From positions 7,192 through 71,191 of the forward strand of contig JBKGVB010000033.1 in assembly GCA_046462475.1 (NCBI GenBank): DNA of 64,000 nt, given 5' to 3'. How positions within the stretch are numbered: the stretch's first letter is position 1; the number at the start of each line of letters is the position of its first letter. The DNA comes from Candidatus Saccharimonadales bacterium. GTDB lineage: Bacteria > Patescibacteriota > Saccharimonadia > Saccharimonadales > Saccharimonadaceae. Both the position numbers and the translations under genes were made by a program. A model generated the notes under the pieces. It saw only the letters and a program-made list of their open reading frames with translations. It searched no databases and was not told where the DNA came from. Positions 1 to 64,000 of this stretch are shown here, one piece after another.

Positions 1-91
1 ATCTCATTTGCACCCACTGGACCCCAAAGATGGTAATGCTTAAAATGTCAACATTATGCTACACTTGATGTAAATAGGGGAGAACACAGCA

Positions 92-2242
92 GTGAATGGG
101 TATAAAAAAAGAGATGGATTTACGCTCGTCGAAATTCTTGTAGTTGCAATAGTAATCGTCGTCCTGGCGACCATATCAGCGTTTGCCTATACAGGCTATC
201 AGGGTCGCTCGCGAGATGGCGCTCGCGATGAGCAGGCGCACATCATCGCCAATAGCCTCGAAAAATACTACGATAAGAATGGTGAATACCCGAGTGTGGC
301 AGCGCTCGTTGGCCAACCAGGATCAATCGTCCAAAATAAACTCAGCCTTCCCAGTGCAAGCGTCTTGGTATTTCCAGGGGCTGCTGCCGGCACTACAAAT
401 TCGTTAACCCAGTCAGAGTCTTCCCAGTCGGAACTTGCTTACAACGGAGACAGCTCCAACCCAGATGAGCAAGATCAATGTGAAAATAGCGTCACCGGTG
501 GGTGTGACTCATTTGACCTTCAATGGACGTCTGAAAATGGCGATACAAAAGAAATCCAGAGTAATCACCAAGATCGCAGTACGCTCGGCGGACAACAAGC
601 GGCGCTTCCTAGTGCTCCTAACGCCCCAAATATTTCAGTAGATTATGTGTCACCGAATGTCGTCGCGACAGTAGATCCTGTTACCTGCGAAGCAGGCTCA
701 ACGCCCGAATACAAGATTCTTGGAGCGACAAACACAGATGGAAGCGACCCAAACTTTTCAGACTGGTCAACCGTCTCATGGCAATCCGGCACAACCGCAA
801 CCATGAGCGCAACACAGGGCACTTACTACTACTTCAAGGCAATTGCTCATTGTGTAAATAGCGCTGGCGCAAGTGACGATTCAGATGAGAGCGATATCGC
901 AAATTACTTCTATGCAGCCACTGGCACCCCTGTAGTAACCGCTACGATTACCGGCACAACCGTATATGTGGCGATCGCTCCCGTCACTTGTCCAGCTGGA
1001 TCCACGGCTAAATACCAGCTATACGAGCGCAAGGATACGATATCGGCTACAGGATCATTTGCCGTCGTCTCCACAATGAACTTCGGCACGACAACGAATT
1101 ATACAGGAACCGCTGGCGCTACCTCGTCTCCAACAAAAAACTGGTATAAAGCCTACACCCGTTGTGATACGAGCACTACGCAGGGTACCGTTAGTCCTGC
1201 AAGCGCACCCGTATCCGTCGTGTCAGCTCCAGCCGCACCGACACTTACTAATACACCCGCTGGCACAAGCGGCTCAGCCGATTCCGTTACCTGGAACTGG
1301 TCACTACCTGCAACCGCATGTCCGGTAGGTACAGTTATTACCTATAACCGCATCTGGACTGGTGATTACACAAATAAAGGAAGTGGCGCCACGGGTACGG
1401 CTACAAGTGTGGCCCTAACGACAAGCAGTCAAGGCTACCAGTACGGTATGCAAGTCCGAGCGTCATGCGGCAATCCTGTCACAAGCCAGGTACTTCAGAG
1501 TGCGTATAGCGCGAATAATACCTACATTCGCAATGTCGACAGTGTGATATGGGTCTTCCATGGTAGTGTCCGCATACGACGCCCGGACCCAAGTGGACAC
1601 CCGAACTCTATCTACGGACAAGGTGAAATCACTTCATCACGAAATGTTGTCTACCAGGGTGGCATTAATGCCGACTCTACGTATTGGAACCAAGATTATC
1701 CTCCAGCAGGCGGTTGCGCTTCGGGACTTACGAGACAGGTACAATGGAACTGGGACGATGCGATTAATGCCGATAATAGTCAATATGCTGGAGTGGTCGG
1801 AGCATGGTCGCCATGGTACAACTGGGCCAATAGCACGTCAATGGTATTTCCATCGGGAAGCAACTTAAGTGATTACAGCTCTAAAGAGACAGACCGTGAT
1901 AATGGTGACTCTTACGAATTCATGACCCAGGCTCGCTGTATAAATGCCAGCACTGGAAGGGCTGGGCCAGTGAAGAAATCGGATAACTTCGGCAACCTGA
2001 ATGTCACCTCAGGCACTGGCGATTTCCACACAAACTGTGACGTTAACGGGGTCGTGCCATACTGCCAAGGCTGGCACACAAATCGAGGCTCAGGTAGCCA
2101 TGGCGATACTTCAAGTCACCGAGGCCGCAACACTCTCGACACCGTCACGGGAGCATGTTATGACCACACAGCAAACACAGACAATGGCGGTAACTGCTGG
2201 ACGCCGGTAAATGGGCCTAATAGCACCCCTTGGGGATGGTAA
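92..2242 (+). CDS. Giant type IV pilin-like protein (716 aa) with prepilin leader, three tandem Cys-pair modules and a W/N/G/C-rich C-terminal domain
   Basis: GTG start 9 nt after AGGGGAG. N-terminus MNGYKKRDG|FTLVEILVV is a class III (prepilin) signal with Glu at +5. Three ~100-aa repeats carry PVTC.AGST..Y ... C motifs. Confidence 0.8.
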   Translation: MNGYKKRDGFTLVEILVVAIVIVVLATISAFAYTGYQGRSRDGARDEQAHIIANSLEKYYDKNGEYPSVAALVGQPGSIVQNKLSLPSASVLVFPGAAAGTTNSLTQSESSQSELAYNGDSSNPDEQDQCENSVTGGCDSFDLQWTSENGDTKEIQSNHQDRSTLGGQQAALPSAPNAPNISVDYVSPNVVATVDPVTCEAGSTPEYKILGATNTDGSDPNFSDWSTVSWQSGTTATMSATQGTYYYFKAIAHCVNSAGASDDSDESDIANYFYAATGTPVVTATITGTTVYVAIAPVTCPAGSTAKYQLYERKDTISATGSFAVVSTMNFGTTTNYTGTAGATSSPTKNWYKAYTRCDTSTTQGTVSPASAPVSVVSAPAAPTLTNTPAGTSGSADSVTWNWSLPATACPVGTVITYNRIWTGDYTNKGSGATGTATSVALTTSSQGYQYGMQVRASCGNPVTSQVLQSAYSANNTYIRNVDSVIWVFHGSVRIRRPDPSGHPNSIYGQGEITSSRNVVYQGGINADSTYWNQDYPPAGGCASGLTRQVQWNWDDAINADNSQYAGVVGAWSPWYNWANSTSMVFPSGSNLSDYSSKETDRDNGDSYEFMTQARCINASTGRAGPVKKSDNFGNLNVTSGTGDFHTNCDVNGVVPYCQGWHTNRGSGSHGDTSSHRGRNTLDTVTGACYDHTANTDNGGNCWTPVNGPNSTPWGW

Positions 2243-2261
2243 GGAATAGAGTAATAGATAT

Positions 2262-2651
2262 ATGGAACCAGAAATCAAATTTGAACAACATAACACAAAA
2301 CGCATATGGATTATTTATGCGGCAGCGTTGGTACTTGTCGTAGCAGCTGGCAGCTACTTCATTCTCCGTTCGATTCCTCGGGTGAAGCAAGAACCTGCAA
2401 AGCCACAGACGACTCAACAAGAGGCCGATAGCTCCAAGCAGGCTGGCGTAAAAGCCGAAGCAAACGGAGATAGCACAAAGGCCCTCCAAGAGTATCAAGC
2501 TGCTTACGACGCCTACAAACGTGCGGGTAACAAGAGTGCTGCCGAAGACATGAGCTATAAGATTGAATTCATGAAGCAGGCGATCAAAGCAGATAAAGAA
2601 GCTACCGCCGAAGCCATCAAAAATGGCGATGCGCCTTCAAAAGATAATTAG
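2262..2651 (+). CDS. Small single-pass membrane-anchored Lys/Ala/Glu-rich protein
   Basis: ATG ORF directly after the pilin gene. One hydrophobic helix (IWIIYAAALVLVVAAGSYFIL) followed by a charged tail. Confidence 0.55.
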   Translation: MEPEIKFEQHNTKRIWIIYAAALVLVVAAGSYFILRSIPRVKQEPAKPQTTQQEADSSKQAGVKAEANGDSTKALQEYQAAYDAYKRAGNKSAAEDMSYKIEFMKQAIKADKEATAEAIKNGDAPSKDN

Positions 2652-2665
2652 TAGGCCTTAGCTAT

Positions 2666-3163
2666 TTAGATCGTCTTGATTCGTCGATAGGCAAATTTTG
2701 CCGCTGGTCGCCAACCCGTCGATGCATCCGTATCAAACTGGCGAATCTCGCCGTTTGTCACCTCCATTACCTGTACTAACGCAGGATTATACGGAGCCAG
2801 CGTACGGTAGTAGACGAGATCGCCTTCACTCGGATTCGTACGGCCCGGGAATACTGCGCGGAATTTCTCTGTACCTATCTCGTCAAAGTAATTTGGACGG
2901 CCTTTTGGCGGCAGATAGAGTTCGGCCACAAGACCCATACGACTAACGATTTTCTTTACGTCTGCGAGCAACAATTTCGTTTCGCCTTGAATATAAACAA
3001 ACAGCTGTTTCTTGCTAGTCAGAAACACAGTCGCCGTAGAGGTACGATTTACTGGAATATTGCGGACAACGACATGAGTAATATCGACTTGCATGCCAAA
3101 TTTATCTTTGGCAATTTGCTCAAGCGCCATATCGTCATACATTTCGCTGTTCATAACTGACAC
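2666..3163 (-). CDS. Hypothetical protein (165 aa)
   Basis: Clean ORF that fills the gap between flanking genes. No motif recognised. Confidence 0.55.
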   Translation of the reverse strand: MSVMNSEMYDDMALEQIAKDKFGMQVDITHVVVRNIPVNRTSTATVFLTSKKQLFVYIQGETKLLLADVKKIVSRMGLVAELYLPPKGRPNYFDEIGTEKFRAVFPGRTNPSEGDLVYYRTLAPYNPALVQVMEVTNGEIRQFDTDASTGWRPAAKFAYRRIKTI

Positions 3164-3216
3164 TAGTATACCACTTTACATATTGGGCATTTTGGCAAAT
3201 GTTAAGGGCATTATTT

Positions 3217-3225
3217 TGATACAAT
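3217..3225 (+). promoter_or_regulatory. Extended -10 box TGATACAAT, 6 nt upstream of the helicase ATG
   Basis: TGnTAnAAT match. The identical 9-mer recurs at 21219 and 40307 just before other start codons. Confidence 0.45.
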
Positions 3226-3231
3226 AAAGGA

Positions 3232-6200
3232 ATGGACTTTACGAAGCGTTTTAAGACGCTCAACGATCGGCAAAAAGAGGCGGTAACTGCGATTGATGGA
3301 CCAGTCATGGTTATCGCTGGGCCTGGTACAGGCAAGACCGAACTCCTCAGTATGCGTGCCGCCAATATTCTTCGAGAAACTGACACACTACCAAATAACC
3401 TATTATGTCTGACGTTTACTGAAAGCGGCGCGGCTGCCATGCGGGAGCGACTCGTAAGCATCATCGGCCAAGATGCCTATAAAGTAGCTATTCACACCTT
3501 CCACAGCTTTGGCAGCGATGTCATCGCTCGGTATGGTGAATATTTTTACCAAGGCGCCGATGTGCGTCCGGCCGACGAGATTAGTACGTATGAAATTCTC
3601 CGCGGCATTTTTGAAGAACTGCCACACTCCAGCCCGCTCGCAGGTCAATTTGGTGGTGACTTTACCTATCTCAGCGACACCGCAAAGACAATTTCCGAAT
3701 TAAAAAAGAGCGGACTAACCAGCGACGAGCTACTCGTTGTACTCGATGACAACGAGCGAGTACTCGATACCGCCGAGCCCGTCCTGACTGAGTTATTTGC
3801 AAACCGCATTAGCAAATCGATGCTCCCTCGGCTGTCGGCCATCGCCACCACCATTGCCGAGCTGGAACCTCGCTCACTTCCTTCTAGTATCACACCGCTT
3901 GCAAGCACACTCGCACTCAGCATCGCCCACGCTGTCGATGCGGCAATTGATCTTGAGTCAACCAAGCCTATCACCGCATGGCGCAATAAGTGGCTGGAAA
4001 AGAATGCCAAGGATGAATTTGTCTTCAAGGACCGCAAGCGCCAGGCTCGCCTCCGTGCTGTGAGTAATGTGTATTTCCAGTACCTGAGCCGTATGCAGGA
4101 GCGCCATCTTTATGACTTTGACGACATGGTCTTACGAGTACTGCACGCGACCGAAGTCTTTGACGATCTTCGTTATAGCCTCCAAGAGCAGTACCTCTAC
4201 ATCATGGTTGACGAGTTTCAAGACACAAACCTTGCACAGATGCGCCTGCTGAGCGCCCTCACCAGCAACCCTACAAATGAAGGTGCTCCGAACCTGATGG
4301 TTGTCGGCGATGACGACCAGGCGATTTACAGTTTTCAAGGTGCCGAGATCAGTAATATTCTCGATTTTTCAAGCCGTTACGAGTCAGTCAAGCGCATTAC
4401 GCTCGTCGACAACTATCGCTCAACCCCAGAAGTTCTCACGGCGGCCAGGGAAGTGATTACCCAAGGAAGCGAACGGCTCGAAAGCTATCTTACAGATCTC
4501 GACAAAACGCTCACAGCACATCTCCCGTCCGGCACTGCTGTACGCCTCATAGAAACTGCAACGCCAGACAGTGAACGAGCGTGGCTTGCAAGGCATATCA
4601 AAGAAATGATCAAAAGCGGAACATCTGCACAAGATATCGCCGTCCTCACGAGGCGTCATAACGAACTCGAGGCGCTACTGCCATACTTTACCGCTGAAGA
4701 GGTAACGGTTCAATACGAACGTCGCGATAATATTCTCGAGAACGAACTAATTATCCAGCTTTCTCTCCTGAGTCGCATCATCCATAGCCTTGCAGTTGGT
4801 CAGCATGAGGACGCAAACACTCTACTCCCAGAACTGCTCGCCCATCCAGCTTGGAACTTTTCTTCCGAAACACTATGGAAACTAAGCCTGAAAGCACACC
4901 ATGACCGCGCCTACTGGATGGAAGCGATGAGCGAAATGACCGAATTTCTGCCACTACGCACATGGCTACTCGACATGGCGCAGCAAAGTCTCGTATCGCC
5001 ACTCGAAGTCATGCTTGATCAGCTTGTCGGAAGCTCTGAGACAGACGGTACAGATGCATTTATCTCGCCATATCATGGCTACTTCTTCACTCGCGAAAAG
5101 CGCGACACAGCCTCATCATCGTATCTCGAATTCCTCGAAGCACTGAGAACCTTGCGTCATGAGCTTCGTACGTATAAAAATGGCAATGATATTAAGTTGG
5201 CTGATTTTCTTGACTTCCTCACCGTACACCAGCAGCTTGGCTCTACGATTTCAAGCGTCCGCGTATCAGGATCAGACAACGAGGTAGCCATCCATCTTAT
5301 GACGGCCCACAAATCAAAGGGATTGGAATTCGACCACATCTTTATCGTTGGTGCAGTCGATAGCAAGTGGGGCCGACAAGTCCGTAGTCGTTCACGGCTT
5401 ATTAGCTACCCTGAAAATCTACCACTTATGCCAGCAGGGGACACTTACGATGAGCGCCTGCGTCTTTTCTTCGTTGCGATGACTCGTGCGAAAAAGAGCC
5501 TCACCATTACTCACGCTAGCGCCGATGAATCTGGCTCCGCCTTGAGTCTGCCTGAGTTTTTGGTCGGCAACTCATGGACGGTAGAGACAGTCGAGGAAAG
5601 CTCGGTCGAGCAACAAGTACGCGATGCTAAAATCGCCTGGTACCAGCCTCTTATTACTCCGCTCGAACCGTCCATGAAGCAATTACTCACCTCAACCCTG
5701 GAGCGATACAAACTCAGCGCAACACATCTTTGCAACTTCCTCGACATTACTCATGGCGGACCTGAGCACTTTCTGCTTAGCAACTTACTGCGTTTCCCGG
5801 AAGCAATGAGTCCAGACGCAGTCTATGGATCGGCTATCCACGCCTGCCTGCAACAAGCACACGCGCACCTGATTACGACAGAGCACCAGCGACCAATCGA
5901 AGACAGTCTGCAAGATTTTGAGCATTTTTTGGCGCGCGGCTCACTCGATAAAGATACATTTTCACGTTACCTCGAGCGTGGCAGCAATGCTCTGACGACC
6001 TTCCTGGGTGCAAAAGGGGACAGCTTCACTACCACTCAAAGACCTGAGCTTGGATTCGCTGGACAACAATCGTATATAGATGACACTCATCTTACCGGCA
6101 CGCTTGATCTTGTCGATATCGACCACGAAGCCAAGACCATCATCGTTACCGACTATAAGACAGGGCGTCCGTCTCATTCGTGGAAGGGGAGAAGCGACGG

Positions 6201-6507
6201 CGAAAAGCTTAAACTTCACAAGTACCGCCACCAGTTGCTGTTTTATAAAGTTCTCGTCGAGAATTCACGCGACTGGTCGGCCTATACCGTAACTCACGGT
6301 CGTCTGCAATTTGTCGAGCCGGACGAGCAAGGTGACATCGTAGCACTGGAACTTGAATTTGACTCCGAAGAGGTCGCTTCAATAAAGCGCCTTATTCGTA
6401 CTGTCTGGAAGCATATCATAGCGCTCGATCTACCCGATGTCTCATCCTATAGCCCAACCTACCGCGGCGTACTCGACTTTGAGCGTGCACTCCTTGACGA
6501 AGAATAG
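3232..6507 (+). CDS. UvrD/PcrA-family superfamily-1 helicase fused to a C-terminal PD-(D/E)XK (RecB/Cas4-like) nuclease domain
   Basis: Helicase motifs: Walker A AGPGTGKT, DEFQDT, VGDDDQAIYSFQGA, TAHKSKGLEFDHIFIVG, VAMTRAK. C-terminal nuclease motifs: GTLDLVDID...VTDYKTG and YRHQLLFYK. Confidence 0.85.
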   Translation: MDFTKRFKTLNDRQKEAVTAIDGPVMVIAGPGTGKTELLSMRAANILRETDTLPNNLLCLTFTESGAAAMRERLVSIIGQDAYKVAIHTFHSFGSDVIARYGEYFYQGADVRPADEISTYEILRGIFEELPHSSPLAGQFGGDFTYLSDTAKTISELKKSGLTSDELLVVLDDNERVLDTAEPVLTELFANRISKSMLPRLSAIATTIAELEPRSLPSSITPLASTLALSIAHAVDAAIDLESTKPITAWRNKWLEKNAKDEFVFKDRKRQARLRAVSNVYFQYLSRMQERHLYDFDDMVLRVLHATEVFDDLRYSLQEQYLYIMVDEFQDTNLAQMRLLSALTSNPTNEGAPNLMVVGDDDQAIYSFQGAEISNILDFSSRYESVKRITLVDNYRSTPEVLTAAREVITQGSERLESYLTDLDKTLTAHLPSGTAVRLIETATPDSERAWLARHIKEMIKSGTSAQDIAVLTRRHNELEALLPYFTAEEVTVQYERRDNILENELIIQLSLLSRIIHSLAVGQHEDANTLLPELLAHPAWNFSSETLWKLSLKAHHDRAYWMEAMSEMTEFLPLRTWLLDMAQQSLVSPLEVMLDQLVGSSETDGTDAFISPYHGYFFTREKRDTASSSYLEFLEALRTLRHELRTYKNGNDIKLADFLDFLTVHQQLGSTISSVRVSGSDNEVAIHLMTAHKSKGLEFDHIFIVGAVDSKWGRQVRSRSRLISYPENLPLMPAGDTYDERLRLFFVAMTRAKKSLTITHASADESGSALSLPEFLVGNSWTVETVEESSVEQQVRDAKIAWYQPLITPLEPSMKQLLTSTLERYKLSATHLCNFLDITHGGPEHFLLSNLLRFPEAMSPDAVYGSAIHACLQQAHAHLITTEHQRPIEDSLQDFEHFLARGSLDKDTFSRYLERGSNALTTFLGAKGDSFTTTQRPELGFAGQQSYIDDTHLTGTLDLVDIDHEAKTIIVTDYKTGRPSHSWKGRSDGEKLKLHKYRHQLLFYKVLVENSRDWSAYTVTHGRLQFVEPDEQGDIVALELEFDSEEVASIKRLIRTVWKHIIALDLPDVSSYSPTYRGVLDFERALLDEE

Positions 6508-6522
6508 TAAATACCGTATAAT
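6494..6522 (+). promoter_or_regulatory. Sigma-70-type promoter TTGACG-17 nt-TATAAT reading into the non-coding region
   Basis: -35 at 6494-6499 and -10 at 6517-6522 with a 17-nt spacer. It overlaps the helicase stop codon (6505-6507). Confidence 0.55.
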
Positions 6523-6753
6523 CAAGTGTTAGCTAGTTGAGTGTGCGACTGCGGGAACAAGAGGACGTCTTTTTCGTGTCTCCACAGTCGCACCACTCCT
6601 AGTTCATTAAAAGACAGGAATAGTGCATATAGTCATCCGCAAGTCTCTGACTTTGCGGGTGGGGCATACCCATCCTACGGTGACGGCTCACGCAGCCGGC
6701 TGTTTTAGCGGCCCAGTAACCGGTCACCTACAATGGATGAGTCCCTGCCCAAA

Positions 6754-6863
6754 CGAGATGTAGCTCAGTCTGGAAGAGCACGCGATAGTTTCTCTCCCCG
6801 GTTAACCGAGAGAGAAGCTTCCTATATCGCGAGGCCGTGGGTTCAAATCCCATCATCTCGACC
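6754..6863 (+). tRNA. tRNA-like gene with a 34-nt hairpin insertion in the anticodon loop; anticodon not assignable
   Basis: - Acceptor stem: CGAGATG/CATCTCG.
- D arm: GCTC-AGTCTGGAA-GAGC.
- Anticodon stem: CGCGA (6781-6785) / TCGCG (6827-6831), enclosing 41 nt instead of 7.
- Variable loop: AGGCC.
- T arm: GTGGG-TTCAAAT-CCCAT.
- Discriminator A followed by CC. Confidence 0.6.
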
Positions 6864-7141
6864 GGAAACAAGTAACGGCACGTACCCGAGAAGCGGGCCC
6901 GACTCTTTGTCCCAGAGTCACTTGTTTCCAGGCCCAGTCGTGTGCAACTCTCGACCCCGCACCTCGAGAACACGACTGGGCCACCCCAGCCCGACGAGCA
7001 GAAGGTAGCCCCGGAGGGAGCCTCTTGCTCGTCATCAGCGAGACAAATTCTTTCGTCGCCGGGGAAGGCGATGGCAACAGGGGAATTTGTCTCGCCTAGG
7101 GTGCCGGCGCCGGGGATTCGACCCCTTCGGCGCCGGCACCC
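6864..7141 (+). other. Array of five abutting long perfect hairpins, starting immediately after the tRNA-like 3' end
   Basis: Outer stems, each with a nested inner stem:
- 6864-6873 / 6920-6929 (10 bp)
- 6931-6943 / 6970-6982 (13 bp)
- 6993-7000 / 7026-7033 (8 bp)
- 7038-7050 / 7083-7095 (13 bp)
- 7100-7111 / 7129-7140 (12 bp). Confidence 0.7.
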
Positions 7142-7189
7142 GCTTCTACTTCACACACGCCGACAACCTCGAGAGGGGGTGGAAGCAAT

Positions 7190-7354
7190 ATGGCAAGCAA
7201 GGAAGAAGTTCGTGCTTGGGCTCGCAAGTCTGCAAACGGAGAGAAGCTCGCAGATCACGAGCGAGCTGCAGTCAACCGGACCACTTCACAGGCCGGCAGC
7301 GAGGGCAAGAAGGTCACTCGTCTCCTGGGCGGAAGCAAGGAGAAGGACGACTGA
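7190..7354 (+). CDS. Possible 54-aa hydrophilic protein (MASKEEVRAWARKSANGEKLADHERAAV...)
   Basis: ATG preceded by GAGAGGGGGTGGA 7 nt upstream. GC-rich codons. Too short to appear in the ORF track. It may instead be part of the structured RNA. Confidence 0.35.
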   Translation: MASKEEVRAWARKSANGEKLADHERAAVNRTTSQAGSEGKKVTRLLGGSKEKDD

Positions 7355-7426
7355 CTTAGTCCACGAGACGCCTCCTCGGAGGATCAACGGGCTCATATGT
7401 ATCGTTGATGACGCACTATTCCTGTC

Positions 7427-7481
7427 CGTCTCACCAGACTCATGAATATGTTTCGTGACTCTAGTGAGGCGTTTTTATTTT
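7427..7481 (+). terminator. Rho-independent terminator candidate
   Basis: CGTCTCAC (7427-7434) pairs with GTGAGGCG (7464-7471), including one G-U pair. TTTTTATTTT follows. Confidence 0.5.
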
Positions 7482-7538
7482 GCCTAAAATATGCTATTAT
7501 AAAGACTCGATACAATCTAAAAGCAAAAGGAACGTGCC

Positions 7539-7727
7539 ATGACAGCAGAGTCACTTTCACCAATTCATGATGAATCAGAAGTAATAAAACTTCACGCTGT
7601 CGAGACAAACAAGGAGCTAGCAGCTCGAGCGGTACCGAAAGTCATCGAGTGGGGACCGAGTCACCACCGTAGCGACTACGAAACACCCGACACATCTAGC
7701 CCAGAGGGCCTTACCTATAGCGCATAG
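7539..7727 (+). CDS. Small hypothetical protein (62 aa) upstream of dus
   Basis: AGGAA lies 6 nt before the ATG and TACAAT sits at 7511-7516. The stop is 10 nt before the dus start. Confidence 0.5.
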   Translation: MTAESLSPIHDESEVIKLHAVETNKELAARAVPKVIEWGPSHHRSDYETPDTSSPEGLTYSA

Positions 7728-7736
7728 TTACGTCAC

Positions 7737-8681
7737 ATGACATCATTTTGGCGAGACCTACCACAACCTTTCTTTATTTTGGCCCCAATGGAGGCTGTAA
7801 CTGATGTTGTGTTTCGTCATGTAGTCGAAGAGGCGAGCGCCCCAGACCTTTATTTTACTGAGTTTACGAACGCCACGGGATGGGTTCATGCTGGCGATAA
7901 AGCTATTGGCGGACGCCTCGTAAAAACCGAGGACGAGACAAAGCTGGTCGCACAGCTGTGGGGTGCTGTACCCGAAGACATGGCAAAGCTTGCCACGCGC
8001 TGCCGCGAGCTCGGCTACCTTGGTGTTGACATCAACATGGGCTGCCCAGACTCTTCTGCCGTCAAAGCTGGCGGTGGCGCGGCAATGTGTCGCACCCCAG
8101 AACTTGCCGGAGAAATGATCGCAGCCGCAAAAACAAGCGGACTGCCAACCTCGGTAAAATGTCGACTCGGCTATAGTCAAGTTACTGAATGGCGCGAGTG
8201 GCTCACATTCTTATTCCAGCAGGATGTCGAAAATCTCACCATACACCTCCGCACAAAAAAAGAAATGAGCAAAGTTCCTGCCCATTTTGAATTAATCCCA
8301 GAAATTGTCGCCTTGCGCGATGAGATTGCTCCACAGACTTTACTTACCATTAACGGAGATATCGAAGACAGGGAACAGGGTCTTCGTCTGGTCAAAGAAA
8401 ATCCTGGTGTCAACGGTGTCATGATCGGCCGTGGAGTTTTCCATAATCCATTTTGCTTTGAAACCAACTCAACCACACACAGTCGAGAAGAGTTACTTAC
8501 CCTCCTCAAGCTTCAACTTGATTTATATGATCAGTATTCCAGCCACACCCGTCGACCATTCGAGACGCTGAAACGTTTTTTCAAAATCTATGTCAACAGC
8601 TTTGAGGGTGCCGCAGAACTGCGCGACAAGCTGATGCACACGAAAACTACTGACGAAGTGCGCGCACTTATTTCTGAGTAA
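7737..8681 (+). CDS. dus: tRNA-dihydrouridine synthase
   Basis: FILAPMEAVTDVVFR and GVDINMGCP motifs, with TIM-barrel Dus family length. Confidence 0.85.
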   Translation: MTSFWRDLPQPFFILAPMEAVTDVVFRHVVEEASAPDLYFTEFTNATGWVHAGDKAIGGRLVKTEDETKLVAQLWGAVPEDMAKLATRCRELGYLGVDINMGCPDSSAVKAGGGAAMCRTPELAGEMIAAAKTSGLPTSVKCRLGYSQVTEWREWLTFLFQQDVENLTIHLRTKKEMSKVPAHFELIPEIVALRDEIAPQTLLTINGDIEDREQGLRLVKENPGVNGVMIGRGVFHNPFCFETNSTTHSREELLTLLKLQLDLYDQYSSHTRRPFETLKRFFKIYVNSFEGAAELRDKLMHTKTTDEVRALISE

Positions 8682-9018
8682 GCTGATCAATCTTCTCGTG
8701 CAGTGCATCAACAGATGACTGCAATTGATCATGTTTCTTGTGCAGCTCTCTAATATTTTTCACATGTACCGCACCAGCGCCCGCAGCTAAACTCGCGCCC
8801 AGAGCACTCAAAACATTCGTATAATTACCAAAAATAAGCTGCAGGTCATTTGACGGCGCGAGCTGCGGATACACAAGACCAATCAAACCAAAACCCACTA
8901 GATAGACAAATAGAAAAAGGAATATAAAAATCGACGGCAACGAGCTTAGTAAGCTTGGAATTTTATTCAGTGCTTTTTTGAGGAATATCATTACCTCGAT
9001 TATACGCCGGAGGCACAA
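8668..9018 (-). CDS. Small membrane protein with a C-terminal coiled-coil tail
   Basis: Two hydrophobic helices followed by KKHDQLQSSVDALHEKIDQLTQK. Converges on dus with a 14-nt overlap. Confidence 0.5.
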   Translation of the reverse strand: MCLRRIIEVMIFLKKALNKIPSLLSSLPSIFIFLFLFVYLVGFGLIGLVYPQLAPSNDLQLIFGNYTNVLSALGASLAAGAGAVHVKNIRELHKKHDQLQSSVDALHEKIDQLTQK

Positions 9019-9039
9019 AACAAGCTACTGTAGGTGTCG

Positions 9040-9461
9040 CTAACGACGGTGTCGACGACGCAAGCCGGCTACATTTAAGCGAACCTGATGGCGATCGACT
9101 AGCTGCGTAGCTTTCTCAAGCTCAACTGCATTTGTGGCATTCTTCTGAAGTTCAAGCGCCTTCTCAAGTGCTGCTTTCGACTCGGCTTCGATAATATCAT
9201 CGCCGTGATCCGCCTCATCGACAAGCACGCGAACACGCTTCTGGTCGATTTCAATCACACCACCAGAAACGGCAAAATATTCGAGTAGATCATCTGGATC
9301 ATTCTTCTTATAGCGAACCGTGATGGCCCCTGGCACTGCAACCGAAACAAGCGGTTCGTGCCCAGGGAACACACCGATAGGACCCGCCTTCGTCGGCAGC
9401 TGAACTTCGTACACATCTTTTGAAAGCTGTACGCCCAGGAGTGTTACGAGTTCGAGTTTCA

Positions 9462-9462
<1 letters not shown>
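9040..9462 (-). CDS. atpC: F1 ATP synthase epsilon subunit
   Basis: Last gene of the atp operon. Epsilon-like N-terminus (LELVTL...GPIGVFPGHEPLV). Confidence 0.85.
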
Positions 9463-11718
<2,256 letters not shown>

Positions 11719-11883
11719 TTACGCCTTCCCCTCATCAGTGTCAACCAGGTGTCGGGCCGCCTCAGCAAGCTTAGCAATTCCTTCGGGAGAAAGGACTCGA
11801 AGCGACTCAAGGATTTCAACCCTATTTTGCTTAGACTCGATAGGACCGACCGTCCTTGATTCTGCGTTTTCGATGCCCGTCAT
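11719..11883 (-). CDS. 54-aa ORF wedged between atpA and atpG
   Basis: ATG at 11883 with GAGGA 7 nt upstream. Its TAA (11719-11721) abuts the atpG ATG (11718). Translation: MTGIENAESRTVGPIESKQNRVEILESLRVLSPEGIAKLAEAARHLVDTDEGKA. Confidence 0.5.
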   Translation of the reverse strand: MTGIENAESRTVGPIESKQNRVEILESLRVLSPEGIAKLAEAARHLVDTDEGKA

Positions 11884-11886
11884 GGC

Positions 11887-13422
11887 CTAGTCCTCAAACC
11901 CCTTTGCAGCAGATTTGGCAACTTTTTCGATAAGCTTTGCCACCTTAGAGTCTGATTCAACTTTCTCAGAGCCCTTGTTGAGTTCGCGCATCTCGGCTTT
12001 GTGATCAGTCCAGAGCTTTGTGAGAAGCGCCGCCTGCGCATCTTTAATCTTCGCAACAGGGACGTTGTCAAAGCAGCTTGCATCTACCGCGTAGATTGAC
12101 GCACATTGCTCCCAGATACTCATAGGCTGGTACTGTGACTGCTTGAGGAGTTCAGTGAGACGCTGACCGCGATCGATTTGCTTCTTTGTTTCTTCGTCTA
12201 GATCAGAACCAAACTGCGCAAATGAGGCGAGCTCACGGAATTGAGAAAGACCAAGCTTGAGGTGACCAGAGACCGATTTAACCGCCTTTGTCTGTGCGTC
12301 ACCACCGACACGAGAAACAGAGAGGCCGGCCGAGATAGCTGGACGAATACCCTGATAGAAGAGATCTGTTTCCATGAAAATCTGACCGTCGGTGATCGAG
12401 ATCACGTTGGTTGGGATGTAGGCAGAAATATCACCAGCCTGCGTCTCGATAATAGGCAAGGCAGTCAGTGAACCGCCACCGAGCTTGTCGCTCAGCTTCG
12501 CTGAACGCTCAAGAAGACGAGAGTGAAGGTAGAAGACGTCACCAGGAAAAGCTTCACGTCCCGGTGGACGACGAAGAAGGAGTGACATTTGTCGATAGGC
12601 AACAGCGTGCTTCGTCAGGTCATCATAAATCATCAATGCATGACCGCCCTTATCGCGGAAGTATTCACCCATAGCTGTACCAGCATATGGCGCAAGGTAG
12701 AGCAGGGAAGCTGGATCAGCCGGGCCAGTCGCAACGACAATAGTTTGCTCCATCACACCTTCAGCCTTGAGGCGCTCAACCAGACGAGCTACCTTTGAAA
12801 GTTTCTGTCCAATCGCTACATAGACGTTCACGATATCAGATTTCTGACGCGCTTGGTTGATCATTGTATCAACCGCGATCGCCGTCTTACCGGTCTGGCG
12901 GTCGCCAATAATAAGCTCACGCTGGCCACGACCGATAGGGAACATTGCGTCAATCGCCATAATACCGGTCATCATTGGCTCATTCACGTGCTTACGGCCA
13001 ATCACACCGACCGCTTCACGCTCTACAAGACCAGTTTGCTTCGTCTTGATCGCAGGACCACCATCGAGCGGACGACCCAGTGGGTCAACTACACGACCCA
13101 GAAGTTCTTCACCGACGGGCACTTCGAGTACTTGTCCTTTGAGGCGAACCGTATTGCCAGCGGCAACCTGGCTATCGTCACCGAGAATAACCGCACCAAT
13201 CTGATCTTCCTCAAGGTTGAGGGCAAATGCTTCAACTACGCCACTAGGAGTGTCGATCTCGAGCACTTCGCTATAACCCGCATCAGCAAGCCCGTGTACC
13301 CAAGCAACACCATCACCAACGCGGATGACAACACCAGCTGATTTTAGGCCTTCAGTCTTCTCGAGTTTTGCAATCGCCGCCTCGAGATCTTTCGATAATT
13401 CTTGTACTTTTAGTTCTGCCAT
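11887..13422 (-). CDS. atpA: F1 ATP synthase alpha subunit
   Basis: [10 protein letters not shown]-loop and alpha-subunit signature regions. Confidence 0.95.
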
Positions 13423-13438
13423 ATTATTTCCGTTCCTC

Positions 13439-13828
13439 CTAATTGACTGTCAAGCTCTCTAATTTTGTCTTTACCGTTGCATCAAGCACCGCGTTTGGCA
13501 AGGCAATTCGCACGCCACCAAGCACACTTTCATCGATTTCCTCGTGTAACTCTACATCCTGAACATTTGCATAGTGTGCTTTTATAAACTGCTCGATATC
13601 ACTTTTCGCTTCCGTAGATAATGGTCGAGCTACCATCACGGCAGCTACCGCCTTACCTCGAGAGAGCAGGGCAGTCTGAATATCGCGCACGATCAGTTCG
13701 GCCTCTTTCGTACGACCCGATTCGATCAGATACGCCGCGAGCTGTTCAAGCACTGATGTCTTATTCTCCATCAGTTGGTCGGCTGCATATTCAGCTAGTT
13801 TTCGGCGTGAGAGCTTAGCGGAAGCCAT
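13439..13828 (-). CDS. atpH: F1 ATP synthase delta (OSCP) subunit, short form (129 aa)
   Basis: Operon position between atpF and atpA. C-terminal OSCP-like motif [17 protein letters not shown]. Confidence 0.75.
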
Positions 13829-13829
13829 A

Positions 13830-14366
13830 TTATTTTTTAGCCTCCTCGACTGATTTCTTCACGATTGCTGCATCTATCTTGCTATCCGCCACACTTCCGA
13901 TCGTGAGACCGGCGGCCTTCTTTACGAGATTGAGCGTATCTTTCTCAAGCGCCTTACGCGCAGCCAACACATCTTTCTGAATACCTTCATGTGCTTCTGC
14001 AACAATCCGATCCGCTCGCTCTTTGGCTTTTGTATCTGCCGTTTCTGTAATCTGTGATGCTTCAGCCTTGGCAGTTGCCACGATATCAGCCGCTTCTTTG
14101 CGAGCTTGCTTGAGAGCATCTTCTACATTCGCTTCAGCTTTCTCAGCTTTCTCGCGAGCTTCTTCGGCAGCCTTAGCTGTCTCTTCGATTTTCTCCTGAC
14201 GATCATCGACCGCCTTCAGGAGGATTGGGAAGACGAACTTGCCAAGTAGCAAAACGAGGATAACGAAAGCGATGATCTGGAAGATAAGTAACTTCCAGTC
14301 GATGCCAAGCGCTGAAAAGAGATTCGATGATCCCGCTTCTGCAAAGTAATTACTATTAGTAAACAT
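13830..14366 (-). CDS. atpF: Fo ATP synthase b subunit
   Basis: One N-terminal TM helix followed by a long charged coiled coil. Operon position supports the call. Confidence 0.85.
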   Translation of the reverse strand: MFTNSNYFAEAGSSNLFSALGIDWKLLIFQIIAFVILVLLLGKFVFPILLKAVDDRQEKIEETAKAAEEAREKAEKAEANVEDALKQARKEAADIVATAKAEASQITETADTKAKERADRIVAEAHEGIQKDVLAARKALEKDTLNLVKKAAGLTIGSVADSKIDAAIVKKSVEEAKK

Positions 14367-14380
14367 CTAGTCGCTTGCTC

Positions 14381-14593
14381 CTAGATAAATTTCGCGATAA
14401 TCGCTACGACGATACCAATAATAGCGAGTGAGTCGGCGAAGACGATGGCTGTAATCATCAATGTACGGATGTTACCGAGCTGCTCTGGATTACGACCAAA
14501 TGCGTTCAACGCTCCCATGCCAATAAAGCCGATGCCCATAGCGGCACCAAGTGCTGGCAAACCGTATGTAAGACCAAATGCTAATGCGTCCAT
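14381..14593 (-). CDS. atpE: Fo ATP synthase c subunit
   Basis: 70-aa hairpin proteolipid with a GRNPE loop and a carboxylate in helix 2 (FADSLAI). Confidence 0.9.
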   Translation of the reverse strand: MDALAFGLTYGLPALGAAMGIGFIGMGALNAFGRNPEQLGNIRTLMITAIVFADSLAIIGIVVAIIAKFI

Positions 14594-14689
14594 ATTATTT
14601 ATTTACTCCTTTAATTTATTACCTTTATTGTATCATCCTCATATCTGATCAGGCGAGGCACCTCTATAGTCACTATCTTTATCGAGTAA

Positions 14690-15499
14690 CTACACGGGCG
14701 CGTCGCCTTCCTGTTTTTGAGCAGACTGAGAATGATCATGTGAACCACCGTGGACCTCGACAGCAAGGCCTGTGAAGATAACGGTCAGAATAAAGAAAAC
14801 GTATGACTGAATAAATCCAATAAACAGCTCGAACGCCATGAAGGCAGGAAGGAGCGCTACCGATAGCCAGCTCGTCAATACAGCAATAATCAGCAGAAGG
14901 ATTTCACCAGCAAAACAGTTTCCAAACAGACGAAGCGAGAGAGCAGTGTAGCGTGAGATCTCCCCAATAAACTCAAGAATGCCTTCAAATGAGCCGATAG
15001 GATCCTTCAATGGATTACGCAAATAACGCTTCGCGTTGCCGACTGGCCCATGCACCTTCCAAGCAAAGAACTGCACGACAACTAGCACGATAATTGCCAT
15101 TGCAAATGTAAAGTTAAGGTCTGCCGCAATCGAGCGAAGCAGCGGTACATCATGCACTCGTACTGAGTCGAGTCCTGGCAGCACACTCATCCAATAGGAG
15201 ATGAGCGTGAAAAAGAAAATAGTTAGAGCAAGAGGAGCGACCTGCCGCGCAAGTTTTTTATCTGGGATGACACTCTCTACCTGGCTCAGCATTCCTTCGA
15301 ACGTCCACTGGACCAGCCCTACGAAACGATTGTACTTTCCGCGCTTTACCATGCCGACAACATAAAAGAGGATTGCGAGTAACATAACCAACCCTACTGC
15401 GCCAGTAATCATAGCATTCGTAATTGGCACGCCAAGCACCGTAAAGACTTCTTGCGAAGCAAGGTGAATTTCGATACCAGTTGCGAAATTAGTTATCAT
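14690..15499 (-). CDS. atpB: Fo ATP synthase a subunit
   Basis: Polytopic membrane protein with LSLRLFGNCFAGE (conserved Arg motif). Operon position supports the call. Confidence 0.9.
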   Translation of the reverse strand: MITNFATGIEIHLASQEVFTVLGVPITNAMITGAVGLVMLLAILFYVVGMVKRGKYNRFVGLVQWTFEGMLSQVESVIPDKKLARQVAPLALTIFFFTLISYWMSVLPGLDSVRVHDVPLLRSIAADLNFTFAMAIIVLVVVQFFAWKVHGPVGNAKRYLRNPLKDPIGSFEGILEFIGEISRYTALSLRLFGNCFAGEILLLIIAVLTSWLSVALLPAFMAFELFIGFIQSYVFFILTVIFTGLAVEVHGGSHDHSQSAQKQEGDAPV

Positions 15500-15756
15500 T
15501 TAGAATCCCTTCCTATTTTTCGAAATTGCGCCCGGACTAATAATGCAGCTAGACCGACACCAACCACTATTCCTACGATCATTAGCCATGGCTTTGTATG
15601 CCACGCCGTATCACCCCAAAAGCCAAGACCTAAGAACAGTAGAATGGGAACAAACATCCGCCATGTAGTATCAGCAATGTCCCCAAGCAATAAAATGACC
15701 GTCGATGAAGTCGGCGGGCGTTTCGTCTCATCGCTTTTGTTACTTAGCGTACTCAT
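15496..15756 (-). CDS. AtpZ/AtpI-like small membrane protein of the atp operon
   Basis: Two TM helices (TTWRMFVPILLFLGLGFWGD...PWLMIVGIVVGVGLAALL). ATGA overlap with atpB. Start trimmed to the ATG at 15756 to avoid overlapping the upstream gene. Confidence 0.6.
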   Translation of the reverse strand: MSTLSNKSDETKRPPTSSTVILLLGDIADTTWRMFVPILLFLGLGFWGDTAWHTKPWLMIVGIVVGVGLAALLVRAQFRKIGRDSK

Positions 15757-15805
15757 ACGATACAGTGAAAGTATAGCAGTATATCGATATCCTGTACATA
15801 GTGCG

Positions 15806-17497
15806 TCAGTAAGATAATGCCGTTTGAGTACCACCGACAACCGGCGTACGAGAACCACTGTTCGTGCCATTGCCATAGTTCCCATCCGCGTTCCATCCCC
15901 AGCAATACATCTGGTTGCTAGAACTTAGAGCACATGTCGTCGATCTACCAGCCGAAGCGGATGCCAAGGTCTTGCCCGATAAGGCTCCAGAAGTATCGAC
16001 AGCAACAGGGACGAGCGAGGAGGTTATAAATGAAGAAGTACCGAGTTGGCCTGCACCATTACCCCCCCAGCATGCCATTTGATTGTCAGCTGTAATCACA
16101 CAACCATGCTGTCCGCTATGCGTAATCCCCGTTATTGTCTTGCCCGACAGCACCCCTGAAACAGACACAGCGATCGGCACGCTAGAAGAACTCGCCGTAC
16201 CGCTACCCAGCTCACCGTTCGAGCCAAAGCCCCAGCAGTACGCTTTATTATCGGAGGCGATGACACAAGTGTCACTAAACCCGGTTACGAGCTGCTTGAT
16301 TGTTTTCCCTGACAGAGCTCCCGTAGTAGTAACGGCAACTGGCGCATTAGAAGTCGTCGAGGCAACACCGTTCCCAAGTGAGCCACTACTGGTTGCTCCC
16401 CAGCAGTAGGCATTGTTGTCCGAGGCGACAACGCAACCGCCGAACTCACCTAGGCTAACTTGCTTGACGGTCTTGCCCGCTAACGCACCGCCAGTATAGA
16501 CAGGTGAGGGCACGTAGCTGCTCGTCCCGCTGTTATCACCAATCCTACCCCCATTACCGAATCCCCAGCAGTAAGCATTGTTGTCAGAGGCGACAACACA
16601 TGCACCATAAATACCGACAGCAATTTGTTTCACTGTCTTGTTTCTCAGTGCTCCGGAGTTCGTGACCGCCACTGGTACATTCGACGCAGTATTCTGACCA
16701 TCACCGAGAGAACCATAGTAGTTGTAGCCCCAACAATATGCATTATCATCGGAGGCAATCACACAGGTAATATTTCCTCCAGCGCTAATTGCCTTGATCG
16801 TTAAGTTTTTTAACACCCCTCCGGTATATACAGGCGTAGGCACATAAGCATCGGAATTAGATCCATTACCAAGCTGCCCATAATCATTCTTCCCCCAGCA
16901 ATATGCTTGAGCAGTTACTGATATACCGCATGTGTAGCTTGCATTTATCCCAAGTGTTACCTGCGTCCATCCAAATTTCACAACCCCAGTAATATTTTGA
17001 TTATAGCTCTGCCACACTGCGCCATTGCTCGACCTCAGCAGTTGCACAGTTCCGTTAACCGGAATCGTATACGATCCATCCGAATTAAATGTCGCCGTTC
17101 CCACCGAGAACGTAGTCCGTGCATTTCCATTACTGAGTACGTAGCAGCTCGGAGTATCCGTCGAGCAAGCCACACCCCCTCCACAGTCCGTATTAGGACG
17201 AAGAGGGGAAGTATTAGACCATGTCGGTGTGCTCGTACCGTTTGCGATACACGCCTTCGCCATCGTAAGCCCTGCTTCCGCAGCTTCCTTGGCAAGCTTG
17301 TTATAGTACTGGGCATTGATCGAAGCTGTAATAGAACCGACTGAAGCAAGTGTAACCGTTAAGAGAAGCATCATGACCACTGAGGCGATCAGCACCGTTG
17401 GCAGAGCAAATGCCGGGGAATAATGCTTGCGGTTTAACAACATATACCTTATAGTAGCCGCTAACTCCATTGACTGCAATATGCGTTTACTGTACAA
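15806..17497 (-). CDS. RCC1-repeat seven-bladed beta-propeller protein with a pilin/PilX-like hydrophobic N-terminal anchor
   Basis: Seven repeats of (A/M)(Y/A)CWG.N..G.LG. N-terminus ...SPAFALPTVLIASVVMMLLL. Start uncertain: TTG at 17497, ATG at 17470 or ATG at 17443. Confidence 0.75.
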   Translation of the reverse strand: MYSKRILQSMELAATIRYMLLNRKHYSPAFALPTVLIASVVMMLLLTVTLASVGSITASINAQYYNKLAKEAAEAGLTMAKACIANGTSTPTWSNTSPLRPNTDCGGGVACSTDTPSCYVLSNGNARTTFSVGTATFNSDGSYTIPVNGTVQLLRSSNGAVWQSYNQNITGVVKFGWTQVTLGINASYTCGISVTAQAYCWGKNDYGQLGNGSNSDAYVPTPVYTGGVLKNLTIKAISAGGNITCVIASDDNAYCWGYNYYGSLGDGQNTASNVPVAVTNSGALRNKTVKQIAVGIYGACVVASDNNAYCWGFGNGGRIGDNSGTSSYVPSPVYTGGALAGKTVKQVSLGEFGGCVVASDNNAYCWGATSSGSLGNGVASTTSNAPVAVTTTGALSGKTIKQLVTGFSDTCVIASDNKAYCWGFGSNGELGSGTASSSSVPIAVSVSGVLSGKTITGITHSGQHGCVITADNQMACWGGNGAGQLGTSSFITSSLVPVAVDTSGALSGKTLASASAGRSTTCALSSSNQMYCWGWNADGNYGNGTNSGSRTPVVGGTQTALSY

Positions 17498-17534
17498 TGT
17501 ATAGTAAATAGAATAACCGCAAGGGGAATTAGAG

Positions 17535-17810
17535 ATGGCAGATTCTAACGATTCAAAAAAAGTAACAATCTACACGACAAGTTGGTGCGCATTCTGTGCG
17601 ACTGAGAAGCAATGGCTCGACCGTCTTGGTGTTGCGTATGAAAGCAAGAATATCGAAGAAGATGAAGCTGCAAACGCAGAACTGCTCGAAAAAGTCGGCG
17701 GCAACTTCCAGGGAGTTCCAGTTACCGATATCGCTGGCGACGTCATTCTCGGCTTCGACCGACCAAAACTCCAAGCTGCTCTCGAGAAGAACCAGCTCGT
17801 CGCTGCCTAA
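17535..17810 (+). CDS. Glutaredoxin/NrdH-like thioredoxin-fold protein
   Basis: The N-terminal motif is VTIYTTSWCAFC (CxxC). The protein is 91 aa and has a GVPV motif. Confidence 0.8.
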   Translation: MADSNDSKKVTIYTTSWCAFCATEKQWLDRLGVAYESKNIEEDEAANAELLEKVGGNFQGVPVTDIAGDVILGFDRPKLQAALEKNQLVAA

Positions 17811-17831
17811 TTTGTTTAGTGGTTTATCTAC

Positions 17832-17865
17832 GTGCGTATCTTAACAGGATGCGCACTTTTCTTTT
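17832..17865 (+). terminator. Rho-independent terminator
   Basis: GTGCGTATC-ttaacag-GATGCGCAC followed by TTTTCTTTT. Confidence 0.65.
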
Positions 17866-17937
17866 GGCAGCAAGATCACCCAATATACCATCCCGCTGTC
17901 GCTTGCAATCGAAAAGCCCGAGTACCATACTTCTACT

Positions 17938-19476
17938 ATGGAAAAGCAATCTAATTTCTCTCAAAAAACTCAAGATGTCTTTCTTGGCCGACATACCGAT
18001 ATAGTTCTCCCGACCGACGACATCATCAATGAACGGTTAACCTCCCACCAAGAAAGCATTCAAACATATCTTCACTGCGTAGATCAGGACCAACTGCCAT
18101 ATCCGACCCAAGAGGTAAGCTTGGAGTCATGGCGACCACATGGCGACGCTGATCATAAATTCTCTGGAATTTTATCTTTTAGCCCACTATCATTCGAGAA
18201 CAACCCCGGCGCCCCGTGGCCTCAAGCCTGCATGGATCACGTCCACCAAGTGCTCACTCAGTATGATTACACTGGCCTTTATGCTCTGCTTCATGATCGC
18301 CAGTCTATATACATTCCGCTCGATGCGGCGTACGTAGCTCGTATCCATTTCACTTCCGGACCTGATGAATGCCAAATTGCGATTACGACCGAAAACGCCA
18401 TGGAGATCGAGGATAAGCTCAATGTTCCAAAGGGAGCGCTTATTAATGGTACCCGGCCTGTCCAAGCGGATGCTGTCGATAAATTACATCACATCGCAAC
18501 GATTTTAGGGATTAGCATTGAAGCTGTCCGAGAACTCTACGGAGCGCCCCCAAAGCATCACAAAAAATTTACCATTATGCCAGTTGCGGCAACACCAAGC
18601 GTCACACAGGAGTCAGAGCCTCAGATTGCTGTAGAATATCAGCCAATTCTCGATGAAGATGAGCTCCAGAGAGGACTCGACCACGTGGGCGGAGCATTTC
18701 ATGCAAAGCACGTACTCCACGAGATAGCCAGCGTGTTCCAGCACAAAGAACAGGCAAAACAGTTAGGCATTTATCCCGAACACATCCTCCTTCATGGCCC
18801 TTCTGGAACAGGCAAGACAAGTCTCGCACGAGCTTTTGCACATGAGATAAAGGCGACACTTATCGAAGTGTCGTCGACAGATATCGTCAGTAAATGGGTC
18901 GGCGATTCTGGAAAGAACCTCGCAGAAAAATTTACCGACGCAACCAGAACTCCTGGCAATGTTGTCCTTTTCTTCGATGAGTTCGATACGATCGCTAAAG
19001 CCGACATGCGCGGAACTTCCGAGCGCGATGATATTAAAAGACTGCTCAATATACATCTCGACGAACTCACGCATAAGCATCCAAACATCATCGTCATCGG
19101 TACGACAAATCTTGATATTGATGCCATCGAGCCATCCCTTACTCGCTCAGGAAGAATGCGCACAATCAATGTCCCGGCACCGACAAAAGATGAGCGACTC
19201 GATATTTGGGGATGTCTATTCACAGAGTCTCAAGCCCTCCTGGACGATACCGCCTACACGTTTCCATTCTCAGAAAACTCCAATACACCAATCTATACTG
19301 AGGGCATTAAACTTGAAGCTCTCGCCGACGCCACGCATGACATGACCGGAGCTGACATCGCAACAATCCTCAATCTTGCGAGGCGCAAGAAGTTCTTCGA
19401 ATGGACACAGACAGGAACGAGATCATCAATAACGCACGACGATCTCTTGCAGGCAATTACTACGTATCGCCGTTAG
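17938..19476 (+). CDS. Classic-clade AAA+ ATPase with an uncharacterised ~270-aa N-terminal domain
   Basis: Walker A GPSGTGKT, Walker B VLFFDEFD and second region of homology SLTRSGRM. No motif recognised in the N-terminal half. Confidence 0.8.
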   Translation: MEKQSNFSQKTQDVFLGRHTDIVLPTDDIINERLTSHQESIQTYLHCVDQDQLPYPTQEVSLESWRPHGDADHKFSGILSFSPLSFENNPGAPWPQACMDHVHQVLTQYDYTGLYALLHDRQSIYIPLDAAYVARIHFTSGPDECQIAITTENAMEIEDKLNVPKGALINGTRPVQADAVDKLHHIATILGISIEAVRELYGAPPKHHKKFTIMPVAATPSVTQESEPQIAVEYQPILDEDELQRGLDHVGGAFHAKHVLHEIASVFQHKEQAKQLGIYPEHILLHGPSGTGKTSLARAFAHEIKATLIEVSSTDIVSKWVGDSGKNLAEKFTDATRTPGNVVLFFDEFDTIAKADMRGTSERDDIKRLLNIHLDELTHKHPNIIVIGTTNLDIDAIEPSLTRSGRMRTINVPAPTKDERLDIWGCLFTESQALLDDTAYTFPFSENSNTPIYTEGIKLEALADATHDMTGADIATILNLARRKKFFEWTQTGTRSSITHDDLLQAITTYRR

Positions 19477-21197
19477 ACGCCAATCTGTACGACATCACCC
19501 TTGATAGCGTTTCGGAAATAATTGTCATGGCTTACATACAGGATCGCACCCGAGTATTTTTCAAGTGCCGTCTCGAGTTCTTCGATACTCGGAAGGTCAA
19601 GGTGATTCGTTGGTTCATCTAAAATCAGCAGCTGCGGGTCATTCGCTAACATATCGATAATCTGCAGCCGTGCTTTCTGTCCACCGGAAAGTTTGCCGAC
19701 CGGAACTTGTCCATCGCCTTCGGTAAACAAATAATCACTCATCAGTTGCCGAACTTTCGTTTCGCCAATCGCCAGCTTTCGATCCAGATACACACGCTCG
19801 ATCGCATCGTGAAGCGTCAAATCAAAGAGGGCAGGGGAAACCTCTTGCTCGTAGATGCCAACACGAACATTCGGATCAAGTGAAAGCTCACCATTAAATA
19901 GTGAGATTGCCCCGGAATCAGTCGGTGAACTTTTATCAGCCGACCTGACCTCCTCGGCACCGTTAGACACCACTGGGGAAGACGACGAATTGTTCATTGG
20001 CCGATGGCTAAGAAGTGCTTTGATAAGCGTTGACTTACCGGCACCGTTACGGCCGCGCAGCTCAAGCGCCTCGCCTTCGCGCAGATCGATGTCCACACCA
20101 CTAAATAGGGGAGTGCCGTAGCCGAGACTGAGTTCGCGCGCACTCACGAGTACGTGCTTCGAACGCGACTCATCATTCTTAAGATTCATACGAATGTTTT
20201 TTGCCTTAAACTTATCGTACTGATTCGCCACTTTGTAATTGAGATTTTGCACCGAGTCCTTGTCGATCCAAAATGTCGGCTTTTCCTTTGTCTGAAGCTC
20301 TGCGAGCTCCTTGCGGGATTGCTCCTCAAGGCGTTTAAATTTCTGAATCGTCCCCGGGTTTCGTGACTTTTCCTTCAGGCGTTGGTAGTCGATCACTTTT
20401 TGCTTGAGATTGACAATACGTTTTTCAATCATCTCAAACTCATTCATAGCCGTACCAGTAGAGTGAGCATTTTGCTTCAGATAGGCATCGTAATTTCCCT
20501 TGAAGCTCTGCGAGCCGCCGTCTTTTAATTCGACTATCCTGTCGACTTGCTGCAATACATCTCGGTCATGCGTAATCACCAACATTGCTTCACGTGCCGA
20601 CTTCATCCATTCAATAAACTGTTCTTTCGCCACATAATCCATATGGTTAGTGGGCTCGTCGATCAATGCCAAGTGCGCATCCGAATGCATCACTTTTACA
20701 ACTTCAACGAGACGCTTCTGACCACCAGAAAGGGAAGCGAACGACCGATGCGCGACCCCAGGAAGCTGGAAATTATCGAGCTCACGCTCCACTTTCTCTT
20801 CAATCTGATAAAATCCTTTTTGCTCAAAGCGCTCCAGTGCTTCTGTATATTCATTGATGAGCTTCATATTGTCACCCATAGTCTCGGGATATGTCTCGAT
20901 AATATGACTCAATTCTTTATACTCGGGCAGGCCCGCCAGAACATACTGCAACACCGTTTGGTCGCCCACATGTGCATGCTCCTGCGCAGTCGCAACGACC
21001 GTCGTGCCTTTTTTAAAAATAACGTCACCACTAAAATCAGTATCGCTACCCGCCAACATGCTAAAAAGTGTCGATTTGCCAATACCATTGCGTCCCACAA
21101 CGCCGACTTTCTCACCATCGTCCACTGAAAACTTCACATTGGTCATCAAGACCTTCGGTCCAAAAGACTTTTCAGTGATAGAAATATCAGCAATCAT
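19473..21197 (-). CDS. ABC-F family ATPase (two ABC domains, no TM domain)
   Basis: Two Walker A motifs (GRNGIGKST, GRNGAGKST), two signature motifs (LSGGQKRL, LSGGQKARL) and a charged inter-domain linker. Confidence 0.9.
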   Translation of the reverse strand: MIADISITEKSFGPKVLMTNVKFSVDDGEKVGVVGRNGIGKSTLFSMLAGSDTDFSGDVIFKKGTTVVATAQEHAHVGDQTVLQYVLAGLPEYKELSHIIETYPETMGDNMKLINEYTEALERFEQKGFYQIEEKVERELDNFQLPGVAHRSFASLSGGQKRLVEVVKVMHSDAHLALIDEPTNHMDYVAKEQFIEWMKSAREAMLVITHDRDVLQQVDRIVELKDGGSQSFKGNYDAYLKQNAHSTGTAMNEFEMIEKRIVNLKQKVIDYQRLKEKSRNPGTIQKFKRLEEQSRKELAELQTKEKPTFWIDKDSVQNLNYKVANQYDKFKAKNIRMNLKNDESRSKHVLVSARELSLGYGTPLFSGVDIDLREGEALELRGRNGAGKSTLIKALLSHRPMNNSSSSPVVSNGAEEVRSADKSSPTDSGAISLFNGELSLDPNVRVGIYEQEVSPALFDLTLHDAIERVYLDRKLAIGETKVRQLMSDYLFTEGDGQVPVGKLSGGQKARLQIIDMLANDPQLLILDEPTNHLDLPSIEELETALEKYSGAILYVSHDNYFRNAIKGDVVQIGV

Positions 21198-21218
21198 ACT
21201 AGACTATTTTAACAGAGG

Positions 21219-21227
21219 TGATACAAT
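21219..21227 (+). promoter_or_regulatory. Extended -10 box TGATACAAT
   Basis: Same 9-mer as at 3217 and 40307. It ends 8 nt before the ATG at 21236. Confidence 0.45.
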
Positions 21228-21235
21228 TTCATAAG

Positions 21236-22066
21236 ATGAAAATGCAACTCGATCAGGTACATTACTGGACATACGGCGATAAAACGAAACCAAGTATCGT
21301 CATGGTTCATGGTTTTACAGGTTCCCACGAAGGATTTCAGTATATCGTACCTAAGCTTGAAAAACATTTTTATGTAATCGTCCCTGATCTACCAGGCTTC
21401 GGAAAAAGCACATTACCTTCAAAACCCTGGACGATAGATGCTCTCGCGAAACATACGGACGATTTTGTCCGATCACTCAAGCTGAAAAGAAAGCCGCACC
21501 TTATCGCACACTCGATGGGCGGCCTTGTAGCTGCCAGTATGCTTGCGCAAGCGCCAGAACTCTTTAGTGACACGCCAGTCTTGATCAGTCCAGTCGCAAC
21601 CAAAGTTGGCGCTCTCGATAGCCGTAAGATCGGGGAGCTTGGTGGTAGGCTGCAATACGGTGTCGGTAAAATGGTGCCAATCCTTGGGCCGCGTATCGTA
21701 AAAAGTAAGCACTTGTCGAAGCTCGCCACCAATCTCATCATGACGACAAAACATCCTGACTTACAAAAAACGATTCATGGCCATCATTTTAAAAATCTTG
21801 AATATATCTCCAGTATCGACTACTACTACCAGCTTCATAAAGACATCAATAAACGAGGTGGAGTAGACTACGCGCACAAGCTCCAAGATTTTAAACCCTT
21901 GATCGTAGCCGGAGACAAAGACAATGTTACGCCACTCAAAACAGAAAAAATACTGGCGAATAAACTTAATGCGACACTAAAGGTCATCCCTGGAGTAGGG
22001 CATTTAGCACATTACGAAAAGCCTACAGAAGTCGCTGAGGCGATCGTCGCGTTTTTGAGCCGATAA
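21236..22066 (+). CDS. Alpha/beta-fold hydrolase
   Basis: VMVHGFTGS, nucleophile elbow HSMGG and GVGHLAHYEKP. The track start at 21218 is a GTG inside the -10 box, so the ATG at 21236 is preferred. Confidence 0.75.
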   Translation: MKMQLDQVHYWTYGDKTKPSIVMVHGFTGSHEGFQYIVPKLEKHFYVIVPDLPGFGKSTLPSKPWTIDALAKHTDDFVRSLKLKRKPHLIAHSMGGLVAASMLAQAPELFSDTPVLISPVATKVGALDSRKIGELGGRLQYGVGKMVPILGPRIVKSKHLSKLATNLIMTTKHPDLQKTIHGHHFKNLEYISSIDYYYQLHKDINKRGGVDYAHKLQDFKPLIVAGDKDNVTPLKTEKILANKLNATLKVIPGVGHLAHYEKPTEVAEAIVAFLSR

Positions 22067-23237
22067 GACTGTCGTAGATTGTTTCAAACTGATCAAGCGT
22101 GTAAGTAATGTCGTGCGTCTTAACAATCGCAAGGCTTTCCTTGGCATACTTCGCTCGAAGCTTTTCATCACCGACAAGAGTCTCCAAAGAATCCGTAATC
22201 TGCTCAACATTATCTTTTTCACAGAGGAAACCATTGCGATCATTTTGGCATAATTCCTTCACCGCACCGGCATCAACTGCAACCAGCGGCTTGCCACTTG
22301 CCATCGCTTCCATCGCAGCGATACATTGCAACTCAGAGGGGCTTGGCATACAGAAAATATCACCGACCTTTTGTAGCTCAACAATCTCATCATCAGTCAC
22401 GCGGCCCGTGAACGTCACATGGTCGTGCAAGTCCAGCTGGTACACCTGATTCTCGAGTCGATCGCTATCGGTACCAAATCCGACGATAAGCAAATGAAGC
22501 GGCTTGTTGGTGCGTTTGACAAGCTTACTAAATGCATCAATCAGTACCCAAATATGCTTTTCACTATCGAGCCGTCCGACATAAGAGATGACCAGCCTAT
22601 CTTTTGGTATCTCAAATTTCTTATAGATAGCAGCGCTCGGCTTGCCGGGTTTGAATCTGCTCAAATCAATACCGTTTGATACGGCCTGGATCGGAATGTC
22701 AGGCAATTTCTCGCGGCCGTTCACCAGCATATCGATAGCCGCCTGCGTTGGCATCGTCACGTAGTCTGCCTTTGAGTGAAAACGCGCGCCATATTCAGTA
22801 ATGAGATAGTTAATCGGCTTAGAAATTGGCGCCAACAAGCGAATATTGTCCATTAGATTTTCTGGGATCGCATGGTTTGTTGCCACGACTGGGATATTAA
22901 ATCGCTTACCATAGCGCATTGCCGCCTGGCCAATACCGAGCAGCATCTGGATATGGATAACATCTGGTTCGAATTCCTCAATAATGCGTCTTACCTCGCG
23001 GCGAGGAGACACTGAGATGCGAAAGTTTTGATAGAAGGGAAAAGGTACCGACATTGTTCGTTTAATGAGGTAGCTTCCGTCTTGTTCTTCACCAGCTAGT
23101 CCCGATCGGCGCTGACTCGGCGCGACTACCACAACTTCATGACCGCGTGCCGCGAGGCCCTCAGCGAGATTACGGCTGAATACCGCCACGCCATTGATAG
23201 TCGGCCAGTGCAGGTCGGCTGCAATTAGAATTTTCAT
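22023..23237 (-). CDS. GT4-family glycosyltransferase
   Basis: MKILIAADLHWPTINGVAVF N-terminus and a C-terminal E..G....EAMA motif. Start trimmed to the ATG at 23237. Confidence 0.8.
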   Translation of the reverse strand: MKILIAADLHWPTINGVAVFSRNLAEGLAARGHEVVVVAPSQRRSGLAGEEQDGSYLIKRTMSVPFPFYQNFRISVSPRREVRRIIEEFEPDVIHIQMLLGIGQAAMRYGKRFNIPVVATNHAIPENLMDNIRLLAPISKPINYLITEYGARFHSKADYVTMPTQAAIDMLVNGREKLPDIPIQAVSNGIDLSRFKPGKPSAAIYKKFEIPKDRLVISYVGRLDSEKHIWVLIDAFSKLVKRTNKPLHLLIVGFGTDSDRLENQVYQLDLHDHVTFTGRVTDDEIVELQKVGDIFCMPSPSELQCIAAMEAMASGKPLVAVDAGAVKELCQNDRNGFLCEKDNVEQITDSLETLVGDEKLRAKYAKESLAIVKTHDITYTLDQFETIYDSLIGSKTRRSPQRLL

Positions 23238-23296
23238 ATGTGCTTCATTATACCATGTCCGGTTTAGCAAGTAGGGCATGCTACACTGAGTTGAGA

Positions 23297-24385
23297 ATGA
23301 AATTCTTTTTCGACACTCGCTATATTCGCACCGATTATCCAGATGGCATCTCCCGCTATACCACTGAGCTAGCAGGTGCGCTGCACGACTTATATCCAGC
23401 CACAACCTTCATTATTTCTGATGAGAAACAGCTCAACTTTCTACCAAAAGGCTGCTCATGGATAAAAATTCATCCTGTCTCATCGCCAAAAGAACCATTC
23501 ACGGCACTCGTCCTGAATACGTTTCACCCTGATGTCGTCGCCACGCCGCTACAGTCGATGGGAAGTTTTGGACGCAAGTTCAAACTTATCCTTAACCAGC
23601 AAGACATGACCTACTATAAACACGCGACACCACCTGCATACTTTCCATGGTATGTCCGTCTCACATGGTGGCTCTACCACCTGACATACTGGCCAGGACG
23701 ACTCACGTTGAATGCTGCTGATGTCGTCGCAACTGTATCTGAAACCAGCAAAAATGAAATCGAAGTCGCCCGGCTAACAAAACGTCCGATTATCGTAGTA
23801 CCAAATGCCGCTCGTGATCTTTCAGAGCTCCTTGAAAAACCCGTCTCTCAGAAAGACACGCCACCAAGCAATCTTGTCTTTATGGGATCGCTCATACCTC
23901 ACAAAAATGTCTTGACGCTTGTCAGAGCATTGGAGTTTCTTCCCGGTCGCACATTACATCTACTGAGTCGCGGATCAGAAAGTTATATCGAGGAACTTAA
24001 ACAGGCGATACCTAAGGGCGCAAACGTACAGTTTTATAACGGCGTTAGCGATGAAAAGTACGCGAACATCTTGGCCGATGATGCCATCATGGTCAGCGCC
24101 TCAAAATCTGAAGGATTTGGACTGCCGCTCGCCGAAGCGTTAAAGCTCGGCGTGCCGTGCGTCGTCAGTGACATTCCACCATTTCATGAAGTAGCAGGGG
24201 AGGGTGCGCTTTTTGCCGACCCGACCAGCCCAAAAGACTTTGCCGACAAGATCAAGCAGCTCGACCAAAAAGCCAAGCGGGAAATGCTCATAAAATCTGG
24301 CCATGTTCATATCGACTCATTCTCATGGAAGAAATCCGCTACAATCTTGCTCGATACAGCCAAGAAACTTGCCAAAACAAGCTGA
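23297..24385 (+). CDS. GT4-family glycosyltransferase
   Basis: SEGFGLPLAEALKLGVPCVVSD motif. Divergent from the neighbouring GT gene. Start trimmed to the ATG at 23297. Confidence 0.8.
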   Translation: MKFFFDTRYIRTDYPDGISRYTTELAGALHDLYPATTFIISDEKQLNFLPKGCSWIKIHPVSSPKEPFTALVLNTFHPDVVATPLQSMGSFGRKFKLILNQQDMTYYKHATPPAYFPWYVRLTWWLYHLTYWPGRLTLNAADVVATVSETSKNEIEVARLTKRPIIVVPNAARDLSELLEKPVSQKDTPPSNLVFMGSLIPHKNVLTLVRALEFLPGRTLHLLSRGSESYIEELKQAIPKGANVQFYNGVSDEKYANILADDAIMVSASKSEGFGLPLAEALKLGVPCVVSDIPPFHEVAGEGALFADPTSPKDFADKIKQLDQKAKREMLIKSGHVHIDSFSWKKSATILLDTAKKLAKTS

Positions 24386-24411
24386 ATCTCGGCAATTTAT
24401 AACTTCTGCTA

Positions 24412-25236
24412 CTACTTTTTCAATACTGTCGCGATGAGTTCAGCAACCGGCCGCCCCATGGCATTTTTTCCGATCTTTGCCGAGGTATCAACCACTAGCA
24501 TTGGGCGATCTTCCCTCGACAATTCATGAGGCATATTTGGAAGCTGGTATGTCGGTGCTCCTACAGGAGGAATAACCGGCTGGACGGTTCGCTCGCGATC
24601 TTTCTGGTTGCGCTCATTAATCTGGCCGACCAGCGTATCAACTTGAGCCTTCTCATCAGCCGTAAGCTCTTCATATTCTTTACCGGCAAAACCCAGAGTG
24701 CGGCGAGCACCAACGACTGGATCACAAGTAAAATATAGGCCCAAAGTAAAGTCGCAAAGCCCTTCCTGTTCGAGCATAATACCGGTTTCTTCCAGTGCTC
24801 GTCCATCAAGCAGCACTACTTCATAGCCTTCTATGCGAGCATCTCGAAGCCATTTCTTGAGTAATTCATCCTTGAAAGCCTGGCTAAGTGGGCGCGCACC
24901 GACCTTGGCGCTATTTGCTCCAACTTCGTTTGTGTAGAGCAGTTCATCGCGCTCATTTTTGTCCATATGGTAGACATCCTTAACAAATTGTACGCATTTT
25001 TCAGCCTCGGCTTCGTCGCTCAGGAAAGCGTCGATCGCTTCTGGATTTTCCATATCGACGCCCACACGAGTTGCAGCGACAACTAAAACGCGGAACACTT
25101 GTCCCGCGTCAATCAACATCACTCTATAGCCCTGATCATCTCGAAGGTAATCTTTTACCGCCGAGACGATTGTACCTTTTCCACTGCGAGCCTCGCCGTC
25201 AAATGTAATCAATTTTGGCAGGCTATTGTCAGTCAT
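24412..25236 (-). CDS. cmk: Cytidylate kinase-family protein (long form)
   Basis: ITFDGEARSGKGT P-loop, D.G..FRVL, LLDGRA and ERN.KDRERTV.P motifs, laid out as in Cmk. Confidence 0.65.
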   Translation of the reverse strand: MTDNSLPKLITFDGEARSGKGTIVSAVKDYLRDDQGYRVMLIDAGQVFRVLVVAATRVGVDMENPEAIDAFLSDEAEAEKCVQFVKDVYHMDKNERDELLYTNEVGANSAKVGARPLSQAFKDELLKKWLRDARIEGYEVVLLDGRALEETGIMLEQEGLCDFTLGLYFTCDPVVGARRTLGFAGKEYEELTADEKAQVDTLVGQINERNQKDRERTVQPVIPPVGAPTYQLPNMPHELSREDRPMLVVDTSAKIGKNAMGRPVAELIATVLKK

Positions 25237-25323
25237 CTTGATAGACTATAGCAAATAGTTCCAGATATGACAAAGCCGCCCGTTCCCGCACCGCTGGCTG
25301 CGGCAGGTACTGGGCGGCATATG

Positions 25324-26028
25324 TCAGAGAGTCGTATCTGCCGTGACCGGGCAGAACTGTTCGGCGTCCCACTCCACGTGCTGATACTTCGGATCGGGCG
25401 GATCGACCGCATCCAGAAGTGTCAGTAGCAGAAACTGCAGCAGGAAGGCAAGTGCTGCCACTGTCGCCACAGACCATGCTGCGAACAGCTGGGGCAGCAA
25501 CAACCAGAGCAGCATGCCGATAGCGACCGGAAAGACGGCCCAGTCATGCCACACCTTCGTGGGGCAATCCAGCATGGTTTCGTAGCGGCTTTCGATATAC
25601 CGCCTTCCGTCCATCAAGCGGAACAAGCAAGCGCAGATAGCACCAATCCCCAGACAGCCAGCCGCAAAAGCATAGCCAGTCATCCAGTTCGATGACGGGA
25701 CCTGCCGCCAGCCATAGACTGCGAAGCCAAACACCACGGGCAGTACAGCAACGTCGCCATACATGAAGGCCTTGGAGGCCTTGCTATTGAAGAGGGAGAG
25801 GGAATCGTCCTCCCACCAGCGACGAAGGATATACATCGCCACCGGCGACAGCACTACGGCCCAGATCGGCAGCAACCACCAGTCGCCATCCCGAGTGGCG
25901 TACACGCCACCGAAAAACGCGACTACGGCAGCAACCACCGTCGCCAAGTACATGTCTTCCTGATAGCCGAAGACAGTCATGTACCAAAACTTACGGAGCA
26001 TCAACATCACCAACTTTCTCTCTGACAA
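25324..26028 (-). CDS. Polytopic membrane protein (234 aa), GC-rich
   Basis: About 6 hydrophobic helices. No family recognised. Composition is distinctly more GC-rich than the neighbours. Confidence 0.6.
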   Translation of the reverse strand: MSERKLVMLMLRKFWYMTVFGYQEDMYLATVVAAVVAFFGGVYATRDGDWWLLPIWAVVLSPVAMYILRRWWEDDSLSLFNSKASKAFMYGDVAVLPVVFGFAVYGWRQVPSSNWMTGYAFAAGCLGIGAICACLFRLMDGRRYIESRYETMLDCPTKVWHDWAVFPVAIGMLLWLLLPQLFAAWSVATVAALAFLLQFLLLTLLDAVDPPDPKYQHVEWDAEQFCPVTADTTL

Positions 26029-26118
26029 GGGGCAAGCGTATCCAATTCATGTGGAAACACTATTATTTATTTTAACATAATTTCAATATATAGCAACTTG
26101 TGTATATCATGGAACTAT

Positions 26119-26871
26119 ATGGGTCTTCATGTAATTACCTCTGGAAATGGACCGGTCATCGTTATGCTTCACGGCTTTTTAAGTTCCTCTACCTACTTCA
26201 AACGCTTCCGTAAAGAATTTGAGCACTCACACACGGTCATTACAGTCGACTTGCTAGGATCCGGTAAATCTTCACGGCCAGGTGAGCCCGTTACGTATGA
26301 ATCGCATATCGAAGCACTTCACACTATCCTGTGTGATCTACCGCGGCCATTCGTACTCCTTGGACATTCAATGGGAGCGTTAATTGCAGCGCGATATGCT
26401 ATCTTGTTTCCCGAGCACATACGATCTGTGATTCTTTTCAATCCACCCGTATTTTCGTCGACAGATCAGGCAAAGAGATCTATCGAGGCGACTGGCTTTC
26501 ATTACCGTGCGGCGCTTTCACATCCGCGAAGTCATCTTCTGTGGCGAGCATTGAAACTTCTCCCAAGAATGCCACAACAATTCACGGCGCCGCTCAATCT
26601 TACCAGCAGCCTGCAAACTCATCGTTATGCGCGAGAGGGTGGCTACAGCAATATCATCCTTCGAGCAGAACTTATTCATGACTTAGTCCGCATACCCCAA
26701 CCGACGCTACTCATAGCAGGCAAACGAGACCGCTCACTCTACCGAGAAACCCTCTCGGCACTTTCCATCCCCAGGCATGTCTCCGTACAAGAAGTAGCCA
26801 CAGGACACCATACACTTGTTCATAAGCCGCACTTCGCCAGGCAACTTGTGATGTCTCATCTGTTACAATAA
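26119..26871 (+). CDS. Alpha/beta-fold hydrolase
   Basis: VIVMLHGFLSS, GHSMGALIA and ATGHHTLVHKP. The track start at 26098 is TTG and the first ATG is at 26119. Confidence 0.7.
   Translation: MGLHVITSGNGPVIVMLHGFLSSSTYFKRFRKEFEHSHTVITVDLLGSGKSSRPGEPVTYESHIEALHTILCDLPRPFVLLGHSMGALIAARYAILFPEHIRSVILFNPPVFSSTDQAKRSIEATGFHYRAALSHPRSHLLWRALKLLPRMPQQFTAPLNLTSSLQTHRYAREGGYSNIILRAELIHDLVRIPQPTLLIAGKRDRSLYRETLSALSIPRHVSVQEVATGHHTLVHKPHFARQLVMSHLLQ
26861..26869 (+). promoter_or_regulatory. Extended -10 box TGTTACAAT (within CATCTGTTACAAT), 8 nt before the smpB ATG
   Basis: Overlaps the stop codon of the upstream hydrolase. The same 13-mer family occurs at 46445 and 56076. Confidence 0.45.
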
Positions 26872-26877
26872 ATAATT

Positions 26878-27348
26878 ATGCCAAAGGCGAAGAAACCAGC
26901 CCAGCCAAAGACCGTCCTCAACCGCAGGGCTCGCTTTGATTACGCTCTAGGCGACGAGATCGTGGCTGGTCTCGCGCTTACCGGGGCCGAAGTACGCGCC
27001 GCACGCGATGGGCATGTACAGCTAAAAGGAGCTTTTGTCTCGCTGAAGGACGACGAGCTCTGGCTCAATAACGCCAGTTTTTCACTAAAGCTCAATGAAA
27101 AAGGCCAAAACGGCCGCACCGTTGATACTCGTCCGCGCAAACTTCTTGCGAACCGCAAGCAAATCGATCACTTCAAAGCCGAAAAACAAGCCGGCATGAC
27201 CATTGTTCCAACAAAATTACTTACTCAAGGACGATTCATAAAACTCGTCACTGCGCTTGGAAAAGGAAAGAAGCGCTACGACAAACGCGAGACAATTAAA
27301 CGTCGCGATCAAGAACGCGACACGAGAAAAGCGCTTAAACACTACTAA
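26878..27348 (+). CDS. smpB: SsrA-binding protein
   Basis: NRRARFDYALGDEIVAGLALTGAEV and a basic C-terminal tail. Confidence 0.9.
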   Translation: MPKAKKPAQPKTVLNRRARFDYALGDEIVAGLALTGAEVRAARDGHVQLKGAFVSLKDDELWLNNASFSLKLNEKGQNGRTVDTRPRKLLANRKQIDHFKAEKQAGMTIVPTKLLTQGRFIKLVTALGKGKKRYDKRETIKRRDQERDTRKALKHY

Positions 27349-27354
27349 AGAACG

Positions 27355-27385
27355 TACCCCTCTCCCGGAACCCGAGAGAGGGGTA
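27355..27385. terminator. 10-bp perfect hairpin between the convergent smpB and GC-rich ORF
   Basis: TACCCCTCTC (27355-27364) pairs with GAGAGGGGTA (27376-27385). The U-tracts are weak on both strands. Confidence 0.45.
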
Positions 27386-27399
27386 TATTCGTCACTACT

Positions 27400-27846
27400 T
27401 TATGCCAGGCGGACACCACGTGTTTGGTTGCGCCGAAGCTCCACAACACGCGGCGGCTCGAGCCGGAGACGCTTGATCCTCTTGCCATCGAACGACAGCT
27501 TGAGAAGAGGTACGGAAGCATCGTCATGCGCCTGTAGCAGAAATTCATCGCCACAACGCCGCAAGCCTATCATGCCCGTCGCCTTCCACCAGGACTCATC
27601 ATCGCACATGCGCGCAAAATGCAGCCGAATTCCAGTGTAAAACCCACCGGAGAACAGCACAGGAGCCGTATAGTACCGAATGAGATCGGTAACGGCCTCG
27701 CAGTTGCCCTCAGGCAGCAGCGTTCCGTGCGGCTCCGTCTCGGCCAACTTGGCCCGAGCCCTGAACCGCTCACGGACACGCGCTCCAGCGATCGCTTGCC
27801 TGACCAGCTGCTCGTTCGATAAGTCGAGAATGGCACGCATATCCAC
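27400..27846 (-). CDS. Hypothetical protein (148 aa), GC-rich
   Basis: A sampled line has about 65% GC. No motif recognised. A competing plus-strand ORF here is only the spurious 5' extension of xth. Confidence 0.5.
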   Translation of the reverse strand: MDMRAILDLSNEQLVRQAIAGARVRERFRARAKLAETEPHGTLLPEGNCEAVTDLIRYYTAPVLFSGGFYTGIRLHFARMCDDESWWKATGMIGLRRCGDEFLLQAHDDASVPLLKLSFDGKRIKRLRLEPPRVVELRRNQTRGVRLA

Positions 27847-27934
27847 AGGTCATCACTTCCTAAATCTAGTAGGTACGAACAGTGAAACTATACCACTTTA
27901 TACCTTTTATGACAATGTCACGTATACTAGATAC

Positions 27935-28729
27935 ATGAAGTTATATTCTTGGAACGTGAACGGCATCCGTGCAGTCGTACGAAAAGGTGAATTACAAAAA
28001 TTTTTAGCACAATATCAGCCGGATATCTTCTGTCTCCAGGAGACAAAGGCCGAGCAGGGGCAGGCGGAGTTCGACGCCAGCGGCTATGAAGAATACTGGA
28101 ACTCATCGAAAGCCAAGAAAGGCTACTCTGGCACCGCAATTTTTACGAAGATCAAACCAATCGCTATTATTAATGACATCCCTCACGAAATCGCCCAGAA
28201 GCACAATCTCGAAGCTGACAAATACGGCCAGGCAAACGACGAAGGGCGAGTCATCGCTGCCGAGTTTGAAGATTTCTATGTCGTTACCGCCTACACGCCA
28301 AATGCAAAAGACGACCTGACTCGCATTCCGTTGCGCCAATGCTGGGACGAGGCAATGATTGATTACTGCAGCGAGCTCCAAAAGAATAAGCCGGTCCTGT
28401 ATTGTGGCGACATGAATGTTGCGCACACCGAAGACGATCTCGCCAATCCAAAGCCAAATCGCGGCAAAAAGGGCTTCACCGAGGAAGAGCGTACGGGCTT
28501 CGACAAATGGCTTGAGGCTGGGTTTGTCGATGTATTCCGTCGCGACCACGAGGGAAATGGCTTTTATACATGGTGGAGTCACTTTGCAAAGGCCAGGGAG
28601 CGCAATGTCGGTTGGCGTATTGACTACTGGCTTGCTTCGAAAGACTTCGCGAATCGAATCAAGAATCCGCAAATCCATGCCGAACAAATGGGGAGCGATC
28701 ACTGTCCCGTGAGTATTGAAATTCAATAA
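27935..28729 (+). CDS. xth: Exodeoxyribonuclease III
   Basis: SWNVNGIRA, CLQETK, GDMNVAH, WRIDY and GSDHCPV. Start trimmed to the ATG at 27935. Confidence 0.9.
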   Translation: MKLYSWNVNGIRAVVRKGELQKFLAQYQPDIFCLQETKAEQGQAEFDASGYEEYWNSSKAKKGYSGTAIFTKIKPIAIINDIPHEIAQKHNLEADKYGQANDEGRVIAAEFEDFYVVTAYTPNAKDDLTRIPLRQCWDEAMIDYCSELQKNKPVLYCGDMNVAHTEDDLANPKPNRGKKGFTEEERTGFDKWLEAGFVDVFRRDHEGNGFYTWWSHFAKARERNVGWRIDYWLASKDFANRIKNPQIHAEQMGSDHCPVSIEIQ

Positions 28730-28730
28730 T

Positions 28731-29357
28731 ATGGATTCGCTCCGAGACAAAACACTTATCATGCTTGTCGGCCCGAGTGCAGTAGGGAAGTCGACCTTGA
28801 TGAATAAGGTTATATATTTGCACCCGGAATTCGGCCGCGTGACAGGTTTCACAACTCGTGAGCCCCGAGCAAATGACGAGCCAGGACAGTACCGCTATCT
28901 CACAAAAGCAGAAGTGGAACAAAAAATTGAGAGCAGCGACCTCGTGCAATATGCCAGATTTCCTACCACGGGCCAGATCTACGGTACCGAAATTATCGAT
29001 TATCCCGCCACCTATAACATAAAAGACATCCTCGCTAATGCCGTAGCAGATTTTCGCACATTGCCATTTAGAAAAACGATCACTATCAGCCTCACTGCGC
29101 CAGTTGATGAGTGGCGCGAACGATTTCTCGACCGCTATCCAACCTCGAGCAAGGAAGCCGAAAAGCGACTGGAAGAAGCCAAACTTTCTATCAGCTGGTC
29201 GCTTAATGACCCGGAGACATACTGGCTCGAAAACCCCTCGGATCATATCACCAATACTGCCCAAAAACTCATCGAGATCGTACTCGACCAGCCTCCGCGC
29301 TCGACTCCTGAGACGCCCCGTGCCATACTCAAACTCCTCGACCAAGGCATCTGGTAG
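28731..29357 (+). CDS. gmk: Guanylate kinase-family protein
   Basis: GPSAVGKSTL P-loop and TTREPRANDEPGQYRYL. The ATG is 2 nt after the xth stop. Confidence 0.7.
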   Translation: MDSLRDKTLIMLVGPSAVGKSTLMNKVIYLHPEFGRVTGFTTREPRANDEPGQYRYLTKAEVEQKIESSDLVQYARFPTTGQIYGTEIIDYPATYNIKDILANAVADFRTLPFRKTITISLTAPVDEWRERFLDRYPTSSKEAEKRLEEAKLSISWSLNDPETYWLENPSDHITNTAQKLIEIVLDQPPRSTPETPRAILKLLDQGIW

Positions 29358-29378
29358 CACGACACGAACTTCTTCTGG

Positions 29379-29387
29379 TGATATACT
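29379..29387 (+). promoter_or_regulatory. Extended -10 box TGATATACT, 6 nt before the ATG at 29394
   Basis: TGnTAnAnT match and its position relative to the start codon. Confidence 0.4.
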
Positions 29388-29393
29388 ACACAT

Positions 29394-30224
29394 ATGAAAC
29401 GGTATCAGAATAATCCATTTTTTGTCGCCGTAGATGGACTGAGGTTACTCTTTAATCTTGCTACTGGCGTCGCTATTTTATTTACTGTCCTGTCTCTACT
29501 TAGTATGTATTCAGGATCGAACCAGCAGCTTCAAACTGTCGAGCAGCAGTATCAAAATAGCTCCTACTCACCAAATACGTCGGTCCAGAAGCAGTATATT
29601 GACAACTTGCGCAGCCATTACTATTTTATTCGTAACTTCGTGCACAACCTAGATGGCACTATGCTCGCACTCCTCATTGGAGCTGGTGTTTTGTTCCTTG
29701 CCGTGGCGATCTTCATAGGTGTTATGCTACGCGGCATTAGTGATTATACGGCCAGCGAACTCGCCAAGGGTAAACCAGTCGCCATCAACGATGCCATACT
29801 AGTCGTTCTTAGGAATTTCTGGGGATACCTTTGGCTGCAGATTGTTATTGGCGTTAAGATATTCCTCTGGTCGCTACTCTTTATCATTCCCGGGATCATC
29901 ATGGCGGTCCGCTATACGTTGTCTGGCGTCAGCTATTTTAGCAATGACATGGGGGCAAATGCCGCTACAAAAAAGAGCGCCGAGCTTACAAAAGGCGCAT
30001 GGCTTACGACATACGCTTCGCATTTTCTCTTTAATCTTGTGACATTCGGCTTGATTACCAGCGTACTTACTCCTGGCACAAATGCAGTACTGTATAGCCA
30101 ATACTCAACCGCCAAGAAGAAACCGAAAGCCCACATGCTGTCCTGGCTAAGCCTACTGGTACCGATCGGTATCATTGTCCTGACAATAATTACCGCTCTG
30201 ATGATTATGGCCCAGCATCGATGA
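29394..30224 (+). CDS. Polytopic membrane protein
   Basis: Several TM helices. No family recognised with confidence. Confidence 0.6.
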   Translation: MKRYQNNPFFVAVDGLRLLFNLATGVAILFTVLSLLSMYSGSNQQLQTVEQQYQNSSYSPNTSVQKQYIDNLRSHYYFIRNFVHNLDGTMLALLIGAGVLFLAVAIFIGVMLRGISDYTASELAKGKPVAINDAILVVLRNFWGYLWLQIVIGVKIFLWSLLFIIPGIIMAVRYTLSGVSYFSNDMGANAATKKSAELTKGAWLTTYASHFLFNLVTFGLITSVLTPGTNAVLYSQYSTAKKKPKAHMLSWLSLLVPIGIIVLTIITALMIMAQHR

Positions 30225-31006
30225 GACCCGACTACTGGCAACAACAAACCCCAGGCAAGCCACTGTTTCCCGGTATAGGCTGGAACAAACCAGAACGACG
30301 CGACCAAGCCGGAAGACTTGGTATTATCGGAGGCAATAAACTCGGTTTCGTCGCTGTTGCCGAAGGCTATCAGGCGGCGCTTGAGACTGGGGCAGGGCAC
30401 GTTCGCGTCCTACTGCCAGATGTATTGAAGAAGACCATTCCCGCCTCCATTACCGACGCATTATTTGCGCCTACAACACCAAGCGGCAGTTTGTCGCGAG
30501 ACGCCGTAGCAGAACTTGCAGCGCTTGAAGCCTGGGCAGATGGGATATTGCTCATTGGCGACACAGGACGCAATAGCGAAACGGCGATTCTCTACGAAGA
30601 ATTTATTTCTCACTACGAAGGCCCTCTTACGATCACTCGCGATGCTATAGATCTCGTCAAAAATAGCCCACGCTTACTCGCCGAGCGACCAAATACACTG
30701 ATCGTCGCTAGTTTTGCGCAGGTGCAGAAGCTATTTCAAGGAGTCTACTACCCAAAGATGCTTGCCTTTAGTATGCAGTTGCTTCAGCTAGTCGAGACAC
30801 TTCATAAATTCACCATCACATATCCGTGCACCATCTTAACACTCCACAAAGATACACTCATAATCGCATCCGCAGGGCGTGTAGTGACACAAGCATGGGA
30901 TCAGCCTATGGCAATCTGGCGGGGAAGCGTAGCTACTCGTGCGGCAAGCTATCTGCTATGGAATCCTGCAACACCTCTCGAAGCTGTCGCTGCATCTATT
31001 GAATAA
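30221..31006 (+). CDS. YjeF-C / NAD(P)HX dehydratase-like carbohydrate-kinase-fold protein
   Basis: LGIIGGNKLGFVAVAEGYQAALETGAGHVRVLLP resembles the GG....GA...A..AAL..GAG motif. ATGA overlap with the upstream gene. Confidence 0.5.
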   Translation: MRPDYWQQQTPGKPLFPGIGWNKPERRDQAGRLGIIGGNKLGFVAVAEGYQAALETGAGHVRVLLPDVLKKTIPASITDALFAPTTPSGSLSRDAVAELAALEAWADGILLIGDTGRNSETAILYEEFISHYEGPLTITRDAIDLVKNSPRLLAERPNTLIVASFAQVQKLFQGVYYPKMLAFSMQLLQLVETLHKFTITYPCTILTLHKDTLIIASAGRVVTQAWDQPMAIWRGSVATRAASYLLWNPATPLEAVAASIE

Positions 31007-31034
31007 TCACTATATACATTATATAATAAAGCCA

Positions 31035-31877
31035 ATGTCAGCTATAGAACAGTTACCAGTCGAGCCAACTCGTTATGAGCGGACCTCAGCATTTCAGAGT
31101 TTCGCCTCTGCTACCATGGCGCTTGATCAGCTTGGTCATCTGAAATCTTTTACGACAAACGACTACCGTGCGCTTGAAGCAGCCAAACGATCGTTGTCAG
31201 ACGCAACAGAAATCTTTGAAGCAAGCGACAACCCAGTAAATGCGCTTCGCGCTCGCACTTCCTTGGCTTTTGCCGATCTTACCGCTCGTCGCAATGAACT
31301 CATCTCCCGACGAAACGAATGGCGGCTTCCCGAAGGATTTCATGAGCTATTCATGAAAAGAGCTTTTATAAATGCCGGACAGGTGGCAATAGATGGACTC
31401 GACCTATATGAACGCGAACGTCTCAACCCAGAGCGACGCCGACATATAGCAGGCTTTTTGCACGAGCTCACAACACTTCTCGTGACACTTCGCGATGATC
31501 CTCTTCGTTTTGGTGTTCCTGCGAGCATCTATGACGATCAATTTAGCGACGGATTCCACTTCGATATTATGCTTTATGACCTCACGAAACCTCATGATAT
31601 GCGTCGCGCAGTTGATGTAAAGGCCTTTCAGAGGCGCGGCGAGGCCCCTAAGCCTAACTCTCGATTTGCGCGCGTGCTCTACGCATCAGACACTCTTCGC
31701 AACAATAAGCATACGACTTTCTGGAAGACAAGCGAGCCAGCCGCTAATCGACCGCACTTCCCAACACTCCGAGCACTAGTCGGCGAGCCAATGATCGAGT
31801 CGCCTATAGAAGTAAGAGAGAAGCTCTCGGCAATCCAGCAAGACTTATTTGAGCAAGCTTTTAGTGAGAAGTGGTAG
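31035..31877 (+). CDS. Hypothetical protein (280 aa) with a possible PD-(D/E)XK-like motif
   Basis: The motif is HFDIML...18 aa...VDVKA. Start trimmed to the ATG at 31035. Confidence 0.55.
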   Translation: MSAIEQLPVEPTRYERTSAFQSFASATMALDQLGHLKSFTTNDYRALEAAKRSLSDATEIFEASDNPVNALRARTSLAFADLTARRNELISRRNEWRLPEGFHELFMKRAFINAGQVAIDGLDLYERERLNPERRRHIAGFLHELTTLLVTLRDDPLRFGVPASIYDDQFSDGFHFDIMLYDLTKPHDMRRAVDVKAFQRRGEAPKPNSRFARVLYASDTLRNNKHTTFWKTSEPAANRPHFPTLRALVGEPMIESPIEVREKLSAIQQDLFEQAFSEKW

Positions 31878-32032
31878 GATTTATGTCATATATGTAGTCT
31901 TTTTTTCATCGGCGCGTGGAGGAAGTGGCATCTTTCGACCCAAAGAGATACATGGTATCACCGTACTCCGTTCACCTTGCTTCACTGAGAAAAGCTTGTT
32001 TCCGCTGCCGAACCGTATGAGTCGTCAGTTTA

Positions 32033-32737
32033 CTACAAATATGATATTCCTATAGATACACACCCATTGCTGTACGTCGATAGGGTATAATCGCCGCCGC
32101 CTTGGAACCACCCAGAAGTGAAAAGCTCTGGTGCATCTAACTCTTCACATGGTCCGCACGTAGCTGGCGGCTGCGGGTAGAGACTATCATCGGTGACAGT
32201 GACCGTCAGATAATTAGTGTCCGGATCATACACAGCACGAAACCCTTGCTCCGGTTTATCGAGTACATACTGGATACCTGGCTGACTCGAATCAAGATCC
32301 GCTGCTTGCCTAACGTCTTGCTCTGTATCATACCCAAATAGCTTCGCCGACCATTCATTCACCGTGTTACTATCAGCATTACACGCTACTAGACGACCTT
32401 GAGCGTCTGCGCGCACCTGCGTATCGCCACACATTTCACTGTGCGGATCACAGTCCGCAGGCCCAGGCTTCGTCGACACGGGGTCAGATGGTGCAGGAGA
32501 GGGGTTTAGCGAGGGAGATGTAGGTCTCGCTTGGGTATTACAATCCACACCATCTGCAGCAAAGACTGGAGTACTTATCGACACGACACCTCCAGCAGCG
32601 AGTATACACAACAACAGCCCAAGACTCTTCCGAAGGGGCGGGCAGAAAAACATTGCGAGCCCACACAGCAGCACTACGATAGCGACGAGCACTACCATCC
32701 ACATATTCATTCCTGTCTGAGCTAAACACACTTCCAT
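32033..32737 (-). CDS. Secreted or membrane-anchored Cys-containing protein
   Basis: Two N-terminal hydrophobic segments ending in VFA|ADG, then a Pro/Ser-rich linker. Start uncertain (several Met within the first 14 codons). Confidence 0.55.
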   Translation of the reverse strand: MEVCLAQTGMNMWMVVLVAIVVLLCGLAMFFCPPLRKSLGLLLCILAAGGVVSISTPVFAADGVDCNTQARPTSPSLNPSPAPSDPVSTKPGPADCDPHSEMCGDTQVRADAQGRLVACNADSNTVNEWSAKLFGYDTEQDVRQAADLDSSQPGIQYVLDKPEQGFRAVYDPDTNYLTVTVTDDSLYPQPPATCGPCEELDAPELFTSGWFQGGGDYTLSTYSNGCVSIGISYL

Positions 32738-32833
32738 GGGTTGATCCTGTTTTAATTACTATTATTGTATTTATGCATAGATCGCATTAATTTCATTGTA
32801 GCATGAGAATCCGCGTTTGCAACATACTTTTTA

Positions 32834-33427
32834 CTACCTATATGATTGAGGTATAGCAACAATCACGTCACGGCCGTCATTCGCGCCACCAAGCGTACAT
32901 GAATAGAGAGTGAGACGAGGAGCAGATGTTCGAGCTTCTATAGAGATAGCGTTTGGCTGTACTGCAAATTTCTGTGACACTTTATAGACATATCTCACAT
33001 GCTGATAGTCGACGATGATTTTTTTACCCACCGTTAACTCACCGATACGATAAAAAGGGGAACGCTTGTTTGTCCCACCTGGTGTAAAGTCCATATAGAA
33101 ACGATGTGCGGCTAGCACAAAATTGCCCCCGTCTCGCGGATTGCCATTCTCGGAATGCCGCCACCAGGCGCCTTTTTCGAGTGCTGCTTCACCTCTGCCA
33201 AATGGTACCTTTACGTCGATAGACGGGATGTAGAGCATCGCTGTGGCAGGTCGCCGAGTGGATTTTTTCAGGACTTGGACCGTTTGGTTGTTCGTAGGAC
33301 TCGAAGTAATACGTTTCATTTCCGGCGAGCTCGCAAGCAGTAGCACATATATGCCGAGCACGACGAAACCACAGGCAACTATCTTGAGTAGCCAGCGTCT
33401 TGTGTATGCTCTATGGAGTCGTAGCAT
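32834..33427 (-). CDS. Sortase-family transpeptidase
   Basis: N-terminal TM helix, LAAHR His motif, TLYSCT Cys motif, and an Arg 9 residues downstream. Confidence 0.75.
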   Translation of the reverse strand: MLRLHRAYTRRWLLKIVACGFVVLGIYVLLLASSPEMKRITSSPTNNQTVQVLKKSTRRPATAMLYIPSIDVKVPFGRGEAALEKGAWWRHSENGNPRDGGNFVLAAHRFYMDFTPGGTNKRSPFYRIGELTVGKKIIVDYQHVRYVYKVSQKFAVQPNAISIEARTSAPRLTLYSCTLGGANDGRDVIVAIPQSYR

Positions 33428-33487
33428 GGGTATATTTTAGCTTGTTTTATGCATAAAAGGTAATAATGCACTGAATATATTTTTCTA

Positions 33488-33496
33488 TGGTATACT
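33488..33496 (+). promoter_or_regulatory. Extended -10 box TGGTATACT, 6 nt before the pilin ATG (implies a leaderless mRNA)
   Basis: The same 9-mer occurs at 34178 before the TetR gene. Confidence 0.45.
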
Positions 33497-33502
33497 TCCC
33501 AT

Positions 33503-34087
33503 ATGTCACGAAGCACAAGCGGCTTTACACTCGTAGAACTTCTCATAGTTTGTGCTGTTATCGTCTTACTGGCAATCATCACGGGCATGACCTATAGGGG
33601 ATATGTAAAACAGACACGAGATACCGAGCGTCAATCAGATATTCAAGCCATACGATCGGCCCTCGAAAAATATTACGATAAAAATGGCGAATATCCTGAT
33701 ATGTCCAATCCTGCTATGCAGAACTGCGACCCGATGAGCCAAAGCGCACGCGACTCGTTACTCACACTTCTTCCTGGATTAGCCGCAGCAACAATGATTG
33801 CGCCAAATGCCAAAGCAGGAACAGTAACCTCTGTCTGCACCAGCAACGCCATACCGTCGAACACGACAACATATAGATACATGACCGTTGTCTACACTTC
33901 CACATACTGCAAATTCAAAATTGCAAGAGAAACGATAAGAAATGACATCGGTAGCGGATACTACATCTTGATGTACCGGGATGAATCCACCGGACTCGTG
34001 CATTTTTACCGAAGTAAACGAGGTGGACTTACGGTCGACCCTTCCAGCACACCTACGCCTCCTCAAACATGCAATTTCTCAAGCTAG
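33503..34087 (+). CDS. Type IV pilin-like protein (194 aa)
   Basis: MSRSTSG|FTLVELLIV prepilin signal. The EKYYDKNGEYP motif is shared with the 716-aa pilin. Confidence 0.85.
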   Translation: MSRSTSGFTLVELLIVCAVIVLLAIITGMTYRGYVKQTRDTERQSDIQAIRSALEKYYDKNGEYPDMSNPAMQNCDPMSQSARDSLLTLLPGLAAATMIAPNAKAGTVTSVCTSNAIPSNTTTYRYMTVVYTSTYCKFKIARETIRNDIGSGYYILMYRDESTGLVHFYRSKRGGLTVDPSSTPTPPQTCNFSS

Positions 34088-34177
34088 TCCGCAAAAAGTC
34101 ACTAAGTCCCTAATCCGTCAACCTTACATTTTTACTAAAGGCATTATATTAATGCATCTTGTAAATTAATAGTGCAG

Positions 34178-34186
34178 TGGTATACT
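34178..34186 (+). promoter_or_regulatory. Extended -10 box TGGTATACT
   Basis: Lies 10 nt before the ATG at 34197. Confidence 0.4.
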
Positions 34187-34196
34187 TTAACTAATT

Positions 34197-34793
34197 ATGA
34201 CTAAACCGACTGGACTAAGGGAACGAAAAAAACAGCAAACAAAAGATGCTATCTTAAAGAGCGCCTATTATCTTTTCAAGAAAAAGGGGTATGAAGACAC
34301 TTCGATCGAAGAGATCACCGCACGGGCCGAATTTGCGCCACGAACATTCTTCCTCCATTTTTCATCGAAAGAGGACCTAGTATTTCCATATCTCGACGAG
34401 ATCATGCAGTCGCTAAAAGCGATGTTTGAGCAGCGTGGTGACACACCAACGCTTATCGCTTTCAAGCAGTGGCAGCTCGATATTGCCACGGAGATCAAAT
34501 CGCTCAAAGACGAGGACCACGATGCCATCCGCCGCGAGCTACTCGCATCAAGTCGCCACTTGCAGGCACGACTCAGCAACATGCTCGACGACATCGAAGC
34601 GATTCTCGCCGTCGAACTAGCAAAAGACCGCCACCTCACAAAACCAGACCTCTCAGCCCGTGTGGCCGCCGCAGCCGCTCTCGCAATCTTTACTGCACTA
34701 TACGAGTACGGCATCGAACGTCTTTCTCGCAAAGAGATCACCGAAGCTGTTGATTTAGCTGCCACTTGCCTCAAAGACACACTCGAAGTGTAG
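34197..34793 (+). CDS. TetR-family transcriptional regulator
   Basis: N-terminal HTH region RERKKQQTKDAILKSAYYLFKKKGYEDTSIEEITARAEFAPRTFFLHF. Confidence 0.85.
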   Translation: MTKPTGLRERKKQQTKDAILKSAYYLFKKKGYEDTSIEEITARAEFAPRTFFLHFSSKEDLVFPYLDEIMQSLKAMFEQRGDTPTLIAFKQWQLDIATEIKSLKDEDHDAIRRELLASSRHLQARLSNMLDDIEAILAVELAKDRHLTKPDLSARVAAAAALAIFTALYEYGIERLSRKEITEAVDLAATCLKDTLEV

Positions 34794-35094
34794 AGGCCAG
34801 CGTATAGCAAACCAGTTTGTAGGACTCCACTTATTCTGATCCCTGCGCGCGGTAAGGACCAACTTTTTCGCAAAGAGATCATATAATCAATCAACGCCTC
34901 TATCGATTTCCTTAGAAAAACCATCAAACTTTCCGAGCTCTAGTAGGAGACATTTTGGCTCAAAAATCGCTTTACAATCTCCCACATAGTGCCATATAAT
35001 GCAACTACTGTATGAATAACATTTGTGCAACAATCTGTCACATAAGCCCCTCTCTCGCACTACGAAGGGCAGTATCTAAGCCTTAAATGCTGCT

Positions 35095-35688
35095 ATGACC
35101 GACACAACCGGACTACGACATCGCAAGAAACAGCAGACGAGAAGAGCCCTCCTCCAGAGCGCATATGACTTATTCGAAGAAAAAGGATTTCGTGAGACCT
35201 CCATCGAAGATATTACGACACGAGCAAACTTCGCGCCGCGAACCTTTTTCCTGCATTTTACCTCCAAAGAAGAATTACTTTTCATAGACTCAGACTGGAT
35301 GGCAGCGCAACTTGTAGAAATATTCAAGCATCGAGGCAGCATGACCGCCCTAGCAGCCTTTAAGAAGTGGCAAGACGATATCATCATACCCACACTCTCG
35401 AAAAACCGCGAGTATGAAGATATCCGACGACGCCTTATAATGAGCTGTCCTCAGGGCCAGGCAAGAGTCGCTAGCTACGTCAATGACGCAAAGACTCGAC
35501 TTGCAGACGAACTGGCAAAGGACCGCGACCTCACGACGCCTGACTTATCAACGCTTGTCACTGCCGCTGCCGCGGTAGCAATCTTTGTTGTCTTTTACGA
35601 ACAGGGAATCCAGCATATCTCTCGCGCAGAAATCGCCCGAGCAATCCACGATGCCACCGAACAGCTCACAGGCTCTCTTGAGACTTAG
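35095..35688 (+). CDS. TetR-family transcriptional regulator (paralogue of 34197-34793)
   Basis: RHRKKQQTRRALLQSAYDLFEEKGFRETSIEDITTRANFAPRTFFLHF. Collinear similarity to the neighbouring TetR along the full length. Confidence 0.85.
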   Translation: MTDTTGLRHRKKQQTRRALLQSAYDLFEEKGFRETSIEDITTRANFAPRTFFLHFTSKEELLFIDSDWMAAQLVEIFKHRGSMTALAAFKKWQDDIIIPTLSKNREYEDIRRRLIMSCPQGQARVASYVNDAKTRLADELAKDRDLTTPDLSTLVTAAAAVAIFVVFYEQGIQHISRAEIARAIHDATEQLTGSLET

Positions 35689-35754
35689 CCGGGAATGCAG
35701 CAGTCATCCCTCCGATAGAGCAAATAAAATGGGATGCGAAGCTGTATGCTGTTT

Positions 35755-36294
35755 TCAGGAAGCAGTAGCGTCGCTATCTCTAGTAATAACCAATGGACTG
35801 ACTTGTTCGACATAATAGCGCACATTCCAATTCATAGTGTCTACTGGCATATTTATACCTTTTGTCACCGTACATATCGTCGCTCCCAGGGTCGGATTCC
35901 GCATTTCATGCTTCGTCCCACTCATATCAATCCATACTAGAAGATTGTATTTCGGATTATACAAGACGAGACAATATGCAGGACGCGGACTAGCATCACT
36001 CTGCCGCGGAGTACTTGTATAGGCATACTTATTTCCGCCACTAAGCGCAAAGCCTTTGCCGTCATTTACAGACGAGGGGTCCTCTGGATACATCGACGAG
36101 TCGAAGTCTTTTGTCAGTTCAAGCTGTTGAGATCCGTTGTTTAAGTCACTATCCAAGGTAGTCTTAATAGCTCGAGATTGTATGCCGCTATACGATACAG
36201 TAGCTATCGACGCAAGGATCGCTATCACTACGATAACAACCACGAGCTCCACGATCGTGAAGCCAGCTGTCTGATTCTTTCGGTATATGCCCAT
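35755..36294 (-). CDS. Type IV pilin-like protein (179 aa)
   Basis: MGIYRKNQTAG|FTIVELVVV prepilin signal. Confidence 0.85.
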   Translation of the reverse strand: MGIYRKNQTAGFTIVELVVVIVVIAILASIATVSYSGIQSRAIKTTLDSDLNNGSQQLELTKDFDSSMYPEDPSSVNDGKGFALSGGNKYAYTSTPRQSDASPRPAYCLVLYNPKYNLLVWIDMSGTKHEMRNPTLGATICTVTKGINMPVDTMNWNVRYYVEQVSPLVITRDSDATAS

Positions 36295-36370
36295 GTGTTA
36301 TTATTTTACTGCATTGATACTAAAGATACATCAACTGCACTATATAATATCACAGGCCCCACTGCCAAAG

Positions 36371-36395
36371 AAAAAAGAGTGCGACCTGCACTCTC
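36371..36395 (-). terminator. Rho-independent terminator after tRNA-Leu
   Basis: Minus strand reads GAGAGTGC-aggtc-GCACTCT followed by TTTTTT. Confidence 0.65.
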
Positions 36396-36406
36396 AACTT
36401 CCTACT

Positions 36407-36494
36407 TGGTACCGCGGGCCGGACTTGAACCGGCACGTCCGTATTGGACATCAGATTTTGAGTCTAACGTGTCTACCAATTCCACCACCGCGGC
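36407..36494 (-). tRNA. tRNA-Leu (anticodon CAA), class II with a long variable arm and encoded CCA
   Basis: Minus strand: GCCGCGG-TG-...GGAATTGGTAG..., anticodon loop CTCAAAA, T arm CCGGTTCAAGTCCGG, 3' end CCGCGGTACCA. Confidence 0.9.
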
Positions 36495-36552
36495 TTACTC
36501 AAAATAACCTATCGTATTGTACAATAGATAGTAATAGGAATCTACAGCAAGC

Positions 36553-37755
36553 ATGCAACCAAAAGACACTAACGCACCGGTTCCAGACGACAATTCACGT
36601 GGGCAAGTTATACCTCCAGCCCGCGATTATTCAAAATCTCACGATGCAGTAGCAAATATGACACGTGAACAGATCAATCAAGTATACGCCCAGCAGACGA
36701 CGAACGAGCAGCAGGCGAACGAGACAGCCGGGACTACTCAAGGAAATCCTTACCAGCGCACACTTACAGACAATCCTCACGAACGCACTACCTCCGACTG
36801 GCAGCGCTATCATAGCGCATGGCAAGATTACTACCAAAAATATTATGAGCGCTACTACGTCAATGCAGCACATACAACCCATCAAGCCTACCAAGCTCAT
36901 GCCGCCAAGCTAGAGGAAGAGGCTAAAAGGACCAAAGAAGAGCTCGCCTCGCATGATGATGAGCCAATGACTCAAGATGAGGCACTGTACGACCTACGCT
37001 CGCAGCTACTCACGAAGGTGCAAGATGGGGCAAAGAAAGTACGCCACTCGAGACACTTTATTCCACTTATCTCAGCGGCATGCGTATTGCTTGTATTTGT
37101 CTTCTTGCAGTACAACGCGATCATCTTTGCGACGGTCGCAGCATATACAAGTCCCGGCAATATCGATCCAGCAAATCTCATCGTTAATCCAGATCTGTCT
37201 GTAAAGGTAGGGAAGGAGCCTCGCATTATCATTCCAAAGCTCAATATCGATATTGGAGTAAGCTACGACGCAAAACCAGACTATAACTCACAGATGGCTG
37301 CAATGGCCAGTGGTACGGCATATTTTGGCATTGCCGGAGCAAATAGCCTGCCAGGGCAGCGTGGCAACGTACCGATTGCCGGGCACTCATCAAGTGAGTT
37401 CTATGATACCGGTAAGGCAAAATTCATCTTTGCCAGGCTCGACCAATTGACCAAGGGTGATATCTTTTATCTCAATTACAACGGCACCCGCTACACCTAT
37501 AGCGTGACCACCAAGAAGGTAGTCGCACCAAATGACGTAGCGTCCTTGCAGATTGGCGCAGACAAACCATACGCCACGCTCATTACCTGTACGCCTGTCG
37601 GTACAGCACAGAGCCGCCTCCTTGTCTTCGCCGAGCAAATCAGCCCCGATCCTTCGACTGCAAAGCCAGCACCAAATGCAGATACTGGCACACAAGATGT
37701 TCAGATGGCCGGCACTTCACCTACATTGCTCGAGCGAGCATTTGGTGCACGATAA
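36553..37755 (+). CDS. Sortase-domain protein with a long Gln/Tyr/Thr-rich cytoplasmic N-terminal extension
   Basis: TM helix near aa 175. IAGHSSS His motif, TLITCTP Cys motif and a downstream Arg (SRLLVFA). Confidence 0.8.
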   Translation: MQPKDTNAPVPDDNSRGQVIPPARDYSKSHDAVANMTREQINQVYAQQTTNEQQANETAGTTQGNPYQRTLTDNPHERTTSDWQRYHSAWQDYYQKYYERYYVNAAHTTHQAYQAHAAKLEEEAKRTKEELASHDDEPMTQDEALYDLRSQLLTKVQDGAKKVRHSRHFIPLISAACVLLVFVFLQYNAIIFATVAAYTSPGNIDPANLIVNPDLSVKVGKEPRIIIPKLNIDIGVSYDAKPDYNSQMAAMASGTAYFGIAGANSLPGQRGNVPIAGHSSSEFYDTGKAKFIFARLDQLTKGDIFYLNYNGTRYTYSVTTKKVVAPNDVASLQIGADKPYATLITCTPVGTAQSRLLVFAEQISPDPSTAKPAPNADTGTQDVQMAGTSPTLLERAFGAR

Positions 37756-37756
37756 A

Positions 37757-39208
37757 TTAATTTAAGATCATTTTCGTCTGTTGCAGACTAAAGCCCGTGG
37801 CGCTTTTACCAATTGTATAGAGATACTTTCCGTTCGAGCTGTAATCGGCCGCAAATCCAGGCGCTACTGCTACAATGTCGACTTGATTCGTACCATCAAA
37901 CTCATACTGCCGCATATATCCATTTGCATCTGACCAAAAATGAAATTGGTCGAGCCATTTAAGCTGCGAAGAAAGATGCTCTACTCCCACGATCGGAGTA
38001 TCTGACTGCTTCATCAATTCGATATCGAATGTTGTGAGGCCGTCTTTCTGCTGCAGTATCACGAAGCGGCCGCTTGCCTTGAAACCCGAGAACAGTACGC
38101 CCGATGGGGTAGTGATAGTCTTGAGCGGCGTTGCCTCAACTGCTGGAGACTGATCATCACTGGATGGCAACGACTCTATCTGATCGATATACGTTGTCGT
38201 ACCGACCGATGTCGCGATATAGCGCGTCGAAAAATACTCGCCCGATGAGATCTGTACAGTCTTGTCTGTTTCATACGTCCTGAGGGTTCGCGCTCGTGTG
38301 CTTCCAAGCGTCAAATAACCCGATGAAACCTGACCGGCGTGTGGCGTTGTGACATAGAACAATGTATCGTTATCGCTCATCATCGTTGCAACATTCTCAA
38401 GTGGCAACTTTGTAACATTCTGTGACGAAATCACTTCTTGAGCAACTGTGCCATCGCTATACCGAACTAGTAGGGCGCCAGAGCTGCGCGGATCGCTTAC
38501 CACTTCGAGCGGCAGATGATTTTTTGAAGCACCGATCATAATGCTTTGGTCGGGTGAATCTGTATCCACAACAATCCAATCACTCACACCCGCAACCGTT
38601 CGCTCAAGCAAGACATAGCGATTACTTAGCCAATCGCCGAGCTTATACGCTGGGGTGGTCTTTGTCTTTACTTGAGGAAGAAGTGAGCTTGGTACCGTAA
38701 CATCCTCTGTCTTTATGGTGTCGCCGCTAATATTGACGAGAGTAATCGTAGGCGTAGTCTTTGCCTGAAGTAGCGCCATCATATTGCCGCGCGCACTCAT
38801 AGAATCAAGTGTCTTCATATCCAGTACGGAGGTTGTTTTTGGATTATTAGGCACAAATCGCGCCGAATTAAGCCACAAGACTGCACCAGCCTTTACGACT
38901 ACGTTCTTCTTCCAGTCCTGGTAGCCAGCTTTTTGCATCGTCACCAGATAATCGCCAGGTGTTAAGGTAATCTTTGCTCGCGTTTTTTTCGCCAGTATAA
39001 TGTCACCGACCTTTATTGAGGCGCCCGATGGCTGAGAAATAAACTGTACCAGTCCACCTTGCTGGATCGTTCCATTATACCGATTGAATCGGTATCCGAG
39101 CATCAGAAAGATCAATACCGTAGCAATACCTATCACTGCTACAACCATCAATGTGTAGGATACTATTCGACGAATAAGAGCACTTCGAGTTAAGCCTGTT
39201 CCTTGCAT
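37757..39208 (-). CDS. PEGA-domain membrane-anchored protein with a large extracytoplasmic domain
   Basis: N-terminal TM helix, then SQPSGASIKVGD...TLTPGDYLVTMQKAGYQDW (PEGA-like). Confidence 0.7.
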   Translation of the reverse strand: MQGTGLTRSALIRRIVSYTLMVVAVIGIATVLIFLMLGYRFNRYNGTIQQGGLVQFISQPSGASIKVGDIILAKKTRAKITLTPGDYLVTMQKAGYQDWKKNVVVKAGAVLWLNSARFVPNNPKTTSVLDMKTLDSMSARGNMMALLQAKTTPTITLVNISGDTIKTEDVTVPSSLLPQVKTKTTPAYKLGDWLSNRYVLLERTVAGVSDWIVVDTDSPDQSIMIGASKNHLPLEVVSDPRSSGALLVRYSDGTVAQEVISSQNVTKLPLENVATMMSDNDTLFYVTTPHAGQVSSGYLTLGSTRARTLRTYETDKTVQISSGEYFSTRYIATSVGTTTYIDQIESLPSSDDQSPAVEATPLKTITTPSGVLFSGFKASGRFVILQQKDGLTTFDIELMKQSDTPIVGVEHLSSQLKWLDQFHFWSDANGYMRQYEFDGTNQVDIVAVAPGFAADYSSNGKYLYTIGKSATGFSLQQTKMILN

Positions 39209-39298
39209 ACATAATAGTATACAACGTACTCGCCGATATTCTACTTGACTCGACGTGGCGCTAATGATTATTATTGTAGATAAGTTAGGGATATAAGG

Positions 39299-40282
39299 AT
39301 GTCAACACAAAACACAGTCACAATCAACGGAGTTCATTACGATCCAGTAACAGGCATGCGACTTGATGATGCACCTGCTGCTATTAAGCAGCACCCGACA
39401 CATCAAGCGGCAAAACCAGCCAAGACGCTTCATAAGAATACCGATCGCACACGAACTTTGAGTCGTGCGCATGTAAAGGCGCCAGCCAATCATATCGATG
39501 CAATTCGCCGCGGTGCGCCAAAGGCGCCAATCACAAAGAGCCCTATGATTCGTAAGTTTGCTGATGTTGCGCCTGCCTCAAAAGCACAAGCGCTCCACAA
39601 AGCACCACGCGCTGCCGACATCGCTCCAGTTCGTCATCCCATCCAGGCAAAGCCTCACACTGCTCCAGCACCACGAAGGGCAATGGAACCTGTCGCAAAG
39701 GCAGCAGTTGCCGCACCGGCAGCTCCTGCGCCACGCCCTGCGAGAGAAATCAAAAAGCAGGCAATCGAGAAAGCACTTCACAATGCCAAGCCTGCAAAAG
39801 TAAAAAAGCAATCTTTCCTCAAGCGCCATCCGCGTACCATGAGCATCTCCACAGCAGCACTCGCACTCGTCTTGTTAGCTGGTTACCTGACGTATATCAA
39901 TCTTCCAAGCATTTCCGTGCGCGTCGCGGCAGCTCAAGCAGGTATTGCAGCTACATATCCTTCATATCAGCCATCGGGCTACAGCCTTCATGGACCGGTC
40001 GCATACGCCAACGGTCAAGTCAGCATGAAGTTTGCCGCAAACGTCGGTACACAAAACTACAAGGTCACACAGGTAAAAAGCAGCTGGGACTCATCCGCAC
40101 TACTCGACAACTATGTCGACCAAGCATCGAGTGGCGACTACACAACATTTAACAATAGCGGCCTGACTATCTACGTCTACGGCACGAATGCAGCCTGGGT
40201 AAGTGGCGGTATCTTGCATACCATCCAAGGCAATGCGGCACTTACGACTGAGCAAATCCAGCGTATCGCTACAAGCATGTAA
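39299..40282 (+). CDS. Hypothetical protein: Ala/Pro/Lys-rich N-terminal region, one TM helix and a C-terminal globular domain
   Basis: ORF with AGGGATATAAGG upstream of the ATG. The TM helix is ISTAALALVLLAGYLTYI. Confidence 0.6.
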   Translation: MSTQNTVTINGVHYDPVTGMRLDDAPAAIKQHPTHQAAKPAKTLHKNTDRTRTLSRAHVKAPANHIDAIRRGAPKAPITKSPMIRKFADVAPASKAQALHKAPRAADIAPVRHPIQAKPHTAPAPRRAMEPVAKAAVAAPAAPAPRPAREIKKQAIEKALHNAKPAKVKKQSFLKRHPRTMSISTAALALVLLAGYLTYINLPSISVRVAAAQAGIAATYPSYQPSGYSLHGPVAYANGQVSMKFAANVGTQNYKVTQVKSSWDSSALLDNYVDQASSGDYTTFNNSGLTIYVYGTNAAWVSGGILHTIQGNAALTTEQIQRIATSM

Positions 40283-40306
40283 TAGCGCCCACCTCAACCT
40301 CTGTTG

Positions 40307-40315
40307 TGATACAAT
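40307..40315 (+). promoter_or_regulatory. Extended -10 box TGATACAAT, 7 nt before the gltX ATG
   Basis: Identical 9-mer to those at 3217 and 21219. Confidence 0.45.
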
Positions 40316-40322
40316 ATACTAG

Positions 40323-41759
40323 ATGACAGTTCGTACTCGTTTTGCACCAAGCCCAACTGGCTATTTGCATGTTGGTGGTATTCGTACCGCTCTTTTTGCG
40401 TTTCTCGTAGCGCGCCAGCATGATGGTACTTTTGTGCTGCGACTGGAAGATACCGACAAAGTACGTGAAGTACAGGGAAGTGCTGAACATCTCATTGCCA
40501 GCCTAAAATCACTCGGCCTAGAGTACGATGAAGGTCCGGATATCGGTGGCGACTTCGGACCATACAAACAATCCGAGCGCCTTGATATTTATAAAAACTG
40601 GGCACAAAAACTGATCGATCAGGGCAGGGCATATGCCGACCCTTACACCCCAGAAGAAATCCAGACATTCCGCGAACAAGCCCAGGCCGAGAAGCGAGCT
40701 TTTCGCTACCGTGACCACCGGCCAGAAAATCCACCTATCTGGGATGGTACGACGCCACTTCGCTTCAAATCAGAGCCAAAAAGCTACTCATACCATGATG
40801 AAATCTTTGGCGATGTTACGACCAGCCCAGAGGTAGTTGACGATTTTATCCTCATCAAGTCCGATGGCTACCCAACCTATAATTTCGCTCATATCGTGGA
40901 TGACGCTGAGATGCAGATTAGCCATGTCATTCGCGGCCAGGAATTCATCTCAAGCATGCCAAACTACCTGGCACTCTACGAAGCGCTCGGTCTTGAACAT
41001 CCTATTTTTGCTCATATGCCACACATCATGAACGAGCAGGGGAATAAGAAACTCGGCAAGCGCGACGGCGCCAAAGACGTGCTCGACTACATCCGCGATG
41101 GCTACCTGCCAGAAGCACTCGACAGCTTTATCGCAACCCTCGGCTGGAACGACGGCACCGAACAGGAAGTCTTTACGATGAGAGAGCTGATCGACAAATT
41201 CAGTCTCGCACGCGTGCAAAAATCTGGCGCTCGCTTCGACGAAAAACGTTTACTTTGGGTGAATGGTCACTTTATTCGCGAGCTCAGTCTGGACGAACTG
41301 TACGCACGCGTTGAATTTTTCTGGCCTGAATCTGCCAAGAAAGCGCCAGATGAATACAAAAAACAAGTACTCACTCTCGCCCAAGACCGCCTAAAAACAC
41401 TCCGAGATCTGCCAGAGCTTACCAGCTACTTCTTCGAGGAGCCGAAAGCAAATCTTGAATTAGTCGATGGCAACAAACAACTTAAAAAACTCACCAGGGA
41501 AGAGCAGGCGACCTTGCTTCAGACGGCACATGACGAACTCGCCAAACTCGAAAGCTGGACAAGCAACGCAATTCAAGATTCACTCAACACTCTGCTCGAG
41601 ATTACTGGCCAAAAACCGGGCATTCTCTTCAGTCTGATCCGTATTGCCACAACCTGGGCGCCATTTAGCCCGCAGCTCAACGACACCCTCGAACTGGTTG
41701 GCAAAGAAAAAACACTCCGGCGCCTCCAAAGAAGTATTGACGAAATAGCAAAATTATAG
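40323..41759 (+). CDS. gltX: Glutamate--tRNA ligase
   Basis: RTRFAPSPTGYLHVGGIRTALF (HIGH-type motif) and KLGKRDG (KMSKS-type motif). Confidence 0.9.
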   Translation: MTVRTRFAPSPTGYLHVGGIRTALFAFLVARQHDGTFVLRLEDTDKVREVQGSAEHLIASLKSLGLEYDEGPDIGGDFGPYKQSERLDIYKNWAQKLIDQGRAYADPYTPEEIQTFREQAQAEKRAFRYRDHRPENPPIWDGTTPLRFKSEPKSYSYHDEIFGDVTTSPEVVDDFILIKSDGYPTYNFAHIVDDAEMQISHVIRGQEFISSMPNYLALYEALGLEHPIFAHMPHIMNEQGNKKLGKRDGAKDVLDYIRDGYLPEALDSFIATLGWNDGTEQEVFTMRELIDKFSLARVQKSGARFDEKRLLWVNGHFIRELSLDELYARVEFFWPESAKKAPDEYKKQVLTLAQDRLKTLRDLPELTSYFFEEPKANLELVDGNKQLKKLTREEQATLLQTAHDELAKLESWTSNAIQDSLNTLLEITGQKPGILFSLIRIATTWAPFSPQLNDTLELVGKEKTLRRLQRSIDEIAKL

Positions 41760-41813
41760 TACAATAGAAATAGTTTTCACATCTCCCAACCTCTATTGAA
41801 AGAAGGTGAGAAA

Positions 41814-42563
41814 ATGTTCGTTACAATCGAGGAAAGCCCGTGCTCTATCACTATGTGGTGGACGATCGGTAATGCCAGCCAGCGCGAGATACAGGCAATC
41901 AATAATGAGCATCCGGAGATGCTCCATCGGCTTTACGAAACTAGCCCGCAGCTTTATAAGGATTTCAACGAGGATCGACTTCGTATCCTAAATCTCGCAG
42001 GAGGGGGCATCAGCCTCGTCCTTCTTGTTATCCTGTGCGGTCACCATGCCCTTAAACTACCCGTATACATTGGCGCCATCCCGGGAACGATCTGGTTTAT
42101 CATACTCGTGAGCTACGCCACTGGAATGCACGCAGTATCACGGACCAATAAACGCCTAGAAGCAGCGCGCAACTCGCTGAAAGAATCAGGGAAGCTGATC
42201 AGTCAGAATTCTTCTAGCCTAAAGGCGCTCATGGCTGCAGTTCAAGGCAACCGAGAGTTACTGGAACGCCATAAGAATGACGTAGATCATTTCCTCCTCG
42301 ATCCCAACATTCGTCGGGCCGAGGAATTGATTGATGAGAATAACCTCTCACCAGAGAAGATCACTGACCTTCTTAACGGCATCAATGCGAAAGCAGCTAC
42401 GTTCGCCAAGCAGATCCAGGAGCTAGATCACCCGTATCACAAGCTCGAAGCTCAGCGTAGAGTAGACGAGCAGCTATCGACTGAACTTGATCAGGAAGCC
42501 CGGCGGCAAGCCGCCGATCAAGAAGCTGAGCAGCTTACGCATTTACTCGATAATGAACAGTGA
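41814..42563 (+). CDS. Membrane protein with a C-terminal coiled coil
   Basis: ATG at 41814 with GGTGAG 4 nt upstream (the track start at 41796 is TTG). Two TM helices followed by charged heptad-like sequence. Confidence 0.55.
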   Translation: MFVTIEESPCSITMWWTIGNASQREIQAINNEHPEMLHRLYETSPQLYKDFNEDRLRILNLAGGGISLVLLVILCGHHALKLPVYIGAIPGTIWFIILVSYATGMHAVSRTNKRLEAARNSLKESGKLISQNSSSLKALMAAVQGNRELLERHKNDVDHFLLDPNIRRAEELIDENNLSPEKITDLLNGINAKAATFAKQIQELDHPYHKLEAQRRVDEQLSTELDQEARRQAADQEAEQLTHLLDNEQ

Positions 42564-42574
42564 AAACACTCAAG

Positions 42575-42605
42575 CCCCCGGTCCATAGGACCGGGGCGTT
42601 TTCTT
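42575..42605 (+). terminator. Rho-independent terminator
   Basis: CCCCGGTCC-ata-GGACCGGGG followed by CGTTTTCTT. Confidence 0.65.
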
Positions 42606-42711
42606 GCCCATAATGCGAAAGTCAGGCTTTAGGGGGTGGAGTGAGATTTCGAAATCGACACAGAGGAGTAAACCCCTCCTGTAAAATTATGCTACAATAA
42701 CGCTAGCGCTT

Positions 42712-43797
42712 ATGGATGAAACTCAAAAGAAACCATCACGGCTGAACCGAGGGCGAGCCTTCATAGATCGCCATCGCCTCACTGCCTTAATACTCGCTGG
42801 TGCTATCGGCATTGCAGCAATAGCAAACATCGCGCTTGCGCTGCTCGGTCCGGAGCCAGCACCATTTGTACCCGATATTTACGTTAAGCCTCGGCCAAAA
42901 GAATATTTTGCACCACTCACGGGACTAAAAGTTGGCACTGAGGATGATCTGACCAAGCCAGTGTACGCAATCATGATCGAAAATAACCTCGAAGGGCGAC
43001 CACAATCCGGCCTCAAAGATGCAGAAGTTGTCTACGAGGCTATTGCCGAAGGCGGCATCACGCGTTTTATGGCATTTTACCAGCAAAACCGCCCGTCACT
43101 GATTGGCCCCGTGCGCAGTATCCGTCCATATGACATCAACTGGGCAGTGCCATACCAAGCCTCACTCGTACATGTCGGCGGCAGCAAGAAAGCACTTGAT
43201 CAATTAAAGAACAGCAAGTACCGCAATCTTGATCAATTCTTCAATCCTGGTGCTTATTGGCGTACAGCCGATCGCTATCCGCCAGACAATATGTATACAA
43301 ACTATTCACGCCTCTCAAAACTGAATGCTTCAAAAGGCTACAAAACAGCTCATCCAAAAGGATTTGTCCGTGGCGACGACAAGCCAGCCGCTACTCCTTT
43401 AGCGACAAAGATTAATATCCATATTTCATCGTACGACTACGACAGCAGCTATACGTACGACGCCAAGCACAACAACTACGTCCGCTCCATGGGTGGCTCT
43501 CTTCATAAAGATCGCGAAAGGGGTGTCATTTCACCAACTGTCGTCATCGCAATGTATGTCAACGAAAAAACCGTCCTGCAATATGGCACACACCGTGAAG
43601 AACTAGGTGAAACCGGCAACGGCAAGCTAGTCGTCTTCCAGAACGGAGAGGTGATTAAAGGCACTTGGCATCGAGCACCTATCAACGATCAATACAGCTT
43701 TACGGACAGCAGTGGTAAAGAGATCAAACTAGCACGCGGCCAAACATGGCTCACAGCACTACCGAACGGCAGAGGCAGCGCGACATGGACGAAGTAG
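42712..43797 (+). CDS. DUF3048-family (YerB-like) exported protein
   Basis: N-terminal TM helix. VYAIMIENNLEGRPQSGLKDAEVVYEAIAEGGITRFMAFY matches my recollection of the DUF3048 core. Confidence 0.7.
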   Translation: MDETQKKPSRLNRGRAFIDRHRLTALILAGAIGIAAIANIALALLGPEPAPFVPDIYVKPRPKEYFAPLTGLKVGTEDDLTKPVYAIMIENNLEGRPQSGLKDAEVVYEAIAEGGITRFMAFYQQNRPSLIGPVRSIRPYDINWAVPYQASLVHVGGSKKALDQLKNSKYRNLDQFFNPGAYWRTADRYPPDNMYTNYSRLSKLNASKGYKTAHPKGFVRGDDKPAATPLATKINIHISSYDYDSSYTYDAKHNNYVRSMGGSLHKDRERGVISPTVVIAMYVNEKTVLQYGTHREELGETGNGKLVVFQNGEVIKGTWHRAPINDQYSFTDSSGKEIKLARGQTWLTALPNGRGSATWTK

Positions 43798-45380
43798 ACA
43801 AAAAAAGAAAACAAGCAATCCATAGCAAGCAATCGACAAAAAACAATATCGCTCCAACAATCCACGAATATTGGCCAAAATACCGGAGTCGAATGCTTTT
43901 TACACTTGTATCGATGCAGATTATCGGTGTACTCGTCGTCGCTCTCGCACTGCTCATTACTGATATTGCCGACCCTAACGAACTCGGGTTTTGGATTATC
44001 CTTGTCGCGATGCTTCTCACTATGATCGGTATCAATAGCCTCCTGTTTGGCATCATCACCGAGCCTCTCAAGCAACTCACGGCAGCTCTAGCCAAAACAG
44101 AAGGCGAGACCTCACCACTTCTGCCCCCAAATCCAAACACACCACGGTATCAGAAAAGTGGTCTTCGGCCGCTGCTCCTAAAGATTTATGAGCTGAGTGT
44201 CTCGAGCAACGAGGCAGCCGATACGTCCGCCAGTGCCGCGTCTAGTCCCGATACAGCTATTATGGCAGCTCTCGACGAGGCGAATGCGGGTATTGTAATG
44301 TTTGATGCAGCCCACAAGATTATCTATAAAAATGCGGCAGCTCCTATTAAAGAAGACAGCGAAAGCGATAGTCGCTTGCAGCTTGAGTTTTATACCGATC
44401 AATCACTCGATGCCTGGATAAAAGAATGTGAAGTCTCAGCTGTGCATGCACAGAAAACCTGGTCGCGTATCGCTTCAAAGCCAACAGGAGAAGATGACCG
44501 GCATATTTACGATATCGTCGCCACCTACGAAAAGGGAAGTACTATTCCAGTCGTCGTCGTGCTGATGGAAAAGACAAAAGAGTATGCGCCAGAAGATGAG
44601 GATCTCAACTTTATCGCGTTTGCCGCTCATGAGCTACGTGGTCCGATTACAGTGATCCGGGGCTATCTCGATACTCTTGGCGATGAACTCGACAGCACGC
44701 TCTCTGGCGAACAAAAAGAGTTATTGCAGCGCCTGGTCGTATCGGCAAATCGTCTCTCGGGTTATATTAATAACATCCTGAACTCTTCTCGCTATGACCG
44801 TAGGCATCTAAGTGTTCATCTCGTAGAAACAACGCTGAGTAATATCTATGGCATGATCGCTGACGACATGCAGCTACGAGCTTCATCACAGGCACGTATA
44901 CTGTCTGTCGATATTCCTACCAACTTGCCAACTATTGCAGCCGACCCGACAAGCACATCGGAAGTACTCGGCAACCTTATCGACAACGCAATTAAATACT
45001 CAAATGAGGGGGGCACCATACAGGTGAGTGCCGAGCCGCAAGGAAATTTCGTGGAAGTCATCGTAGTCGACCACGGCATTGGTATGCCACCAAACGTCGT
45101 GTCAAATCTCTTTCACAAGTTCTATCGCTCACACCGATCGCGCGAGACGGTCGCCGGTACGGGAATAGGTCTATATATTTCAAAAGCTATTGTAGAAAGT
45201 CACGGAGGCACCATGGAAGTGCGCAGCGTGGAGGGAAGTGGCTCTACATTTAGCTTCACATTGCCGACCTATGCTAGTGTGGCTGACAAGTTGGCAGCAG
45301 CTGGGGGCAACAATCATCCGCTCATCAAGACTCACGGTAGTGCTGGCTGGATTAAAAATCACGGCGAAATCAGAGGATAA
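43785..45380 (+). CDS. Sensor histidine kinase
   Basis: Two TM helices, H-box FAAHELRGPIT, N-box DNAIKYS and G-boxes DHGIGM / GTGIGL. Start is 43746 or 43785. Confidence 0.85.
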   Translation: MDEVDKKRKQAIHSKQSTKNNIAPTIHEYWPKYRSRMLFTLVSMQIIGVLVVALALLITDIADPNELGFWIILVAMLLTMIGINSLLFGIITEPLKQLTAALAKTEGETSPLLPPNPNTPRYQKSGLRPLLLKIYELSVSSNEAADTSASAASSPDTAIMAALDEANAGIVMFDAAHKIIYKNAAAPIKEDSESDSRLQLEFYTDQSLDAWIKECEVSAVHAQKTWSRIASKPTGEDDRHIYDIVATYEKGSTIPVVVVLMEKTKEYAPEDEDLNFIAFAAHELRGPITVIRGYLDTLGDELDSTLSGEQKELLQRLVVSANRLSGYINNILNSSRYDRRHLSVHLVETTLSNIYGMIADDMQLRASSQARILSVDIPTNLPTIAADPTSTSEVLGNLIDNAIKYSNEGGTIQVSAEPQGNFVEVIVVDHGIGMPPNVVSNLFHKFYRSHRSRETVAGTGIGLYISKAIVESHGGTMEVRSVEGSGSTFSFTLPTYASVADKLAAAGGNNHPLIKTHGSAGWIKNHGEIRG

Positions 45381-45394
45381 GGTATAATTCTCTT

Positions 45395-45778
45395 ATGGCT
45401 ATCCATTCAATCCTTGTTATCGAAGACGACCGCTTCATCGGCGAGATGTATGTTCGCGCGCTGCGCAAAGTCGGCTATGAAGTCGACTGGATGGTCGACG
45501 GCAACGACGGTCTTGTCGCCGCACGCAATAAGCCCTACGACGTCATCTTGCTCGATGTCATGCTCCCAGAGCGACGAGGGTCGGAGATTCTCGATGCGCT
45601 GCGTGGCGGAAAAGAAGACTTGATCCCAAATACCAAAGTTGTCGTCCTGACTAATTTTGAGCAAGACGATGAGTCGCGCATGGCAATGGAAAAAAATGCC
45701 GACGGATATTTGATCAAGGCGGAAATAACGCCAAAGAAGTTACTCGAAATTATCGAAGAGCTTGATCAGCCGGCATAA
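45395..45778 (+). CDS. Single-domain (CheY-like) response regulator
   Basis: ILVIEDD...DVILLDVMLP...TNF...KA receiver motifs. 127 aa with no output domain. Confidence 0.85.
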   Translation: MAIHSILVIEDDRFIGEMYVRALRKVGYEVDWMVDGNDGLVAARNKPYDVILLDVMLPERRGSEILDALRGGKEDLIPNTKVVVLTNFEQDDESRMAMEKNADGYLIKAEITPKKLLEIIEELDQPA

Positions 45779-45835
45779 CAAGCGAATTTACATCGTCTAA
45801 CAGATATGCTAGAGTAGAAAAAGTCATCACGCCAC

Positions 45836-45910
45836 GGTCCCTTCGTCTAGTGGTTAGGACACTGGGTTCTCATCCCAGCAACACGGGTTCGACTCCCGTA
45901 GGGATCACCA
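45836..45910 (+). tRNA. tRNA-Glu (anticodon CUC), CCA encoded
   Basis: GGTCCCTTCGTCTAGTGGTTAGGAC..., anticodon arm CTGGG-TTCTCAT-CCCAG, T arm CGGGTTCGACTCCCG, 3' end AGGGATCACCA. Confidence 0.9.
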
Positions 45911-45926
45911 CATTGAATAATAGAAA

Positions 45927-45960
45927 ATAGACTTACCTCGAACGGTAAGTCTATTTTTAT
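45927..45960. terminator. Bidirectional rho-independent terminator (tRNA-Glu and the SMR gene)
   Basis: ATAGACTTACC-tcgaac-GGTAAGTCTAT with an A-run upstream and a T-run downstream. Confidence 0.7.
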
Positions 45961-45981
45961 AATATTTGCACCCTTATGAGC

Positions 45982-46299
45982 TTAGCGATGGAGCGCCTTT
46001 AGCCCAATGATCCCTACAACTATCATCATCAGAAATAGGATCTTAAGTAATGAAACCGGCTCAACGCCCGTAATCATTGCGTACAAGATCGTTAGCGTTG
46101 CTCCGATACCTACCCAAATAGCATAAGACGTTCCGACAGGTAAAGTACGCATTGCATACGCTAGGCCGATCATGCTCAATACTATTGCTATGAAGAAAAT
46201 TAATGTCGGCGTTAGTTTTGTAAGTCCCGCTGATTTTCCGAGAGCTGTCGCCCAGACTGCTTCAAGTACGCCTGAGAGTATTAAGATAACCCATGCCAT
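45982..46299 (-). CDS. sugE: SMR-family small multidrug-resistance/guanidinium exporter (SugE/Gdx-like)
   Basis: MAWVILILSGVLEAVWATALGKS and four TM helices in about 105 aa. The ATG at 46299 is preferred, with GAAAGG 7 nt upstream. Confidence 0.8.
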   Translation of the reverse strand: MAWVILILSGVLEAVWATALGKSAGLTKLTPTLIFFIAIVLSMIGLAYAMRTLPVGTSYAIWVGIGATLTILYAMITGVEPVSLLKILFLMMIVVGIIGLKALHR

Positions 46300-46314
46300 A
46301 TATAAACCTTTCAT

Positions 46315-46358
46315 GGGACGTCTTTTCGATTTGCCTGGTACGTCCGCACTCGTCAGGG
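46315..46358 (-). promoter_or_regulatory. Guanidine-III (ykkC-III)-like pseudoknot riboswitch candidate
   Basis: Minus-strand RNA: CCCUGACGAGUGCGGACGUACCAGGCAAAUCGAAAAGACGUCCC.
- P1: CCUG/CAGG.
- Loop: ACGAG.
- P2: GGACGU pairs with 3' ACGUCC.
- Location: immediately 5' of the SD and start of an SMR gene. Confidence 0.6.
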
Positions 46359-46448
46359 ATTTATACTCTTCATGTATGATTATCGCATATTTCGCAGGCC
46401 GCTACGCTTCATGTGTCTACCGATGCACTTTCTTCGTCCCTTTACATC

Positions 46449-46457
46449 TGTTATAAT
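46449..46457 (+). promoter_or_regulatory. Extended -10 box TGTTATAAT (within CATCTGTTATAAT), 8 nt before the pyk ATG
   Basis: The identical 13-mer occurs at 56076-56088. Confidence 0.5.
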
Positions 46458-46465
46458 ATGTTGTA

Positions 46466-47869
46466 ATGAAGTACAAACGCACCAAAATGCTGGCGACGCT
46501 CGGACCAGCGACTAATTCACGTGAGCTCGTATATCAGCTCATCGAGCGAGGCGTCAATGGTTTTCGCCTTAATTTTAGCCATGGCAGCTACGAAGAGCGC
46601 GACCAGCAGATCACTTGGATTCGCGAGTGCTCCAAGGAACTGCAAAAGCCAGTGGCGATTCTGCAAGATTTGCAGGGACCAAAAATTCGCCTCGGCGCAT
46701 TCGATGGCACACATCCTGTCAAAAAAGACGAGGAATGGACACTTGTCTTTGACCAGCCAACCGACATCGATGCCAAGCGCGTCGAAGTACAGTACGATCT
46801 GAGCGAGAAGATGCAGTCAGGCGAGCGCCTCTATATCTTTGACGGAAAAATCCGCACCGAAGTCACTCATGTAACCTCGCGCGAAGTAACGATTCGCATT
46901 CTCAACGACGGTGTCATTATGCAAAAGAAAGGTATTAATGTACCAGACACCAACTTTGGTGGCGATATTTTAACTCCAAAAGATCTACGCGACATCGACT
47001 ATGGGGCGGGACAGGACATCGACTATGTCGCCCTCAGCTTTGTGCAGTCGGCAGAAGACATCACAACCTTGCGTCAACTGCTTGTAGAAAAAGGCTCGAC
47101 TGCGCAGATCATCGCCAAAGTTGAGACAAAAGCAGCGATCGAAGATATCGAGCTGAAGAAGATTGTCGAACAATCTGACGGCGTCATGGTAGCACGCGGC
47201 GACCTCGCCGTAGAAGTCAGCCCCGAAGTCGTGCCGGTCATCCAGCGCAAGATCATCTCACTATGCCAGGAGTATGGCAAACTTAGCATCGTCGCCACAC
47301 AAATGATGGCCAGCATGGTTGACGCGCCAGAACCAACTCGTGCAGAAGTAAGCGACGTCGCGACTGCCGTAATTTCTGGTGCAGACTGTGTCATGCTGAG
47401 CGATGAAACGGCAAATGGTAGCTATCCACTCGAGACAGTCACCCACATGAAAAAGGTGATTATGTACACCCAGGAAGCGCTTCCGGTCGACGTGACAAAA
47501 TCCCACGATGAATCAACCAAGCAAACAGCCATCAGTGCCGCAGCTGTTAGTCTCGCTGGACATATTCATGCTACGGCGATTGTCGCTGAGACAAAGAGCG
47601 GCAATACAGCCGTCAGTATTGCATCGCAGCGTCCAGCCATGCCAATCATCTCCGTCACAAGCAATCCGCGCGTCTCACAGCAACTTGCACTTATGTATGC
47701 AAACAAAAGCTTCTGCAGGCCAGATGGAGAAAAAGCCGGCTGGGAACTTGCCAAAAATCTTCGCGAATCAGGCTATCTTTCAGAAGGAGATACAATCGTT
47801 CTTGTCTCTGGTAAACAACCGGGTCTCATCGGCGGCACCGACACAATTCGTGTCCGTGTCCTAAATTAG
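46466..47869 (+). CDS. pyk: Pyruvate kinase
   Basis: KMLATLGPA, FRLNFSHG, MVARGDLAVE and MLSDETANG. Confidence 0.9.
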   Translation: MKYKRTKMLATLGPATNSRELVYQLIERGVNGFRLNFSHGSYEERDQQITWIRECSKELQKPVAILQDLQGPKIRLGAFDGTHPVKKDEEWTLVFDQPTDIDAKRVEVQYDLSEKMQSGERLYIFDGKIRTEVTHVTSREVTIRILNDGVIMQKKGINVPDTNFGGDILTPKDLRDIDYGAGQDIDYVALSFVQSAEDITTLRQLLVEKGSTAQIIAKVETKAAIEDIELKKIVEQSDGVMVARGDLAVEVSPEVVPVIQRKIISLCQEYGKLSIVATQMMASMVDAPEPTRAEVSDVATAVISGADCVMLSDETANGSYPLETVTHMKKVIMYTQEALPVDVTKSHDESTKQTAISAAAVSLAGHIHATAIVAETKSGNTAVSIASQRPAMPIISVTSNPRVSQQLALMYANKSFCRPDGEKAGWELAKNLRESGYLSEGDTIVLVSGKQPGLIGGTDTIRVRVLN

Positions 47870-47944
47870 CCCGACGCATTTCAGCCTTCGTTCAGTAAAT
47901 CTTCGTACAGTTACGTTCATATCAATCTAAACAAGGAACAATGA

Positions 47945-49366
47945 ATGAACGTCTTTTCACGAGGAGTCCGAAATGCTTTCAGAAATGGCATCAGGACGTT
48001 TTCAATCGTCATCATTTTAGGCATTAGCGTAGGACTAGCACTGGTCATGCTAGTCGCACGCTCGGCCGTTGAAGCAAAAATAAGCTCTGTCAAAAGCAGT
48101 ATCGGCACGACAATCAGTATCTCGCCAGCTGGCTTTACTCCTGGCAGTAGCGCCAATAACGCGCTCACGACTAATGAACTGGCGAAAGTAACATCACTCG
48201 CACATGTTTCGAGCGTCACAGAAAACCTCACTGATCGGCTATCGACCACCGGATCATCAACCCCAAGCTTTGGCTTCGGGCGTAACGGTTCATCCAGCAC
48301 AGAAAACTCAACCACTAGTCTCAAGTCACCAGTGACACTCGATAGCAATAGCTCAGGACGCCGCATCTTTGTTTCTGGAGGCGAGGGAACAACGGCACCA
48401 GCAAACTTTAGTCTGCCGATTTCTTTCCTCGGAACGACCACTCCAAATACGATTAACGGCAGCCCGATTACTATCAAAAGTGGCAAAACTATCGATGGTA
48501 GCTCAGACACAAATAACGCACTGATCAGTTCTAGTATGGCTAGTAAAAATAGCCTAAAAGTCGGCTCAACATTCACTGCCTATAAAACAACCCTCACCGT
48601 TGCCGGCATTTTTACAAGTGATAGTCAAAGCACAAATGACACGGTAGTTCTTGCACTGCCAAGCCTCCAACGTTTAAGCGGACAGTCTGGTGTTATCACT
48701 AGTGCAACGGCGACAGTCGATTCGCTCGATAATCTCTCCTCTGCAACAGCTGCCACAAAAAATGCCCTTGACTCGAGCGCGGATGTCACAAGCTCAGAAG
48801 AGCAAGCCAACAATACCGTTGCGCCGCTCAATGGTGTCAAAACCGTCACGCTTTACAGTATGATCGGTGCGCTCATTGCCGGCTCTGTCATTATCCTTCT
48901 GACGATGATGATGATCGTTCGCGAGCGTCGTCGCGAGATTGGTGTCATGAAAGCAATTGGCAGCTCAAACCTCAAAACGATGGTGCAGTTTATGACCGAA
49001 TCAGTGACCCTAACAGCGCTTGGACTGGTCGTTGGCTTAGCCATCGCGGTCACATGCGCCTCACCAATCACTAGCGCGCTTGTCTCAAATAGCACCTCGT
49101 CGTCAAGTCAATCATCAGCAGTACCCGGCCAGCCTTCACAGGGCATGCGAGGAGAAGCTGGCACGGGCGGCAGAGGATTCGGTGGCGACTTTGGACGTTT
49201 CGCCGGACAAGGTGCAACAAATCTCAAAAATATCCAAGCAACTGTTGGTTGGAGCACACTTGGCTACGGTATCCTAGTCGCACTAGTGATTGCCGTTATC
49301 GGTAGTGCCGTCCCGGCATACTTTATCAGCAGAATTCGTCCATCGGACGTTATTAGGGCAGAATAG
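47945..49366 (+). CDS. MacB/FtsX-type ABC transporter permease
   Basis: N-terminal TM helix, a large Ser/Thr-rich extracytoplasmic domain, and a C-terminal FtsX-like 3-TM module. Confidence 0.75.
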   Translation: MNVFSRGVRNAFRNGIRTFSIVIILGISVGLALVMLVARSAVEAKISSVKSSIGTTISISPAGFTPGSSANNALTTNELAKVTSLAHVSSVTENLTDRLSTTGSSTPSFGFGRNGSSSTENSTTSLKSPVTLDSNSSGRRIFVSGGEGTTAPANFSLPISFLGTTTPNTINGSPITIKSGKTIDGSSDTNNALISSSMASKNSLKVGSTFTAYKTTLTVAGIFTSDSQSTNDTVVLALPSLQRLSGQSGVITSATATVDSLDNLSSATAATKNALDSSADVTSSEEQANNTVAPLNGVKTVTLYSMIGALIAGSVIILLTMMMIVRERRREIGVMKAIGSSNLKTMVQFMTESVTLTALGLVVGLAIAVTCASPITSALVSNSTSSSSQSSAVPGQPSQGMRGEAGTGGRGFGGDFGRFAGQGATNLKNIQATVGWSTLGYGILVALVIAVIGSAVPAYFISRIRPSDVIRAE

Positions 49367-49375
49367 GAGACCATT

Positions 49376-50059
49376 ATGTTACAAGTTACGAATCTACAAA
49401 GAACTTTCGGCAGTGGCGACACAAAGGTTGAAGCAGTCAAAGATATCTCATTTACAGTTGGTGATGGTGAGTTTGTATCGATCATAGGCAAGAGTGGCAG
49501 CGGGAAGTCGACCTTACTAGGCCTCCTTGGCGCGCTCGATAAACCGACCGATGGCTCCATCATCGTAGGAGAAAAAGACATCACAAAGCTACACGACAGT
49601 GCACTGATTCGCTACCGCTCAAAAAAGATTGGCTTCGTATTCCAAAACTATAATTTAATTCCAAATCTCACCGCACTCGAAAACGTCATGCTATCTATGG
49701 AGTTTGCTGGAGTTAGCAAGCAAGAACGCAAAAGTCGAGCAGGCGAATTACTCGATCAGGTTGGCATCGAAGGAATCAAGCAAGATAGAAAGCCAGGCAA
49801 ACTAAGTGGCGGAGAGCAGCAGCGTGTCTCAATCGCTCGCGCACTCGCCAACAAGCCTTCACTCATCCTTGCCGATGAACCGACAGGCAACCTCGACAGT
49901 CAAACTGGAGAAATGATCTTCAATCTTCTGCACGATCTTTCACGAAGCGAAAATACAACCATTGTCGTCGTCACACACGACCTCGACATCGCAGGACGGA
50001 CCGACGCAACTTTCCGCCTTGCTGATGGTAAGCTCAAAAACAAAAATAAGCGGCGCTAA
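49376..50059 (+). CDS. ABC transporter ATP-binding protein (MacB/LolD-like)
   Basis: [26 protein letters not shown] and [11 protein letters not shown]. Confidence 0.9.
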
Positions 50060-51204
50060 GAAACTAGTCGTAGCGGTAGAGAAGTAGCGGTCTGGTTCTT
50101 CCACACATAAGCCTCTTCATCCGCAGTCATATTCACAGATCGGCCGCCATCAGTTACTTCCAAGTAGCGCTCGATACGGCCGATTTGGAGCATATGCGAG
50201 GCAGGATTCAATAGACTGGCGTGAATACCCCCGCGCACATGCTTCGTCAATATATGTGGATGTCCTTCAAATCGCTGCTTCCAAACTTCAGGCCACGACA
50301 TACCATCATGCCCATACAAGACCACATGCCCGCGAGCATCACGCGGCAACAGCTGATTTGCCTCAGCCCCAGCAGCAAGTGCTGGCATTGCGCCAACAAT
50401 CGAACCCAGCACAAAATTAGGTTCGCCCGATAGGGTTGATACGATACTGCCACCATGTCCTTGGCGTATCATACTCAGTAGTGCAAGTGAGCCAAGCCCA
50501 ACCTCGGTACCCATCCATGTCAAGAACCGTGGAATATCTTTAACCTCTAGTTTGTCCGGTACACACGGTGCTTTTATATCCATATAGGCAAGCTCAAGTC
50601 CATATGCCTTAGCGTAGATATGCTGGCGCAAGGCCTTCATCGCCGCCCGTGAGTCACCGATCACATATTGCCTACGAGGAAGTTCATAGTTCTTTGTTAG
50701 TTGATCAATAATTAGCTCCTCAGATTGTGCAGTCTTCGCAAGTGAAGTCTTTTGCGCCGTCAAGAATGTCTCTGGAAGCGACAGTAATCTGTCGACGTAT
50801 GGTAAATGTTGATTGCCCGAATGTTCAGCACCAATCCGTATTACAGGCGTACCGGTCCGTTCGACAACCCTATGAGCGCGCGGGCGCACATAGCCATCAT
50901 TATCTGTCGTCCAGGCCGCCCCATCAGTAACAACAAGATCTACATCCGTTTCATCAGGCAAGTCCAATCGAATATCACGCCAGATACTATCGTTTGTCCG
51001 AACTACCAGCACAACTTCACGACCAAATTTTGTTGCACGCTCATCGACGACTCGTATTTCATCGACATCAAGTCCATCGAAGAAGGGAGCTTCTTCATAT
51101 CGTCCATCATCCACTTCGACATCGCGCCATACAGCACCGGCACGCCGCTCTAAAACCTCATTTGAGGGAAGTACCTTTTCAAACGTGTCACGAATCTGTT
51201 TCAT
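50056..51204 (-). CDS. Hypothetical protein (382 aa), possibly alpha/beta-hydrolase-like
   Basis: Long clean ORF. The only hints of a family are GDSRAA and GGIHAS segments. Confidence 0.55.
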   Translation of the reverse strand: MKQIRDTFEKVLPSNEVLERRAGAVWRDVEVDDGRYEEAPFFDGLDVDEIRVVDERATKFGREVVLVVRTNDSIWRDIRLDLPDETDVDLVVTDGAAWTTDNDGYVRPRAHRVVERTGTPVIRIGAEHSGNQHLPYVDRLLSLPETFLTAQKTSLAKTAQSEELIIDQLTKNYELPRRQYVIGDSRAAMKALRQHIYAKAYGLELAYMDIKAPCVPDKLEVKDIPRFLTWMGTEVGLGSLALLSMIRQGHGGSIVSTLSGEPNFVLGSIVGAMPALAAGAEANQLLPRDARGHVVLYGHDGMSWPEVWKQRFEGHPHILTKHVRGGIHASLLNPASHMLQIGRIERYLEVTDGGRSVNMTADEEAYVWKNQTATSLPLRLVS

Positions 51205-51372
51205 GTTTGTCCCTTGGTAGTCCTTAGTGTCCTCAGCATACGCCCGCCGCTGCAGAAAAACAATAGCTTTTTAGATACATTTCGGGCATAATGAAGAAAA
51301 AGTGAAATAGGGGGCAATATCTCACCATTACCACTGACACGGTTTTGGCACCGACGTATTACCGAAGCGGCC

Positions 51373-53394
51373 ATGGTCGTTGCGGCGATTGTTGTTGTAC
51401 TTTATTTTTTGCCATACCTTGATAGCCTTGGACCGATCTCAAAATCGCTCATCATACCTGATTGGGGGGCGATCCTTGCGGCCGTAACTTTTAGCTTCGG
51501 ATTTCTCAGTTATTTATTTGCCCCACGAAAGTACATCTTTCCGACAGCCTTGAGTGTCTATTTATTGCTTGGCGCTACCACCGCAGAGCTCATCTTTGCC
51601 ACGGGTGGTACACACTCATCATTTGTAGGCTTGTGGCTTGCTGTTGCAGTATTTGCCAGTGTATTTGGCTGGTGGGGAGTTGCACCTCTCGCGCTGATTA
51701 CGCTTGGGTACGATGCCTATCTCTTTATAGAGAAACATCCGTCACTTGTCAGCCTACTCCTTGCGCTCATCATTGGCTTGGCTCCTCTCGTTGTTAGCTA
51801 TATCATTTTTCACATCAAGGCCAAAGGGCCAAACGAAGACAAAGCCTTCAACGACCTTGCAAGCGAGCTAAGCCAGGTCAGCAACAAGTCAGATGTCGTT
51901 ATTAACGCCATTGGAGACGGGGTAATCGCGCTCAATTCCAAGGGTGTGATCGAGCTCATTAATCCAGCAGCGCAACATATCATTGGATGGGGCACCTCCG
52001 ATGCGGTCGGCCTTGACTACAAATCCGTACTCAAACTCAGCGACAAAGAAGATAAGCCACTCACTACAGCTAACGATCCTATAGAACACGTACTGGGCGT
52101 CAATAGCGAAATCCACACAAAAGAGTTTTTCGTCACAACGGGGGGCGGGAAGCGGCTATTACTCTCACTCGTAGTGTCACCGATCGGGCAGCCGGGCGAG
52201 GGTGTTATTGTGGTATTCCAAGATATTACGCGTGAATCAGCCGAAGAACGCGAGCAGGCTGAATTTATATCGACAGCCAGCCATGAGATGCGCACGCCAG
52301 TCGCAAGTATCGAAGGCTACTTGGGTCTAGCCCTTAATCCAAACACCGCTCAGATAGACGAGAAAGCGCGCGACTTCATAGAGAAGGCGCACGCCTCCGC
52401 CCAGCACCTTGGCCGACTCTTCCAGGACCTGCTCGATGTGTCAAAAGCAGAAGATGGCCGCCTGTCGAATCACCCTGGCGTCGTAGACGTTGTTGATTAT
52501 ATCGGAGACATCGCTGAAGGCCTAAGGCCAAAAGCACAAGAAAAGGGCCTTACGCTTCTCTATAAGCCCGCTCCGGACGGCAATGACAAAGGTGACAGCC
52601 GTATCATCTCGCCAGTGTATTATGCCAATGTTGACAACGACCACTTGCGCGAAGTAGTCGCCAATCTCGTTGAAAATGCCATCAAATACACGCTAAAGGG
52701 CGATGTAGTCGTGGACGTGACAGGCGACGAAGAGCATGTCACGATAAGCATCAAGGACAGTGGTATTGGCATCGCCCCTGAAGACATGCCTCACTTGTTC
52801 CAAAAGTTCTACCGTGTCGACAACTCTGCTACACGTGAAATCGGCGGCACCGGCCTCGGCCTCTATCTATGCCGTCGACTAGCGGAAGTAATGGGTGGAC
52901 GCATCTGGCTTGATAGCGAATTTGGAAAGGGAAGTACGTTCTATCTGGAACTCCCACGCCTTGCTCAAGAAGAAGCAATGCATATGATTGATGCCCAGGG
53001 TGACATCTCGCCTGAATCAATGATCACTAACGAACACGGAACTATACTTGCAGACCCAACTCAAGGAATAACCGATACTGCCGACTCTGTCACGGAAGAT
53101 ATCAGCTCGATGCCACCAGTTCAAGTGGCGCAGGCAGCTCCCGCACAAGCACCGCCCGTCCAGATACCTATTTCTGTGCCTGAAATTACCATCCCCACGC
53201 CCGTCGCACCACAGCCACCTATGGCAGCACCTGTCGTCCAACAGCCAGCACCGGCACCTGTAGCCCCACCGACACTTGCGGCTATTGAGCAAAATCCCGC
53301 GTCATATCTTCCGCCAACACCAGCTGCACGATCAGCGAGTATCCAAATTCCAACTCGCCAAAATCCACAGAATCAAGATCAACCAAAAATCTAG
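51373..53394 (+). CDS. Sensor histidine kinase (multi-TM, PAS-like, HisKA/HATPase) with a ~130-aa Pro/Ala/Gln-rich C-terminal tail
   Basis: H-box STASHEMRTPVASI, N-box ENAIKYT and G-boxes DSGIGI / GTGLGL. The tail reads PPVQVAQAAPAQAPPVQIP... Confidence 0.85.
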   Translation: MVVAAIVVVLYFLPYLDSLGPISKSLIIPDWGAILAAVTFSFGFLSYLFAPRKYIFPTALSVYLLLGATTAELIFATGGTHSSFVGLWLAVAVFASVFGWWGVAPLALITLGYDAYLFIEKHPSLVSLLLALIIGLAPLVVSYIIFHIKAKGPNEDKAFNDLASELSQVSNKSDVVINAIGDGVIALNSKGVIELINPAAQHIIGWGTSDAVGLDYKSVLKLSDKEDKPLTTANDPIEHVLGVNSEIHTKEFFVTTGGGKRLLLSLVVSPIGQPGEGVIVVFQDITRESAEEREQAEFISTASHEMRTPVASIEGYLGLALNPNTAQIDEKARDFIEKAHASAQHLGRLFQDLLDVSKAEDGRLSNHPGVVDVVDYIGDIAEGLRPKAQEKGLTLLYKPAPDGNDKGDSRIISPVYYANVDNDHLREVVANLVENAIKYTLKGDVVVDVTGDEEHVTISIKDSGIGIAPEDMPHLFQKFYRVDNSATREIGGTGLGLYLCRRLAEVMGGRIWLDSEFGKGSTFYLELPRLAQEEAMHMIDAQGDISPESMITNEHGTILADPTQGITDTADSVTEDISSMPPVQVAQAAPAQAPPVQIPISVPEITIPTPVAPQPPMAAPVVQQPAPAPVAPPTLAAIEQNPASYLPPTPAARSASIQIPTRQNPQNQDQPKI

Positions 53395-53430
53395 TATTTT
53401 TAAAAGTGCTTATGGTACACTAGGGGTAAC

Positions 53431-54339
53431 ATGACTAAAATATTACTGGTCGAAGATGATAAAAGTCTTCGTGAGATTTACGGAGTTCGATTGCTTGCTG
53501 AAGGCTACGATATTGTATCGGCGGGCGATGGGGAAGAAGCGCTGGCTATGGCTATCAAGGACCGTCCTGCTCTCATCGTCTCAGATGTTATGATGCCAAA
53601 GATTTCCGGCTTCGATATGCTCGATATCTTGCGTTCGACCACCGAGACAAAAGACATTAAAGTCATTATGATGACCGCTCTTTCGTCTGAAGACCAACGA
53701 AAACGAGGCGAGCAGCTCGGCGCCGATCGTTATCTCGTAAAGTCTCAGGTAGGCATCGAGGATGTCGTTCGTGCTGTTCACGAAGTACTTGGTGATTCAC
53801 CGGTTCCAAGCTCTACACCATTTGGATCATCATCTCCAGTACCAGCTACACCTGCTCCGGCACCACAAGCATCAGGCATTGCCGCTGGCGCTCGTCCAGC
53901 AGCACCGACAGCACCAGCACCGCGTCCAGCAGCTCCCGCAAGCCCTGCTGCCGCACAACCTCAGCCAACCACAGGGTTGCCACAGCCGACTGCGCCATTC
54001 TCGACCCCACGTCCAGGGAGCGGCAATAGTCTTGCCGATCGCGTCATTCAGCCGATATCTCAATCAGATCCGGATGCAACACCAGTTGCAGACCTTATTG
54101 CAAAAGAACTTTCCGGTGACACTAACCCACCAGCGCCTTTTGCGGCACCTGCAGCTCCGGTCCCATCGATGCCTCAGACTCAGACTCCGGTCGCCCCACA
54201 ACAGCCAGCACCAGCACCGGCTCCAACCCCTACACCTATAGCGACTCCACCTCAGACACCCGCGCCGACTCCATCACCACAGCCAAGCAATCCTAATCCG
54301 CTTCCACCACTCACGCCTCCGCAACCACCAGCGGCCTAA
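53431..54339 (+). CDS. Response regulator receiver domain fused to a ~180-aa Pro/Ala/Gln-rich low-complexity tail, with no recognisable output domain
   Basis: Receiver motifs ILLVEDD...ALIVSDVMMP...TAL...KS. The tail reads PATPAPAPQ...PPLTPPQPPAA. Confidence 0.85.
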   Translation: MTKILLVEDDKSLREIYGVRLLAEGYDIVSAGDGEEALAMAIKDRPALIVSDVMMPKISGFDMLDILRSTTETKDIKVIMMTALSSEDQRKRGEQLGADRYLVKSQVGIEDVVRAVHEVLGDSPVPSSTPFGSSSPVPATPAPAPQASGIAAGARPAAPTAPAPRPAAPASPAAAQPQPTTGLPQPTAPFSTPRPGSGNSLADRVIQPISQSDPDATPVADLIAKELSGDTNPPAPFAAPAAPVPSMPQTQTPVAPQQPAPAPAPTPTPIATPPQTPAPTPSPQPSNPNPLPPLTPPQPPAA

Positions 54340-54355
54340 TTCTTTTAGCTTGCTC

Positions 54356-54364
54356 TGTTATACT
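54356..54364 (+). promoter_or_regulatory. Extended -10 box TGTTATACT, 9 nt before the ATG at 54374
   Basis: TGnTAnAnT match and its position relative to the start codon. Confidence 0.4.
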
Positions 54365-54373
54365 CGTATCTAG

Positions 54374-55063
54374 ATGACCGATACTGAATCTACTCGACTC
54401 AATAAATTCCTCGCACTTGAGCTTGGCATTTCTCGCCGCGCCGCCGACGAACTCATTGAGAAGGGGAAAGTTACCATTGATGACGCCATCGCCACCTTGG
54501 GTGCCCGCATCGCCCCCGATACAGTTGTCAAAGTAAATGGCAACATCGTAAAAAAAGATGCGGCTTTCGTCTATTTGGTACTCAACAAACCTGCAGGTTA
54601 CGTCTGCTCACGTCGTGCCCAAGGTGATAGCCCGACAATCTACACATTACTGCCAAACAAATACCATGCCCTTAAACCTGTCGGACGTCTCGACAAGGAT
54701 TCTTCAGGCCTTATTCTCCTCACAAATGATGGTGATTTCGCTCATCAGATGACTCATCCCAGCTTCCATAAAACGAAACTTTACGAGGTACGTGTCGACA
54801 AGCCGATTGAACCACTCCACCAACAGATGATCTCAGACTACGGCGTAGCTCTTGAAGATGGCGTCAGTAAGTTTGAGCTAGAGCGTCTCGACGACTCCCG
54901 CACCTCATGGCGCATTACCATGTCGGAAGGCCGCAATCGCCAGATTCGCCGTACCTTTGCTGCGCTTGGCTACACAGTTACCGCTCTTCATCGTACGAAC
55001 TTTGGATATTATTCACTTGGTGATATAAAGCGCGGAGAATATACTGAAGTCAATATTCAGTAG
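54374..55063 (+). CDS. RsuA/RluB-family pseudouridine synthase with an S4 domain
   Basis: S4-like LNKFLALELGISRRAADELIEKGKV and catalytic GRLDKDSSGLILLTNDG. Confidence 0.85.
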   Translation: MTDTESTRLNKFLALELGISRRAADELIEKGKVTIDDAIATLGARIAPDTVVKVNGNIVKKDAAFVYLVLNKPAGYVCSRRAQGDSPTIYTLLPNKYHALKPVGRLDKDSSGLILLTNDGDFAHQMTHPSFHKTKLYEVRVDKPIEPLHQQMISDYGVALEDGVSKFELERLDDSRTSWRITMSEGRNRQIRRTFAALGYTVTALHRTNFGYYSLGDIKRGEYTEVNIQ

Positions 55064-55081
55064 GTGATATAGAAATGAAAG

Positions 55082-55119
55082 AGGCGCCGAGTCCCTGGAA
55101 TCCCAGGAATTCGGCGCCT
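55082..55119. terminator. 9-bp GC-rich hairpin with a nested 5-bp stem, between convergent genes
   Basis: AGGCGCCGA (55082-55090) pairs with TCGGCGCCT (55111-55119). The inner stem is CCTGG/CCAGG. Confidence 0.55.
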
Positions 55120-55127
55120 TCTGCCTT

Positions 55128-56066
55128 TCACTCGACAATCGCTCTGATGCCCCAGTGGTCACTTGGACCGGAGCGAACGATCGTAAACTCATCGACTATT
55201 GTAGCCGACTCGTCATACAGCAGGTGATCCAGCTGAGCACCGAGCTTGACGCCGGTCTTCATCATGAGCGGCCGAGTCATTCGATGCTTTTCATCAGCAT
55301 CGACATAGCCCCCGACCGTAGTCAAATAGCCGAGCACTGGGTTGTCCGGCGACGTCATGTCGCGCAAACGCCTCGCCAGACTCACCAGACGACCGACCTT
55401 GCGCCGTACCTTCTGAAGAAAGCTCGTCGACTCGGGAAACTGCCGCAGTACATCCGGATCGATCTCCAGCCTCGACACCATCGAGATGAGGAAGCTAATC
55501 GGCCAGAAGTTCAGAGCACGGCCAAGCAGGCCGTCGTGATGGTCAGAGTTGAAGTCTCCGACCATCACAGGGCGACGATCATGTTGCGCATCCAGCAAGC
55601 CAAACAGCTCCTGGATCTGCAGCGTCCGGCGTTCGATCGTACGGTCATCAAGATGAACGCACAGAATCGTACGCTCCGGCGTAACTACCAGTGGAAAGTT
55701 ACGACCACCAGCACGAAGTACATCGACGTACGCTTCGAGTTCGGTACGTACGAGCACAATGTAGCCGTGCGTGTCACCGCGCCCGTCTTCGTCCTCATAG
55801 GGAACGATCCACCAGTGATATTCATTGCCGAATGCTCGCTCGATCGTTTCCTTGAGCCGAACTTCATCGGCCGAAGCCGAATAGCCTTCGATCAGAAAAA
55901 CGACGCCGGCATCCTGAGCAAGGACCACGTCCTGCATGTCCTGGTCGAAGATACGATCTTCGATGTTGTGCGAATAAATCGCATAGCCGGCCATGTGCTG
56001 GCTCCTGTCTGTAGAGTGATGTGAAAGAACTTTGGATATTTTAATATTTTCAATATAGTTTGTCAA
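55128..56066 (-). CDS. Endonuclease/exonuclease/phosphatase (EEP)-family protein, GC-rich
   Basis: MVGDFNSDHH and C-terminal GPSDHWGIRA motifs. TTG start. The 289-aa antisense ORF is Arg-rich noise. Confidence 0.65.
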   Translation of the reverse strand: MTNYIENIKISKVLSHHSTDRSQHMAGYAIYSHNIEDRIFDQDMQDVVLAQDAGVVFLIEGYSASADEVRLKETIERAFGNEYHWWIVPYEDEDGRGDTHGYIVLVRTELEAYVDVLRAGGRNFPLVVTPERTILCVHLDDRTIERRTLQIQELFGLLDAQHDRRPVMVGDFNSDHHDGLLGRALNFWPISFLISMVSRLEIDPDVLRQFPESTSFLQKVRRKVGRLVSLARRLRDMTSPDNPVLGYLTTVGGYVDADEKHRMTRPLMMKTGVKLGAQLDHLLYDESATIVDEFTIVRSGPSDHWGIRAIVE

Positions 56067-56079
56067 TACACCCTACATC

Positions 56080-56088
56080 TGTTATAAT
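56080..56088 (+). promoter_or_regulatory. Extended -10 box TGTTATAAT (within CATCTGTTATAAT), 10 nt before the der ATG
   Basis: Identical 13-mer to the pyk promoter at 46445-46457. Confidence 0.5.
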
Positions 56089-56098
56089 GTATTGAAAT

Positions 56099-57517
56099 AT
56101 GGCATCAAAACTACCTACCGTTGCTATCATTGGTCAAGCGAACGTCGGCAAGAGTTCGCTTTTTAATCGTATGGTCCGAGCTCAGCAGGCTATTGTGGCT
56201 CGCGAAGCCGGCACGACACGAGACAATGTCCTTGGGAAGGTAGAGTTCCATGGCAAGCAATTTTGGCTTGTCGATACGGCCGGTCTCAAAGATCCAAATG
56301 ACGAATTTGAAGCCTCAATCCAAGAGCAAATCACCGAAGCCGCCGATGCAGCCGATATCATTCTTGTCGTTGTCGATAGTTCGCAATACGTTTCCGACGA
56401 CGACCGATTTGTCGCTAAGAAAGCCTTAAAGAGCAAGAAGCCAGTCATCCTAGTCACCAACAAGGCCGACTTAAAGGGCGCATTGCCAGACGATGAATTC
56501 CGCCGTCTCGGTGTAAAGACAATTATCCGCACTTCAGCCGAGCACAATTCTGGCGTTGTCGATGTCCTCAATGAAATCGTAGAGATTATTCCAAAAGCGA
56601 CTGAGACAGAAGACGACGATATACTCAGAATTGCCCTGATTGGTCGTCCGAATGTCGGCAAAAGCCATCTCTTCAATACGCTCGCTGGTAAGCAACAGGC
56701 AATCGTGGCCAATATCGCCGGTACCACCCGTGACGTAAACCGTGTACCGCTCAAGTATCATGGCCGATCAATCGAACTACTCGACACCGCAGGCATTCGC
56801 CGCCAAGGCAAGCAAGAAGTTGGCATTGAAAAATTCAGCGTACTTCGTACCCTCCAGGCCATTGAAGAATCTGATATCTGTCTGCTTCTGATGGATGTCA
56901 ACGAACTAAGCACACAGCTTGATCAACGGCTTGCCGGGATTATTTCCGAGGCAGGGAAGGGCATGATTATCGTTGTCAGCAAGTGGGACAGCCTGGAAAA
57001 TAAAGAAGACGAAGATGGCAAAGCCACTTCTGATTACATTGCCCGCAAAATCAGCTACGATTTCAAGTTTACCCCATGGGCTCCGCTTATCTTCACAAGC
57101 TCAGTCACCGGACAGAACGTCAGCAAAATCTTTGAACTTGTGACCTCAATCGACAAACGTCGGAAACAAGAGACAAAGACCCGTGTCCTCAATGACCTCC
57201 TGCAAAAAGCCCTCATTAAACACCCGCCAGCTGGTCTGAAAAACACCTATCCAAAGTTGCGCTATATGGTACACACGGACACCAATCCACCATGGTTTGT
57301 CATCTATGGTTCAAACCTAAAGTTCCTTCACTGGAGCTACAAACGCTACCTCGAGCGTATCCTGCGCGAAACCTACGACTACAGTGGTACGCCGATCAAA
57401 TTCAGCTACCGCGACGAGAAACAGATCAAAGCGAATAAAGAACGTGTCGCCAAAGGCCTCGAGCCAGTTACAAAAGCTTACAAAAAAGCAAAAGACGCCG
57501 AAGCGTCCGAAAAGTAA
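56099..57517 (+). CDS. der: Ribosome-associated GTPase Der/EngA
   Basis: Two G domains (GQANVGKSSLFN, GRPNVGKSHLFN; DTAG twice; NKAD / SKWD) plus a KH-like C-terminus. Confidence 0.9.
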   Translation: MASKLPTVAIIGQANVGKSSLFNRMVRAQQAIVAREAGTTRDNVLGKVEFHGKQFWLVDTAGLKDPNDEFEASIQEQITEAADAADIILVVVDSSQYVSDDDRFVAKKALKSKKPVILVTNKADLKGALPDDEFRRLGVKTIIRTSAEHNSGVVDVLNEIVEIIPKATETEDDDILRIALIGRPNVGKSHLFNTLAGKQQAIVANIAGTTRDVNRVPLKYHGRSIELLDTAGIRRQGKQEVGIEKFSVLRTLQAIEESDICLLLMDVNELSTQLDQRLAGIISEAGKGMIIVVSKWDSLENKEDEDGKATSDYIARKISYDFKFTPWAPLIFTSSVTGQNVSKIFELVTSIDKRRKQETKTRVLNDLLQKALIKHPPAGLKNTYPKLRYMVHTDTNPPWFVIYGSNLKFLHWSYKRYLERILRETYDYSGTPIKFSYRDEKQIKANKERVAKGLEPVTKAYKKAKDAEASEK

Positions 57518-57533
57518 GTAATCCTCAAAAAAG

Positions 57534-57572
57534 GAAGAACCCCGTGCCTCGACCGAGAACACGGGGTTCTTC
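57534..57572. terminator. 13-bp perfect hairpin between the convergent der and GC-rich ORF
   Basis: GAAGAACCCCGTG (57534-57546) pairs with CACGGGGTTCTTC (57560-57572). Confidence 0.6.
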
Positions 57573-57588
57573 TAGGTCGAGACCGGGG

Positions 57589-58029
57589 TTATGCAGCACC
57601 ATCGGGATCCGACGGGTTGTTGAAGATGCTGAGTCCAGCATCTTGAGTATGCGACGGCTGCGGCGCCTCGTCTCCCTTCAGGAAGTCGGGAACGTCGAGG
57701 TCATCGTTTACCTCCACTTTACCGGGCATGCCGGGTTCAGCCATGAGCTCATCCCAGCCCGGGACTGCGACAGGCATCGCCAGATGCGCCTTGATGTTAC
57801 GCGATCCATCGATCACCATGTCACCGAGCTTGCCGACCGCGTGGCCGGTGAAGCTAATGGCGTGGCCTGATGCCTGAGTGCCGGTGAAGAACACCTTCCA
57901 GGTAGTCGCCAGCGTCAGCAGTGCGATGATGCCCGCCGCCAGTGCCAGCTTCAGCAGCTGATCCTGCAGCAGGTACGCCACCACCAGTACCGCGGCTACA
58001 CCGAAGGCCATTCTCTGATACTTGTTCAT
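57589..58029 (-). CDS. Hypothetical two-TM protein (146 aa), GC-rich
   Basis: ATG at 58029 with AAGGAGAG 5 nt upstream. Two hydrophobic helices followed by an acidic tail. Confidence 0.6.
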   Translation of the reverse strand: MNKYQRMAFGVAAVLVVAYLLQDQLLKLALAAGIIALLTLATTWKVFFTGTQASGHAISFTGHAVGKLGDMVIDGSRNIKAHLAMPVAVPGWDELMAEPGMPGKVEVNDDLDVPDFLKGDEAPQPSHTQDAGLSIFNNPSDPDGAA

Positions 58030-58141
58030 GATCTCTCCTTTGGGGAAGGAGCTCCCAGACTCTCTGGAAGCAAAAGGCACGAACGTTTATATATTAACAT
58101 ATTTCGCTATAAAAAGCAATAGTTTATACTATTTAACAGAT

Positions 58142-58696
58142 ATGAAACTAATCGTTGGACTGGGAAACCCAGAAACTCGCTACGACAACACTCGCCACAA
58201 CATCGGCTTTATGGCGCTTGATTCGTTTACCCAGAAACATGGCATATCGTTTAGCCTGCAAAAGAAATTCAAAGCAGAGATTGCCGAAACAAGCATCCAG
58301 GGAGAAAAGGTGCTGCTACTCAAGCCGCATACCTACTACAATCTCAGCGGTGAATCAGTACGTGCAGCAGCAGACTTCTACAAGATAGCTCCAGAAGACA
58401 TATTGCTTATTCACGATGAGCTCATGCTGCCATTTGGCACGATCCGTACTCGACTGGGCGGTCGGGACGCAGGAAACAATGGCATTAAGTCAATCAATCA
58501 ACACATGGGCGAACAGACAGCCCGGATTCGATTTGGCGTCTCTAATAGCACACGCGAACATATTGATGACGTAAATTTCGTACTTGGCAAGCTAAGCAAA
58601 GAAGAGCAGGCGGCCGTGCCAGAGCTTCTCGATCTTGTAGGGACACTTATCGAACGTTTTGCCGCGGGCGACTTCGAGACCACAACCCACCGCTAG
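58142..58696 (+). CDS. pth: Peptidyl-tRNA hydrolase
   Basis: MKLIVGLGNPETRYDNTRHNIGF and GGRDAGNNGIKS. Start trimmed to the ATG at 58142. Confidence 0.9.
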   Translation: MKLIVGLGNPETRYDNTRHNIGFMALDSFTQKHGISFSLQKKFKAEIAETSIQGEKVLLLKPHTYYNLSGESVRAAADFYKIAPEDILLIHDELMLPFGTIRTRLGGRDAGNNGIKSINQHMGEQTARIRFGVSNSTREHIDDVNFVLGKLSKEEQAAVPELLDLVGTLIERFAAGDFETTTHR

Positions 58697-58730
58697 TACG
58701 CGTGCTTCAGTACTGCTTTAATCAATCCGA

Positions 58731-59456
58731 TTAGGCTACACGAGTGACGAAGAACATGGTGATGAGACCCAGAATAGTCAGTGCGATCGTCACATACGAC
58801 GAATGCTTCGAATGTGCCTCTGGCAGAATCTCGCTTGCTGCTATATAGAGCAAGAATCCGGCAAAGAATCCGAGGTAGAGTACGAGCAAATTATCAGGAA
58901 GATGGAAGAGAAGCGTCGAAGCCGCACCGAGCACCGGCGCTAATGCATCAAGTACCAGCATGATCCTCGAATGCTTTTTGCTATTCTTGTTCATCAGCAT
59001 GAGATTGACGGTATTGAGGCCGTCTGAGAAATCATGAGCTACCACGGCAATCGCTACCGCAACACCAATCGTTTCGCCAGCCTGAAAACCAAGACCGATC
59101 GCCACGCCATCGAGAAAGCTATGACCAATCAATGCAAGCGCCGAAACGATACCAACACTTGGATGATGATGCACCTCATACTCAGATTCTTGCGAATAGT
59201 GGATCAATATTGATTTTTCGACGATATGAAACAACATAAAGCCAGCAACCAGCGCCAGCATAGTCCAAATTGTTTCGACATGCGTTTTCTCGACAAGCTC
59301 GATAATCTCTGGCAGCAAATCAAACGCTACCACGCCTAGTAATACGCCGGCGGTGTAACCCAGGAAGCGATGCAATTTATCGCGAAACCGCAGCGCTGTT
59401 AGTCCACCAAAAAGAGTAGAGATAAATGTCGCGATAGATACAAGAACGGGAACCAT
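58731..59456 (-). CDS. ZIP-family metal (zinc) transporter
   Basis: HSFLDGVAIGLGFQ and VVAHDFSDGL motifs, with about 8 TM helices. Confidence 0.8.
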   Translation of the reverse strand: MVPVLVSIATFISTLFGGLTALRFRDKLHRFLGYTAGVLLGVVAFDLLPEIIELVEKTHVETIWTMLALVAGFMLFHIVEKSILIHYSQESEYEVHHHPSVGIVSALALIGHSFLDGVAIGLGFQAGETIGVAVAIAVVAHDFSDGLNTVNLMLMNKNSKKHSRIMLVLDALAPVLGAASTLLFHLPDNLLVLYLGFFAGFLLYIAASEILPEAHSKHSSYVTIALTILGLITMFFVTRVA

Positions 59457-59514
59457 TACATCTATTGTAGCAAAGACTTGACGCTAGCGGACGAAAGCGT
59501 ATGCTAAAAATACA

Positions 59515-59856
59515 ATGAATAGACATCCATTTGAAGCAGCTCAGCGCGGCAGAACAGAATTTTGGGAAAGTCTCAGAGATAAGAACCTTGCAGAGCATGA
59601 CAAAACAACGGCTCAGATAACACTCTTTCGACCAATCGATGCACTTCGTAAACAACGCGAACTACGCCGCATCAGGAGATTCCTTACCCGTGCTGCCGTT
59701 ATCATCGACGAAAGTCGCAACCATGATAAAGAAATTGCGGATTTTCATGACACTGAATCCGAGCGCCAGTCTACACGGCACATCACGATTATTCCCGAGC
59801 CGGGTTTCATAGCAGCTCGCCAGCCTGAGACTTCTGCATTCGATACGACCTTCTAG
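59515..59856 (+). CDS. Hypothetical basic protein (113 aa)
   Basis: ORF only. No motif recognised. Confidence 0.45.
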   Translation: MNRHPFEAAQRGRTEFWESLRDKNLAEHDKTTAQITLFRPIDALRKQRELRRIRRFLTRAAVIIDESRNHDKEIADFHDTESERQSTRHITIIPEPGFIAARQPETSAFDTTF

Positions 59857-59972
59857 GATTGTAAGATGTTGTTATTGATGGTATCGTAGTATAAATTTCG
59901 TCGAGCGGCGAAAGCCGTGAGATACTTCCAGCCGACCGCTCCGAAATCGGAGCTTGAGAGACAGGAAAGACC

Positions 59973-60431
59973 ATGAGCGTTGATGAAGAGCTGCTTGCGC
60001 GCGAGATCGTCGCGCAAAAACAACGAGAGGCTGACTACGTCGCCGCAGTGAAGGGCGGAAGGCGAGCCATCAGGCTCGTCTCCGCCGAACAGCGTGCCGC
60101 CACTGAGCGCATGAACAAGCTCAACTGGCCCGACAGTGAGATCGAGCGCGTCGAAGTCTGGAGATTTCTCCGGCGTTCGACCTCAAAACACATCCGGCTC
60201 ATCCAGCTGCTCGGCGATCCCTTTACGGGCAACCTGCGTGATGCCTGGCAGTCTGATGCAGGAACGCCGCGATGGCTCGGAGAAGATGGCAGACTCTACG
60301 GAGTAAACCTAATGCTCTTCGATAGGTGGGCAAAGCCCGGCATGGCGCCGCTCGCCCCGCTCAACGGATTGCGCTTCGAGCACCACCATGGTCAGGAGCT
60401 TCTGGAAGCTCTGCGCAAGCTGGGCACCTGA
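59973..60431 (+). CDS. Hypothetical protein (152 aa), GC-rich
   Basis: AGGAAAG lies 4 nt before the ATG, and a strong terminator follows the ORF. Confidence 0.55.
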   Translation: MSVDEELLAREIVAQKQREADYVAAVKGGRRAIRLVSAEQRAATERMNKLNWPDSEIERVEVWRFLRRSTSKHIRLIQLLGDPFTGNLRDAWQSDAGTPRWLGEDGRLYGVNLMLFDRWAKPGMAPLAPLNGLRFEHHHGQELLEALRKLGT

Positions 60432-60446
60432 CCTTTCAAGCTCCGA

Positions 60447-60482
60447 AGCCCCGACAGCAATGTCGGGGCTCGGTTCTTTTTT
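60447..60482 (+). terminator. Rho-independent terminator
   Basis: AGCCCCGACA-gcaa-TGTCGGGGCT followed by CGGTTCTTTTTT. Confidence 0.75.
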
Positions 60483-60486
60483 AGAC

Positions 60487-60848
60487 AAATAAAAAAGCGC
60501 TAGGTAAGGGTGGGCATCACCTAGCGCCATTTTACCCTTCAACCCACACCACGGGGTCCCCGAAAATCGTAAGATTTTAAGGGGTCTCGCTGAGAACGAA
60601 GCGTCATGCGGTAACTCCACGAGACCGTGCGCCTGAGCGAATCACTACTGGATAGTCGTTCTTTGAAATGGTATCCTCGACTCCGAAGAGCCGGGGGTTA
60701 AAGGGGTTAGTATGCAAGCAATGCTGTCTAGCGGCTCTGCAGTGGAGGGTAGAATACTGCGAGAGCACATTGCTCACAATCTAACATAAGTTAGAATAGG
60801 GGGTATAAGGTGCGTTTGGTTAAGTCTCGCAGAGTTCTCAACCAATCG
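60487..60848 (-). ncRNA. Orphan structured ncRNA candidate (~355 nt) bounded by its own promoter and terminator
   Basis: - Terminator (minus strand): GCGCTAGGT-13 nt-ACCTAGCGC followed by TTTTTTATTT (60487-60527).
- Internal stems: GGTCTCG/CGAGACC, AGCAATG/CATTGCT, AAAATC-ttac-GATTTT, CTC-UUCG-GAG.
- Coding: no credible ORF on either strand. Confidence 0.5.
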
Positions 60849-60854
60849 TTCACC

Positions 60855-60883
60855 ATATTAGCACGGATTTGACATTAAGTCAA
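60855..60883 (-). promoter_or_regulatory. Sigma-70-type promoter TTGACT-17 nt-TAATAT (minus strand)
   Basis: -35 at 60878-60883 and -10 at 60855-60860. The -35 box sits inside the palindrome TTGACattaaGTCAA. Confidence 0.55.
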
Positions 60884-60903
60884 TACTTTTCGACAGGTTT
60901 TTT

Positions 60904-61764
60904 ATGAAAATCAATACAATTTCCCCAGATAGTGCTGAGTTTCTCCAGATACTGGAAGCTATTGCAAAACCACCGGAAATATTACGCTATATAGGAATTC
61001 TTCCCCAACAGAGGCGACCCACTGTTGCCATCGTTGGTACACGCAAGCCAACAGCTTATGGAAAAGAGGTGACGACGCGCCTCGCCCAAGAACTTGCGCT
61101 CAAGGGTGTCGCGATCGTCTCTGGGCTTGCGCTCGGCGTTGACGCGCTTGCTCACCGAGCAACGCTAGAGGCCGGCGGCACGACCATTGCCGTGCTCGGT
61201 AATGGCTTGCCGCGCATTTATCCGGCCAGCCACCAGGCACTTGCGCAGCAAATCGTAGAGAGCGGAGGCGCCATCCTAAGTGAATACGAGAAGAACGAGG
61301 CAGCTCGCCCTCACTATTTTCTCGAGAGAAATCGCCTTGTGGCTGGCTTGGCCGACGCAGTTATCATTACTGAAGCTGCCGCACGTAGCGGCACATTAAA
61401 TACCGCTATGCATGCTATGGAGCAGGGCAAAGAAATTTTTGTCGTACCGGGCAATATTACAAGTCCCATGAGTATTGGCTGCAATCAGCTCATCAAGCAG
61501 GGCGCAACACCGCTCATACATAGTGATGAGGTACTCCAAGTAATCGCCCCAGAACTCCTCAATGCGCCCAGTCATACACATATTGCCGTGCAAGATCCCC
61601 TGCAAGCAGCGATTCTCAAGCATATCACCGACGGAATGCGCGATGGTGACACCTTGCAGCAGATAATCGGCTGCTCAGCAACTGACCTATCAACAGCCCT
61701 CACTATGCTCGAAATCGCCGGCGCTATCCGGTCGCTCGGTGCAAATCAGTGGACATTACGCTAA
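60904..61764 (+). CDS. dprA: DNA-processing protein DprA (Smf)
   Basis: VAIVGTRKPTAYG and VSGLALGVDALAHRATLEAGGTTIAVLGNGL. Confidence 0.9.
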   Translation: MKINTISPDSAEFLQILEAIAKPPEILRYIGILPQQRRPTVAIVGTRKPTAYGKEVTTRLAQELALKGVAIVSGLALGVDALAHRATLEAGGTTIAVLGNGLPRIYPASHQALAQQIVESGGAILSEYEKNEAARPHYFLERNRLVAGLADAVIITEAAARSGTLNTAMHAMEQGKEIFVVPGNITSPMSIGCNQLIKQGATPLIHSDEVLQVIAPELLNAPSHTHIAVQDPLQAAILKHITDGMRDGDTLQQIIGCSATDLSTALTMLEIAGAIRSLGANQWTLR

Positions 61765-61829
61765 TATTATGTTTTTATAAATATGCCTGATGCGGACCGT
61801 CCGTGTGGCAAAGAGTTTCAGGAGAACCC

Positions 61830-62321
61830 ATGAAAACCGATTCCGACGGCAAGATCTGTCCGTTCTGTCTCGAGAACGGTATGGTGGAGGTGATTGCTGA
61901 GACCAGGGATGCGTACCTGATCCAAGCGATCAAGGATGGAAACATCGCACCTGGTCGCTACTTCATCATCCCAAAGGAGCACATCGAGTCGCTCACCAGT
62001 CGTCCCGACGACTGGACCCGGCAGGAAAACGAGCTCATTCGATGCGCCTTCACCCATGCACAGGTCGATCCTCAACTGTCCGAACTTATGGGTGTGCGCA
62101 GCCCCTGGGATGCGCTCAACACAAGCTGGAATCAGGGCGAGTATGCCGGCCAGCGGGTGTGGCACATCCACCAGTGGATCGTCTTCCGCTACGACAACCT
62201 CGGAATCGGCCTTGATGGGCTGATCGAGCAGAAAGGTCATGACAGGAGGCGCATCGCCGAGCTCGAAGCCGAGCTCGTGGAGGTCCGGCGAGGTGCTGGA
62301 CTTCAGCTCAACGGTCTCTAG
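61830..62321 (+). CDS. HIT-like (histidine triad) protein with a coiled-coil C-terminal extension, GC-rich
   Basis: CPFC, YFIIPKEHIESL and VWHIHQWIV (degenerate H.H.H motif). GGAGA lies 4 nt before the ATG at 61830. Confidence 0.55.
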   Translation: MKTDSDGKICPFCLENGMVEVIAETRDAYLIQAIKDGNIAPGRYFIIPKEHIESLTSRPDDWTRQENELIRCAFTHAQVDPQLSELMGVRSPWDALNTSWNQGEYAGQRVWHIHQWIVFRYDNLGIGLDGLIEQKGHDRRRIAELEAELVEVRRGAGLQLNGL

Positions 62322-62335
62322 CTTTCAAGCATCAG

Positions 62336-62380
62336 GCGAAGCCCTCTCGTGCAAAGCACGAGAGGGCATTTCGCTTTTTA
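62336..62380 (+). terminator. Rho-independent terminator
   Basis: GCCCTCTCGTGC-aaa-GCACGAGAGGGC (12 bp) extended by GCGAA/TTCGC, followed by TTTTT. Confidence 0.75.
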
Positions 62381-62385
62381 TATGA

Positions 62386-62646
62386 CTAAAGCGTTGGGCG
62401 ACGAGGAATTGGTGTATGCCGCGTCACAACTCGCTCGGCAACTTCAGCACCGAGGTGCTCTATTTGCTCTTGGCGAGTCATGCTACTCTGCGCCAAGATA
62501 TCGTAGCTTGGAGCTTTATGTACATAGCCAGGAATAACCATGCTGTCGAGCGCCTTGCGAATTACTGCAATATCTTCCGGAACAAAAGGCTGCTCGCGGG
62601 GAATAGGCTTATTAGATTGTTCTTGGGGCATGTCAAATTTATTCAT
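62386..62646 (-). CDS. Small hypothetical protein (86 aa)
   Basis: ATG lies 13 nt downstream of a TATAAT box and no SD is present. The terminator at 62336-62380 can serve both strands. Confidence 0.45.
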   Translation of the reverse strand: MNKFDMPQEQSNKPIPREQPFVPEDIAVIRKALDSMVIPGYVHKAPSYDILAQSSMTRQEQIEHLGAEVAERVVTRHTPIPRRPTL

Positions 62647-62833
62647 AACAAACTGCGTTATTATAGCTTAAAATTTATATTTTGTCAATACGAGACGATC
62701 CGGAGTCGGAATCATATTGAGTAAAGCAATGTCTAGTATGGGCGGCCTATAGCCTCGCGTCAATAGAGAAAATGTTGCATTTTTTTCAAAGTTGCGTAGT
62801 ATGGACAGTTGTGTTTAGCTATAGGTCGTAACC

Positions 62834-64000
62834 ATGAGCAAGAATCTAGTAATCGTCGAGTCACCAGCCAAAGCCAAGACTATCGAGAAGTACCTCGGTA
62901 AGGATTTTCATGTGCTTTCGAGTGTTGGACATATCCGGTCTATTGTGAAAAAAACAAAGGATGGCACGCCACCGATCAATGTAAAAGACGGCTTTAAAAC
63001 CCAGTACGAAATCGACCCTGAAAAGAAAAAGGTTATTGCCGAGCTCAAAAAAGCAGTAAAAGCTGCAGAAACTGTCTGGCTCGCAACTGATGAAGACCGC
63101 GAAGGAGAGGCTATTGCTTGGCATCTTTGTGAAGTTTTGAAACTCGATCCGAAAACAACGAATCGTATCGTATTTCATGAAATCACTAAAGACGCGATTA
63201 CCGAGGCCATTAAACAGCCTCGTACCGTAGATATGCATGTTGTCGAAGCGCAACAAGCTCGCCAGATTCTCGACCGTATTGTTGGGTTTGAACTTAGCCC
63301 GGTCGTCTGGCAGAAAGTCCCAGGCGGCAAAAGTGCCGGACGTGTCCAGAGTCCAGCTGTGCGCTTGCTTGTAGAGCGAGAGCAAGAGATTCAGAAATTT
63401 GCAGGCTCGAGCCAATTTAAAGTAATAGCGATCTTCCCGCATGAAGGAAAAGAGATCAAAGCTGAACTCAATCAGCGCTTTGATACTGAAGAAGAAGCTA
63501 AGACATTCCTCGAAAGCCTAAAGGATGCCTCGTTTGCTGTTTCAAATGTCAAAAAATCTCCAAGTACGCGCAACCCAAGCGCGCCGTTCACCACATCGAC
63601 CCTCCAGCAAGAAGCCAATTCGAAGCTCGGCTTTAGCTCACGCGCGACCATGACTGCCGCTCAAAAACTCTACCAAGACGGAAAGATCACCTATATGCGT
63701 ACCGACAGCGTCAATCTGTCTGGCCAGGCGATCGCCGCTGCAAAAGACTTCATTACCCGCCTATACGGACATGATTACTCGCATGTACGTAAATTTAAGA
63801 CCAAGAATGCCAGCGCCCAAGAAGCCCACGAAGCAATTCGCCCTACGGATATCACTCGCGAGCAGGTAAGTGGCAACGAATACGACCAGAAGCTGTACGA
63901 TCTTATCCGCCGCCGAACTCTCGCTAGCCAGATGGCGCCAGCAAAACTTGAAAATACGACCATCACAATCACTATCTCGACTCGCGATGAAGTATTTGAA
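62834..64000 (+). CDS. topA: DNA topoisomerase I, 5' part (runs off the window end)
   Basis: Translation from the ATG at 62834 reads MSKNLVIVESPAKAKTIEKYLGKDFHVLSSVGHIRS... (TOPRIM), then ...LATDEDREGEAIAWH... The frame is open to 64000. The gene is absent from the ORF track because no stop lies in the window. Confidence 0.9.
   Translation, partial: MSKNLVIVESPAKAKTIEKYLGKDFHVLSSVGHIRSIVKKTKDGTPPINVKDGFKTQYEIDPEKKKVIAELKKAVKAAETVWLATDEDREGEAIAWHLCEVLKLDPKTTNRIVFHEITKDAITEAIKQPRTVDMHVVEAQQARQILDRIVGFELSPVVWQKVPGGKSAGRVQSPAVRLLVEREQEIQKFAGSSQFKVIAIFPHEGKEIKAELNQRFDTEEEAKTFLESLKDASFAVSNVKKSPSTRNPSAPFTTSTLQQEANSKLGFSSRATMTAAQKLYQDGKITYMRTDSVNLSGQAIAAAKDFITRLYGHDYSHVRKFKTKNASAQEAHEAIRPTDITREQVSGNEYDQKLYDLIRRRTLASQMAPAKLENTTITITISTRDEVFE

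Follow-up and report, generated by a model that had tools for sequence, protein, structure and literature searches.

In this soil lineage of Saccharimonadales, a short sortase is encoded beside a secreted Cys protein whose predicted cell-wall sorting signal lies at the N-terminus instead of the C-terminus, a placement that we found described nowhere in the literature searched. Both genes belong to a composite locus, and the reading we prefer, with a probability of roughly 0.55, is that the short sortase anchors the Cys protein N-terminally, through a disulfide to a sortase-attached octapeptide. The window analyzed here is a stretch of 64,000 nucleotides from a Candidatus Saccharimonadales metagenomic contig (JBKGVB010000033.1).

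A conserved block and a variable slot

All nine features of the initial annotation were found in place, with gene order and coordinates exact (Table 1), and its domain calls were confirmed by Pfam scores that all exceeded the curated cut-offs (Sortase, 62.5 and 76.0 bits; N_methyl, 23.0 and 27.9; TetR_N, 52.3 and 54.7; PEGA, 27.6).

Table 1. Features of the locus, in window positions
Feature	Positions	Strand	Description
Secreted Cys protein	32033-32737	-	234 aa; adhesin-like; predicted short-sortase substrate
Cys protein codons 1-9, M-E-V-C-L-A-Q-T-G	32711-32737	-	Acidic N-tail with Cys4, then LAxTG pentapeptide
Cys protein helical hairpin	32558-32710	-	TM1, basic loop, TM2/signal peptide
Short sortase	32834-33427	-	197 aa; N-terminal membrane anchor and catalytic domain
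Pilin 1, type IV pilin-like	33503-34087	+	194 aa; G|FTLVEL
TetR regulator 1	34197-34793	+	MftR-like C-terminal domain
TetR regulator 2	35095-35688	+	52% identical to regulator 1
Pilin 2, type IV pilin-like	35755-36294	-	179 aa; G|FTIVEL
tRNA-Leu(CAA)	36407-36494	-	Conserved landmark; insert abuts 3' end
Long sortase	36553-37755	+	400 aa; conserved core, outside insert
PEGA-domain membrane protein	37757-39208	-	483 aa; convergent with long sortase in every relative examined
Single-pass membrane protein, no known family	39299-40282	+	327 aa; same conserved block; GluRS next
Variable-slot insert, ~4.5 kb	31878-36406		Cys protein, short sortase, pilin 1, two TetRs, pilin 2

The locus consists of a conserved block beside a variable slot at the 3' end of a tRNA gene. 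The tRNA-Leu(CAA), the long sortase, the PEGA protein and the 327-aa protein occur in the same order in five related Saccharimonadales lineages (51-84% identity), with GluRS closing the block. In L001, L002 and L004, it is this tRNA that precedes the long sortase. No pilin, TetR or short sortase was detected at this site in the five lineages; as a conserved unit, the 'co-regulated attachment locus' proposed initially therefore finds no support, given that the tRNA, long sortase and PEGA protein are kept without these genes.

The slot in this soil lineage holds an insert of surface-related genes that begins exactly at the tRNA 3' end and is missing even from an 84%-identical relative (L006), with which similarity ends near position 30936 and restarts exactly at 36407. 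Both junctions were assembled independently in other soil metagenome runs, and the insert is therefore not a chimera. A terminator-like hairpin (36395-36375) lies near the tRNA. The position against a tRNA 3' end, the absence from close relatives, and a scar copy in one relative, in which the tRNA 3' half is duplicated at the same site, are all features of genomic islands at tRNA 3' ends. Unlike such islands, however, the insert shows no compositional shift (G+C of 0.47 versus 0.49 in the flanks), and our search of the window found neither an integrase nor a flanking direct or att repeat.

Sortases, pilins and regulators

The His, Cys and Arg motifs reported in the initial annotation for both sortases are catalytic residues invariant across each family (H108/C177/R186 in the short sortase and H278/C346/R355 in the long one), and the long sortase does have the Q/Y-rich N-terminal extension ascribed to it, which is conserved (W..YHS.WQ.YYQ.YY..YY). 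This cytoplasmic extension is followed by a TM segment, the catalytic domain and a conserved C-terminal tail (SPTLLERxFG), and full-length homologues, about 50-86% identical, are found throughout Saccharimonadales. The class E sortase SrtE1 likewise has an N-terminal extension in the cytoplasm that is important for function (PMC5148588).

Together with TM7x_00340, the short sortase falls in a clade found across Saccharibacteria, and its homologues normally lie beside rpsO/truB, often adjoining proteins with C-terminal LAxTG-type signals. The C-terminal signals adjoining homologous sortases were LADTG (L112, L114, L115), LAHTG and LAETG (L139), VPNTG (L011) and APDTG; canonical signals were thus seen in related genomes, the search in this organism having covered the window. 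The Ala at P3 in the signals of short-sortase neighbors (LADTG, LAHTG, LAETG, LAQTG) resembles the specificity of the class E sortases SrtE1 and SrtE2 of Streptomyces coelicolor (Actinobacteria) for LAXTG (PMC5148588), and SrtE1 was the only PDB sequence match to the short sortase at E ≤ 0.001. However, the short sortase is not assignable to a class: it reaches 43.8 bits on the class-E HMM, whose cut-off is 160; where class E enzymes have the specificity residue Tyr229, the alignment shows a variable H/K/Q (GAWWR[HKQ]); and the generic sortase fold of the AlphaFold2 model (pLDDT 81) fits those of classes A, C and E about equally well.

Both pilins carry the G|FT(L/I)VEL signals described initially. 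This class III signal (G|FT(L/I)VE) and the hydrophobic alpha-1 helix are shared with the type IV pilins of Saccharibacteria, where TM7x type IV pili are known (PMC12206443), but the globular domains of the window pilins are unrelated to each other and to a pilin family linked to rpsO. Both match other pilins over the generic alpha-1 helix only, pilin 1 over residues 1-65. Pilin 2 has its own promoter-like site (36368-36339), and another, matching at 11 of 12 positions, lies ahead of TetR regulator 2 (34971-35000).

That pilin-like genes, sortases and regulators each occur as a pair within 7 kb, and that a TTTATGCAT(A) box recurs in the sortase/pilin and sortase/Cys-protein spacers, might suggest a single attachment island under common regulation, where the sortases cooperate with the type IV pilins and have these or other non-canonical proteins as substrates. 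In addition, 26 of 134 other short-sortase loci encode an unrelated ~160-aa pilin two genes away and within 2 kb (in the order srtS, rpsO, pilin, truB), and some pilin-sortase linkage may therefore remain. We nevertheless consider such an island very improbable: neither window pilin contains an LAxTG or LPxTG motif or is an orthologue of the pilin linked to rpsO, the TTTATGCAT box occurs window-wide no more often than expected by chance, TetR homologues were found in none of the 144 related loci fetched, the long sortase never adjoins pilins in the five related lineages, and a better substrate candidate, the Cys protein, lies directly beside the short sortase. A scan of 20 window proteins identified no T4P assembly components, and no mechanistic link between pilins and sortases was found. 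Within the variable slot, the pilin-like genes and the two TetRs are cargo residing alongside the other genes; they are not sortase substrates, and probably represent variable surface and regulatory genes. Juxtaposition with pilins is thus largely unconserved in relatives, the rpsO-linked pilin being a partial exception, and the earlier proposal of non-canonical substrates fails for the pilins while standing for the short sortase, whose candidate substrate is the Cys protein with its N-terminal C-LAQTG hairpin.

The N-terminus of the Cys protein

The initial annotation was correct that no open reading frame in the window has a C-terminal LPXTG/LAXTG signal, but it overlooked the N-terminal LAQTG of the Cys protein, the sole combination of LAxTG, TM segment and basic residues in the window. 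Here MEVC is followed by LAQTG, 26 uncharged residues and RK (TM1, residues 10-35; basic loop, R36-K37), and to judge from sequence a complete cell-wall sorting signal is contained in these first ~37 residues. The RK pair also acts as n-region for a signal peptide of ordinary type, whose h- and c-regions (TM2, residues 38-60) end at an AXA site (VFA|A); a Cys-rich secreted domain follows, which in its mature form has seven Cys, one of them (Cys66) six residues in. M1 is preceded, at a distance of 9-12 nt, by a Shine-Dalgarno-like AGGA, and the N-terminus, including the motif, is kept in a ~93%-identical soil strain. The AlphaFold2 model is poor overall (pLDDT 51), helices 12-31 and 33-53 being its sole confident parts. 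The gene lies 96 nt downstream of the short sortase, with which it makes up a putative sortase/substrate-like pair within the insert.

Twelve further proteins share this layout, 11 of them with an intact motif. All ten phmmer matches among 1.84 billion representative proteins have it, including one degenerate 93-aa fragment (P0247), and the same layout adjoins short-sortase homologues in L012 and L142. Across the 13 members, a small and phylogenetically non-independent set, L5, T8 and G9 never vary, and C4 and A6 are almost invariant. The N-tails are acidic and the loops basic in every member, which fits an N-out topology, and an AXA-type site at -3/-1 is present throughout; in four loci, M1 follows a Shine-Dalgarno-like sequence. 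Each of the 12 full-length members has a Cys at position -1 of LAxTG and another 2-10 residues past the AXA site. Passenger domains in the related proteins are of CshA-repeat or BNR adhesin type.

Like the canonical signals of housekeeping sortases (TIGR01167, PF00746), these N-termini combine L-A-x-T-G, often followed by an acidic residue, with a hydrophobic helix of ~22-26 residues and cytoplasmic K/R; that of the window protein is also encoded beside a sortase gene. Curated LPXTG-anchor models match the N-terminus in five of the 13 members, one of them above cut-off; P0245 exceeds the cut-off of TIGR01167 (LPXTG_anchor), on which the window protein scores 9.8 bits against 15.9. In contrast to canonical signals, those of the Cys-protein family lie at the extreme N-terminus, with 2-6 residues ahead that include the conserved Cys, and precede a signal peptide and passenger domain. 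From this placement we infer that the cargo would attach indirectly, by disulfide, and not through its own backbone.

Alternatively, the C-LAxTG hairpin might be merely an unusual double-helix membrane anchor or pro-region, its LAxTG uncut by any sortase and its adjacency to one historical. The closest homologue (P0242, 47% identity) has no adjacent sortase in L144, which would be consistent with this explanation, as would the sub-threshold HMM score of the window protein and the lack of precedent in the literature searched. We regard it as unlikely, however, since L, T and G are invariant while the residues around them diverge, and the same pentapeptide serves the C-terminal signals adjoining homologous sortases. 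Moreover, the geometry of motif, helix and basic charge, together with the inferred topology, matches a genuine sorting signal, and three of the four members of known context adjoin a sortase of the short type.

Proposed anchoring of the Cys protein

A sortase might also cut the N-terminal signal for another purpose, the ectodomain being simply secreted: release or wall-linking of a small peptide with a Cys, in which C-L-A-x-T would close into a ring of five residues resembling an AIP thiolactone, or unmasking of an N-terminal Gly on the hairpin, which would accept other sortase substrates. The peptide N-terminal to the cut is just 8-11 residues long, and the canonical signal-peptidase sites of all members would free the ectodomain. 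Four of the 13 members also weakly match profile positions 17-49 of NCBIfam NF058583 ('LAXTG motif-containing small proteins'), which likewise have LAXTG close to the N-terminus and a passenger so tiny that passage of the N-tail through the membrane has to occur with no classical signal peptide. However, NF058583 describes stand-alone proteins of ~54 aa, and the Cys-protein family scores at most 17.5 bits against its cut-off of 65 and extends further, first with a signal peptide and then with a large adhesin-like ectodomain. The fusion of a signaling peptide to diverse adhesin domains would be left without explanation, and the cysteine counts also speak against this alternative, which we consider improbable. 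The number of Cys in the mature domain is odd in all 12 full-length members (1, 3, 3, 7, 5, 3, 3, 3, 3, 3 and 3, and 7 in the window protein), whereas five substrates with C-terminal signals, taken from the same loci, show even counts (2, 6, 2, 10 and 18) and no Cys ahead of the motif. This contrast in counts argues that the N-tail Cys pairs with an ectodomain Cys instead of serving some other role. The L012 protein has just the two layout Cys in 488 residues.

In the N-terminal anchoring that we favor, the two helices would insert as a hairpin that leaves both the short N-tail and the large C-terminal domain outside the membrane; translocation of the N-tail without a preceding signal is an assumption of this model. 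The Cys ahead of LAQTG would pair by disulfide with the Cys just past the signal-peptidase site, and MdbA-like oxidoreductases and VKOR are common in CPR genomes (PMC6744442). Signal peptidase would cleave after VFA, and the short sortase would cleave LAQT|G and move the octapeptide MEVCLAQT onto peptidoglycan. Through the hairpin, the disulfide and the two cleavages, the adhesin-like domain would come to be hung from the cell wall by its N-terminal end, with the conserved C-proximal module left free.

Conserved sortase block and variable slot beside tRNA-Leu

Our ORF listing and ARAGORN scan reproduced exactly the gene order and coordinates of the initial annotation (table below), and the tRNA was the sole Rfam match in the 30-41 kb part of the window. 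Pfam and NCBIfam searches returned the two sortase, two N-methyl (type IV pilin), two TetR_N/TetR_C_14 and one PEGA assignments already proposed, all above the Pfam cut-offs, and no family match for the Cys protein, the 327-aa protein or the 312-aa protein. G+C was flat across the region. Both junctions of the region were covered by contigs from independent soil metagenome runs, and in a strain of about 93% identity from another study the 312-aa gene, Cys protein, short sortase, pilin 1 and TetR region lay on a single 7-kb contig; the region is therefore not an assembly artefact.

Features of the composite locus and its surroundings (window coordinates unless a related sortase locus is named)
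Feature	Position	Strand	Remarks
Third pilin-like gene	92-2242	+	716 aa, G↓FTLVEIL
RCC1-repeat protein	15806-17497	-	563 aa, N-terminal hydrophobic segment
Slot gene	30939-31877		312 aa as listed
Insert	~31878-36406
Cys protein	32033-32737	-	234 aa
Palindromic box, sortase/Cys-protein spacer	32770-32781
Short sortase (srtS)	32834-33427	-	197 aa
Palindromic box, divergent sortase/pilin-1 spacer	33446-33457		perfect 14-bp palindrome TTTTATGCATAAAA
Pilin 1	33503-34087	+
Palindromic box upstream of TetR1	~34150-34157		weaker copy
TetR1	34197-34793	+
TetR2	35095-35688	+
Pilin 2	35755-36294	-
tRNA-Leu(CAA)	36407-36494	-
Long sortase	36553-37755	+	400 aa
PEGA protein	37757-39208	-
327-aa protein	39299-40282	+
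Partial copy of tRNA-Leu(CAA) 3' half	L002:7644-7701		likewise in L003
Small single-TM ORF	L141:5061-5156		31 aa

The surroundings of the long sortase were read in five related lineages of 51-84% identity (loci L001, L002/L003, L004/L005, L006/L007 and L008/L009). Their common order runs from cmk, smpB, an exo-endo-phosphatase gene and gmk, through further genes, to a 261-aa gene and a variable gene of ~180-360 aa, and continues with tRNA-Leu(CAA)(-), the long sortase, PEGA(-), a ~314-aa gene, gltX, DUF3048, a histidine kinase and a response regulator, the long sortase being convergent with the PEGA gene in every case. In none of the five lineages (0/5) did the stretch from the variable gene to the tRNA contain a pilin, TetR or short sortase. 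DNA similarity between the window and its closest relative ends near 30936 and picks up again precisely at 36407, where the tRNA has its 3' end, so ~31878-36406 is an insert in the variable slot. As expected of a tRNA-integrated island, the insert is missing from close relatives and abuts the tRNA 3' end; no integrase domain was detected among its proteins (Pfam, NCBIfam), and neither direct repeats of the tRNA 3' end nor other flanking repeats (att sites) were found. The partial tRNA copy in L002 lies ~45 nt past the intact tRNA and resembles a scar left by an element that had integrated at this tRNA. This copy is 93% identical to the window tRNA, to which the intact tRNA of L002 is only ~73% identical, and its greater closeness to the window tRNA than to that of L002 itself suggests that the site is an integration hotspot.

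The slot gene (same slot in L001, L002, L004, L006 and L008) is hypervariable: its products range from 180 to 359 aa, and most cannot be aligned between lineages even though the neighbouring genes are 65-85% identical. As listed, the ORF shares 68 nt with the upstream gene, so a Met at ~31035 is probably the true start. Membership of this 312-aa gene in the insert was considered and set aside; the L001 and L008 slot proteins are weakly and locally similar to it (E about 1e-4 and 2e-3), and the gene more probably belongs to the conserved slot, where it evolves rapidly. The locus is best described as a conserved, housekeeping-like sortase/PEGA block beside a tRNA-linked variable slot.

The genes inside the insert bear on the earlier proposal of a functional, co-regulated sortase-pilin island. 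Both pilins carry the reported class III signal peptide (G↓F-T-x-x-E) and match N_methyl (23.0 and 27.9 bits; cut-off 21.2) as well as TIGR02532, with their mutual likeness confined to the alpha-1 helix. Neither a prepilin peptidase nor an assembly ATPase was found among the 20 window proteins scanned. With a third such gene near the left end, the window holds three pilin-like genes in 64 kb, which are therefore scattered through this genome; a gene for an RCC1-repeat protein with an N-terminal hydrophobic segment was also recorded. Pilin-sortase proximity is not unique to the window, as 26 of 134 short-sortase loci have a ~160-aa pilin gene in the rpsO-truB interval, less than 2 kb (about 0.9 kb) from the sortase (rpsO-truB pilin loci: L011, L087, L099, L111, L114, L115, L117-L138). 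No other pilin-like ORF occurred in the 1.33 Mb of sequence flanking the sortases. The 26 pilins belong to a single orthologous family ending in ...PAYNYAQVF, and their match to the window pilins is limited to residues 1-60. We regard them as a single arrangement that some lineages have inherited, and not as support for the combination in the window.

The two TetR proteins (TetR_N, 52.3 and 54.7 bits; cut-off 24) share 52% identity. In the soil strain of the X5 run the TetR1-TetR2 spacer (window 34793-35180) is structurally different, the alignment skipping and going back, and pilin 1 has in part diverged too far to be aligned; relative to this strain, the regulators and pilin of the insert appear to evolve faster than its sortase. 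The palindromic box TTTATGCAT(A) has two good copies in insert promoters and may be a TetR operator; its window-wide count (3, with 2.9 expected in shuffles) is no higher than chance, so we make no operator claim. With homologues of the window TetRs in 0 of 144 loci, and with pilins, TetRs and short sortase missing from this position in the five lineages, a functional sortase-pilin island is unsupported, and the apparent "island" should not be taken as a functional operon.

Two distinct sortases

Both enzymes match the sortase family PF04203 (short, 62.5 bits; long, 76.0 bits; cut-off 26.6) and share only 29% identity. The long sortase has thousands of relatives, of which the best 120 are from Saccharimonadales, with 49-84% identity and mostly over the full query length; it is a member of the conserved core. 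It consists of a cytoplasmic extension, a TM segment, a catalytic triad (H278/C346/R355, invariant in a 13-homologue alignment) and a C-terminal tail. The cytoplasmic part contains an invariant aromatic motif, W..YHS.WQ.YYQ.YY..YY (alignment A5), and there is precedent in SrtE1 for a functionally important cytoplasmic extension (PMC5148588). The tail after the catalytic domain is also conserved (SPTLLERxFG; invariant pattern G.SPT..ER.FG) and might act as a lid or pseudo-substrate. The class C (pilus) model NF033745 scored 76 bits, below its cut-off of 160, and no sorting-signal protein was found within about 8 kb of the long sortase in the window or in six relatives.

The short sortase belongs to a Saccharibacteria-wide clade (relatives of ~47-56% identity, including TM7x_00340) in which the triad His, Cys and Arg (H108/C177/R186) is invariant in a 16-homologue alignment. 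The clade gene occupies the position pnp/srtS/rpsO/truB in ~130 loci from genomes and metagenomes; the contig scans returned almost only oral Nanosynbacter-type loci and thinly sampled the environmental lineages in which the Cys-protein family occurs. SrtE1, a LAXTG-specific class E enzyme, was the sole PDB sequence match of the short sortase at E<=0.001, and the score against the class E model NF033747 was 43.8 bits, below the cut-off of 160. Class E is marked by a conserved Tyr in the beta3/beta4 loop (Tyr229 of SrtE1) that reads Ala at P3 (PMC5148588). The short sortase does not have this Tyr: in the phmmer alignment the Tyr of GHY in 5cuw, equated with Tyr229 by residue counting from the active site and not by the paper's numbering, aligns to H91 of GAWWRH, a position that varies across the family (H/K/Q/N/M/A). 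Assignment by fold search of the predicted structure was uninformative, with class A, C and E matches at similar E-values.

The genomic context of the clade is of class E type, since LADTG, LAHTG, LAETG, LAATG and LAQTG proteins adjoin its members. Several bear canonical C-terminal signals: in L112, L114 and L115 a LADTG protein with a TM segment and a terminal KKRS ends a few nt upstream of the sortase, L139 has LAHTG and LAETG proteins near the clade member, and short-sortase neighbours in L011 and L144 carry VPNTG and APDTG, respectively. The enzyme is best placed in a separate CPR clade of sortases that act on LAxTG-type signals. In L141, a small ORF lies 8 nt upstream of the short-sortase homologue, recalling SafA, which is small, membrane-bound and associated with the housekeeping sortases of actinobacteria (PMC9282373).

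A putative N-terminal LAxTG signal in the Cys-protein family

The initial annotation had offered non-canonical sortase substrates as its alternative to an attachment locus. A six-frame scan of the window for LPXTG-like motifs followed by an uncharged hydrophobic stretch and K/R gave a single match, at the N-terminus of the Cys protein, whose gene lies 96 nt downstream of the short sortase; no sorting signals were found in the pilins, the PEGA protein or the 327-aa protein. The Cys protein reads M-E-V-C-LAQTG-(26 uncharged residues)-R-K-SLGLLLCILAAGGVVSISTPVFA↓A-D-G-V-D-C..., where the sorting signal takes up residues 5-37 (protein length 234) and is followed by a signal peptide, rather than being a C-terminal signal in a protein that starts with a signal peptide. 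The putative N-terminal type of signal is represented by the peptide MEVCLAQTGMNMW and the C-terminal type by EEEKLADTGNN.

A word-indexed search recovered only the Cys protein itself; exhaustive phmmer of 1.84 billion representative proteins yielded 10 proteins, all (10/10) with this layout. It starts with an acidic tail of 2-6 residues ending in Cys. LAxTG, with E, A, N, P, S or Q as x, comes next, then a helix of ~22-26 residues, a K/R-rich loop, and a second helix that runs up to an AXA signal-peptidase site with a Cys 2-10 residues on. Neighbours of short-sortase homologues have the same layout, namely a BNR-repeat protein in L012 (MDGCT-LAETG...) and a CshA-repeat protein in L142 (MENC-LAATG...). 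The pentapeptide, hydrophobic segment and basic residues are present in the window protein and all 12 full-length relatives; L, T and G of the motif are fully conserved, with C and A almost invariant, against a mean column identity of 25%. LPXTG-anchor models match the N-terminal region in five of 13 members (E<=10), including TIGR01167 (cut-off 15.9 bits) at 9.8 bits in the window protein, 15.5 in P0248 and, above the cut-off, 17.4 in P0245, and the NCBIfam "LAXTG motif-containing small protein" weakly matches four of 13. The passenger domains are adhesin-like (CshA repeat, Big_9/cadherin-like, BNR), and a C-proximal motif, VD[LI]D..TPGVQ...Y[DN]P.TD.LTVT[VI]TD, is common to the family. One phmmer match, P0247, is a degenerate 93-aa fragment with a truncated Cys-protein N-terminus (MNTY-LTATG ... 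ADGVDCN); it and a long-sortase homologue (P0011, 57% identity) both lie on 30,630-nt contigs, and the two may mark a decaying copy of the same insert in a relative. P0254 and P0123 likewise agree in the length of their longest contigs (7,436 nt), so that either pair may sit on a single contig.

In four loci M1 has a Shine-Dalgarno-like sequence upstream, and the internal Met29 has none. The ~93% strain keeps the start codon, C-LAQTG and helix 1, with changes in the loop and helix 2. Taken together, the charge pattern (acidic tail, basic loop) and a C-terminal domain of secreted type imply a hairpin with both termini outside (N-out, loop-in, C-out); LAxTG would then sit exactly where the sortase meets it in a normal substrate. 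An AlphaFold2 model of the Cys protein (11-sequence alignment) had a pLDDT of 51, with the TM hairpin alone confident, so it was not used for fold search or Cys-Cys distance. The non-canonical-substrate suggestion does not extend to the pilins; for the short sortase our comparisons support it in a form that the initial annotation had missed, with the Cys-protein family as a rare group with a putative N-terminal sorting signal and as the putative substrate. We hold the pairing of short sortase and Cys protein as probable enzyme and substrate with moderate confidence.

Cysteine parity and a possible wall tether

The number of Cys after the AXA site was odd in all 12 full-length members (1, 3, 3, 7, 5, 3, 3, 3, 3, 3, 3, and 7 in the window protein, counted manually). 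The L012 protein has 2 Cys in 488 residues, one before LAETG and one after AXA. In five substrates with C-terminal signals from the same locus set, Cys are even in number and visibly paired (2, 6, 2, 10, 18), with none before the motif. On the simplest reading of this parity, the N-tail Cys would pair in a disulfide with the Cys that comes first in the mature domain. Signal peptidase would then free the mature adhesin, the sortase would cleave the signal such that only a ~8-residue N-terminal peptide is joined to peptidoglycan, and the ectodomain would be held on the wall-linked octapeptide through the Cys-Cys bond. In this tentative proposal, to which we give a probability of about 0.35, a subset of Saccharibacteria would anchor adhesins to the wall N-terminally, via a LAxTG signal placed before the signal peptide, a sortase-attached peptide and a disulfide. 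Our confidence in the disulfide tether as mechanism is lower than that in the predicted sortase-substrate pairing.

To our knowledge, the substrates of CPR sortases are essentially uncharacterised, and the actinobacterial hosts of these epibionts use LAXTG sortases too. No occurrence of "N-terminal LPXTG" or "N-terminal LAXTG" was found in the literature searched, none of the top-ranked matches paired LAXTG or LAETG with Patescibacteria or Saccharibacteria, and LAXTG, disulfide, N-terminus and sortase together retrieved general reviews and protein-engineering papers only. CPR bacteria are enriched in sortases, found in more than half of their genomes (PMC6744442), the type IV pili of Saccharibacteria have already been studied (PMC12206443), and a separate donor-strand pilus was described recently (10.64898/2026.03.03.709456). 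If true, our reading would describe the first N-terminal sortase sorting signal, an exception to the C-terminal rule, and a compact natural design for engineering proteins with sortases. Current substrate predictors scan C-termini only, so proteins with such a signal, if it is real, would be missed. Adhesin display by epibionts is central to host recognition, and the proposed anchoring would give a new orientation of surface protein, with its C-terminal end free and a possibly releasable disulfide tether, and thereby redox-releasable wall anchoring in epibionts of LAXTG-using hosts.

What the first reader, a model, noticed from the sequence alone, without database searches (positions are those of the whole stretch)
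46315..46358. Guanidine-III-like pseudoknot riboswitch in front of an SMR (Gdx/SugE) exporter
What the sequence shows: the minus-strand RNA is CCCUGACGAGUGCGGACGUACCAGGCAAAUCGAAAAGACGUCCC. It can form P1 (CCUG/CAGG) around an ACGAG loop. GGACGU can then pair with the 3' ACGUCC to make an H-type pseudoknot. The element ends 1 nt before AUGAAAGG, which contains the likely SD (GAAAGG) for the ATG at 46299.

Established knowledge (from memory, to be verified): the ykkC-III consensus is roughly CCGGACGAGGUGCGCCGUACCCGG...AAGACGGCGC. The differences here in P1 (G-C to U-A) and P2 are compensatory. Guanidine riboswitches typically control SugE/Gdx exporters. This class is mostly actinobacterial.

Inference: this is a functional guanidine sensor, possibly acquired together with the exporter from an actinobacterial host. 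The linker (CAAAUCGAAAAG) deviates from the remembered CAGGACAAG.
Basis: partly seen in the sequence, partly recalled or inferred. Interest (0 to 1): 0.6.

Follow-up and report, generated by a model that had tools for sequence, protein, structure and literature searches.

The report
Guanidine-III riboswitch in a Saccharibacterium
A 44-base RNA leader in front of a small guanidinium-exporter gene in a soil Saccharibacteria (TM7) genome is very probably a genuine guanidine-sensing riboswitch of a known, mostly actinobacterial class. It is an ordinary mechanism in an unusual host, and the standard database threshold misses it.

Summary
Minus-strand RNA 46358..46315 reads exactly as described and can form the proposed H-type pseudoknot.

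- **Rfam score:** Rfam's Guanidine-III model (RF01763) matches at 26.7 bits, below its 36-bit gathering score. The window lacks the model's 5' hairpin, which is not part of the crystallised 41-nt aptamer.
- **Core-only model:** I built a covariance model from 54 orthologous gdx leaders, leaving the window out. It hits only this site in the 64 kb: 39.7 bits, E about 3e-9, next best 12.8 bits. Family members score 28.7-67.8 bits and background scores 18.2 bits or less.
- **Conserved features:** every core feature checked against the T. fusca crystal structure is present (A5, C6, G7, A8, G9, G17, U18-A35, A19, C20-G29, AAGAC).
- **Pairing:** P1 keeps 4 of 4 pairs through a G-C to U-A double change. 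P2 keeps 6 of 7.
- **Family covariation:** score 0.274 against 0.083 for shuffles.
- **Downstream gene:** it is Gdx-like (88 bits to Gdx-Clo, about 30 to EmrE). The SD lies 3 nt after P2.
- **Host:** a soil Saccharibacterium. Four other TM7 gdx loci lack the leader.
- **Nearest relatives:** unnamed low-GC contigs, then Micrococcaceae.

Verdict: a new member of a known riboswitch class. Co-transfer from Actinomycetota is plausible but unproven. Ligand response is untested.

The parts
46354..46357 (-). P1 5' strand CCUG (T. fusca nt 1-4)
   Evidence: Pairs with 46337-46334. U at position 3 and A at position 22 form a double change also seen in L082-84 and L030. P1 is paired in 69 of 69 distinct family sequences.
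46349..46353 (-). Core loop ACGAG (A5 C6 G7 A8 G9). C6 = 46352 and G7 = 46351 are ligand-contacting nucleotides.
   Evidence: A5, C6, G7 and A8 are constant in all but three degenerate leaders among the members found. Their roles come from the crystal structure (PMC5696562).
46346..46348 (-). Joiner UGC (equivalent to the third-strand and outer P2 region, nt 10-12). C at 46346 is the unpaired outermost P2 position.
   Evidence: These columns vary across the family. The outermost P2 pair is unpaired in 20 of 69 members.
46340..46345 (-). P2 5' strand GGACGU (nt 13-18). G17 = 46341 contacts the ligand.
   Evidence: Six Watson-Crick pairs with 46321-46316. A15-U38 is a double change relative to the common C-G, and A-U occurs in 5 of 69 members at that pair.
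46338..46339 (-). A19 and C20. A19 partners A5, and C20 pairs with the G at 46327.
   Evidence: Both are invariant in the family.
46334..46337 (-). P1 3' strand CAGG (nt 21-24)
46322..46333 (-). P1-to-P2 linker CAAAUC, then G (46327, the G29 equivalent), then AAAAG
   Evidence: G is present at the C20 partner column in 68 of 69 members. The 6-nt linker is 1 nt longer than the commonest form but within the family range. CGAAAAG also occurs in mycobacterial members.
46316..46321 (-). P2 3' strand ACGUCC (nt 35-40)
   Evidence: The A-C at its 5' end belongs to the invariant AAGAC.
46307..46312 (-). Shine-Dalgarno GAAAGG, 3 nt after P2 and 7 nt before the AUG
   Evidence: In 93 leaders the motif ends 10-34 nt before the start codon, mostly 10-17 nt; the window's distance is 14. 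L084 has the same CA(Y)GAAAGG tail.
45982..46299 (-). gdx (SugE-type SMR guanidinium exporter), 105 aa plus stop
   Evidence: PF00893 at 67.6 bits. SugE is the best NCBIfam match. Gdx-Clo 6wk5 scores 88 bits against about 30 for EmrE.
45924..45957 (-). Intrinsic-terminator-like hairpin after gdx. It is bidirectional and shared with tRNA-Glu at 45836-45910(+).
   Evidence: (14-15 bp stem plus a T run).
46379..46387 (-). Candidate extended -10 promoter TGcGATAAT (weak, inferred). It would put the transcript start about 14 nt before the aptamer.
   Evidence: This rests on reading the sequence only. The strict sigma-70 scan found nothing. The element is unchanged in strain X3, whereas TATAAA at 46365-46360 is mutated there.

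Best explanation
This is a guanidine-III (ykkC-III) riboswitch aptamer, RNA 46357..46316 on the minus strand, in the 5' leader of a gdx guanidinium-exporter gene in a Saccharibacteria chromosome.

Proposed mechanism:
- Shown: the sequence and pairings needed for the fold, and their conservation and covariation in orthologous leaders.
- From the crystal structure of the class: guanidinium binds between the Hoogsteen edges of G7 (46351) and G17 (46341) and stacks on C6 (46352). This locks the H-type pseudoknot, made of P1 (46357-46354 with 46337-46334, plus C20-G29) and P2 (46345-46340 with 46321-46316).
- Inferred by analogy with the class: the folded aptamer withdraws the P2 3' strand from competing pairings with the SD and start region. 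A candidate competing pair is CCCAUG 46317-46312 with CAUGGG 46295-46290. The SD GAAAGG (46312-46307) and AUG 46299 are then exposed and Gdx translation is switched ON. The compact fold may also protect the mRNA from 5'-end-dependent nuclease scanning.

The cassette of leader plus gene is most simply explained as horizontally shared with Actinomycetota.
For: 1. Sequence and pairings are verified.
2. Rfam RF01763 is the only family hit in the leader, at 26.7 bits and E 5e-4.
3. The core-only model R1, built from 54 other leaders, scores 39.7 bits with E about 3e-9. It is the unique hit in 64 kb and lies within the family range of 28.7-67.8 bits, against background of 18.2 bits or less.
4. The training leaders are bona fide. 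Rfam scores them at 40-68 bits, at or above its gathering score.
5. Homologous position: about 147 of 171 SMR loci carry the motif directly upstream of the gene. The window's spacing to the start codon is 14 nt; most leaders have 10-17 nt.
6. Covariation on an alignment not fitted to P1: P1 is paired in 69 of 69 sequences with 11 double-change cells. Overall 91.3% of cells are paired and the score is 0.274, against 0.083 for shuffles (0 of 500 reach it) and 0.100 or less for slid partners.
7. All crystal-structure core nucleotides are present.
8. The downstream protein is Gdx-like.
9. The locus is contiguous in independent soil assemblies. A strain about 2.5% divergent has no change in 46299-46358.
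Against: - The Rfam score is below the curated gathering score (26.7 against 36), and the model's 5' hairpin is absent.
- The outermost P2 pair is a C-C mismatch, and the linker is 1 nt longer than the commonest form.
- Nested-fold energetics are no better than shuffles (z -0.7 and +0.45). That is expected for a pseudoknot but gives no support.
- Family-wide modelling gave no consistent SD-sequestration signal, so the expression platform is inferred only.
- The absence of changes in the strain comparison is not significant: about 1.5 were expected.
- There are no RNA-seq data and no ligand data.
- Other TM7 gdx genes do without the leader.
Confidence: 0.78

Rival explanations
1. Hitch-hiking relic. 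The aptamer arrived with gdx by horizontal transfer and still looks intact, but it no longer regulates in this host. The cause could be promoter placement, loss of the competing structure, or different translation or RNA-decay machinery in Patescibacteria. Expression would be constitutive or otherwise controlled.
For: - Four other Saccharibacteria gdx loci have no riboswitch: L081 and L174 sit directly behind clpB, L172/173 sit beside an ArsR-type regulator, and L170 sits beside a CsoR-type regulator.
- No conserved competing structure could be shown.
- The Rfam 5' hairpin is missing.
- The promoter is not identifiable.
Against: - All core nucleotides and 10 of 11 canonical pairs are intact. 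A 44-nt element free of selection would be expected to lose them.
- The gene's composition (GC3 0.44, host-like or lower) argues against a very recent arrival from a high-GC donor.
- A divergent strain keeps the aptamer and SD unchanged while the immediately flanking bases differ.
- The crystallised minimal aptamer also lacks the 5' hairpin.
Confidence: 0.14
2. Specificity variant. This is a guanidine-III-fold aptamer of the low-GC sub-lineage (window, L082-84, L171) that senses a related cation such as methylguanidine, aminoguanidine or agmatine, rather than guanidine itself.
For: - The class pocket has a side opening and binds substituted guanidines (PMC5696562).
- The sub-lineage has its own leader features: U-A in P1, an A-rich linker and a shared tail.
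- L082 even lacks the G29 partner.
Against: - The ligand-contacting nucleotides C6, G7 and G17 and the whole conserved ramp are unchanged in the window.
- The regulated gene is a Gdx-type exporter with the Gdx-Clo-like residues.
- The differences lie in helices and linker, not in the pocket.
Confidence: 0.05
3. Chance resemblance, or an assembly chimera joining actinobacterial DNA to a TM7 contig.
For: The motif is short, and the Rfam score is sub-threshold.
Against: - E is about 3e-9 with an independent core model, and this is the only hit in the window.
- The position in front of gdx is the homologous one.
- Independent soil assemblies span tRNA-Glu, gdx, the leader and pyk.
- Local GC equals the genome's.
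Confidence: 0.01

Closest known systems
Guanidine-III (ykkC-III) riboswitch, Rfam RF01763; Thermobifida fusca aptamer, PDB 5NWQ
   Same: - H-type pseudoknot with a 4-bp P1 and the C20-G29 pair.
- P2 including U18-A35.
- Identical spacing of nt 1-24.
- Invariant ACGAG, GUAC and AAGAC.
- Ligand nucleotides C6, G7 and G17.
- SD immediately downstream.
- Controls an SMR/Gdx exporter.
   Different: - G3-C22 is replaced by U-A, and C15-G38 by A-U.
- The outermost P2 pair is mismatched.
- The linker is 6 nt, against 4 in T. fusca and 5 in most orthologues.
- C31 is A.
- There is no 5' hairpin.
- Aptamer GC is 0.57, against 0.60-0.79 in Actinomycetota members (0.44 in the low-GC L082-84).
- The Rfam score is below the gathering score.
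- The host is Saccharibacteria rather than Actinomycetota.
Low-GC leader variant in metagenome contigs L082-84 and L171 (Gdx 77% identical; L082 carries a 48C12-like heliorhodopsin)
   Same: - The same CCUG/CAGG P1.
- The same AAUCC 5' flank.
- An A-rich linker.
- The same CA(Y)GAARGG tail and the same 14-nt distance to the AUG.
   Different: - The P2 sequence differs (GUAGCG/CGUUAC).
- L082 has A instead of the G29-equivalent, whereas the window keeps G.
- The L082 contig has 41% GC, and its taxon is unnamed.
Gdx-Clo (PDB 6WK5/6WK8) and E. coli SugE/Gdx guanidinium exporters
   Same: - 105-aa four-helix SMR protein.
- 88 bits to Gdx-Clo over residues 1-103.
- E13, W16, S42, Y59 and W62 at the aligned positions.
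   Different: The protein is below the NCBIfam SugE equivalog cut-off (91 against 126 bits). Transport has not been tested.
Guanidine-I, -II and -IV riboswitches
   Same: They sense the same ligand and regulate the same class of genes, and all are ON switches.
   Different: Their folds are unrelated. No Rfam hit to any of them was found in the leader.

Membership tests
Guanidine-III riboswitch (RF01763) | Rfam covariance-model score at or above the gathering score (36 bits) | tested here: not met
   The score is 26.7 bits. This is an operational threshold, not a structural feature. The model's positions 1-20, a 5' hairpin absent from the crystallised aptamer, are deleted here. Homologous leaders L030 (35.4) and L085 (34.6) also miss it.
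Guanidine-III riboswitch (RF01763) | Significant match to an aptamer-core-only model built from accepted members | tested here: met
   R1 scores 39.7 bits with E about 3e-9, the unique hit in the window. The family range is 28.7-67.8 bits and noise is 18.2 bits or less.
Guanidine-III riboswitch (RF01763) | P1 helix nt 1-4 with 21-24 | tested here: met
   CCUG pairs with CAGG, 4 of 4. The family is 100% paired, with double changes at 3 of 4 positions.
Guanidine-III riboswitch (RF01763) | P2 helix nt 12-18 with 35-41, crossing P1 (H-type pseudoknot) | tested here: met
   Six of 7 pairs form. The outermost is C-C, as in 20 of 69 members.
Guanidine-III riboswitch (RF01763) | Ligand-contacting nucleotides C6, G7 and G17 | tested here: met
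   C 46352, G 46351 and G 46341. Their roles come from PMC5696562.
Guanidine-III riboswitch (RF01763) | Conserved core ramp: A5, A8, G9, U18-A35, A19, C20-G29, A32-A33-G34 | tested here: met
   All are present at the aligned positions.
Guanidine-III riboswitch (RF01763) | Located just upstream of an RBS of a guanidine-related gene | tested here: met
   The SD lies 3 nt after P2, and the gene is gdx.
Guanidine-III riboswitch (RF01763) | Selective guanidinium binding and ligand-dependent switching ON | not testable with these tools
   No RNA runs exist. This needs in-line probing or a reporter assay.
Guanidine-III riboswitch (RF01763) | Major-groove triples of the third strand (G9, G10, U11) with P2 | tested here: inconclusive
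   The G9 triple partner C16-G37 is conserved. Positions 10 and 11 are U and G here and vary across the family. Sequence alone cannot judge the geometry.
Gdx subtype of SMR transporters | SMR fold (PF00893) and closer to Gdx than to EmrE/Qac | tested here: met
   PF00893 scores 67.6 bits. Gdx-Clo scores 88 bits against 28-30 for EmrE. SugE is the top NCBIfam match.
Gdx subtype of SMR transporters | NCBIfam SugE equivalog cut-off (126 bits) | tested here: not met
   The score is 91.3 bits. The model is centred on enterobacterial SugE.
Gdx subtype of SMR transporters | Guanidinium/proton antiport activity | not testable with these tools
   This needs a proteoliposome or growth assay.

The most novel reading that the evidence does not exclude
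A Patescibacteria (Saccharibacteria) epibiont carries a working guanidine-III riboswitch and gdx cassette shared by horizontal transfer with Actinomycetota, the phylum of known TM7 hosts. This would be the first natural ligand-inducible translational switch documented in the Candidate Phyla Radiation. It would imply that guanidine is a stress at the epibiont-host interface. It would also offer a 45-nt native part for inducible expression in these genetically intractable bacteria.
Probability: 0.5. Interest if true: 0.5.

Novelty: new member of a known kind. Interest (0 to 1): 0.4.

Why it matters
- **Distribution of the class.** Guanidine-III is described as essentially actinobacterial, with 237 representatives (PMC12186494). 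I found no paper in the searchable library that links guanidine riboswitches to Saccharibacteria or Patescibacteria.
- **Range and transfer.** A conserved copy in a TM7 genome extends the class's range. It adds a regulatory RNA to the list of traits that Saccharibacteria may share with Actinomycetota by transfer.
- **Annotation blind spot.** Low-GC variants without the 5' hairpin fall below Rfam's gathering score, so standard pipelines will not annotate them.
- **Practical use.** A recent perspective on Patescibacteria notes that no inducible expression system exists for them and names riboswitches as candidates (PMC11665869). A native, cell-permeable-ligand ON switch would be an obvious part to test.
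- **Limit.** None of this changes what is known about how the class works.

Tried and rejected
- **Whole-window Rfam gathering scan:** only three tRNAs. The element is visible only with permissive thresholds.
- **Nested MFE folding** of the aptamer and of the leader plus ORF start: no better than shuffles. This is uninformative for a pseudoknot.
- **Family-wide partition-function modelling of SD accessibility**, with and without the aptamer sequestered: no consistent difference (means 0.45 and 0.48). I therefore do not claim a specific anti-SD.
- **Long-range pairing in the window.** The MFE fold pairs CCUGA.GAGUG with codons 5-8 (CAGG reaches into codon 9), and CCCAUG with CAUGGG. Neither pairing is conserved in L084, so I treat them only as candidates.
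- **Sigma-70 promoter scan:** nothing. TATAAA at 46365-46360 is rejected as the -10 box because strain X3 mutates it.
- **Synteny test for an insertion site:** pyk neighbours differ in all three TM7 relatives, so no clean empty site could be defined.
- **The window's own Gdx** is not on record in the contig index.
- **Naming the organisms of L082, L085 and L175:** the cluster look-ups gave no names. tblastn of those contigs' ORFs against the TM7 and actinobacterial DNA I held was not decisive. Only the 48C12-like heliorhodopsin hints at a freshwater actinobacterium.
- **L175 as a decayed riboswitch relic:** there is no R1 hit and the alignment is ambiguous, so this is not claimed.
- **RNA-seq evidence:** no runs found.
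- **Primary papers:** Sherlock & Breaker 2017 and Richards & Belasco 2021 are not held. Their findings are cited only through the review PMC12186494 and through PMC5696562.

Full report
**1. The observation.**
- CCUG (46357-46354) pairs with CAGG (46337-46334).
- GGACGU (46345-46340) pairs with ACGUCC (46321-46316).
- The two helices interleave, which is the topology of an H-type pseudoknot.
- Three bases further on lies GAAAGG (46312-46307), then a 7-nt spacer, then AUG at 46299.
- That AUG, not the in-frame AUG at 46314, is the start of a 105-aa SMR protein. The homologues begin MAW/MSW, the Pfam match begins at residue 6 of the longer ORF, and the collection's own gene call is 105 aa.

**2. 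Is it more than chance?**
- A gathering-threshold Rfam scan of the whole window lists only three tRNAs.
- With permissive filters on 46250-46470, the only match is RF01763 Guanidine-III. It scores 26.7 bits (E 5e-4 for that 221-nt search), against a gathering score of 36.
- The alignment shows why. The Rfam model starts with a 5' hairpin (positions 6-20) that is simply absent here, and the helices carry A/U substitutions.
- The crystallised, ligand-binding T. fusca aptamer is a 41-mer without that hairpin (PMC5696562; sequence in PMC7373991).
- I therefore built a core-only covariance model (R1) from 54 non-identical leaders of homologous SMR genes, leaving the window out.
- With filters off over all 64 kb on both strands, R1 finds one site: 46357..46314, at 39.7 bits and E about 3e-9. 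The runner-up scores 12.8 bits at E 0.07.
- On 174 fetched loci the model separates cleanly. Leaders score 28.7-67.8 bits and everything else scores 18.2 bits or less.
- Rfam's own model scores the high-GC training leaders at 40-68 bits, so they are accepted members. The variants L030 and L085 fall just under the threshold at 35.4 and 34.6, and L082 is not listed at all.

**3. Orthologous leaders.**
- The Gdx protein's relatives are overwhelmingly from Actinomycetota: Nocardia, Rhodococcus, Mycobacterium, Arthrobacter, Rothia, Microbacteriaceae and others.
- A tolerant pattern finds the motif in 93 leaders, ending 10-34 nt before the start codon and mostly 10-17 nt. The window's distance is 14.
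- The model raises the count to about 147 of 171 SMR loci.
- The hits that my pattern missed differ only at loop position 9 (ACGAU or ACGAC). They add a further P1 variant, CCCG/CGGG.

Pair counts on an alignment of 69 distinct hits made with R1, which does not model P1:

| Feature | Result |
|---|---|
| P1 | paired in 69 of 69, with 11 double-change cells at three of four positions (C-G to G-C or U-A; G-C to C-G or U-A) |
| U18-A35 | invariant |
| C20-G29 | 68 of 69 |
| Inner P2 pairs | 12-21 double changes each |
| Cells paired overall | 91.3% |
| Covariation score | 0.274, against 0.083 for shuffles (0 of 500 reach it) and 0.100 or less when partners are slid |

The window's U3-A22 is shared with L082-84 and L030. 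Its A15-U38 is one of five A-U at that pair. Its only unpaired P2 cell is the outermost pair, which is unpaired in 20 of 69 members.

**4. Check against the crystal structure (PMC5696562).**
- Nucleotides 1-24 have identical spacing in the window and in T. fusca.
- These are all present: A5, C6 (46352), G7 (46351), A8, G9, G17 (46341), U18, A19, C20, the G that pairs with C20 (46327), and A32-A33-G34-A35-C36.
- Guanidinium is bound by the Hoogsteen edges of G7 and G17 and stacks on C6, so the pocket is intact at the sequence level.
- The differences are a linker of 6 nt (4 in T. fusca, 5 in most orthologues, 6-7 in L037, L103 and L074), C31 replaced by A (as in several mycobacterial members), and variable third-strand positions 10 and 11.

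**5. The gene and the genome.**
- The protein matches PF00893.
- Its best NCBIfam match is SugE, at 91 bits, below the 126-bit equivalog cut-off.
- It matches the Gdx-Clo structure (6wk5) at 88 bits, against about 30 for EmrE. E13, W16, S42, Y59 and W62 are at the aligned positions. That these residues form the Gdx binding-site network is from my memory of the Gdx-Clo papers.
- A terminator-like hairpin follows the gene (45957-45924).
- The window is a bacterial chromosome carrying atpA, gltX, der, pyk and two-component systems.
- Its AtpA is 87% identical to named Candidatus Saccharibacteria proteins and 97% identical to an unnamed relative.
- Its pyruvate kinase is 72-84% identical to Saccharimonadales proteins.
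- GC is about 0.49 throughout.
- The stretch occurs in soil metagenomes.
- Independent assemblies span the junctions. X1 covers 46257-46545 identically. X3, from another study, covers 45905-46651 with 19 differences. None of these lies in 46299-46358, though about 1.5 would be expected, so the result is consistent with constraint without proving it. Three lie just upstream at 46365-46368.
- The cassette is therefore not an assembly chimera.

**6. Origin.**
- The window's AtpA has relatives at 90-97% identity, but its Gdx has none above 79%.
- Three TM7 relatives have other genes beside pyk.
- TM7 genomes carry gdx-like genes in at least three other contexts, none with the leader. L081 and L174 (a Saccharimonadales UBA2112 record) sit directly behind clpB. 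L172/173 sit beside an ArsR-type regulator, and their Cu-ATPase clusters with 'Ca. Saccharibacteria bacterium 47-87'. L170 sits beside a CsoR-type repressor.
- A neighbour-joining tree of this short protein has no support values. It puts the window in a clade of low-GC 105-106-aa proteins with L172 and L170, next to the riboswitch-bearing L082-84/L171 group and then Arthrobacter-type proteins.
- The WIN, L084 and L171 leaders are homologous beyond the aptamer: the AAUCC flank, the A-rich linker and the CA(Y)GAARGG tail.
- L082 carries a heliorhodopsin that matches 48C12 at 360 bits. From memory, 48C12 came from a freshwater actinobacterial fosmid, so this is a hint only.
- The gdx gene has GC3 of 0.44, slightly below its neighbours at 0.48-0.60. 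A recent arrival from a high-GC actinobacterium is excluded. A low-GC donor, or long residence in the genome, fits.
- Co-transfer of leader and gene between Actinomycetota and Saccharibacteria is therefore plausible. The direction and the date are open.

**7. Mechanism.**
- For the class, guanidine binding stabilises the ramp and triplex of the pseudoknot. It is proposed to destabilise competing structures and expose the RBS, switching translation ON. The authors call this 'less well established'.
- A review adds protection from RNase E scanning (PMC12186494).
- In the window the SD starts 3 nt after P2. A nested fold offers a competing hairpin, CCCAUG/CAUGGG, around the SD and AUG. It is not significant and is not conserved in L084.
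- Family-wide modelling gave no consistent signal.
- I therefore commit to the ON-switch reading by homology, at a confidence of about 0.78, and mark the expression platform as inferred.

**8. Verdict.** This is a new member of a known kind: a bona fide-looking guanidine-III aptamer and gdx pair in a Saccharibacterium, invisible at Rfam's gathering threshold.
- No paper in the searchable library links guanidine riboswitches to Saccharibacteria or Patescibacteria.
- A perspective on Patescibacteria names riboswitches as candidate inducible systems that are still lacking.
- Interest is moderate at 0.4.

Noticed in passing
window 6754-6863 (+): A tRNA gene with an insertion in the anticodon loop. 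Rfam tRNA scores 53.2 bits with an unaligned 40-nt block, and default ARAGORN misses it. ARAGORN in intron mode calls tRNA-Arg(CCU) with a 32-nt insertion at position 33/34. The insertion itself folds as a hairpin, UUCUCUC/GAGAGAA. An interrupted tRNA in a Saccharibacterium may deserve a look of its own.
   Followed up: partly
L081 4001-4318 and L174 4001-4318 (Saccharimonadales UBA2112-type contigs): A separate TM7 clade of gdx-like genes (70% identical) starts 2 nt after the stop of clpB. It has no leader or riboswitch and is presumably co-transcribed with clpB.
   Followed up: partly
L170 441-794: A gdx homologue (79% identical; 85% to the TM7 copy in L172) lies divergent from a CsoR-family (PF02583) repressor gene. 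The intergenic region holds the perfect palindrome ATACCCCCCGGGGGTAT. This looks like a protein-based regulator replacing the riboswitch.
   Followed up: no
L175 4900-5000: The leader of a 74%-identical gdx on a contig of GC 0.49 retains GGUAC...AAAAUAACGUUGUGACGCGAAAGGA but lacks the ACGAG core. It may be a decayed riboswitch relic, but the model finds nothing and the alignment is ambiguous.
   Followed up: partly
L046 2945-2987, L099 3682-3724, L040 2943-2986: These actinobacterial leaders carry substitutions in the ligand-binding loop: AUGGG or AGGAG instead of ACGAG, and ACACGAC instead of ACAAGAC in L046 and L099. They may be inactivated or re-specified guanidine-III copies.
   Followed up: no
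L125, L132-135, L138-142, L145, L148, L149, L151, L152, L155 (metagenome loci): In this group the guanidine-III hit lies about 390 nt upstream of the matched SMR gene rather than about 55 nt upstream. The aptamer is followed directly by another SMR-like start (MPWII or MSWVI), which suggests two-gene SMR operons, possibly paired subunits, under one riboswitch.
   Followed up: no
window 46466-46487 (+): The pyruvate kinase ORF can start at 46466, but the collection's own call is 460 aa, that is from the ATG at 46487. The later start would widen the divergent gdx-pyk intergenic region to about 187 nt.
   Followed up: no

Follow-up and report, generated by a model that had tools for sequence, protein, structure and literature searches.

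A locus on the minus strand of the analyzed DNA (a stretch of 64,000 nucleotides from a Candidatus Saccharimonadales bacterium, hereafter the window) belongs to a new, class-wide family of structured noncoding RNAs (ncRNAs) of the Saccharibacteria (class Saccharimonadia). The RNA is ~360 nt long in the window and about 245–450 nt across the class, and its locus combines the features of an independent ncRNA gene: a conserved promoter and terminator, helices with compensatory changes and no coding signature. Transcription of the minus-strand locus, as well as the ends and the abundance of the transcript, is predicted from sequence. No catalogued family matches the element, yet it has one fixed chromosomal position in all Saccharibacteria genomes that were examined, and it is therefore probably an undescribed housekeeping-type RNA of these epibiotic bacteria. 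A preliminary description of the locus had proposed an ncRNA, either novel or highly divergent, with a housekeeping or regulatory role, and this proposal is supported by negative Rfam and ARAGORN searches, by covariation and by the downstream gene context. The window copy contains the following features (positions are those of the window):

60855–60883, minus strand: sigma-70 promoter with the −35 element TTGACT (60883–60878), a 17-nt spacer and the TG-extended −10 element TAATAT (60860–60855)
60869–60883, no strand assigned: palindrome TTGACTTAATGTCAA, extending over the −35 element into the spacer, at a distance of 20 nt from the start codon of dprA
60488–60848, minus strand: predicted transcript of ~360 nt, its 5′ start placed ~7 nt after the −10 element and its 3′ end within the U-tract of the terminator
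60814–60847, minus strand: H1, the 5′ hairpin GAUUGGUU...AACCAAAC, with a UGCGAG cap (GNRA-type GCGA loop) in most homologues
60796–60813, minus strand: J1/2, linker GCACCUUAUACCCCCUAU, single-stranded and almost without variation among type A members
60780–60795, minus strand: H2, small hairpin UCUAAC-UUAU-GUUAGA
60714–60777, minus strand: H3, long bipartite hairpin with the apical loop UAUUCUACCCUCCA (60756–60743)
60706–60713, minus strand: J3/4, conserved linker AUACUAAC
60696–60705, minus strand: 5′ strand of H4, CCCUUUAACC, H4 being the long-range closing helix of the 3′ domain (partner at 60544–60535)
60545–60695, minus strand: lineage-specific expansion within H4 (the "A-long" subclade), absent or replaced in most homologues
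60535–60544, minus strand: 3′ strand of H4, GGUUGAAGGG
60497–60534, minus strand: A-tract (60534–60529) and terminator hairpin H7, GGCGCUAGGU/ACCUAGCGC, with the loop GAUGCCCACCCUU (60518–60506)
60487–60528, minus strand: terminator read as stem and loop, GGCGCTAGGT (60528–60519), a 13-nt loop, ACCTAGCGC (60505–60497), then TTTTTTATTT (60496–60487)
60487–60496, minus strand: U-tract UUUUUUAUUU of the intrinsic terminator

The RNA is shown to fold into H1, an unpaired linker, H2, the long H3, H4 enclosing H5 and H6, and finally H7, and all helices listed in the preliminary description are present. The minimum free energy of the window copy is −130.6 kcal/mol compared with −96.7 ± 5.7 kcal/mol for shuffled sequences (z = −5.9), and none of 100 shuffles equaled it. 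When divergent members of types A and B were folded as single sequences, the same architecture resulted, and the linker and the H3 loop were predicted to be unpaired (probability 0.7–0.98) in seven of the eight folds. In type B homologues, GCACCUAAAUAAAUCAUAAUUU stands at the J1/2 position in place of GCACCUUAUACCCCCUAU and another hairpin is found at the H2 position. The H2 loop is the site of insertions of up to ~170 nt in other genomes, and an alternative pairing (H2′) may form between GUUAG of H2 and a downstream ACUAAC (60711–60706). The A-long expansion of the window copy holds a CUC-UUCG-GAG hairpin, the segments GACUAUCCAGUAGUGA...CAGGCGCAC...GACGCUUCG, a GGUCUCG/CGAGACC helix and a CCCC-AAAAUC-uuac-GAUUUU-GGGG hairpin (60583–60558) that is common only to one other locus (L123); short forms carry a ~45-nt H5 hairpin (GGCGGACCUC..GAGGUGGGUCACGCU) and a small H6 hairpin instead.

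Covariation, which the preliminary description had named as a check on the helices, was computed across ~100 non-redundant homologues and proved strong, supporting the seven predicted helices H1–H7. Overall, 54 out of 65 modeled pairs changed on both sides. Within the 3′ domain 94.6% of the alignment cells were paired and 26 out of 33 pairs changed on both sides, and within the 5′ domain the respective values were 90% and 28 out of 32, in alignments that are derived from a covariance model and lean toward the model structure. The covariation score of the 3′ domain was 0.412 compared with 0.157 for shuffles (0/500 reached it) and at most 0.075 for slid partners; the score of the 5′ domain was 0.438 compared with 0.207 (0/500 reached it). 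In H1 all seven outer pairs changed on both sides (94% of cells paired), in the base helix of H3 all 12 pairs did so (95%), and in the H7 stem nine out of ten did so with the tenth never varying (98–100%), while H2 is paired in 99% of cells with little variation. The versions of H4 that covary include UUUAAC/GUUGAA, UAUAAC/GUUAUA, UUUGUC/GACGAA, and UUCAAC/GUUGAA.

The ends of the molecule are conserved, most of all the terminator hairpin, and the middle is variable, and invariant stretches of 13–24 nt are kept across the class. The most conserved pieces are unpaired and rich in C and U: the 13-nt H7 loop GAUGCCCACCCUU, the H3 loop with its conserved, anti-Shine-Dalgarno-like CCUCC (predicted unpaired probability 0.91) and the 18-nt linker (0.98). 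Invariant loops of this kind cannot covary. The metagenome sequences were picked with a pattern that contained the H7 loop, which makes the loop invariant there by construction, and the independent evidence for its invariance therefore comes from 58 genome-derived sequences that were found via DprA and not via the RNA; among these, the third base of the loop is its sole variable position.

The promoter, the terminator and the position of the −35 element within a palindrome next to dprA had all been claimed in the preliminary description, and each is confirmed. The promoter of the window copy (TTGACT-17-TAATAT, 60883–60855) matches the consensus at nine out of 12 positions and carries the TG extension. 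Matches of this quality are not above chance within 2.5 kb (1 found, 2.5 expected), and the significance of the promoter lies in its conservation and not in the match score alone: the TTGAY-N17/18-TAnnnT architecture is present in 158 out of 177 homologues, and 151 of these 158 also carry the TG extension. An extended motif, AAAGTRTTGAC, was examined as a general signature of strong promoters and showed no enrichment in the window. The palindrome TTGACTTAATGTCAA (60883–60869) recurs as TTGAC-N5-GTCAA in 98 of the 158 homologous promoters. At the other end, the GC-rich terminator stem with its U-tract (60528–60487) covaries, and a terminator scanner skipped it in the window only because its loop exceeds 8 nt. 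The A-tract and the U-tract are complementary to each other and the pth gene often converges on the RNA within 100 nt, which indicates that the terminator probably works in both directions.

The element was found directly upstream of dprA, in divergent orientation, in all 63 Saccharibacteria loci recovered by a DprA search and in none of the 17 dprA loci examined from outside the Saccharibacteria. Among metagenome contigs fetched by the loop pattern, 114 out of 120 contained the whole element and dprA adjoined it in 88 of the ~100 with enough room. Exactly one match was found per source in 100 sources. The chromosomal niche (der and pth facing the RNA, the RNA diverging from dprA, which may be followed by topA) holds one copy per locus. 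A scan of a viral sequence collection returned four matches, three of them due to chance and one, on an IMG/VR contig, a true copy of the H7 hairpin alone. There the identical loop sits on a stem whose sequence differs with compensating changes, and the H7 hairpin is thus a modular unit.

On balance, these data are best explained, with somewhat better than even confidence in the explanation as a whole, by an uncatalogued ncRNA family that acts in trans and whose scaffold shows unpaired motifs to a partner. The RNA would act as a stable housekeeping-type molecule in which the covarying scaffold presents the invariant unpaired C/U-rich elements (the H7 loop GAUGCCCACCCUU, the CCUCC-containing H3 loop and the linker beginning with GCACCU). 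The partner may be an RNA-binding protein or a purine-rich RNA, for example a Shine-Dalgarno-like sequence. C-rich motifs of the RsaE/RoxS-type small RNAs of Gram-positive bacteria pair with G-rich ribosome-binding sites. The Saccharibacteria RNA resembles them in having several exposed C-rich motifs in loops and linkers, including the terminator loop, that are predicted to be unpaired, and in its presumed independent transcription. The RsaE/RoxS RNAs are, however, ~100 nt long and built of simple hairpins, whereas the Saccharibacteria RNA has a covarying multidomain fold of 245–450 nt and shares no sequence or model similarity with them. Complements of the three C-rich motifs showed neither enrichment nor a recurrent position in the 64-kb window and in 1.5 Mb of related loci, a small sample that stems from one genomic region, so that complementary targets of the RsaE/RoxS kind were not seen there. 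Many genes in the window look leaderless, a setting unlike that of the RsaE/RoxS RNAs and one that weakens global targeting of Shine-Dalgarno sequences.

It is also possible, if rather doubtful, that the RNA is an essential, class-wide ribonucleoprotein or catalytic RNA specific to the Saccharibacteria, in which the 13-nt loop and the anti-Shine-Dalgarno-like motifs would serve a core process of these minimal, largely leaderless genomes, for example control of translation or of the ribosome, or RNA processing, and from which a virus would have copied the hairpin. If true, this would enlarge the small group of large bacterial RNAs that look ancient. Saccharibacteria genomes are ~0.7–1 Mb in size with very little noncoding DNA; since the promoter, the terminator, the fold and the invariant stretches are kept class-wide in such compact genomes, the RNA likely does something central. 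It would join raiA, OLE, ROOL, and GOLLD among the large conserved bacterial RNAs without a known job and, unlike most of these, comes from a genetically tractable host lineage, as the Saccharibacteria have lately become accessible by natural transformation (PMC10633639). For a complete genome of the Saccharibacteria, annotation pipelines list just two ncRNAs (PMC8830319). [quoted passage not shown]

The raiA motif RNA (ModT) is an Rfam family of the Bacillota and Actinomycetota whose function is still unassigned (PMC10861870, PMC12968392). Both RNAs are single-copy, stand-alone, structured ncRNAs of a few hundred nucleotides with unusually many invariant nucleotides, both have their own promoter and are not cis-regulatory, and both have peripheral stems that vary by subtype around a constant core. 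Both also neighbor a competence gene (the raiA RNA lies between raiA and comFC, the Saccharibacteria RNA beside dprA). In the raiA RNA, P1 joins the 5′ and 3′ ends and two pseudoknots covary, whereas the Saccharibacteria RNA has local hairpins at its ends, an internal long-range helix (H4) and a predicted functional terminator hairpin. Its host phylum is neither Bacillota nor Actinomycetota and no Rfam match was obtained at any threshold; the raiA family was accordingly rejected (no match at E ≤ 10, architecture unlike the published description).

Many of the invariant nucleotides lie in junctions and loops and the H4/H5/H6 three-way junction is kept across all subtypes, which would suit a ribozyme or a ligand-binding RNA whose conserved junction forms an active site or pocket and not a scaffold for partner display. 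Most large conserved bacterial ncRNAs of known function are ribozymes (PMC10861870). Such a role is nevertheless unlikely here: H5 and H6 of this junction are the most plastic helices, being replaced or expanded between subclades, and types A, B, and C have different 5′ linkers and H3 loops. Furthermore, the piece with the least variation is an apical hairpin loop that also occurs alone on a viral contig, and the data suggest no substrate, ligand or self-cleavage site. A catalytic or ligand-binding role has likewise been suggested for further large orphan RNAs of bacteria, raiA among them.

Local control of dprA by the RNA or by its transcription, through promoter competition or antisense pairing, is conceivable because the promoters lie back to back and the dprA promoter or 5′ UTR must overlap the RNA gene. 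The divergent adjacency (63/63 genome loci, 88 of ~100 metagenome loci), the 20-nt distance between the −35 element of the RNA and the dprA ATG and the palindrome across the shared region in 98/158 promoters fit this explanation, as does the gap itself, in which no sigma-70 promoter for dprA is visible and no −10 element was found after the palindrome TTGACTTAATGTCAA. It is decidedly unlikely, however, as the RNA is unchanged in loci without adjacent dprA (L100, L158, L191, and a number of type B loci, among them L125 with the gene order pth, RNA, hsp20). Transcriptional interference would not need a covarying fold of 250 nt with invariant loops far from the overlap, and the strongest conservation is found at the 3′ end, farthest from dprA.

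That standard models missed an extremely divergent CPR version of a universal RNA (RNase P RNA, tmRNA, SRP RNA or 6S RNA) is very improbable. In its favor, PGAP lists just two ncRNAs for a complete genome of the Saccharibacteria, CPR versions of RNase P RNA are known to fall below Rfam thresholds and are often missed by annotation (PMC8172020), and the size is within the right range. Rfam 15 assigned no family at gathering score over the whole window, and searches at E ≤ 10 (300–800 nt on three divergent members: the window element, the short type A member L023 and the type B member L125) returned terminator-type noise only. These searches, which the preliminary description had suggested, included RNase P, tmRNA, 6S, SRP, and raiA models. 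ARAGORN, permuted forms included, found no tmRNA, and no description of the RNA came up when the literature was searched by topic or for the literal sequence. The preliminary description had likened the element to tmRNA and RNase P RNA in size, and the likeness ends there: the defining motifs are absent and both ends are local hairpins, with no closing P1, acceptor stem or 6S-type rod.

The type A RNase P RNA, a universal single-copy housekeeping RNA, is similar in size and likewise has conserved blocks parted by variable expansion helices. It was rejected because the P4 strands CR-I (GAGGAAAGUCC) and CR-V (ACAGAA..GGCUUA) are absent on direct reading, there is no RF00010 or RF00011 match at gathering score or at E ≤ 10 and the end-to-end P1 stem is replaced by H1 and H7, both supported by covariation. 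The nearest string to GAGGAAAGUCC is GAGGUGGGUC, which occurs only in the short-form H5, a peripheral element that is replaced in the subclade of the window. Two complete, circularized Saccharimonadia genomes were reported with an RNase P RNA that is recognizable by RF00010 (PMC8172020). For tmRNA, there is no acceptor stem, direct reading shows no T-arm, CCA or conserved tag ORF, the Rfam tmRNA clan and ARAGORN were negative, and the ORF-bearing middle segment is missing from most homologues. SRP RNA was rejected as there is no RF00169 or RF01854 match and no helix 8 motif by direct reading, and the middle is variable while the ends are conserved. 6S and Ms1 RNAs show little sequence conservation from one phylum to the next and are often missed. 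They share with the Saccharibacteria RNA, as judged from its sequence, the character of a free-standing gene for an RNA of the abundant type, flanked by a strong promoter and a terminator, but they form single rods with the ends paired around a central bubble, whereas the Saccharibacteria RNA has several independent domains, no end-to-end pairing and no RF00013 match. Likenesses to the T-box, glmS, and loop C of 5S rRNA, noted by reading, are short chance similarities in parts that are not universal. A pseudoknot between GGGUGGG and the H7-loop CCCACCC is improbable as well, since the G-run is taken by H6 and H4 and the topology is unfavorable; variants of the G-run (GGGUGCG, GGUGAG, and GAUGUG) occur without a compensating change.

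A cis-regulatory leader or riboswitch with a terminator that gates a downstream gene, or a small protein-coding gene, is scarcely credible: H4 followed at once by the terminator resembles a transcriptional OFF riboswitch, a same-strand ZIP transporter follows in a few loci (L101, L117, and L150) and the window copy contains minus-strand ORFs of 57 codons (GTG, 60604–60777) and 41 codons (ATG, 60645–60770), but no antiterminator alternative is evident, most loci have the opposite-strand pth next, and the ORFs, lying mostly within a segment that most homologues either lack or carry in variable form, are therefore not conserved genes. The preliminary description had erred in allowing no ORF longer than ~25 codons; the coding reading nevertheless fails, as conservation takes the form of invariant blocks and helices changed on both sides, with no codon periodicity. 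Its view that the RNA is neither a 5′ leader nor antisense to a gene is borne out, and the next minus-strand gene in the window does lie beyond two plus-strand ORFs, as it had stated (the ZIP transporter at 58731–59456). Downstream genes were mapped in 177 loci and include no conserved gene on the same strand, which led to the rejection of the leader reading. The first conserved downstream gene is pth, usually on the opposite strand and followed by der, at a distance of −2 nt to several kb and often <100 nt from the terminator; the space between the RNA and pth is evidently an insertion hot spot.

The homologous loci were fetched via DprA rather than via the RNA, with one genome per GTDB species (63 Saccharibacteria loci and 17 from other phyla). 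In every Saccharibacteria locus (63/63) nhmmer placed the element directly upstream of dprA and in the opposite orientation; it detected the element in none of the dprA loci of other phyla (0/17). A metagenome scan with a pattern from the 3' hairpin matched at least 120 contigs; among the matches listed the whole element was present on 114 out of 120, and dprA was divergently adjacent in 88 of the approximately 100 contigs with enough flanking DNA. Searching with a covariance model built for the 3' domain gave exactly one copy in each of 100 sources, the window included. Conservation covers roughly 175 nt at the start and 75 nt at the end of the window copy, and the element ranges from approximately 245 to 450 nt because the middle segment (125 nt in the window) is missing or different in most genomes. 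The locus is shown to be a gene in its own right, single-copy and class-wide, that encodes a structured RNA and has kept its transcription signals.

Features of the RNA gene and its neighborhood in the window
58731-59456, minus strand: ZIP transporter gene
59515-59856, plus strand: ORF without Pfam match, 113 aa
59973-60431, plus strand: ORF without Pfam match, 152 aa, with its own terminator at 60447-60470
60883-60855, minus strand: sigma-70 promoter TTGACT-17 nt-TG-extended TAATAT (sequence reading and consensus scanner)
60847-60814, minus strand: helix H1
60813-60796, minus strand: single-stranded linker J1/2
60795-60780, minus strand: H2, small hairpin
60777-60714, minus strand: H3, long hairpin
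Between H3 and H4, minus strand: linker AUACUAAC
60705-60696 with 60544-60535, minus strand: H4, long-range helix enclosing H5 and H6
Between the H4 3' strand and H7, minus strand: A-tract
60528-60497, minus strand: H7, terminator hairpin GGCGCUAGGU / 13-nt loop / ACCUAGCGC (sequence reading)
60496-60487, minus strand: U-tract UUUUUUAUUU, directly 3' of the H7 hairpin
60904-61764, plus strand: dprA (DprA), divergent upstream neighbor

The promoter named in the preliminary description (TTGACT-17-TAATAT, 60883-60855) is present and carries a TG extension. It is the only sigma-70-like site that the consensus scanner reported within 59500-62000, a number not above chance (1 found vs. 2.5 expected). 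Among the homologs, TTGAY-N17/18-TAnnnT occurs at the expected place in 158 out of 177 elements, and the TG extension accompanies it in 151 of these 158. The GC-stem terminator placed about 355 nt downstream was likewise recovered, as a hairpin and U-tract after approximately 360 nt, and was overlooked by the scanner solely because its loop exceeds 8 nt. The A-tract 5' of the hairpin is complementary to the U-tract 3' of it and the flanking positions covary, which fits one terminator serving both converging transcripts.

The minimum free energy of the RNA interval in the window is -130.6 kcal/mol vs. -96.7 +/- 5.7 kcal/mol for shuffled versions (z = -5.9), and all helices listed originally are present. 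Covariation across Saccharibacteria, proposed at the outset as a check, supports the modeled helices of both domains. In a model-guided alignment of the 3' domain (n = 100 sequences) pairing holds in 94.6% of cells and both partners have changed in 26 out of 33 pairs, with a covariation score of 0.412 vs. 0.157 for shuffles (0/500 reach 0.412) and at most 0.075 when the partners are slid; H4 alone occurs as UUUAAC/GUUGAA, UUUAAC/GUUAAA, UAUAAC/GUUAUA, UUUGUC/GACGAA, UUUGAC/GUCGAA and UUCAAC/GUUGAA. For the 5' domain (n = 84 sequences) the figures are 90% of cells, 28 out of 32 pairs, and a score of 0.438 vs. 0.207 (0/500 reach 0.438). Both alignments were fitted to models, which biases them toward the model structure; an unguided MAFFT/RNAalifold run already showed compensatory changes in 30 of 57 pairs, and single-sequence folds of distant members give the same layout. 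H2 is nearly invariant and its GUUAG can alternatively pair with a downstream ACUAAY; the counts favor neither pairing. H2 is favored because insertions of up to approximately 170 nt sit exactly in its loop in other genomes and because the type B subtype has an unrelated hairpin at this position. Such insertions (50-170 nt) were seen in the homologous loci L022 (about 3735-3890), L025, L030, L059, and L062; the one in L022 is flanked by the inverted repeat UAGUGAACUUACCGC...GCGGUAAGUUCACA. Expansion hairpins are one possible explanation for them, small mobile insertions another.

Two subtypes differ in the linker and the H3 loop. Type A, which includes the window, has GCACCUUAUACCCCCUAUUCUAAC as J1/2 and CUACCCUCCAC as H3 loop; type B (e.g., loci L060 and L125) has the linker GCACCUAAAUAAAUCAUAAUUU and an extra nested hairpin in H3, followed by GUAUUACCUCCAC. 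The H3 loop of four further loci (L053, L056, L119, and L188) is pyrimidine-rich yet different. Within the type A subclade of the window a larger domain takes the place of the short H5 hairpin (GGCGGACCUC..GAGGUGGGUCACGCU) and contains the conserved blocks GACUAUNCAGUAGUG ... CAGGCGCNCA ... GACGCUUC, and the window and locus L123 have added a hairpin at 60583-60558. The UUCG hairpin, the GGUCUCG/CGAGACC helix and the CCCC...GGGG hairpin noted originally all lie inside this lineage-specific expansion.

Constancy is highest in the 13-nt H7 loop GAUGCCCACCCUU, which is carried on a stem in which 9 out of 10 pairs covary. Its invariance in the metagenome set is by construction, the search pattern having included the loop; in 58 genome-derived sequences found via DprA it varies at the third base only. 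The pyrimidine loop of H3 (CCUCC-type), the first bases of J1/2 (GCACCU) and the last bases of H5 (CGCU) are constant as well. Folding of representatives predicts J1/2 and the H3 loop to be unpaired in nearly all of them (mostly with probability 0.7-0.98), and the unpaired probability of the H7 loop averages 0.61 over 13 nt. The C-rich elements lack an evident intramolecular partner because the G-rich run before H4 is used by H6 and H4. A viral-classified IMG/VR contig (IMGVR_UViG_3300021255_000095) contains an H7-type hairpin alone at 218-252 (minus strand). Its loop is identical, its 10-bp stem (GGCGAGAGGU/ACCUCUUGCC) differs and is fully compensated, and the hairpin immediately follows a 163-aa HTH_36 ORF (replication or regulator-like); the remainder of the RNA and the U-tract are absent from this contig. 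This single case suggests a hairpin that serves as a recognition module on its own.

The RNA would act in trans, as a scaffold displaying its invariant single-stranded elements to a partner, which might be a purine-rich RNA bound by pairing or a protein reading the C-rich single strands or the loop. CCUCC and CACCU correspond to the core of the 16S anti-Shine-Dalgarno sequence, and in Gram-positive bacteria sRNAs such as RsaE/RoxS use C-rich loops to bind ribosome-binding sites. No enriched sites complementary to the C-rich elements were found in the window or in 1.5 Mb of related loci, and many window ORFs (150 codons or longer) lack a Shine-Dalgarno sequence and carry a TAnAAT or TGnTAnAAT box just 6-12 nt ahead of the ATG, which suggests, from sequence, that leaderless or near-leaderless mRNAs are widespread in this genome; simple global Shine-Dalgarno targeting is therefore less likely. 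Regarding a protein partner, KhpA and KhpB are enriched with raiA RNA (PMC12968392). A ribozyme or ligand-binding RNA is also possible.

Local action on dprA, by way of the back-to-back promoters and a conserved palindrome, is a further possibility. The palindrome (TTGAC-N5-GTCAA, 60869-60883) overlaps the -35 element of the RNA in 98 out of 158 homologous promoters, and no recognizable dprA -10 element was found from there to the dprA ATG; the palindrome may serve a dimeric regulator as operator or be what is left of divergent promoters. The RNA is unchanged in locus L100, where dprA is missing, and in L125, where it is co-directional and follows pth, and its function is therefore independent of dprA adjacency. 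In L100 (7728-9632) the gap between the intact RNA and topA holds only atypical-looking ORFs and no detectable dprA, suggesting that dprA was lost or replaced in this lineage. Beyond the 3' end of the RNA terminator the first conserved gene is pth, which lies on the opposite strand at distances from a 2-nt overlap to several kilobases and is itself followed by der; ancestrally the genes were ordered der > pth > / < RNA / dprA > (topA). The RNA-pth interval looks like an insertion hot spot: it holds differing genes by genome, in the window the ZIP gene and the two ORFs without Pfam match, with the Pth and Der genes further out.

Rfam 15 matched only three tRNAs at the gathering score across the window, and at E <= 10 only terminator-like noise in the window copy, a 250-nt relative (L023) and a divergent subtype (L125). 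RNase P, tmRNA, SRP, 6S, raiA, and rRNA, some of which had been proposed for checking, had no match in these three at that threshold, and ARAGORN called no tmRNA. Because both ends of this RNA form local hairpins, it lacks the stems joining the two ends by which RNase P RNA, tmRNA, 6S, and raiA are defined. CPR RNase P RNAs are divergent, yet in one study RF00010 found them in its 35 complete bacterial genomes, of which 34 are CPR and two are Saccharimonadia (PMC8172020). For a complete Saccharibacteria genome PGAP reported two ncRNAs (PMC8830319); we infer that the shortfall is due to an RNase P RNA below threshold. No published description of the RNA was found in literature searches by subject and literal sequence. 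It is a new family that belongs to no known one, of the same kind as raiA and OLE, which are large, highly conserved and of unknown function, and its host lineage is one in which decisive experiments are now feasible. The original finding is real, and the proposal of a novel ncRNA is supported by the lack of a matching Rfam 15 family and by the covarying helices; the statement that no ORF exceeds about 25 codons was incorrect, the predicted transcript containing minus-strand ORFs of 57 and 41 codons. A leader, already rejected in the preliminary description, or a riboswitch is ruled out because no same-strand gene is conserved downstream.

Elsewhere in the window, a tRNA-like gene at 6754-6861 (plus strand) scores 53 bits with the Rfam tRNA model without an ARAGORN call. 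Its anticodon stem CGCGAU/AUCGCG encloses approximately 40 nt, including a hairpin (UUUCUCUC..GAGAGAGAA), in place of the 7-nt anticodon loop. The gene may encode a tRNA that contains an intron or is unusual in another way.
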